Shown here piece after piece: positions 1-27,023 of a stretch of DNA of 27,023 nt; position 1 is the first letter of the stretch, and every line of letters begins with the position of its first letter. The position numbers were made by a program, and so were the translations under genes. The notes beneath the pieces were generated by a model that ran no database searches, was not told the origin of the DNA, and saw nothing but the letters and a program-made list of their open reading frames with translations. Origin of the DNA: Candidatus Hodarchaeota archaeon (lineage in GTDB: Archaea > Asgardarchaeota > Lokiarchaeia > Sigyniarchaeales > SOKP01); NCBI GenBank assembly GCA_048887225.1, contig JBHLJY010000028.1, positions 1 through 27,023 of the forward strand. Direction: 5' to 3'.

Positions 1-558
1 ATTTTTATTGGAATCATATATATCTCTAAAATCAATGAGAAAAAAGGTGTAAAAACAGCAATGATGCATTCCATTTTCTGGCAAGGCGTTGGTTTTCTTA
101 TAGTGGGATCAATGCCAGGTATTTGGTGTGTGATTGGATTTTTCTTTTTTGGTATTAGTGTTTTCGGAACTTTAACGTTATTTAACGCTGCATTTGGAGA
201 AGTATGTGATGAGGATGAATTAAAAACTGGTACGCGCCGAGAAGCCGCAATTTTTGGAACAAATGCCTTGATAACGAAACCAGCGGAGTCTTTAGCTGCT
301 ATATTTATCGCTTTAATGCTATTACTATTTCTCTATCAAGAACCTATAGGTGGAGTACAGCAAACTCAGTCTGATTTTACAGTATTAGGTATTAGGATCG
401 CCATGGGAATAGTACCTGCTATTGTCGCATTTTTAGCAATGCTAATTTTCAGTTTCTCACCTCTTCATGGAAATTATCTTAAAGAAATTAAAGAAACCCT
501 CAATACTAAGCACGAAGAGAAAAAACAGAAATTAAAGGCAAAAATTTTAAAGAAATAA
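1..558 (+). CDS. MFS transporter, GPH (MelB-like) family, 5'-partial
   Basis: Frame is open from base 1. Multiple TM helices, plus GPH-type motifs 'GEVCDEDELKTGTRREAAIFG' and 'QSDFTVLGIRIAMGIVP'. Confidence 0.85.
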   Translation: MFIGIIYISKINEKKGVKTAMMHSIFWQGVGFLIVGSMPGIWCVIGFFFFGISVFGTLTLFNAAFGEVCDEDELKTGTRREAAIFGTNALITKPAESLAAIFIALMLLLFLYQEPIGGVQQTQSDFTVLGIRIAMGIVPAIVAFLAMLIFSFSPLHGNYLKEIKETLNTKHEEKKQKLKAKILKK

Positions 559-609
559 TATAACTTTTTTTTATTCTTTTTCTTGATTTTACTTATTAAT
601 AAAAAGCCA

Positions 610-654
610 AATTTTCTTCCTCTAAGTCCTATCAATCAGAGGCGGAGGAAATTG
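610..654. terminator. Imperfect hairpin between convergent genes
   Basis: AATTTTCTTCCTCT ... AGAGGCGGAGGAAATT can form a bulged stem. It lies between the MFS gene (+) and the ligase gene (-). Confidence 0.3.
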
Positions 655-751
655 TTTTTGTCTTTTACAATTAAATTAATCATTAATAAAAAATACTCCG
701 CAACTGTTAGAGAAGAAAATGAATGGACTACAGTAATAGTAGCAGCTGTTT

Positions 752-2710
752 TTATAATATAGTTTTTTTATTATTATTGTTTTTAGATATTTTATTATGC
801 ATTCTATTTTCAGCAGCTATTAAAATCTCTCTAAGCATTTCTTGATATGTAAGACCAGCGTATTTAGCCATTTTAGCAAGATGTCCATCCCAGCACCATC
901 CAGGATTAGGATTTACTTCTAAAAGTTTAGGGTTCCCTTCAGCATCAAGTCTCCAATCAAATCGCGCATAATCTTTACATTCTAATCTTTCAAATAATTT
1001 TAAACTACAAGTCTCGATTATATTTTTTGTTTTTTCAGGAAGCGCAGCTGGAATTGATTTAATGTTCCAATAAGGAGATTCTGGCAGCCATTTTGCTTCA
1101 TATCCACATATTTTAGGTAATTCGGGGGGTAAGGCAGAATAATCATCTTCGGATATAGGAAGGATTTTATATTGGTTAGGAGGATTTCCAATAATTCCTA
1201 ATGATAAATCTTTTCCTGTAAGGAATTGTTCAACGATTATAGATTGATCATAACCAAACTTACTTCTAATTTCATTTATTGCATCAATTAATTCCTCACC
1301 ATTACGAACAACACACCGCTGAGTGATACCAAAACTAGAATCACCAAAATTAGGTTTAACAATTGCGGGAAAGTATAAAGGTAAATCAAAAATATTTTCA
1401 TCAGGTTTAATAAAAATGGCTTCGGGTACAGGAATTTCCATTTCTTTAGCTATACCTCGAACGAGCGATTTATCATAACAAAATGCAAGACATTGTGGAC
1501 CAGCACCAGTATAAGGAATATGGAGAATATCTAATAAAGCTGGAATATGCAATTCATTTCTAGCATTATTATAATATCCTTCATCGCAGAGATTAAAGAC
1601 ATAATCAATTTTCCCATTCATATTTAATAAATCAGTCATTAATGAATCGTGCTTTGTTAAATAGGTAAAATTATAGCCTTTTATAGTTGTTAAAGCATTC
1701 TTTAATTGATCAATTGTATAGAAATCATCATCATCGAAAACAGTAGCGGGTTTTAATACATCTGGTTTATTCGGATCACCCATAATAACAACTACTTTTT
1801 TTTCTGCTTTTTGTGTGGTTTTTTTTGCAGTTGACCATTGTTTTTTAACAATAGCACTAATAATAAGCCGTTTTTCCATCATGCCCAGATCTTGGTTTCT
1901 CTGGGAATTCGGTGTAAAATTACCATGAAAGACAATCTCACTGAAACCTGCGTTTACTAATAAATCATTAATCTTCTTTTCTGAATAGAGTCTTTCAGCA
2001 TAAAATTGATCTACTAAAACACCATTATTAACATGGCTAATAACTTCTCTTGAAATAAGTCGCTGCTTGTCCAGAGAAAGAGAACGTTCTCTACATACAT
2101 AATGTTCTCTATCAAGCCATTCCCAAGAACGAGATTGGAAATTCTTTTTTAAATATTCTCCATCAGCCAAGTCAATTAAAATATGCCCCCAAGGTTTTAA
2201 GACTCGAAAAACTTCTTTTAATATCTTAAGATCATCTTGAATCGAGTCAAAGTATCCAAAACTATTTCCTAAAATCATTACGAAATCAAAAGAATCAGCA
2301 GGATAACGAAGCCGCCTAGCATCTCCCTCTAGAAATCTTACAGAGAGGTTCTTTTTCCTGGCAGTCTTTTTTGCTTCCTGAATAAGGAAACGAGATTTAT
2401 CAAGACCCTCTACTCTATTAAAGCCTCTTTTTGCCAATTCTAAGGAATGCCTACCATGTCCACAGCATAAATCTAAAATTTTATGATTGTATTGGAGATT
2501 AAGAATTTTTGAGAAGATATCAATTTCAGTAGATGTAATATTTTCATCATTTATAACATCTCCATCAGTTTTTAAATAATAAGAATTGAAAAGATGGTTC
2601 CACCAATCTCTCCTAACATACTCTTCCAAATTTGATACCGGACCTAAGCTTCGAAAAAGAGAATCATTATTTTTGCTTTTTCTCTTGTTATTAACTATTA
2701 TATTATTCAT
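752..2710 (-). CDS. Class I SAM methyltransferase fused to a D-Ala-D-Ala-ligase-like ATP-grasp domain
   Basis: N-half has 'ILDLCCGHGRH', 'FLEGDAR' and 'GNSFGYF'. C-half has 'IPYTG', 'DKSL', 'IVKPNFGDSSFGI', 'IVEQFLTG', 'YARFDWR' and 'LEVNPNPG'. Confidence 0.9.
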   Translation of the reverse strand: MNNIIVNNKRKSKNNDSLFRSLGPVSNLEEYVRRDWWNHLFNSYYLKTDGDVINDENITSTEIDIFSKILNLQYNHKILDLCCGHGRHSLELAKRGFNRVEGLDKSRFLIQEAKKTARKKNLSVRFLEGDARRLRYPADSFDFVMILGNSFGYFDSIQDDLKILKEVFRVLKPWGHILIDLADGEYLKKNFQSRSWEWLDREHYVCRERSLSLDKQRLISREVISHVNNGVLVDQFYAERLYSEKKINDLLVNAGFSEIVFHGNFTPNSQRNQDLGMMEKRLIISAIVKKQWSTAKKTTQKAEKKVVVIMGDPNKPDVLKPATVFDDDDFYTIDQLKNALTTIKGYNFTYLTKHDSLMTDLLNMNGKIDYVFNLCDEGYYNNARNELHIPALLDILHIPYTGAGPQCLAFCYDKSLVRGIAKEMEIPVPEAIFIKPDENIFDLPLYFPAIVKPNFGDSSFGITQRCVVRNGEELIDAINEIRSKFGYDQSIIVEQFLTGKDLSLGIIGNPPNQYKILPISEDDYSALPPELPKICGYEAKWLPESPYWNIKSIPAALPEKTKNIIETCSLKLFERLECKDYARFDWRLDAEGNPKLLEVNPNPGWCWDGHLAKMAKYAGLTYQEMLREILIAAENRMHNKISKNNNNKKTIL

Positions 2711-2808
2711 TTAAAATTACTATTTTATTTTTTTTTTTGTTTTATTTTTATAATTTGATTTTTTCAATAATTAAAAAAAAATTAATTTTTTATGCAAACT
2801 TTCGGTAA

Positions 2809-2906
2809 TTAATCATAGTATCCATCATTATCGTCATCCCAATCTTCATTATCATCCTTTTTTTCTTTTTTTTTGGTTCGGCAAAAATATCTCTTTTTAG
2901 AGTCAT
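2809..2906 (-). CDS. Putative ~32-aa basic/acidic micropeptide requiring a -1 shift in a poly-A tract
   Basis: SD-like GAAGTGA upstream of ATG at 2906. Frame 0 reads MTLKRDIFAEPKKK. The -1 frame continues EKKDDNEDWDDDNDGYYD*. The unshifted frame gives a 38-aa Met/Ile-rich ORF ending at 2790. Confidence 0.45.
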
Positions 2907-3064
2907 ATTTTTCACTTCTTTTTAATTAATTATTAATTGTTAGAATAATTTTCATAGTATATAAATGTTTTCAAATGAAAACTTTAAATACAAAGATAAA
3001 CTATGTAAGATAAATTTTACCAATTTTTATTTATATTTTTAATCATCTTTGATGGTTAGTTAAA

Positions 3065-3625
3065 ATGACTAAGAAAAAGAGCAATTTTTTGGGATTTAGA
3101 TTAGGAGAAAACGAGATTAATAGGTTAGACTATATCGCAAAACTAGATAATAAATCGAGAAGTATGATCGCAAAACAAGCTGTAGAGAATTGGATAAACC
3201 TTGAATCCTTCCGAAAAACAAATAATATGTTCGTTATTACAAAGTCAATGTTTTTAAAACTGGTATCAATTGCGGAGGAAGATACTTTAAATGATTTAGC
3301 CGCTGAAATGGCTTATCTAATCGCAGATGTACTAAGATATGTTGTTATTAAACCGATAAATTCTAAAAGCTTTAATATTTATTCAAAAAACATTATAAAT
3401 TTGTTAGGTATTTCAGGAATAAGATGGTTTAATAGCCTTGATTTAAGTTTAAATGAAAGGAAAATAATTGTAAAAGGATTGCATGATTTAGATGATAATT
3501 TTGCTTACTTTTTTATAAAGGTTATATTGAACCTATTAGAGACCCATTTCAATTTTGATTTAAAGGAAATAGTTAAAGAATACTCCTCAAATTTAATATA
3601 TTTAGAATATCAGATTAAGGTATAA
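3065..3625 (+). CDS. Ribbon-helix-helix (CopG-like) DNA-binding protein with uncharacterised C-terminal domain
   Basis: N-terminal 'FLGFRLGENEINRLDYIAKLDNKSRSMIAKQAVENWI' fits the RHH pattern. Divergent from the peptide/ligase unit. Confidence 0.7.
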   Translation: MTKKKSNFLGFRLGENEINRLDYIAKLDNKSRSMIAKQAVENWINLESFRKTNNMFVITKSMFLKLVSIAEEDTLNDLAAEMAYLIADVLRYVVIKPINSKSFNIYSKNIINLLGISGIRWFNSLDLSLNERKIIVKGLHDLDDNFAYFFIKVILNLLETHFNFDLKEIVKEYSSNLIYLEYQIKV

Positions 3626-3688
3626 AATTCAAATTTAGTGATTGTATATTTCTATTATAATTCAAAATTAAATAAATTGAAATTACAA

Positions 3689-3895
3689 ATGAAATGTAAA
3701 TTATTTACTAGCAAAGAATTACAGAAATTGGAAGAAAGAATTAATATTTGGTTAGAAGAAAATCCAGAGATTCAAATTATTCATGTCGGTCAATCAACTC
3801 AGTTTTTAACTGAAAACTATCCAAGTCATACGATAATTTCGGTATTTTACGAAAAAGAGGGAAAAAAACCTTTAGAAAAAGACAGTTATATCTAA
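3689..3895 (+). CDS. Small hypothetical protein, Cse60/DUF2758-like
   Basis: 'KCKLFTSKELQKLEERINIWLEENPEIQII...ISVFY' resembles the Cse60 pattern. ATG 3689 is preferred over GTG 3638. Confidence 0.55.
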   Translation: MKCKLFTSKELQKLEERINIWLEENPEIQIIHVGQSTQFLTENYPSHTIISVFYEKEGKKPLEKDSYI

Positions 3896-3980
3896 AAAAG
3901 ATTCATTAAAATATAATCCTTAAATTAATCATTATTATTACTTAGAACTCCTTTAGAATTTTTTTAGAGGAGAATTAAAT

Positions 3981-4637
3981 ATGTCAAATATAGATGATAT
4001 TGAAAAAATAGCTCAAAATAATCTAGTTATTGCTAAAGAAGAAAAAACAGTAGCTATTGAAGCAAAGAAAGTTGGGAAATCAGAGATACAAAGAGCAAAA
4101 GCCAGAATATCTCTAGTAGAAAAAGAATTAGAATTGGTTAAAGTTAGAAATGACTTCAATGAAAAATATAATAATTTAATCAATAAAAAACAAAAATGTA
4201 AGGAATTACTTAATATTCCTAAAGAACTCATTGATAATGTATGCGAATCTATTGACTATTCGAAAAAAGTATCTAAAGTGCAAAAGAAAATCGCAGAGAT
4301 TCTTAAAAAAACTGCTGAAATTGAGATTGAAATAGCAGAGGATAAATTAAAGCTTGCAGATGAGACTATGACTATTGTGAATGAGAGAAATAAATTAGCT
4401 AAAATACAATTAAAATATGTTAAAGTCTATAGAGTAAATGCTCCAAAAGAAAAATTATCGAAGACAGAGAGAGAATTAACTTACCAACAAAAGGTTTTAA
4501 TTGAAGCTAGAGATAATGTCATCAATAGAACAAAAAATATTAAGAAAAAGGAGAATAAATTGGCTGATTTAAAAAGGGAACTATCGATTAAGTTAGCTGA
4601 ACGAGAGAAAATTAGACATACATCAATTGCAATATAA
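3981..4637 (+). CDS. Coiled-coil hypothetical protein
   Basis: 218 aa, K/E/L/A-rich and almost free of Pro and Gly. SD GAGGAG upstream. Confidence 0.7.
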   Translation: MSNIDDIEKIAQNNLVIAKEEKTVAIEAKKVGKSEIQRAKARISLVEKELELVKVRNDFNEKYNNLINKKQKCKELLNIPKELIDNVCESIDYSKKVSKVQKKIAEILKKTAEIEIEIAEDKLKLADETMTIVNERNKLAKIQLKYVKVYRVNAPKEKLSKTERELTYQQKVLIEARDNVINRTKNIKKKENKLADLKRELSIKLAEREKIRHTSIAI

Positions 4638-4684
4638 GAATTTTTACTTTAGAATAAAAAATTTAAAAATAATAATATAACAAA

Positions 4685-5332
4685 ATGGATTTTGAAGCAA
4701 TAATTGTATATCTAAGTCTAAGTGTATCAATTTTTGTACTTGTTTTTATTATATGGGATCATTTAAAAGATGATCGTCTATTAAAAAAGCAAGTACAGGA
4801 ATTTTATGAAGATATCGAGAAGCTAATTTACACCTACATTCAAATTGAATATTATCGTTCGATTGAATCAAGTAAAATCCAAAATGATGAATTAGAGAAA
4901 TTAGAGAAGTATAAAAACCATGATATTATACAGAATAGTTATATTCAGTTAAAAATAAGTCAGAATTTCACCAAATTCTCTAATTTTATTGGTTTAACTT
5001 TAAACAGAGAAAAAAATACATATTTAAATGGAACAATCTACATTTTAAATAAAAATGGATTAGTTCAGAAAAGAAACTTAGAGACTTATACTCAAAATAA
5101 TATTATTGATTCTTATCTTGATATAAAAGATAAGGAGATTTCTGATGTTTTAATTTATTTAAAAAGTCTGAGATTTTATTGGAAAAAAAATTATTTTAAA
5201 CTGCTATTTAGACCTACTCTGAAACAAAGAGTCAATTTTTTTGATTTATTAGGTTTTTCAAGTCCACTAGAACAAAAACGGAGTAAAAGAAGTAAATTAA
5301 TTATTAAAAAAAAACCTAATAATCTTGGATAA
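4685..5332 (+). CDS. Hypothetical protein with N-terminal TM anchor
   Basis: Hydrophobic residues ~5-24 followed by a soluble domain and a basic tail. Confidence 0.65.
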   Translation: MDFEAIIVYLSLSVSIFVLVFIIWDHLKDDRLLKKQVQEFYEDIEKLIYTYIQIEYYRSIESSKIQNDELEKLEKYKNHDIIQNSYIQLKISQNFTKFSNFIGLTLNREKNTYLNGTIYILNKNGLVQKRNLETYTQNNIIDSYLDIKDKEISDVLIYLKSLRFYWKKNYFKLLFRPTLKQRVNFFDLLGFSSPLEQKRSKRSKLIIKKKPNNLG

Positions 5333-5585
5333 TAACTTTCATATCTAATAAAAAAAATAATTGTATCAAGCTTATTTAAATTAAATAAAATAAATTTATC
5401 AGAGCAAGAAAAGATTAGACATCAAAAATTCTAATTTTTTTTATTATTTCTTTAAATTCAAAGATATTATGTAAATTTAGGTTTAACAAAACCAATTCAT
5501 AATTTTTTAACTATAATGAAAATATTTAAATAAATCTCGAATAAATATTTAAAATGCTAATTTAATAAATAGGAAGTGAATTCAA

Positions 5586-6137
5586 TTGTCAAAAAGAATA
5601 AGTGAAAAAAATCTAAGAACCGCTAATATATTGTTAGGAATTACAATAATAACCATAGCAATTGTTGTATTATTATATTCTGTAGCTGCTGTAATTACTT
5701 TATTACTAATAATTTCAAGTGCGGTAATTATATTAGGAATCGCAAGATTAATAAATGGATATGCAAATGACAAGCTTGATAGTTCTGCAAAAATAATGAA
5801 AATTTTATCCGGGTTGATTGCCATTATATTTGGGGTAATAGTACTAATAAGTACATTAATAACACCACTAGTTGCAATTCAAATCCTGATTATACTTATA
5901 TGTATATTATTATTTATAATTGGTGTAGCGAGAGTATTTGTTGGCGCATTGACGACAGAATATTACAGTTGGTATCGAATCTTACTGGTAATTATTGGAA
6001 TCGGTGTTATTATATTATCGGTTACAGTATTTCTAAATTTAGATAAGAGTCATACTTTTTTAATTTTTTTGTTAGCAATTGCGATACTCCTCACCGGGAT
6101 TGCTCGTTTGATATTTGGAATAATCGGAACAAAATAA
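5586..6137 (+). CDS. HdeD/DUF308-family membrane protein
   Basis: Six TM helices in three repeats each containing 'GIARL/GVARV'. SD GGAAGTGA precedes the TTG start. Confidence 0.8.
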   Translation: MSKRISEKNLRTANILLGITIITIAIVVLLYSVAAVITLLLIISSAVIILGIARLINGYANDKLDSSAKIMKILSGLIAIIFGVIVLISTLITPLVAIQILIILICILLFIIGVARVFVGALTTEYYSWYRILLVIIGIGVIILSVTVFLNLDKSHTFLIFLLAIAILLTGIARLIFGIIGTK

Positions 6138-6169
6138 ATCATTAAAAAAAAATCTGAATTTATTAAATA

Positions 6170-7240
6170 TTAAAACCATTTTTTTTTCTTAAAATATAAC
6201 AGCATTAAAAATGCTATGGATATCATCACTATTATTACAATTGGATAAGCCATAGGATGTTGGAGTTCAGCCACGTAAAAATTCATTCCATAAAAACCTG
6301 CTAAGAATGATAATGGGATGAAGATTGAAGTTATGATGGTCAATAAATTGATTATTTCGTTCATCCTTTGATTTATGCGTGATAAATAACTTCCATGCAA
6401 TGTTGTTAAAATATCTCGAAAATTTTCGAATGTATCAATGATCTGGATGATATGATCATAAAGATCTCTTAAGTATAAATGCGTTATTTCTTTTATAATT
6501 GGATTTTCTTCCCTTTGAAATGAATTAATAACTTCCCTTAGTGGTCTAATAAACCTTCTTAATGTAATGACTTCTCTTTCAAGATAATGAATTTTTTCTA
6601 TAAGCTCAGAATCAGGATTTTCTAATATTTTTTCTTCTATTAAATCTATTTTTTCACCGATTTTTTCCTGAATTACAAAATAATTGTCTATAATAACATC
6701 TAAAATTGTATAAACTAAATAATCCGATTTTTCTGAGCGAATCCGACCTCTTGATGCCTCCAATCTTTTTACAATAGGGTCAAAGATTTTGCTTTCTTGT
6801 TCCCTAAAAGTAATAACATATGTTTTTCCTAATAATAGACTTATTTGCTCACTTTGAATTAACTCTCTTTCCTCATCAAAAGATAACATCTTTAATACAA
6901 TAAAGATATATTGATCTAAATCTTCAATTTTTGGACGCTGTTCAGGATTCATGATGTCTTCTAAAATAAGCGGATGAATATCAAATTGTTTACCAAACTT
7001 ATCTATCATATCGACACGACTTAACCCATCGAGATTTATCCATCTTACGATATTTTCATCTTTATTGAAAAAATCTCTTTCTATTTCATCGTATTCATTA
7101 ACTTCGAGCAATTTTTGATTAAAATCAATAATTTTAATTTTCTCAATTTCTACTTTTTTTTCACCAGTAAATATAAGTGTACCTGGAGGCAATCCAACTT
7201 TTTTAGAGCGTTTTTTTATTTTTTTTATCATTTTAATCAT
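6170..7240 (-). CDS. corA: Magnesium/cobalt transporter CorA
   Basis: 'GLPPGTL' N-terminus, 'IHPLILEDI...QRPKIE', signature 'YGMNF', two C-terminal TMs ending 'KKKKWF'. Confidence 0.95.
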   Translation of the reverse strand: MIKMIKKIKKRSKKVGLPPGTLIFTGEKKVEIEKIKIIDFNQKLLEVNEYDEIERDFFNKDENIVRWINLDGLSRVDMIDKFGKQFDIHPLILEDIMNPEQRPKIEDLDQYIFIVLKMLSFDEERELIQSEQISLLLGKTYVITFREQESKIFDPIVKRLEASRGRIRSEKSDYLVYTILDVIIDNYFVIQEKIGEKIDLIEEKILENPDSELIEKIHYLEREVITLRRFIRPLREVINSFQREENPIIKEITHLYLRDLYDHIIQIIDTFENFRDILTTLHGSYLSRINQRMNEIINLLTIITSIFIPLSFLAGFYGMNFYVAELQHPMAYPIVIIVMISIAFLMLLYFKKKKWF

Positions 7241-7529
7241 TCACATAAGTGTTCTTCGAATAATAATCATATAACTAGTTTTGGCTTGTAAATTTTATAT
7301 AAAGAATAGGATTATTGAAGATTATATAATTATTTCGTTAGTAGAATCCAAAAAATTAAATTTCCTAATATGAAGCGATTATAATCTTACGAAACCATAA
7401 AAATAGAAGTGAAATAAAAATTAAAAAGTTGTTAAAAGAACAAAAAATCTTCATTAGCTGAAAGATTTAAATCAATATAATTTTTTATAATCATAATTAG
7501 TTAAAATTAAAAGACCCTGGGCGGTCTGA

Positions 7530-7769
7530 ATGTCAAATAATGATGAGGATATTTTTTCTTTTTTAAAACCTAAAAAAAAAGAATCCGATAAAAATTTAAC
7601 ACCAGAGCAAAAGCTTGCTAAGAACATTCAGAAGCGGATCTTTAAAGCATTCAAAGAAAGCATGATTGAATATGGAATGGATAAAGCCGAGGAATATTAC
7701 CCCATTTGGAAGGAGCAGATGGAGAATTGGAGGAAAAAAGTACATGATTGGTTTCGTAATCGGAAATAG
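7530..7769 (+). CDS. Small hypothetical protein
   Basis: 79-aa ORF with protein-like composition. TATA-like TTTAAAT upstream. Confidence 0.55.
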   Translation: MSNNDEDIFSFLKPKKKESDKNLTPEQKLAKNIQKRIFKAFKESMIEYGMDKAEEYYPIWKEQMENWRKKVHDWFRNRK

Positions 7770-7875
7770 TTCTATAAGAGTAAATGAAATCTCCTATGAA
7801 AATTATTTAAATTTATCATTTATACAAAGATTTTATAAATATAATTTGAATTATTAAGATTAGGAGTTTTTTTAA

Positions 7876-9018
7876 ATGACCACCGTAGTCGCTCTTTGCT
7901 ATTTTCACAGGAAAATCGGGCCCATTATGTTCTATTCGTATCCAGAAAATTCTTTAGACGAAGATTTGTCTTCTAAAATAGCCAGCGTAATGGACAAAAC
8001 ATTCGAAGAGGGCTTTTTTACCAGCTCACTTGGAACCGTTAATTGTATGAATTATTACTTCGAAATTACCTCAGATTGGGCTCGCGGAAACAAAGAAATG
8101 ATCATGATTTCAATCATGTTTTTCGACCAGCAAACAACGCAAGATACGGAATTGAGCGCGCACTCGCTATCCGAGGATTTTGTTAAAAGATTACAGTCCA
8201 ATGATGAAATTTTCACTGGTTTTTACGTTCGCGACCTTAATGACTTCGATGAAAATGAAAGAGATGAAGTGGCTAAAAATTATTCATTACTGAAATTGGG
8301 GGTAGAAGAGCTGTATTGGGATACCTTAGAAGAAACAAGAGAAAAAACTGAAGAAGAACAAATTGCGCGTCTGTTAAATAAAAGACACATGTTATCAACA
8401 TTAAGAAAATTGTCAAGAGGAACCATAACCTTAGAGGATCTGAAAGAATGGTTCACCGATAAATTTGCGAACGTAAACTTCGACGAAACGATTGATATCT
8501 TGGTCGAAAAACAGTTTATATTCGTAAATCAAATCGGATTAGTTGAAAAATACGTGATTCTGTTAAAAGAGGTAATTGCCAAGAGAATACCTCCAGATAC
8601 GGTTATCGATTACATCGACGAGATTCCAGAACTTATCGTTTCGCTACTTCCTAAAATTCAGGATTATTTTGACGAATACGATAACAAAACTAAAAAAGAA
8701 ATTAAAGAAGACTCTTTTACGCTTATTCAAATAGTTTCTGATGCCAAAAAATACAATGTGCTTTCTGAACTAAGAAATAGACCGATCCGAAAAGATGAGA
8801 TGCCAAAATTGGTATCAAGAAAAACTTTAGAAACGTTAATCGAAACCATTGATTATCTGAAAAAAGTCGACATAATCGAAGAAGTGAACATAAGTGATGA
8901 GAGTTATTTTGTTTTAAAGACGAACTTGCAAATAACCACAGCTTTTCCAGAATACCTGAGGAAAACGCTTTCGAAAGACCATTCGAAAAACTCGTTAAAT
9001 ATATCTCATTATAAATAA
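7876..9018 (+). CDS. Longin/uDENN-domain protein (folliculin/NPRL2-like) with probable C-terminal winged-helix repeats
   Basis: N-terminus 'VVALCYFHRKIGPIMFYSYP' and the motif 'YFEITSDWARGNKEMIMISI'. Two wHTH-like segments end 'IDILVEKQFIF' and 'IDYLKKVDIIE'. SD AGGAG upstream. Confidence 0.7.
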   Translation: MTTVVALCYFHRKIGPIMFYSYPENSLDEDLSSKIASVMDKTFEEGFFTSSLGTVNCMNYYFEITSDWARGNKEMIMISIMFFDQQTTQDTELSAHSLSEDFVKRLQSNDEIFTGFYVRDLNDFDENERDEVAKNYSLLKLGVEELYWDTLEETREKTEEEQIARLLNKRHMLSTLRKLSRGTITLEDLKEWFTDKFANVNFDETIDILVEKQFIFVNQIGLVEKYVILLKEVIAKRIPPDTVIDYIDEIPELIVSLLPKIQDYFDEYDNKTKKEIKEDSFTLIQIVSDAKKYNVLSELRNRPIRKDEMPKLVSRKTLETLIETIDYLKKVDIIEEVNISDESYFVLKTNLQITTAFPEYLRKTLSKDHSKNSLNISHYK

Positions 9019-9063
9019 TTGTTATTATAATACTAATGAGTATAAATTTATTCCAACAAAATT

Positions 9064-10308
9064 TTATTCTAATTTGAATATCTTATCGTTTTTTTTTACA
9101 GGTTTTTCGACAATTATTCCTAAGGTGATTCTATTTGTTTTATTTGACACACGGGGCGTTTCTGTTAAATTCTTTTTCTGTTTAATTTGAATTGAAGTAA
9201 TTCTTTGTCTCAGATATGTATCTGTAGAAGTTCCAAGTATATATATCTCATCATTGAGCTTTAATTTTCCTGACGTTAAAAGAATTTTCGCAGCTTTCTT
9301 TTCAGGGTAATATGATAAAACTTTTCCAATTTCAATTTTTCTATATTTAGAAACGTTTCCTTCAAGATCTCTCTCTATCTCGCTTCCTTTCGGTAAGCCA
9401 AAATAAAAACCTGTTGAAAAACCTTTATTATAAACTTTATTTAAGCGTTTAAGCCATTCCTGAACTTTTTCTTTAGTAAAAGCATTATTATAATGCGCAT
9501 CAATTGCTTCACGATAGCAAGATGTAACTTCTTCAATGTAGATAGGGTCTCTCATGCGCCCTTCAATTTTAAAAGCATCGATCTTTGCTTCAATTAATTT
9601 AGGGATATATTCAATCATGCAAAGATCTTTAGCGCTAATAAAAAAAACGCCATCATAAAGAAACTCGTTTTCCTGATCATCATACACTCTCCATTGTCTC
9701 CTGCATGGTTGGACACATTTTCCTCTATTCGCTGAATAATCCTGGGATCCACATATTTCTGCTGAAAAATAGCATCGGCCTGAAATTGAAGTACACTGTG
9801 CTCCATGGGCAAAAATCTCGATTTCACTTTTCTTTAATTTACTTTTAATTTCTTTAATTTGTTCTAGCGATAATTCTCTCGCAAGAATTAACCTTTTTGC
9901 GCCAAGTGATTCATAAAACTGAGCTGAATGCGAATTAGATATATTAGCTTGTGTTGAAATATGAAAATCTAACCCTTTTTCTTTAGCCATCGCGATTGCT
10001 CCGATGTCGTGCACAATTATCCCATCAATCTCACACACAACAGCTTCATTCATAATTTTTTCTAATAAAGAAAATTCATTTTCATAAATTATTACGTTTG
10101 TTGTAAGATAAGAACTTATACCATTATCGTGGCAAATTTTCACAATTTTTGGTAATTCCTCCAGTTTAAAATTATCGGCATACATACGCATATTAAGAGA
10201 TTCTACACCAAAATATACCGCATCAGCTTTGTCTAAAATAGCGTTTAGCGATTTATAGTTTTTTAAAGGTGCCATCAATTCTACTTTTTTATCAGTTTTT
10301 TCAGCCAT
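9064..10308 (-). CDS. Peptidase U32 family protein (TrhP/RlhA-like Fe-S protein, likely RNA hydroxylation)
   Basis: 'ELMAP', 'HISTQAN', 'ILARELS', Cys cluster 'CTSISGRC...NRGKCVQPCR', 'KDLC', 'KIEGRMR'. Confidence 0.92.
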   Translation of the reverse strand: MAEKTDKKVELMAPLKNYKSLNAILDKADAVYFGVESLNMRMYADNFKLEELPKIVKICHDNGISSYLTTNVIIYENEFSLLEKIMNEAVVCEIDGIIVHDIGAIAMAKEKGLDFHISTQANISNSHSAQFYESLGAKRLILARELSLEQIKEIKSKLKKSEIEIFAHGAQCTSISGRCYFSAEICGSQDYSANRGKCVQPCRRQWRVYDDQENEFLYDGVFFISAKDLCMIEYIPKLIEAKIDAFKIEGRMRDPIYIEEVTSCYREAIDAHYNNAFTKEKVQEWLKRLNKVYNKGFSTGFYFGLPKGSEIERDLEGNVSKYRKIEIGKVLSYYPEKKAAKILLTSGKLKLNDEIYILGTSTDTYLRQRITSIQIKQKKNLTETPRVSNKTNRITLGIIVEKPVKKNDKIFKLE

Positions 10309-10500
10309 TTTTTAGCAAAAATTCTCTCAAGTTTGTGTTTTTCTTGTTAAGAAAATTAATCTTACCCTATAAATAATAAATATAGAATAAATAAAAAAAA
10401 TGAGTTTAATAAAAACATATTTATAATAAATGAATGCTCTTAATATTCTCAACAAAAAGAAAGAAAATTGAAAAAAAAAGAAAAAAAAGAAATGATAAAT

Positions 10501-10626
10501 ATGGGAAGACAGACTCGTGTAAAAAGTCATAAGAGGAGTGCGCACACAAGGAAAATATCTCCAACGAAAACTACTCGCGTAAAAAAAACACGCGTGAAAT
10601 CACATAAACGAAAGAAACCGAAATAA
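10501..10626 (+). CDS. 41-aa highly basic repeat microprotein
   Basis: MGRQTRVKSHKRSAHTRKISPTKTTRVKKTRVKSHKRKKPK*. It forms a GC-richer island in an AT-rich spacer, and the repeats use different synonymous codons. Confidence 0.7.
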   Translation: MGRQTRVKSHKRSAHTRKISPTKTTRVKKTRVKSHKRKKPK

Positions 10627-10646
10627 GACATAAAAAAAAAATTATT

Positions 10647-13310
10647 TTAAATTTTAGACTTTTGGAAAATTTTGCTTTTTTTAATTAAAATCACTGATAC
10701 AATGGCAAAAATGCCAACTAAAACCAATAAATTATATCCTGGAATTATAACTTCGTCATCATCATCGTCATCGTCATCTTCACCATCACCACCACCCCCA
10801 TCAATCACATTTATGCTCAGAAAAATGTTAAAATAATTATCCCTAAAGGGACTGATAATTACGGTTACTTGCTGTTCATGAGTTCCAATGGTAATCGTTA
10901 AGTTTAAAAATCCCCGATATGCATTAAAGGAGGCAACTCCTTTATTATTCGTTGATTCTATGCCGCTGATGCTTATATTCCTTAGATCAAAGAACTCTGG
11001 ATATGCATCAACTGCTACTTTAGAATGACCAGTTCTATTGAACCAAGCAAAAGTTTCCCAAATTGTTACATTTTTCAATTTGGAGTCTACAAATGTTTCA
11101 ATCCAGTTATAATATTCCGGACTAAAATAGTACATCCCATCCACATTAGGAGTTTGATACATCCATTCAAGCTGGTGTTTAACCCAAGCTTTCTGCCCCT
11201 CTGGATCTTGAGGAAATTCTGTAATATTTTTGGTCCATGTCGGGAAAACAAAAGTACCGGTATTATTGCTTCCGTAGGAAGTTTCCGGAATAACGATATG
11301 ATCCGAGCCCGGCAATTCGCTGGTTGATAAAATCCTTAAAGTTTCTAAAAAACAATTTTCTGCGAGATCTCCTCCCCAAGCTGGATGATATGAAAGGCCT
11401 ATAATATCATAATCCACCCCGTAATCTTTCATTGCGGTATAAAAAGCTAATGCAAAAGCAGGATCTGATAGCGCAATATGAAGCATAAATTCTGCCGTCG
11501 GATCTGCTCTTCTGACGCCTTCTATGCATGCTTTTATAATTCTTGATTCATTATACCATGTATTCTCTCTTAACCAAGTGAGATTATAGGTCGGATCTTG
11601 AGACCTATTTGCAAATGTTCCGCATAAGCCAAAATCAATTTCATTTCCAATCTCATAATATTCCATACTAATTCCTTCATTGATAAAATGCTGTGTTACA
11701 TTCTCACTATATTCCGTTATTTCATCGAGGAGCTCTTCAAAGGTTAAACCTTTGAATCTCTCAGGCAATGGTGCTTTATTAACATCTGCCCAAGTATCAC
11801 TCAGAAATATTACCAGATATGGAATACTACCATTTCCTTGGGCCCACTTCGCCATTTTCGTAGCGTTACCTAAAGAATTTATACCATTTTCATTCGTCCA
11901 AAGCCGTGTTCTGAAGCTATTCGAATGTCTTTTTCCAAAAAACTCGAATAGGTCGATTTGCGCACCATTGTGATACCATTTATTACCATATTCTAACAAT
12001 TCAGCATAATAATTCGCGTCCAAACCCATAATTCTGCTAAGTACCTTTTGATCATAATCGATATTAACATTCGGAACAAGATCTCCATCCTTATCTAGAA
12101 TTTTAATCGTTGTCAGGTAATCTTTATTAAGAATTCTATTTATAGTAATTTTGCCTACTTTTGACCATTCTCCCGGACCACTTTCATTATGAGCCCTTAC
12201 TTTCCAATAAAATGTCCCATCCTCTGCAAACATGTGTGTATATTCGCTCTCATTAAGTTCCCATAATGGATACCTATGAAATGGAAGTCCGATAAAATAT
12301 GTGACATTTACATTTTCATTTGCAGGTTTCCAAAGAGGATATCTTTCGATTGAGGAGATTCTAACCTCATCAAAAGTAGCATTTATCCAATTACCCATTC
12401 CTAATTGTGAACCTAAGTAAAATCTATCCGCTAGAATAAAATCTCCAATTCTTCCTATGGGGAAATAAGGTGCAGCAGCTTCTTCTATTCCATCAAGATA
12501 TAATCTTGCTCTCTCCTCACCCCATGTGAGGCAAATGTGATGCCATTCTCCTGCTTTCCAATCCTGTACTCTTGAAGGCATAGCTGCATAATAAGTATCA
12601 TTAATTACTGAAAATGCATAAACTTTATGTGAGTTAGGGTCGACAAGGATGCTAAGTCGGGTCACATTAGGAACTGCAGTCATAACATAATCAAAGAAAA
12701 AACATAATTTAGTAGCATCAGATAAGTCTTCCTCTAATTTTACCCAAAATTCAATAGTACCTTTTTCTAGATTTAAATTATTTGTAATATTATAACTTAG
12801 AGCTGCCATATCACTTCCATTAACTAAAACCCCTTTTCCAAATTTACCTTCTGAATATGATAATCCACTTGCTATTAAAGGATCCTCATCTTCTTCTGAT
12901 TTCAGAGTATCATTAAAATGGGCTAAAAAAATAGTATAAGGTTCGTCTACCATTGTAGAATTTGACCAATCATTAATAGCAAATCGGGCTGCTTCTGGAG
13001 AATTAAAGTCAGTATCATTATCCATTACGAATTCATAAAAAATTTTGTCAGTAGGTTGCCCGATATCTGTCCAATCAAATTTTACTATATTGGATGTATC
13101 TGTGGATTCATTATCAGGAGATAATAATTGAGGGCTATCTGGAAGGTTATTCGCTAATTTTAAAAATGGCCTCTCAATATCGGTTATTAAAATTTTATCA
13201 TTGGAATTTAGATTATATTTGTCATTATTAAGATTAGCCTCAAAAATCACTATATTAATGAGTATAATACACAAAAATAAGCTTATTTTCAAAGTATTTA
13301 CCTTAACCAT
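10647..13310 (-). CDS. Cell-surface GH53-like endo-beta-1,4-galactanase with LamG domain and Loki-CTERM-like anchor
   Basis: Signal peptide. LamG motifs 'GTIEFWVK', 'WHHICLTW', 'LYLDG', 'FDEVRIS'. GH53 motifs 'SDTWAD', 'IGNEI', 'YDIIGLSYHP', 'PETSY', 'PEGQK'. Gly/Asp linker then IPGY-TM-KK. Confidence 0.8.
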   Translation of the reverse strand: MVKVNTLKISLFLCIILINIVIFEANLNNDKYNLNSNDKILITDIERPFLKLANNLPDSPQLLSPDNESTDTSNIVKFDWTDIGQPTDKIFYEFVMDNDTDFNSPEAARFAINDWSNSTMVDEPYTIFLAHFNDTLKSEEDEDPLIASGLSYSEGKFGKGVLVNGSDMAALSYNITNNLNLEKGTIEFWVKLEEDLSDATKLCFFFDYVMTAVPNVTRLSILVDPNSHKVYAFSVINDTYYAAMPSRVQDWKAGEWHHICLTWGEERARLYLDGIEEAAAPYFPIGRIGDFILADRFYLGSQLGMGNWINATFDEVRISSIERYPLWKPANENVNVTYFIGLPFHRYPLWELNESEYTHMFAEDGTFYWKVRAHNESGPGEWSKVGKITINRILNKDYLTTIKILDKDGDLVPNVNIDYDQKVLSRIMGLDANYYAELLEYGNKWYHNGAQIDLFEFFGKRHSNSFRTRLWTNENGINSLGNATKMAKWAQGNGSIPYLVIFLSDTWADVNKAPLPERFKGLTFEELLDEITEYSENVTQHFINEGISMEYYEIGNEIDFGLCGTFANRSQDPTYNLTWLRENTWYNESRIIKACIEGVRRADPTAEFMLHIALSDPAFALAFYTAMKDYGVDYDIIGLSYHPAWGGDLAENCFLETLRILSTSELPGSDHIVIPETSYGSNNTGTFVFPTWTKNITEFPQDPEGQKAWVKHQLEWMYQTPNVDGMYYFSPEYYNWIETFVDSKLKNVTIWETFAWFNRTGHSKVAVDAYPEFFDLRNISISGIESTNNKGVASFNAYRGFLNLTITIGTHEQQVTVIISPFRDNYFNIFLSINVIDGGGGDGEDDDDDDDDEVIIPGYNLLVLVGIFAIVSVILIKKSKIFQKSKI

Positions 13311-13530
13311 ATTATCCTCTAGGAAACAATATAACTATTTAAATTATTTTTGGAGACCAATTTTTAATTTTTATAAACAAAAAGAAAGAAAAATATTTAA
13401 ATAATTTAGGAGCCTTAATTCATTTTTTAAAATAGAATTTTGTTTATTACCCGCAGATGAGTAGATTTGATTATTGATTTTCTGGGGATCATAAACTATA
13501 ATTTTTGAGGATTCGAATTAATTAAGTGAA

Positions 13531-13558
13531 AACATATATCTTATTCTAGATTTTTATA
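13531..13558 (+). repeat. Possible degenerate copy of the 28-bp site
   Basis: AACATATATCT-TATTCT-AGATTTTTATA. Left arm is 10/11 identical to the left arm at 16808. Right arm keeps only AGAT. Confidence 0.25.
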
Positions 13559-13690
13559 TATTAAGAAGAAAGAATTGAAGAACTTCTTTCCAATACTGAT
13601 AAAATTATAAATATCTATTACCCAAATTTTTATTTATATTGAAACTTTTTTTCTTTTAGAAATAAAATATTTTTAAAAAAGGAATTCTCT

Positions 13691-14407
13691 ATGAATGAAA
13701 ATCTAAGGTTAGCAATAAAAAACTTTGCAGAAGGAAAATTTATATTAGTTTATGATATCGATGGTAGAGAAGAGGAAGTAGATTTAGTTTGTTTAGCCGA
13801 AAAAGTAACACCAAAACATATCTATCATTTACGTCATGATGCTGGAGGGTTAATTTGCATTGCTATGCATGCTAATATTGCGGAAAAATTAGGATTGCCT
13901 TTCATGTCAGAAATTTATTCAAATATTTTAGAGCAATTTTCAATTTTTAACCAAATAGCCCCCGATCTTGTCGCTCCATATGGAGATAAACCATCGTTTT
14001 CTGTAACTATTAATCATGTTGATACTTACACGGGTATCACGGATATTGAGCGTGCTTTAACAATTAGAGAATTTGGTTTACTTGGTACACAAGTTTTCCG
14101 AAATGGAGGAAGCATTGACAATTATCAGAATATTTTTGGTTCAAAATTTAGAGCTCCTGGTCATATACATTTATTAATCGCTGATAAAGATTTAGTAAAG
14201 GGAAGAGTAGGGCATACAGAATTAACTGTCACATTGGCATATATGGGAGGACTCTCTCCCGTCTCAGTTTTATGTGAAATGTTAGATGGGATGACTGGAA
14301 AGGCCCTTTCAATTTCTAAAGCAAAAGAATATGCAAAAAATTATAATTTAGTAATGATTGAAGGAAATGAAATCATAAAGGCCTATAGTAAATTTCTCGA
14401 AAGGTGA
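13691..14407 (+). CDS. ribB: 3,4-dihydroxy-2-butanone-4-phosphate synthase
   Basis: 'YDIDGREEEVD', 'DAGGLIC', 'SFSVTINH..TYTGITDIERALTI', 'FRAPGH', 'GHTE', 'CEML'. Confidence 0.95.
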   Translation: MNENLRLAIKNFAEGKFILVYDIDGREEEVDLVCLAEKVTPKHIYHLRHDAGGLICIAMHANIAEKLGLPFMSEIYSNILEQFSIFNQIAPDLVAPYGDKPSFSVTINHVDTYTGITDIERALTIREFGLLGTQVFRNGGSIDNYQNIFGSKFRAPGHIHLLIADKDLVKGRVGHTELTVTLAYMGGLSPVSVLCEMLDGMTGKALSISKAKEYAKNYNLVMIEGNEIIKAYSKFLER

Positions 14408-14411
14408 AAAA

Positions 14412-14885
14412 TTGAGCAAAATAAATGTTGGTATTGCAGATACTACATTTGCACGAGTTGATATGGGTGCAATGGTAATCGATGAAATTGAAAGCATAAC
14501 GAGTAAAATGAGATTAATTCGATATACTGTTCCAGGTATGAAAGATCTACCAGTTGCATGCAAGATTCTCTTTGATCAACATAATTGCGAAATGTGTATA
14601 GCACTTGGAATGCCAGGACCCGCTGAAAAAGATAAAGTATGTGCTCATGAAGCAAGTCAAGGTATAATAATGTGTCAATTAATGACTGGAAAACACATTA
14701 TTGAATGTTTTGTTCATGAAGACGAGGCGGAAACGCCAGAAGAATTAATTAAAGTATGTGATAATAGAGCGCGAGAACACGCTCAAAATGTTTTAAAATT
14801 ATTATTTGATAAAGAATGGCTCGAAAAAAATGCTGGAAAAGGATTAAGACAAGGATATCCAGATGCCGGGCCAATTAAACCATAA
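14412..14885 (+). CDS. ribC: Archaeal-type riboflavin synthase
   Basis: 'GIADTTFARVDMG', 'RYTVPGMKDLPVACK', 'FVHEDEA', 'AGKGLRQG'. Confidence 0.95.
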   Translation: MSKINVGIADTTFARVDMGAMVIDEIESITSKMRLIRYTVPGMKDLPVACKILFDQHNCEMCIALGMPGPAEKDKVCAHEASQGIIMCQLMTGKHIIECFVHEDEAETPEELIKVCDNRAREHAQNVLKLLFDKEWLEKNAGKGLRQGYPDAGPIKP

Positions 14886-14899
14886 AAAGGAAAAAAAAA

Positions 14900-15334
14900 A
14901 TGAGTGAAAATAAAATTAATATTGGTATAGTTGTTGGAGAATTTCATTATGACATTACTAAAAATATGCTCAACAAGGCTATTGAGCATGCTGAATTTCT
15001 AGGATGTAATGTATTAGAAGTTTTTAAAGTTCCAGGGAGTTTTGATATGCCTTTAGCAATAAAAACACTTCTTACCAAAGATAATATTGAAGGTATAGTA
15101 TGTTTAGGTGCTGTAATTAAGGGTGATACCGATCATGATCAAGTAGTTGCCCAACATGCAGCAAGAAAAATGGTAGATTTATCTTTAGAGTATGGTAAAC
15201 CTGTTGCTTTAGGTGTTTCAGGTCCAGGAATGACAAGAGTTGAAGCAGTAGAACGGATCGAAGATTTTGCTCGTCGTTCAGTAGAATGTGTCGTAAAAAT
15301 GGTAAAAAGGATAAAAATATCTAAGAATAAATGA
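14900..15334 (+). CDS. ribH: 6,7-dimethyl-8-ribityllumazine synthase
   Basis: 'IGIVVGEFHYDIT', 'VPGSFDMP', 'LGAVIKGDTDHD', 'KPVALGVSGPGM'. Confidence 0.95.
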   Translation: MSENKINIGIVVGEFHYDITKNMLNKAIEHAEFLGCNVLEVFKVPGSFDMPLAIKTLLTKDNIEGIVCLGAVIKGDTDHDQVVAQHAARKMVDLSLEYGKPVALGVSGPGMTRVEAVERIEDFARRSVECVVKMVKRIKISKNK

Positions 15335-15344
15335 GGTTATATTT

Positions 15345-16100
15345 TTGATTCAAATAACCTATATTCAAATTGATGATTTTGGACCCTTTACAGAGAGAAT
15401 GGGTAATAATCGAGAACATAAAATTCAAATACTACTATCTGAAATATTCATTTTCTTACAGAAGCATTTTAATCAGCACGAAGGTCTTGTATTTTCTGCT
15501 TCAAAAGATAATATGATTGCTGTCTCAAATGGAATTTCTATTGAAAAACACAGAGAAATAATTGATGAACTAGAAAAGAATTTCCCCATTACAATTAGTA
15601 TGGGAATTGGAGTAGGAAATACTCCGTTAGAAGCTCAAATTGATGCGTCGAAAGCTTTAAATTTACATGGAAGCGCTCAATCTTCAAGAAGGAAAGTGCT
15701 CGCATATAATGGACATGTATTGCCAGTTAAAAATCGAGTTAAAGTAGCTCATATTGATATAAATTTCTATACTAAGATAAATACAGATGTATCCCCCTTT
15801 TACTCTAATTTTATTAATTTGAATAAAAGCTATATAACATTAATGGAGAACTTTGAAAAAATAGGGGCATTATGTTTTTTCAATGGAGGAGATAATTTTA
15901 TTTGCATTTGCTCAAATTCAATGCTAACTCGAGAAATAGTAAATATAATAATGGAATTTGAATCTAAACACGATCCATGGAAATTAAAAGCCGGGATTGG
16001 TGAAGGACAAAATGTACTTGAAGCAATCGCTAAAGCAAATATTTGCTTGAAAAGAATAAGAGAAGGAAATAATAAAGAAAAAGTAATTGCTATTAATTAG
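15345..16100 (+). CDS. gch3: GTP cyclohydrolase IIa/III (ArfA)
   Basis: 'IQIDDFGPFT', 'DNMIAVSNG', 'AHIDIN', 'FFNGGDNF', 'LKAGIG'. Located in the riboflavin operon. Confidence 0.9.
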   Translation: MIQITYIQIDDFGPFTERMGNNREHKIQILLSEIFIFLQKHFNQHEGLVFSASKDNMIAVSNGISIEKHREIIDELEKNFPITISMGIGVGNTPLEAQIDASKALNLHGSAQSSRRKVLAYNGHVLPVKNRVKVAHIDINFYTKINTDVSPFYSNFINLNKSYITLMENFEKIGALCFFNGGDNFICICSNSMLTREIVNIIMEFESKHDPWKLKAGIGEGQNVLEAIAKANICLKRIREGNNKEKVIAIN

Positions 16101-16115
16101 ATAAATATTCTTTTT

Positions 16116-16796
16116 TTGATTTTCTTGAATAATTTTATTTTTATACCTATTGGTAGTTATGAACAACATGGACCTCATCTTCCACCTGATACAGATTATT
16201 TAATAGCGAAAAGTATTACTCAAAATATCTCTCCATTTTTTAAAGGTATGATTATTGAGAGAATAAAAATAGGGATATCACCCGAACACGAAGAATTTAA
16301 GAATACAAAATCAATTTCTCAAAAGGAATTTATTTCTCAAATTGAAGGAATAATTGAAAATTATCCAAATAATTATAAATTCATTATAATAAATGCTCAT
16401 GGTGGCAATATAGATACATTAAAATCAATTCAAAAATTAAACAAGAAAAAAATTTTAGTCTTAAATATATTTTCGTTAATTAAAAAAGATCTAGAAAAAA
16501 TAAGAACTTCTGATATCGGTGGGATTTGTCATGCGGGCGAATTTGAAACATCTATTATGTTATATCTTTATCCAGAAAAAGTTATCTTGAGTAGTTTAAA
16601 GAAAAGCGATATAAAATATATACCTGCATTAGATCCAAATTATAAAAAAAAAAAGCTAAGAAATTGGGAAACAATTAATTTAAGTAAATCGGGAATTTTA
16701 GGAGATCCTTATCACGCAACTCCTAAAAAAGGAGAAATATGGTTTAACACCTTAATCGAAAAAATTAAATATTGTATTGTAAAATTTCTCAATTAA
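16116..16796 (+). CDS. arfB: Creatininase-family amidohydrolase, likely FAPy deformylase ArfB
   Basis: 'PIGSYEQHGPHLPPDTD', 'GISPEH', 'INAHGGN', 'HAGEFETS', 'GILGDP'. Directly follows gch3. Confidence 0.8.
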   Translation: MIFLNNFIFIPIGSYEQHGPHLPPDTDYLIAKSITQNISPFFKGMIIERIKIGISPEHEEFKNTKSISQKEFISQIEGIIENYPNNYKFIIINAHGGNIDTLKSIQKLNKKKILVLNIFSLIKKDLEKIRTSDIGGICHAGEFETSIMLYLYPEKVILSSLKKSDIKYIPALDPNYKKKKLRNWETINLSKSGILGDPYHATPKKGEIWFNTLIEKIKYCIVKFLN

Positions 16797-16807
16797 TTTG
16801 TAAAATA

Positions 16808-16835
16808 ATCATATATCTGTTCTAAGATATAGGAT
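16808..16835 (+). repeat. 28-bp site 1 (spacer GTTCTA)
   Basis: ATCATATATCT-GTTCTA-AGATATAGGAT. Arms are 10/11 complementary. Lies between convergent genes. Confidence 0.8.
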
Positions 16836-16898
16836 GAAATGAATAAAAAAAATAGAAAAAAAAAATTAAATAGTTGTTATTTTCTTACTAAAATTTAA

Positions 16899-17222
16899 CT
16901 ATCCTGGCGGTACTTTTCCTAATGTAGCATATGCTTCTGCCAGAGTTGACCACACTTCAATTGAAGCTTCGAAGCCTTCAACAGGTGCATACATGACCAC
17001 TGCATTATTGGTACGTGTTAGTGCTTCCTCAAGTTTGCCCTCTTTTACCTCCGTAATACCTATGGTTTTTATACCATCTGTAGTAGCCTTTACGGCATTT
17101 GGCACAATATTCTCTCCAAGAGAATCATCTGGAGGATATTTTTTTGCTACTTCAATAGCTATTTTTATAATCTCAGGTATTTTGGCACTAGGCCAACATG
17201 TCCTTACAACAATATATGGCAT
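16899..17222 (-). CDS. Hypothetical protein (~107 aa)
   Basis: ATG 17222 preceded by AAGGAGAAGTGA. Globular alpha/beta composition. Confidence 0.75.
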   Translation of the reverse strand: MPYIVVRTCWPSAKIPEIIKIAIEVAKKYPPDDSLGENIVPNAVKATTDGIKTIGITEVKEGKLEEALTRTNNAVVMYAPVEGFEASIEVWSTLAEAYATLGKVPPG

Positions 17223-17381
17223 ATATTTCACTTCTCCTTATAAATTTTTATTTTTGATTGAATTTCATTTTTTTTATTAGATATTTCACCCATAAAATTA
17301 TGGATTAGGTAATAATTTGACAAATAAGTATTTAAATGTTTTACATTTTTGTAATGGGCGATTTAGAAAGAAACTCAAGAA

Positions 17382-17446
17382 ATTATCTATATAGTTCAAG
17401 AGATAAGATTCTCTAAGTTTACCTATTCAAAAAAGCCAAATTTCAA
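17382..17446 (+). repeat. 28-bp site 2 (17382-17409, spacer AGTTCA) plus conserved right flank
   Basis: ATTATCTATAT-AGTTCA-AGAGATAAGAT, then TCTCTAAGTTTACCTATTCAAAAAAGCCAAATTTCAA, which is shared with sites 4 and 7. Confidence 0.85.
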
Positions 17447-17521
17447 ATCATTTCAAATTTACCAAAGATTTTTAATACTTTATAATAATAAATTTTAGTA
17501 TAATTATTTCAGCTAATAGAA

Positions 17522-18088
17522 ATGAGCGAAGCTAAATATAAACATAGATATTATTATAAAGAGTCTTATGAAGCCGCTATTGGGACATTTGCTGTTGCCA
17601 TAGTTTTTATTTTTGTTGCAGTTTTATCATTATTTTTTAGAGCTTTTGAAATTGATTTTATAGGACTTGCTGGGTGGGGATTTTGGCTTTTCATTCCTGC
17701 ATTTTTTATTTTCATTGGTGGCTTTGAACAGCTTCATAGGAATTATAAATATAAGAAGATAGTAAAGAACGCAGTAGCCACAAGAAACTTTCAAGGTACC
17801 TATAAACTTGAACATATTGCATTGGAAATTGGTATGAAACCCTCAGTATTACTTCGAGTGTTATTGGATCTAAGAAATAAAGGAGTAATTAAGTATAGAT
17901 TTGATGCTGAGACAGGACAAATAATCTTAGGTCAGCCGATAACATATACCCCCGCAACTGAGTACATCTCACCACCTAAAAAATTGGATGCTCCCTTACC
18001 AACAGAGGGAAAAAATTACTGTGTCTATTGTGGTCATAAATTAGAAACAACTGCAAACTTCTGTCCTAATTGTGGATCTAATCTTTAG
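17522..18088 (+). CDS. Membrane protein with two TMs, a winged-helix-like region and a C-terminal zinc ribbon
   Basis: Two hydrophobic helices, 'LEHIALEIGMKPSVLLRVLLDLRNKGVI' and 'CVYCG...CPNCG'. Confidence 0.75.
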   Translation: MSEAKYKHRYYYKESYEAAIGTFAVAIVFIFVAVLSLFFRAFEIDFIGLAGWGFWLFIPAFFIFIGGFEQLHRNYKYKKIVKNAVATRNFQGTYKLEHIALEIGMKPSVLLRVLLDLRNKGVIKYRFDAETGQIILGQPITYTPATEYISPPKKLDAPLPTEGKNYCVYCGHKLETTANFCPNCGSNL

Positions 18089-18128
18089 AATTTTTTAAAT
18101 TTTTTTTTTTGATAATTTTTGGTTGAAT

Positions 18129-18830
18129 TTATTTTGATTTAAATTCTTTATGTAATTTTTTTCTTCTAAGTTCTTTAATGAATCGTGGTACATCGCCATA
18201 ACCTTCGGAGTAGCCCTTCCAGATTAAAACCAGATAAATTATAATAAAAGGAATCCATAATGGCCAGAAATTGATATTCAACCAAGTTGTAATTACAAGG
18301 TGGAGTAAATATTGGAACAGATTTACTGGTGTCCCTATTAAATGGGTAATTGCGCGTTTATTAAAACTCGATTGAAGATACGAAGAATATTCAATGTCCC
18401 ATGTTAGCTGAAGTCTGTAAATTCCCCATCCATTAAATTTAATTTTGCAGATATGTGCGACAATAATATGAGATAATTCATGTGGACCTTCCATTATGAG
18501 AAAGATAAATGCCATCCATAATATAATTCCAATCCAATAAGCAGAATCAGTTGTATTTAATTGTGTAGTTCTACTAAAAATAAAGAAATTGAACCACCAA
18601 ATCCATGCGATGATACCTGTGAAAAAAGTTATTAATCCTAGTAAGATACCGCTTTTAACAGAATATAATTCCCAAGGAACATTTTTTGCTTTTATTACTC
18701 CAAATTTATCTGCGATTTCTTTAGGTACATGCTCGTAATTTATCTTAACATAGTTAACTAATTTCCAAAATTCTTTTTTTTCAGCCGTAGTTAATCTTTT
18801 TTTTTTTAAGAAATTGTCTAATAACTCCAT
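18129..18830 (-). CDS. Putative membrane zinc metalloprotease (M50/site-2-like)
   Basis: HEXXH ('HELSH') after a TM helix, 'IGTPVNL' and a distal Asp in 'GYGD'. Confidence 0.55.
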   Translation of the reverse strand: MELLDNFLKKKRLTTAEKKEFWKLVNYVKINYEHVPKEIADKFGVIKAKNVPWELYSVKSGILLGLITFFTGIIAWIWWFNFFIFSRTTQLNTTDSAYWIGIILWMAFIFLIMEGPHELSHIIVAHICKIKFNGWGIYRLQLTWDIEYSSYLQSSFNKRAITHLIGTPVNLFQYLLHLVITTWLNINFWPLWIPFIIIYLVLIWKGYSEGYGDVPRFIKELRRKKLHKEFKSK

Positions 18831-18874
18831 ATTTATTTTAAAGAATGATTTAAATCTATTTTTTAAATTTTATT

Positions 18875-19357
18875 TTACAATATTTTTTCTAGTTCTATCT
18901 CATCTCTAATTGGGATTCCATCCATCCCTATTAATGGAATCTCTGGCTTTAATCGACGTAAATCCTCCGCAGCGTTACGATAAAGTGCTGACAAACTATA
19001 ACCCTTTTTCTGATAAAAACGAATAGCATTTAAGTTGTCGTTGGTGGTTACTAACCAAATGCGCTTACAACCTATAGATGAGGTATATTCCTCAATTTTA
19101 GCTATTAATTTGGATCCAATTCCAATATTCTCCTTAAGAATATTTAATGTGATTATTTCACAATCTTGATCATCAATTTTGAATGTTAAGAGCCCAACTC
19201 GTTTTCTTTCTTGGACGGTTACAAACCCCGTTAGTTGATCAACATAATGAACTTTTCCACGGGATACTACCCTAATTGAAGACCATTCTTTCTCTATCAC
19301 CTGACGTAACCAATTTAAATCATCTTTACGCAAAGAACGAATTAAAATAGAACTCAA
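18875..19357 (-). CDS. GNAT family N-acetyltransferase
   Basis: 'GIGSKLI', 'IWLVTTNDNLNAIRFYQKKGY', 'KPEIPLIG..GIPIRDEIELEK'. Confidence 0.92.
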   Translation of the reverse strand: MSSILIRSLRKDDLNWLRQVIEKEWSSIRVVSRGKVHYVDQLTGFVTVQERKRVGLLTFKIDDQDCEIITLNILKENIGIGSKLIAKIEEYTSSIGCKRIWLVTTNDNLNAIRFYQKKGYSLSALYRNAAEDLRRLKPEIPLIGMDGIPIRDEIELEKIL

Positions 19358-19419
19358 TTTTCCTAAACCTTTATATTTTCGCCAATTTATCTAATTGACT
19401 ATTTTATTTATAATTTAAT

Positions 19420-19561
19420 ATTTTTGATTAACTTTATATTTTCCATTTTACGTCAATGTATTCTAATGTAATTTGATAAGATTTTATATTTCTTGCTTAA
19501 ATTTTACTTCAATCTCTAAAATGGGGTAATTAATTGAATTAAAATTAAATTTGGAAAATTT
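19420..19561 (+). repeat. 142-bp direct repeat, copy 1
   Basis: Ungapped match to 22333-22474. The core 19439-19484 vs 22352-22397 differs at 1 of 46 positions. Confidence 0.9.
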
Positions 19562-19694
19562 GAAAGTGCTATTATTACTTAGTTTCATTTAAATATGACG
19601 ATATCTTTTTTTAAAAATTGATATAAGGATATGTCGCTACTAAAATAAAATTTAACAAAAAAAGTGAATAAAAAAATGTTTTAAAGGTGAACCT

Positions 19695-22265
19695 ATGAAA
19701 AAAAAAAAAATTTCTTACATAATAATCTGTAGTATTACTATTTTTTCTATATTACCAACTTTCTTTTTTTTTATGGATACTCCATCTAAAATGCATATTA
19801 ATTCTAATATTGAAACAAAAATGAATAATTTTTCTGTTTATCTTCCAAAAACATCAGGTGTTTCTCAGTTTAATGATATTGGAGATTATCTATATCTTGG
19901 AAATGATTATCTTAATATGAGCTTTAAAAAAAGTTTTAATTGTGGTATTGATTCATTCATAGAAAAATTTACTGGCAATGATTATTGTAATTCAAGTGGA
20001 GCGCTGCGAACCCTTTTTGCTTTCACATTCTACAATTCTACGTATGAAGGAATTTTTGCTCAATGGAATGCAATCAATTTAGATTACGGAATAAAACCAA
20101 TTAATAATGGACTGTGTCTTGAATTAAATTATTCACGCTTTTCAGATATTAATACTGAGGAGTATGATATTGATGTCTTTATTATTATAGAAATATATGA
20201 CACGGAAAAACTTACAAATTGGTCCATCAATATTTCAAATAATGCGCCAATTACAATAAAAGAGATCCTGTTTCCAGTTATTTTAGGAGTAAGTGGGCAA
20301 GTTGATTCTAAGTACGGTGATGAATACTTGTTATATCCAGTATTAGATGGAGTTATTTTACATTGTCCAAATAAAACTATTGATCAATATAATTCATTTT
20401 CAGGAATTTATCCATCAGATCTCTCTATGCAATTTATGGCATATGGAGATGAATTAAATGGTTTATATATCGCCACATACGACAACGAAGGATTTATTAA
20501 AAAATTTTGTTTTGATAGAGATCCTATCAACACGAACTGCTTAAGACTATACATATCATATTTAATTCCTGAATTAGAAGGAAACGATTTTAATCCATCG
20601 TTTAATGTGAAATTTGGAATTTACGAGGGTGATTGGAGAGCTGCTGCGGATATTTATAAAAATTGGGCAATAATGCAACCATGGACATCAAAGGGAACTG
20701 TAGACCAAAGAAATGATTTACCATCTTGGTGGAAAAAGACCGCGATTATAGTAATTGAAAACTATAAAGATGATGATCTTTCTAAACCTGAAATCCCTCT
20801 TTCTGAATTTAATACAATCACAAAATCAATTTCAGATATGACAGGATTAAATATAACAACATTATTCATGGGATGGGAGCAAAATGGATCTTGGATTGGA
20901 CCCAACCAATTTCCTCCACGTGAGGGAAATATTCCTTTTATCTCTGCTATAGAATCACTAAAAAATGATGGAAATCATGGATTTATAATGCTTTCAGGTA
21001 CGGTCTGGAGAGTTGAGAGACCTGACCTTAACCCACCTTATAATGGTACGGATTATTTCTTAAATAATGGGATTGATTGGGTTGCGATTAATGCTACTCA
21101 TGAACCATATTATGATGAATTTTATACTAGTTATGGTTGGAAGGCTGCTCGAATGTGTGTTGCTACGGATAAATGGAGAGAATATGTAATAAATAACTCG
21201 ATAAAGGCAGTAGAATTAGGATTAGATGTTTTATCTATTGATGAATTTCCAGTAGGAAGTATATATCCTTGTTATAATGATACCCATGGTCATCCTCTTG
21301 GTTATGGCAAATATCAATCAGATCAATACAAAAAAATGTTGGAGGACATTCGTTCAGAATGTAGGAATCGCAATCCTAATTTTATAATGAGCACGGAAAC
21401 ACCAAATGAGATGTATATCCCTTATATTGATACTTATTTATCAAGAGATAATTCTCCAGAGTGGCTAGTTTATCGTGGGTTTGCGAATGCCCTTGGAAAT
21501 TCAATAGAATTTGCACCTCTTTTTACATATATTTATCATGAATATTTAACAACTTTTGGTGAATGGCTCCCAATACATAACTATAGTTCTAGTCTACTTA
21601 ATGATATTATTTATAATCAACATGCTCGTAGTTTGGGAGAAAGTTTCGTCAGAGGAAAAATTCAGAATGCAAGATACGGTAATTCAACAAATATCGTTCC
21701 TGAACTTATTGAGTTATATAATCGAACAGCTCAAGCCATAGGAACATATGGTAATAAATATCTCATCGAAGGAAAAATGCTTACAGCCCCAAAAATTACA
21801 GTTCCAGAAATAAATATAACTTGGCTCTATTCATATCCACCATTAATTTGGGGACCAAATTTAACATCTCCAGCCATTCTACATAATGCTTGGCAATCTC
21901 CTGATGATTGTATAGGATATACGTTTGTTAATTTAAAGGATGAGATAATAAATTTCAATATCAATATTTCTGCATATGAATTGTCTCATTCAAGATATAA
22001 TTTAAGAAAAACTAAAAATGGAATTCAAGAAATTCTTTATGCAAATACAGAATTACCAATAACAATTAATTTATCTTTAGGATTTAATGATGTTGTAATT
22101 ATTGAGGTTATCCCTTATAATATACCTATTATTTTTGGTGGTTCAAATGATTCAAAAAATAAAAACAAGGAAGAAAATATAATTAGTATTGGGATAGCGC
22201 CACTCTTATTGATTGCTTTAATCACTATTTTATTGAAAATGAAGAGAACTAAGAAAAAGATTTAA
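19695..22265 (+). CDS. Membrane-anchored putative glycoside hydrolase (DUF6259-like TIM barrel)
   Basis: N- and C-terminal hydrophobic anchors. Motifs 'YPSDLSMQFMAY', 'GDWRAAADIYKNWA', 'RMCVATDKW', 'LSIDE..PCY...HGHP.G.G', 'STETPNEMYIPY', 'PLFTYIYHEY'. SD AAGGTGA upstream. Confidence 0.7.
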   Translation: MKKKKISYIIICSITIFSILPTFFFFMDTPSKMHINSNIETKMNNFSVYLPKTSGVSQFNDIGDYLYLGNDYLNMSFKKSFNCGIDSFIEKFTGNDYCNSSGALRTLFAFTFYNSTYEGIFAQWNAINLDYGIKPINNGLCLELNYSRFSDINTEEYDIDVFIIIEIYDTEKLTNWSINISNNAPITIKEILFPVILGVSGQVDSKYGDEYLLYPVLDGVILHCPNKTIDQYNSFSGIYPSDLSMQFMAYGDELNGLYIATYDNEGFIKKFCFDRDPINTNCLRLYISYLIPELEGNDFNPSFNVKFGIYEGDWRAAADIYKNWAIMQPWTSKGTVDQRNDLPSWWKKTAIIVIENYKDDDLSKPEIPLSEFNTITKSISDMTGLNITTLFMGWEQNGSWIGPNQFPPREGNIPFISAIESLKNDGNHGFIMLSGTVWRVERPDLNPPYNGTDYFLNNGIDWVAINATHEPYYDEFYTSYGWKAARMCVATDKWREYVINNSIKAVELGLDVLSIDEFPVGSIYPCYNDTHGHPLGYGKYQSDQYKKMLEDIRSECRNRNPNFIMSTETPNEMYIPYIDTYLSRDNSPEWLVYRGFANALGNSIEFAPLFTYIYHEYLTTFGEWLPIHNYSSSLLNDIIYNQHARSLGESFVRGKIQNARYGNSTNIVPELIELYNRTAQAIGTYGNKYLIEGKMLTAPKITVPEINITWLYSYPPLIWGPNLTSPAILHNAWQSPDDCIGYTFVNLKDEIINFNINISAYELSHSRYNLRKTKNGIQEILYANTELPITINLSLGFNDVVIIEVIPYNIPIIFGGSNDSKNKNKEENIISIGIAPLLLIALITILLKMKRTKKKI

Positions 22266-22292
22266 TTGTATATTTGTTCTAAGATATAAGAT
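22265..22292 (+). repeat. 28-bp site 3 (spacer GTTCTA)
   Basis: ATTGTATATTT-GTTCTA-AGATATAAGAT. Overlaps the last base of the upstream stop codon. Confidence 0.8.
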
Positions 22293-22332
22293 TCCCCATG
22301 TCTAAATATTATTTACTTTTTAGTATGAATAA

Positions 22333-22474
22333 ATTTTTGGTTAATTTTTTGTTTTCCATTTTGCGTCAATGTATTCTAATGTAATTTGATAAGATTTAAC
22401 TTTTCTTGCTTATATAATACTCCAATTTTTAAAATAAGTTAAAAAATTTAATTAAAATTAAATTTGAAAAATTT
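22333..22474 (+). repeat. 142-bp direct repeat, copy 2
   Basis: Ungapped match to 19420-19561. Confidence 0.9.
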
Positions 22475-22644
22475 CATACTTCAATAATTGTATAGGTATA
22501 TTTATATATGATCATATCGGATCATTCGTTATCATGACATTTCTATATCATCATACACCAACATCCCCGAATTAAACACTTTAGTTTATTTATTTTTAAG
22601 CTTGTTTCAAACCGAAACAGGCGAAATAAAATTTACTGAAAAAA

Positions 22645-24876
22645 GTGATAAAAGAAATGTTAAACAAATCAAAAATTATATTAAAAAGCAGAAAGAAAAC
22701 AATTATTTCGATTGCGACGGTACTTTTCATAGGGATAATGTTATCAAGTATTTTTCTTGCAACTGCTAATACACAAATAGCTGATGTAGGAAAGAAATCT
22801 AGTGAAATTAATGAAGAAATAGGAGCTACAGGGAATGATAATTCTTTGGTTACAGATGAATTCCAAGAGGATATTAATACTTTTTCGGATGATATAATCA
22901 GTAGTTCTCAATATGGTGTTTCCGAAATGAAAATTCGAGAAGATAACAAAGTTGAATTTGTTGTAAAAAGAGATAGTTTGGAATTCTCTCCAGAAGCGAA
23001 TCAACTTATTAGTGAGTATGATGTTGAAATTCATAAAGAACACCCTTCAATTAACTCCAGTATAGTCTATATCTCACTAGATTCAATTGAAAATTTTATA
23101 CTCGATGCAAAATCCACTCCTGGAATCGCCTACGCTGAACCTAACTTTTATGATAAGATTGATTTTATCCCCAATGATCCATTTTATGGTTATGAGGATT
23201 ATCAATGGGATTTACCATTAATAGGCATGGAAATAGCATGGGATTATCAATTAGGTTCTCATAATGTACTTGTTGCGGTTATTGATACTGGTATTGATTA
23301 TAACCATCCTGATCTTATAGGAAATTATGTTCCCTTAGGACATGATTGGGTTAATAATGATAATGATCCAATGGATGATGCTTTCGATGGGCACGGAACT
23401 CATGTGGCAGGCACGATTGCGGCGAGTATTAATAATGGAATAGGTATTGCTGGTATGGCTGATGTTTCTATATTTGCTGAAAAATCAGCAGATGCAGAAG
23501 GCGATACCACACATCTAAACTTCAGAGCTGCAGTAATGCATGCAGTAGATAGTGGAGCTGATATTATTAGTTATAGTAGTAGCGGTGCTCACTCCACAAC
23601 AAAACGAGAAGCTATTGATTATGCAATAAATCACGGTGTTATGGTAGTAGCCTCAGCAGGAAATGAAGCAACTGGTAGTCCTCTATATCCTGCAGCTTAT
23701 CCTGAAGTAATAGCTGTTGCATCAACCGACCAAAACGACCAAAGAGCATCTGATTCTAATTATGGCAATTGGATTGATTTCTCGGCACCTGGAGTTGATA
23801 TCGTTTCTACATTTCCAGAAAATCAGTATGCTCTTGGGAGTGGTACATCCATGGCTTGTCCTCATGTGTCGGGTCTCGCAGCTCTACTTATGAGCGAATT
23901 TACAACCTATACTCCAAGTCAAATTGAAGATTTAATAAGGAATAATGTTGTTGATCTTGGCACTCCTGGATTTGATATTTTTTATGGATGGGGTAGAATT
24001 GATGCAAGTAATATATTTTTTATAGATCCTCAAAATCCCATTTTGATTGATGATACTTCTTCGAATAACTGGCAATGGGCCAAAGAAGAATATAGTTTAC
24101 CTGGATTTGGCACTATATCCAACCCATATATAATTGAGTCTAAAACCATTAACGGTGAAGGGATTTCGGTAGCTTGTATAGAAATTAGAAATTCCAACCA
24201 GTATTTTATAATAAGAAATTCGTTTCTTTCCGATTCATTTTACGGACTCAAATTATATAAAACTGATAACGGAAAAATAGAGGGTAACTGGATTATGTCA
24301 TGTGACTATGGAATATTTACAATTTATAGTGATAATAACATTATTTCAGAAAATTGGATTTACTTTAATGATCATGATGGGATGTTTATATCAGGTAGTG
24401 ATCATAACATAATTTCTGATAATACAGTGCATTCTAATGGAGATGGGGGAATATATTTGGGTCAATCACACTCTAATCAGATTATCGACAATAATGAAAT
24501 TTATAATAATAAGAAAGAGGGGATTAGGACAATAAACAGCAATAATAATCATATTATGGAAAACACTATTTATGACAATAATATCGGGATTTCTATTGAA
24601 GGTTCAGATTCAACGTTGTCTTGTATTTATTTGAATAATGTAAATGACAATACAATCGGGATATATTTATACCAAAGTAATAATTTTTGGATTTTGGCTA
24701 ACGAATTAAATAGTAACTGGTGGATTGGAATTGCTATATTAGAATGTAATTCTATTTATGCTGTTTATAACACCATTAGCGATAGTGGATGCGGAATAGC
24801 TTTACTGGGTTGTGTTAGCTGCGCACAATCGGGGAATACCTTCATTAATTGTAATAATGATGTCATTGAGGCATAA
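22645..24876 (+). CDS. Secreted S8 subtilisin-like serine protease with C-terminal parallel beta-helix (NosD-like) repeats
   Basis: Catalytic triad 'VIDTG', 'HGTHVAG', 'GTSMACPH'. Oxyanion motif 'SAGN'. Repeated 'GIxxxxSxxNxIxxNxI'. The start may be ATG 22657. Confidence 0.93.
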   Translation: MIKEMLNKSKIILKSRKKTIISIATVLFIGIMLSSIFLATANTQIADVGKKSSEINEEIGATGNDNSLVTDEFQEDINTFSDDIISSSQYGVSEMKIREDNKVEFVVKRDSLEFSPEANQLISEYDVEIHKEHPSINSSIVYISLDSIENFILDAKSTPGIAYAEPNFYDKIDFIPNDPFYGYEDYQWDLPLIGMEIAWDYQLGSHNVLVAVIDTGIDYNHPDLIGNYVPLGHDWVNNDNDPMDDAFDGHGTHVAGTIAASINNGIGIAGMADVSIFAEKSADAEGDTTHLNFRAAVMHAVDSGADIISYSSSGAHSTTKREAIDYAINHGVMVVASAGNEATGSPLYPAAYPEVIAVASTDQNDQRASDSNYGNWIDFSAPGVDIVSTFPENQYALGSGTSMACPHVSGLAALLMSEFTTYTPSQIEDLIRNNVVDLGTPGFDIFYGWGRIDASNIFFIDPQNPILIDDTSSNNWQWAKEEYSLPGFGTISNPYIIESKTINGEGISVACIEIRNSNQYFIIRNSFLSDSFYGLKLYKTDNGKIEGNWIMSCDYGIFTIYSDNNIISENWIYFNDHDGMFISGSDHNIISDNTVHSNGDGGIYLGQSHSNQIIDNNEIYNNKKEGIRTINSNNNHIMENTIYDNNIGISIEGSDSTLSCIYLNNVNDNTIGIYLYQSNNFWILANELNSNWWIGIAILECNSIYAVYNTISDSGCGIALLGCVSCAQSGNTFINCNNDVIEA

Positions 24877-25047
24877 TAATTACTATAATCCGTGAAATAC
24901 AATCATATTCGGAGTTTCTGCTGTACTGATCATCGAAGACTAATCTAAATCGCCACGAAGAAGAGAAAAACGTAAAGCAAATCGAAATGTTAACTCAAAG
25001 TCTAAATCCTTTTTTTTTATTTTTTTAATCATTAAATCTTAGATTGA

Positions 25048-25147
25048 ATTATATATTTAGTTCAAGAGATAAGAATCTCTAAGGTTACCTATTTAAAAAT
25101 GCCAAATTTCAATTAATAATTTTTAAATAGTGAACGTACATAAATGT
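25048..25147 (+). repeat. 28-bp site 4 (25048-25075, spacer AGTTCA) plus long conserved right flank
   Basis: ATTATATATTT-AGTTCA-AGAGATAAGAA. 25059-25147 matches 26874-26962 at about 78/89 positions by manual count. Confidence 0.88.
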
Positions 25148-25183
25148 AAAATATATAATTAAAAAAAGAGAGGTTAAAAACCA

Positions 25184-25459
25184 ATGGAAAAAGAAATAAG
25201 AGAAGAAAAAAATAAAACTGAAACAAATAAAGAATTCATCCAAGACCAAATAGAGAGCTTCTTAGAATTATTCAAATATGCTAAGGGTAACATAGGTATT
25301 TATAAAGATCAGATAAAAGAATTCCTAAGATTAATAGTTGCCCAGGGGCATCTAAATAAATTAGATGAAAATTATAAAAGAAAATTTGCAGAAATCAATA
25401 ACCGTTATAAAGAAGAATTCAAACCCGCAAAACCTAAAGTAGTATATGATGATTTTTAA
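25184..25459 (+). CDS. Hypothetical protein (91 aa)
   Basis: SD GAGAGGT upstream, helical charged composition, poly-T tract after the stop. Confidence 0.7.
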   Translation: MEKEIREEKNKTETNKEFIQDQIESFLELFKYAKGNIGIYKDQIKEFLRLIVAQGHLNKLDENYKRKFAEINNRYKEEFKPAKPKVVYDDF

Positions 25460-25495
25460 TTTTTTTTTCTTTTTTTTTATCTTATCCTGGATTGG

Positions 25496-25523
25496 ATTAA
25501 ATATCTGTTCTAAGATATAAGAT
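25496..25523 (+). repeat. 28-bp site 5 (spacer GTTCTA), nested in a 10-bp perfect inverted repeat
   Basis: ATTAAATATCT-GTTCTA-AGATATAAGAT, flanked by TCCTGGATTG (25485-25494) and CAATCCAGGA (25532-25541). Confidence 0.85.
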
Positions 25524-25551
25524 CTCCCTGTCAATCCAGGAATTTATTTCG

Positions 25552-25704
25552 TTATTCATTTTCGCCCATTTCCTCATCTTCATCATTTTTTTTATTCCAG
25601 TCATTGTCCTCTTCTTTTGTTTTGGCTTCCTCACGATTTCTACTCCTCTCATTCCATTCATCAGTTTTAATTTGTTTTTTCCATTTTTTAAAGTATTTTG
25701 GCAA
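25552..25704 (-). CDS. 50-aa basic/acidic microprotein
   Basis: SD AAGGTGA then TTG. MPKYFKKWKKQIKTDEWNERSRNREEAKTKEEDNDWNKKNDEDEEMGENE*. Confidence 0.65.
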   Translation of the reverse strand: MPKYFKKWKKQIKTDEWNERSRNREEAKTKEEDNDWNKKNDEDEEMGENE

Positions 25705-25848
25705 AGGTTTCACCTTCTTTTTAACTAAATTTGGATTTTAAAGCAATATATAATTTGATTGTTCTATATTTAAATTTTTACATTATTATCAAAATGTCTT
25801 AAAATAATAGCCTTTTTCTTAGATTTAAAGAGTTCTAACAATTCAATA

Positions 25849-25876
25849 ATAATATATTTAGTTCAAGATATAAGAT
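25849..25876 (+). repeat. 28-bp site 6 (spacer AGTTCA)
   Basis: ATAATATATTT-AGTTCA-AGATATAAGAT. Right flank TGAAATGAAAAAAAA resembles that of site 1. Confidence 0.82.
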
Positions 25877-25948
25877 TGAAATGAAAAAAAAGAAGAATTT
25901 AAAATTTTATATATTAAATAAACATATTTCTATTCAAAAAATATTAAT

Positions 25949-26821
25949 GTGAAAAATATGGAAATTTTTGAACAAATGGAAGAAAAATACATAGAATGTT
26001 ATGGCGGTGTAAAGTTACACACGATGATGATTGGGGAGGGAGAACCATTAATCTTGCTACATGGATTTCCTGATTTCTGGTATGGATGGAAGAATGTAAT
26101 TTTGGGTCTGAAAGACGAATTTAAGTTAATTGTACCTGATACACGAGGTATAAATTTGTCATCGAAACCTGAGGGGATTGAAAACTATTCATTAGACTAT
26201 TTAGTTGAGGATATTAAAATTTTAAGTGAAAAATTAAATCTTAGCTTGTTTACTCTTGTTGGACACGATTGGGGTGGAGCTATTGCTTGGGCTTTTGCTT
26301 ATAAATATCCTGAACTACTAAAAAAGCTTGTAATAATTGATTCTGCACATCCAAAAATCTTTAGGAAATATATTAAAGAAAACCCAAAACAAAGAAGATC
26401 GAGTGGTTATATGCGTGTATTATTAAAACCTGGTGGAGAACAAAGTCTGTTTAAAAACGACATGATGGGACCGAAAGCAGCTGTTTTTGGAACTGCACGA
26501 AAAAAAGGTGCTTTTACCGAAGAAGACAAGCAATTATATATTGAATCTTGGTCTCAACCGAACTCACTCTTATGCGCTGTAAACTATTACAGGGCAAATA
26601 GAAATATTACTCAATCAGTTGGATTTATCGAAGTTCCCACATTAGTCATCCATGGGATGAAAGATAATTTCGTAAGACCACTCGTCCTTGAAGGATTATC
26701 AGAACTTGTAAAAGATTTAAAAATAGTGAAAGTGGAACACTCAAGTCACTGGGTAATGCATGATGCTCCAGAATTAGTTTACTCGAATATAAAAGAATTT
26801 GTTAAAAGTAATCCTTATTAG
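25949..26821 (+). CDS. Alpha/beta-fold hydrolase, epoxide hydrolase-like
   Basis: 'LLHGFP', nucleophile 'GHDWGG', 'NYYRA', 'HGMKD', 'SHWV'. The start may be ATG 25958. Confidence 0.92.
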   Translation: MKNMEIFEQMEEKYIECYGGVKLHTMMIGEGEPLILLHGFPDFWYGWKNVILGLKDEFKLIVPDTRGINLSSKPEGIENYSLDYLVEDIKILSEKLNLSLFTLVGHDWGGAIAWAFAYKYPELLKKLVIIDSAHPKIFRKYIKENPKQRRSSGYMRVLLKPGGEQSLFKNDMMGPKAAVFGTARKKGAFTEEDKQLYIESWSQPNSLLCAVNYYRANRNITQSVGFIEVPTLVIHGMKDNFVRPLVLEGLSELVKDLKIVKVEHSSHWVMHDAPELVYSNIKEFVKSNPY

Positions 26822-26862
26822 AACTCTCAAAAGTTATAAGTAAATAGATTCGGCTCGATATT

Positions 26863-26962
26863 TATAATTATTTAATTCAAGATATAAGATTTTCTACGTT
26901 TACCTAGTCAAAAAAGCCAAATTTCAATTAATAATTTTTAAATAGGGAAAGTACATAAATGT
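26863..26962 (+). repeat. 28-bp site 7 (26863-26890, spacer AATTCA) plus long conserved right flank
   Basis: TATAATTATTT-AATTCA-AGATATAAGAT, followed by the flank shared with sites 2 and 4. Confidence 0.85.
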
Positions 26963-27023
26963 TTTATTAAGAGATAATTATTTACGGTCTTATTTCTTTA
27001 AAAACTTCGGGTTCTTTATTTCC

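Follow-up and report, generated by a model that had tools for sequence, protein, structure and literature searches.

The window analysed here is a 27,023-nucleotide stretch of DNA from an Asgard archaeon. It carries a 10-kb array of accessory genes in which copies of a 28-bp core site lie between the modules (Table 1). A weight matrix was made from 56 genome copies of the core and applied with a match threshold of 12 bits. Exactly seven matches of at least 12 bits were obtained in the window, all on the plus strand and with scores of 22.6-37.2 bits, and these are the same seven co-oriented sites, at the same starts, that the original prediction had picked out from the sequence. The consensus given in that prediction fitted six of the seven sites with at most three mismatches, compared to 0.16 expected from shuffled sequences. 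Neither the consensus scan nor the weight-matrix scan found a copy in the first 16.8 kb of the window, extending the earlier remark that there was no clear copy in the first 13 kb. The gene content proposed earlier for the six modules also agreed with what was found (Table 1).

Table 1. Core sites, modules and bordering block of the array in the window
Feature	Coordinates	Strand	Description
Riboflavin-synthesis and creatininase-like block	13446-16800	+	Conserved; left border of array
Core site 1	16808-16835	+	Type B, spacer GTTCTA; near-perfect palindrome; between convergent gene ends; 32.5 bits
Cassette 1	16836-17381	-	R2 terminator module (~16836-16867) and 107-aa gene (16899-17222)
L1 module	17225-17381	-	Conserved promoter (TTTAAATA box) and 5' leader with palindrome CCATAAATTTATGG
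Core site 2	17382-17409	+	Type A, spacer AGTTCA; between divergent genes; 32.9 bits
Module 2	17410-22264		Four genes with no core between them; R1 leader (17410-17447) at start
Module 2 genes			Zn-ribbon membrane protein (+), HEXXH membrane protein (-), GNAT (-), DUF6259 protein (+)
Core site 3	22265-22292	+	Type B; first base is last base of DUF6259 stop codon; 31.5 bits
Module 3	22293-25047	+	~200-bp conserved leader (R4 type), then S8 protease with NosD/beta-helix domain
Core site 4	25048-25075	+	Type A; outer inverted arms CTTAGA / TCTAAG on both sides; 33.9 bits
Module 4	25076-25495	+	R1 leader (25076-25113) and 91-aa ORF
Core site 5	25496-25523	+	Type B; inside 10-bp inverted repeat (25485-25494 / 25532-25541); 30.8 bits
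Module 5	25524-25848		Short ORFs only (53-54 aa), putative
Core site 6	25849-25876	+	Type A; consensus matched exactly; 37.2 bits
Module 6	25877-26862	+	Orphan R2-like fragment (25877-25906) and alpha/beta-hydrolase gene (25958-26821)
Core site 7	26863-26890	+	Type A; left arm degenerate, right half intact; weakest, 22.6 bits

The core is an imperfect inverted repeat with 11-bp arms and a 6-bp spacer. This is the layout that had been described, but the sites are not uniform. Two core types are distinguished by their spacers, ...TATTT AGTTCA AGATATAAGAT (type A) and ...TATCT GTTCTA AGATATAAGAT (type B), and the arms of type B are complementary at 9-10 of 11 positions. The site often extends past 28 bp, with the outer arms at 25048 and the inverted repeat around 25496, and about 30 extra bases are conserved on the promoter side of the site at 17382. 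Across copies, conservation is limited to the 28 bp and peaks over GTTC and the right arm, which is nearly invariant, while the left arm is variable. Such arm asymmetry is usual for tyrosine-recombinase sites. When folded as single-strand DNA, six of the seven sites gave 0 to -4.7 kcal/mol and no shared structure; only the site at 25496 has an extra hairpin (-11 kcal/mol, z -3.1). Since these folds are weak, the core is more likely to be recognised by a protein as duplex DNA.

The 107-aa gene of the first cassette belongs to a small-protein family from Asgard (Promethearchaeota) metagenome data and has no Pfam match. Its L1 promoter-leader module recurs in 18 unrelated cassettes, in each case with a core at its end. 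The S8 protease module closes at its 3' end with a T-rich terminator finishing in cttagattga (L2). No Rfam family was matched within the window. In five of the six modules the bounding cores have unlike spacers, one of type A and one of type B.

Genome-wide, the weight matrix detected about 60 cores on 11 contigs, compared to one in the shuffled control. They are clustered in about ten arrays, that of the window and those at about nine other places. The array of the window probably continues at the start of contig C23. Neighbouring cores had the same orientation in 35 of 40 pairs (p = 1.4e-6) and were 79-8935 bp apart, enclosing whole genes, and about 55 of 57 copies were intergenic. Core orientation tracks the array and not the gene, with cassette genes facing both ways. 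The earlier description of co-oriented intergenic sites that delimit accessory modules independently of gene direction therefore holds for the genome as well as for the window. The cassette genes are diverse accessory genes with no common function and no mobility genes among them, and the cargo of the arrays comprises hydrolases, proteases, oxidoreductases, transporters and many unknown small proteins. The cores are flanked by standard modules, either promoter-leader or terminator, with left and right classes in every combination. Left-arm and spacer sequences vary in step with the left flank, as does the final base of the right arm with the right flank. Among 51 sites, 20 have a promoter on the left and a terminator on the right, 12 have the reverse, eight lie between divergent promoters and 11 (22%) separate convergent gene ends, where neither side has a promoter; these classes are close to the background frequencies of the genome.

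One possibility is that a dimeric protein of regulatory or architectural function binds the core, which could be an upstream activator or repressor site of the standard promoter module, a transcription insulator or a site that Xer binds but does not recombine, as with the XerD unloading sites of Bacillus. Recognition of a dyad in duplex form would suit such a role, as would the core's place in the L1 and R1 modules, 35-50 bp upstream of a TATA-like box, and bacteria have multiple dif-like sites that are bound without recombination (cited in PMC11840125). However, the sites between convergent ends and the background class frequencies argue against this role. So do the lack of a shared function among the flanking genes, the dependence of core orientation on the array, and the use of the same promoter modules, with no core, by orthologous or paralogous genes in relatives. 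We consider such a binding site improbable. As the sole explanation, a promoter or operator was rejected on the convergent sites and class frequencies. The original prediction had already used convergent ends as an argument against simple operators; the argument now extends to 11 of 51 sites, and the motif is clustered rather than scattered at a fixed distance from TATA boxes.

Several known systems share features with these arrays. attC sites are 55-141 nt long with RYYYAAC/GTTRRRY ends and act as single-strand hairpins, whereas the core is a weakly folding 28-bp duplex-type site. It reads GTTCAAG or GTTCTAA, with C where R is required, and has no RYYYAAC partner, so attC was rejected. The missing attC ends had been pointed out before, and the weak folds and the failure to find IntI agree with them; the best TIGR02249 score in the genome was 106.6 bits, below the cut-off of 265, and belonged to the XerA protein. 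Unlike integron cassettes, which are usually promoterless and one-way, the genes here face either way and have their own promoter and terminator module. Integrons and CALINs have been reported in Asgard MAGs (Ghaly et al. 2022, PMC9668308). The present arrays resemble them in their co-orientation, in their mostly single-gene cassettes of diverse or unknown functions and in the site-like repeat between cassettes, and most of those arrays likewise have no integrase.

Archaeal XerA/dif has been described in Pyrococcus abyssi and Thermococcus kodakarensis (PMC2958812, PMC11840125). Like archaeal dif, the core is 28 bp in an 11-6-11 layout, its AT-rich arms use the same words (TTATATC / GATATAA), and a bona fide XerA gene is present. 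Archaeal dif reads GATATAA-N6-TTATATC and occurs once per chromosome, whereas the words are everted here (TATATCT-N6-AGATATA) and the roughly 60 copies on 11 contigs of a 49-contig assembly do not obey the dif rule of a single site per replicon, in the terminus region. The conserved dif centre, TAA-N6-8-TTA (PMC11840125), is absent, the centres being TCT-GTTCTA-AGA or TTT-AGTTCA-AGA. Of the Xer/dif analogy drawn at the outset, only the geometry survives. A pattern search for a canonical Thermococcales-type dif in the genome was noisy at 30% G+C and gave no unique candidate.

In plasmid dif (pdif) systems, two recombinases act on plasmid-borne sites whose orientation alternates (C/D then D/C). 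In contrast, the cores here are direct repeats on chromosomal contigs with housekeeping genes, and an archaeon has at most a single Xer. As far as the reports of Acinetobacter pdif modules moved by XerC/XerD describe them (PMC6449649, PMC7399989, PMC13141974), the two systems are alike in having many 28-bp 11-6-11 sites that bound small accessory modules, no dedicated recombinase alongside, and module content and order that vary between relatives. The Acinetobacter-type module layout is present here, and modules also occur in other contexts on metagenome contigs.

In IMEX arrays at dif (CTX-phi, TLC-phi, the gonococcal island), successive Xer-site integrations leave co-oriented site copies between elements, which resembles the present arrangement, although IMEX sits at a single dif site and holds phages or islands. 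The sfx sites of the R64 shufflon (Rci/sfx) also have one conserved and one variable arm, whereas a shufflon works by inversion of segments within one gene. Repeats of the REP/BIME type, with their RAYT transposases, and the neisserial dRS3/NIME repeats are many-copy short intergenic imperfect palindromes, often after gene ends. Those repeats are dispersed genome-wide and fold into stable hairpins, and a Y1 transposase accompanies REPs, whereas the cores are clustered and fold weakly and the Y1 family PF01797 was unmatched in the genome (98% complete); REP/RAYT was rejected on these grounds. CRISPR, with spacers of 25-50 bp, was rejected on the spacing of the cores, and a search found no CRISPR-like array. 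The Heimdallarchaeum aloposons, which are tRNA-integrating elements with giant genes, are unrelated.

The array has no counterpart in five same-genus genomes (sister species), and homology to these relatives stops at 16782-16806, that is, at the first site. The same core was found on 16 metagenome contigs, several of which have two or three cores around differently ordered cassettes, and in related strains the same site surrounds other or reordered modules. Searches for identical proteins led back to the source sample alone. On contig L071 (93-95% identical), the alpha/beta-hydrolase cassette lies after a type-B core beside the gene of window positions 1-591 and is followed by a cassette of the array on contig C6. 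The depth in a sample of another study was ~35 for this cassette and ~5 for the adjoining rib block. Cassettes have thus been reshuffled between strains, around cores that are clustered, co-oriented, intergenic and flanked by modules.

Every mappable breakpoint comparison had one partner with no core, and the mapped breaks coincided with the outer edge of an arm or lay 8-70 nt off, never in the spacer. The predicted shuffling platform is upheld in part, in its sites, its modules and its reordering between strains, and not in the placing of the breaks at the sites themselves or in the relatives that have no core. For example, one copy of the 107-aa gene (93% identical) still has the promoter and terminator modules around it but no core on either side, and several close relatives carry the same genes and modules with no core. 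The sister species G006 has tandem paralogous cassettes with no core and no repeated equivalent of it, the junction motif there occurring only twice. Among species-representative genomes, single copies only were found, in two Promethearchaeota MAGs and one Thorarchaeota-labelled MAG; the remaining matches, in bacteria, were rejected as chance matches. Viral contigs matched a 15-base pattern by chance only and none had the full core. No clean empty-versus-filled case was found for the singleton cores at C19 29014 and C10 49604, where the neighbours differ too.

These comparisons bear on a further account, in which the core is a lineage-specific boundary repeat, selfish or protein-bound, between terminator and promoter modules. 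Cassettes would be exchanged by homologous recombination in conserved modules of 100-200 bp and not by core cleavage, and arrays would arise by tandem duplication and gene replacement, preserving core orientation. The promoter-leader modules, which are 80-90% identical over ~135 nt between unrelated cassettes, would be an ample substrate, and they and the terminator modules occur in relatives with no core. One or two core copies in each relative, compared to about 60 here, is the pattern of a proliferating repeat. The breaks beside the core also fit, as do the stretch between core and alpha/beta-hydrolase gene, which is not conserved between genome G000 and L071, and the tandem paralogous small genes in both G000 and G006. 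However, this account leaves the strongly conserved asymmetric 11-6-11 core with no role, and a selfish repeat should scatter in random orientation rather than form about ten co-oriented clusters. No transposase family that could move it was found in a search of the genome for Y1 transposases and serine recombinases, and neither target-site duplications nor fixed element ends were seen. We regard a boundary repeat of this kind as somewhat unlikely, though it is the strongest alternative and more probable than a regulatory or architectural site.

Three tyrosine recombinases are encoded in the genome, namely XerA on contig C25 (18133-19062; NF040815, 238.8 bits, cut-off 220) and two divergent lineage-specific enzymes, one on C24 (667-1692) and one at the end of C7, whose gene is cut off before its 3' half. 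None adjoins an array; the nearest is separated from the C7 array by ~5.5 kb and lies beyond uvrC. The absence of a recombinase from the window, noted originally, thus extends to the surroundings of every array, where the adjacent XerA or integrase that had been proposed as a check did not appear. The metagenome loci with cores likewise had no recombinase gene. The reads and contigs of four runs showed no circular junction, excision scar or empty site, the raw-read run being one without the organism. Contig joints in these runs have short sides (20-48 nt) and are explicable by repeated modules elsewhere, and the runs speak neither for nor against excision.

We tentatively favour, at a little short of an even chance, the explanation that the 28-bp elements are core sites of a recombinase that is site-specific and most likely of the tyrosine type, acting in trans. 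Judged from sequence, the clustering, co-orientation, conserved asymmetric core, reordered cassettes and tyrosine recombinases in the genome argue for it. The lack of an adjoining recombinase, of circles and of empty sites in the data searched, the breaks outside the spacer, the missing archaeal dif centre and the core-less relatives argue against it. A classical tyrosine recombinase would also act poorly on pairs of cores with unlike spacers, as in five of the six modules of the window. If the cores are recombination sites, two direct sites would recombine to release a cassette as a circle with one site, and the circle could recombine with any other site and be reinserted in the same orientation. 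Cassettes could thereby move within and between arrays and strains. Each would be a self-contained unit, equipped with a standard promoter-leader and terminator module of its own, and would sit in one of about ten co-oriented chromosomal arrays. XerA and the two divergent tyrosine recombinases are the candidate enzymes. It is possible, and slightly less assured than the recombination sites themselves, that this is an Asgard gene-cassette system which is neither an integron nor classical Xer/dif. In such a system a duplex core would be read by XerA or by a lineage-specific integrase encoded elsewhere, joining ready-to-express cassettes into many chromosomal arrays, with cassettes moving between arrays and strains.

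Asgard archaea are the closest prokaryotic relatives of eukaryotes, and little is known about their means of acquiring and rearranging genes. The bacterial-type integron is the only cassette system reported for them. If the cores are recombination sites, these archaea would have a second, home-grown platform for gene capture, with a simple and testable pair of site and enzyme. If the cores are boundary repeats, the arrays would still reveal a standardised promoter, terminator and boundary architecture of accessory genes, which would be relevant to gene expression in Asgard archaea.

A weight matrix trained on 56 genome copies of the 28-bp core (two 11-bp arms around a 6-bp spacer) was used to scan the source genome (3.27 Mb in 49 contigs, 98% complete, ~30% G+C). 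At a threshold of at least 12 bits, the window contained exactly seven matches (22.6-37.2 bits), all on the + strand and at the starts given in the original prediction. Six of the seven fit its consensus with at most three mismatches (chance expectation 0.16). The first 13 kb had been described as free of clear copies; at the same threshold the core-free stretch extends to 16.8 kb. The genes in the six intervals between sites were also as described. Genome-wide, 60 matches of at least 14 bits were found compared to one in a shuffled control, and the proposed test for clustering was borne out, with the copies gathered at about ten places. Neighbouring cores were co-oriented in 35 of 40 pairs (p = 1.4e-6), and ~55 of 57 copies were intergenic.

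Locations of cores, arrays and associated elements (C numbers are contigs of the source genome; C28 is the window)
Feature	Contig	Position	Strand	Remark
Core starts	C28	16808, 17382, 22265, 25048, 25496, 25849, 26863	+	weight matrix
Array	C2	90.8-112.4 kb		15 matches of at least 16 bits, more at looser thresholds
Arrays	C4			three clusters
Array	C6			
Arrays	C7			two clusters
Array	C10			
Array	C28			
Arrays	several contig ends			
Palindrome-bearing 5' leader	C28	17225-17300	-	
Leaders of S8 protease and DUF6259 genes	C28	22293-22520, 19420-19605		
R3 element	C4	110948-111048, 113249-113406		
R3 element	C7	119910-120065		
Zn-ribbon protein gene	C28	17522-18088		
Zn-ribbon protein copy	L209	273-839		ENA contig
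Common 941-bp segment	C2, C3	C2:98220-99160, C3:65185-66125		
SCP2-like gene insertion	C19	28022-29070		L195:1022-2071
MFS gene	C28	1-591		L071:6211-6798

The information common to all copies is restricted to the 28 bp and peaks at a central GTTC and the right arm AGATATAAGAT, while the left arm varies. Type A cores have the spacer AGTTCA; type B cores have GTTCTA and form a near-perfect palindrome. Single-strand folds were weak and had no structure in common, suggesting that the core is more likely recognised as duplex DNA. No Rfam family matched. The sites do not qualify as attC, on account of these weak folds and, as originally noted, of ends that differ from those of integron attC. When flanking genes were classed with each site in its own orientation, we counted 20 promoter-left/terminator-right, 12 terminator-left/promoter-right, 11 convergent and 8 divergent sites. 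These proportions are near the genome-wide values for intergenic regions, and the core is therefore not tied to promoters, in agreement with the earlier argument that the sites are not simple operators. That the core is a regulatory or architectural protein site is distinctly improbable.

The cassettes encode enzymes (Fe-ADH, amine oxidase, class IV aminotransferase, luciferase-like monooxygenase, nitroreductase, GNATs, S8 protease and alpha/beta hydrolase), a Na/Ca exchanger, a two-gene ABC transporter, SCP2, NosD/beta-helix surface proteins and DUF6259. They are rich in small proteins without a Pfam family, among them a ~130-aa family, and no transposases or recombinases were found among their genes. 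A membrane protein of 188 aa that ends in a C-terminal zinc ribbon shows 80-89% identity across many Asgard lineages, with relatives in MAGs labelled Promethearchaeota, Thor-, Hermod-, Hod- and Odinarchaeota; the core was not present in the contexts of two of these relatives. Module genes are not all accessory in the wider sense. Such conservation is unusually high for a function-unknown protein. The recorded product of the L209 copy (86% identical) requires TGA to be read as Trp, which could be an in-frame TGA, a sequencing error or a recoding event. The 941-bp segment common to C2 and C3 (95% identity) lies, on the C2 side, inside a multi-gene cassette of the array and may be a young duplication or mobile element.

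Conserved modules flank the core. The left module L1 (~135-160 nt, 80-90% identity) is common to 18 unrelated cassettes and terminates at the core in every case. On the minus strand, ~30 conserved bases are followed by a TTTAAATA box and then a leader; after it come an A-rich tract, a ribosome-binding site and the start codon. R1, right of the core, is an L1 relative in mirror image, and L2 and R2 are T-rich terminator tracts (A-rich on the opposite strand). Left and right flank classes occur in all four pairings; the left arm and spacer track the left class, and the right arm's final base tracks the right class. In the 5' leader that 18 unrelated cassette genes share, the perfect 14-bp palindrome CCATAAATTTATGG lies downstream of the predicted start site and ahead of the ribosome-binding site. 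It may serve all of them as an operator or form an RNA hairpin. A second conserved leader (~190-280 bp, ...actttttagcattaaaaatgtaaa...) precedes the S8 protease and DUF6259 genes and was found again on C1, C2, C4, C7, C10 and C20; secreted-protein genes may share it as a promoter or 5' UTR. In the C4 110.9-113.2-kb array the R3 element (tctatttcttatgatccctctcataagaac..., 100-158 bp, 94% identity) comes after both the first and the last core, and in the C7 array after the last; it may mark array ends.

The exact 21-mer of the core was present in 16 metagenome contigs, several with 2-3 cores flanking cassettes that are either new or similar to those of other arrays in the source genome. Contig L034 matches the start of C23 at 98% identity as far as the fourth base of a core, beyond which it has a proper core and three more cassettes. 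L036 is 98.5% identical to a gene of the C6 array, with a core and a different cassette immediately upstream; this spot in the source genome is taken up by a promoter remnant and a luciferase-like gene. The JGI contig L071, retrieved via a 97% identical hydrolase, is 93-95% identical to the source genome. It carries the MFS gene homologue, a terminator, L2, a type-B core and the alpha/beta-hydrolase cassette (95.6%), then a C6-array cassette (88%) joined without a core and, further on, another exact core. After its own MFS gene, the source genome has only R1 fragments (aaaaagccaaatttt, tctaagtcc) and lacks a core at this spot. In a sediment sample of a different study, depth was ~35 for the hydrolase cassette, ~5 for the adjoining riboflavin-synthesis/creatininase-like (rib) block and zero for the DUF6259 gene. 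Cassettes are therefore found independently of those next to them.

Among 30 species representatives drawn from the same genus, family and order, core matches are no more frequent than background; a few have one or two genuine cores at non-syntenic positions. The rib block, at 13446-16800 of the window, shows 94-95% identity to the two closest species and 76% to three others. In all five its homology ends at 16782-16806, shortly before the first core, and a core is absent at that place. In G001, G003 and G004, which are the more distant three, the rib block is followed by 1.9-4.5 kb of unrelated DNA and then the block that opens C23, suggesting from gene order that the array probably continues from C28 into C23. 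In G006 and G005 the rib block lies within a region syntenic with C29; synteny within the genus is poor in general. No counterpart of the 10-kb array was found in five genomes of the genus. In the sister species G006 the 130-aa family occurs as tandem copies with related promoter/terminator modules, but the junction sequence differs and does not recur elsewhere in that genome.

The core and its arrays were compared with known systems. The dif sites used experimentally are ATTGGATATAA-TCGGCC-TTATATCTAAA in P. abyssi (PMC2958812) and TTTTGATATAA-TGTACC-TTATATGACAA in T. kodakarensis (PMC11840125). The core is built from the same words, but everted, and the conserved archaeal TAA-N6-8-TTA (PMC11840125) is missing from it. 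Among the systems compared, the nearest layout is that of Acinetobacter dif modules. Those sites are plasmid-borne and alternate in orientation, whereas neighbouring cores here are mostly co-oriented. No account of arrays like these in Asgard archaea came up in full-text literature searches.

Several findings count against recombination at the core. No recombinase adjoins any array of the genome. Its tyrosine recombinases are a bona fide XerA on C25 and two divergent ones, on C24 and at the C7 end; the latter lies ~5.5 kb past the C7 array, interrupted by the contig end, and neither has an orthologue in 30 relatives. Five of the six window modules have a type-A core at one end and a type-B core at the other. 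At mappable breakpoints one partner is always core-free, with the break at the outer edge of an arm or 8-70 nt off. One copy of the 107-aa gene, at 93% identity, retains both modules with a core on neither side. On C19, an inserted SCP2 gene with terminator and singleton core (29014, at the gene's 3' end) is accompanied by a 283-bp duplication, a footprint unlike a simple site-specific event. The duplicated sequence is the downstream gene's promoter and 5' end; in G006 this gene is intact. Contig joints are accounted for by repeated modules. Circular junctions and empty sites were looked for and not found. We tentatively read the cores as recombinase core sites acting in trans; homologous recombination in conserved modules, with the core as a boundary repeat, is a somewhat less likely means of exchange. 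The original observation stands and applies to the whole genome. Its interpretation has partial support: the sites are cassette boundaries, and the cassettes undergo reshuffling, for which recombination at the cores is a putative mechanism.
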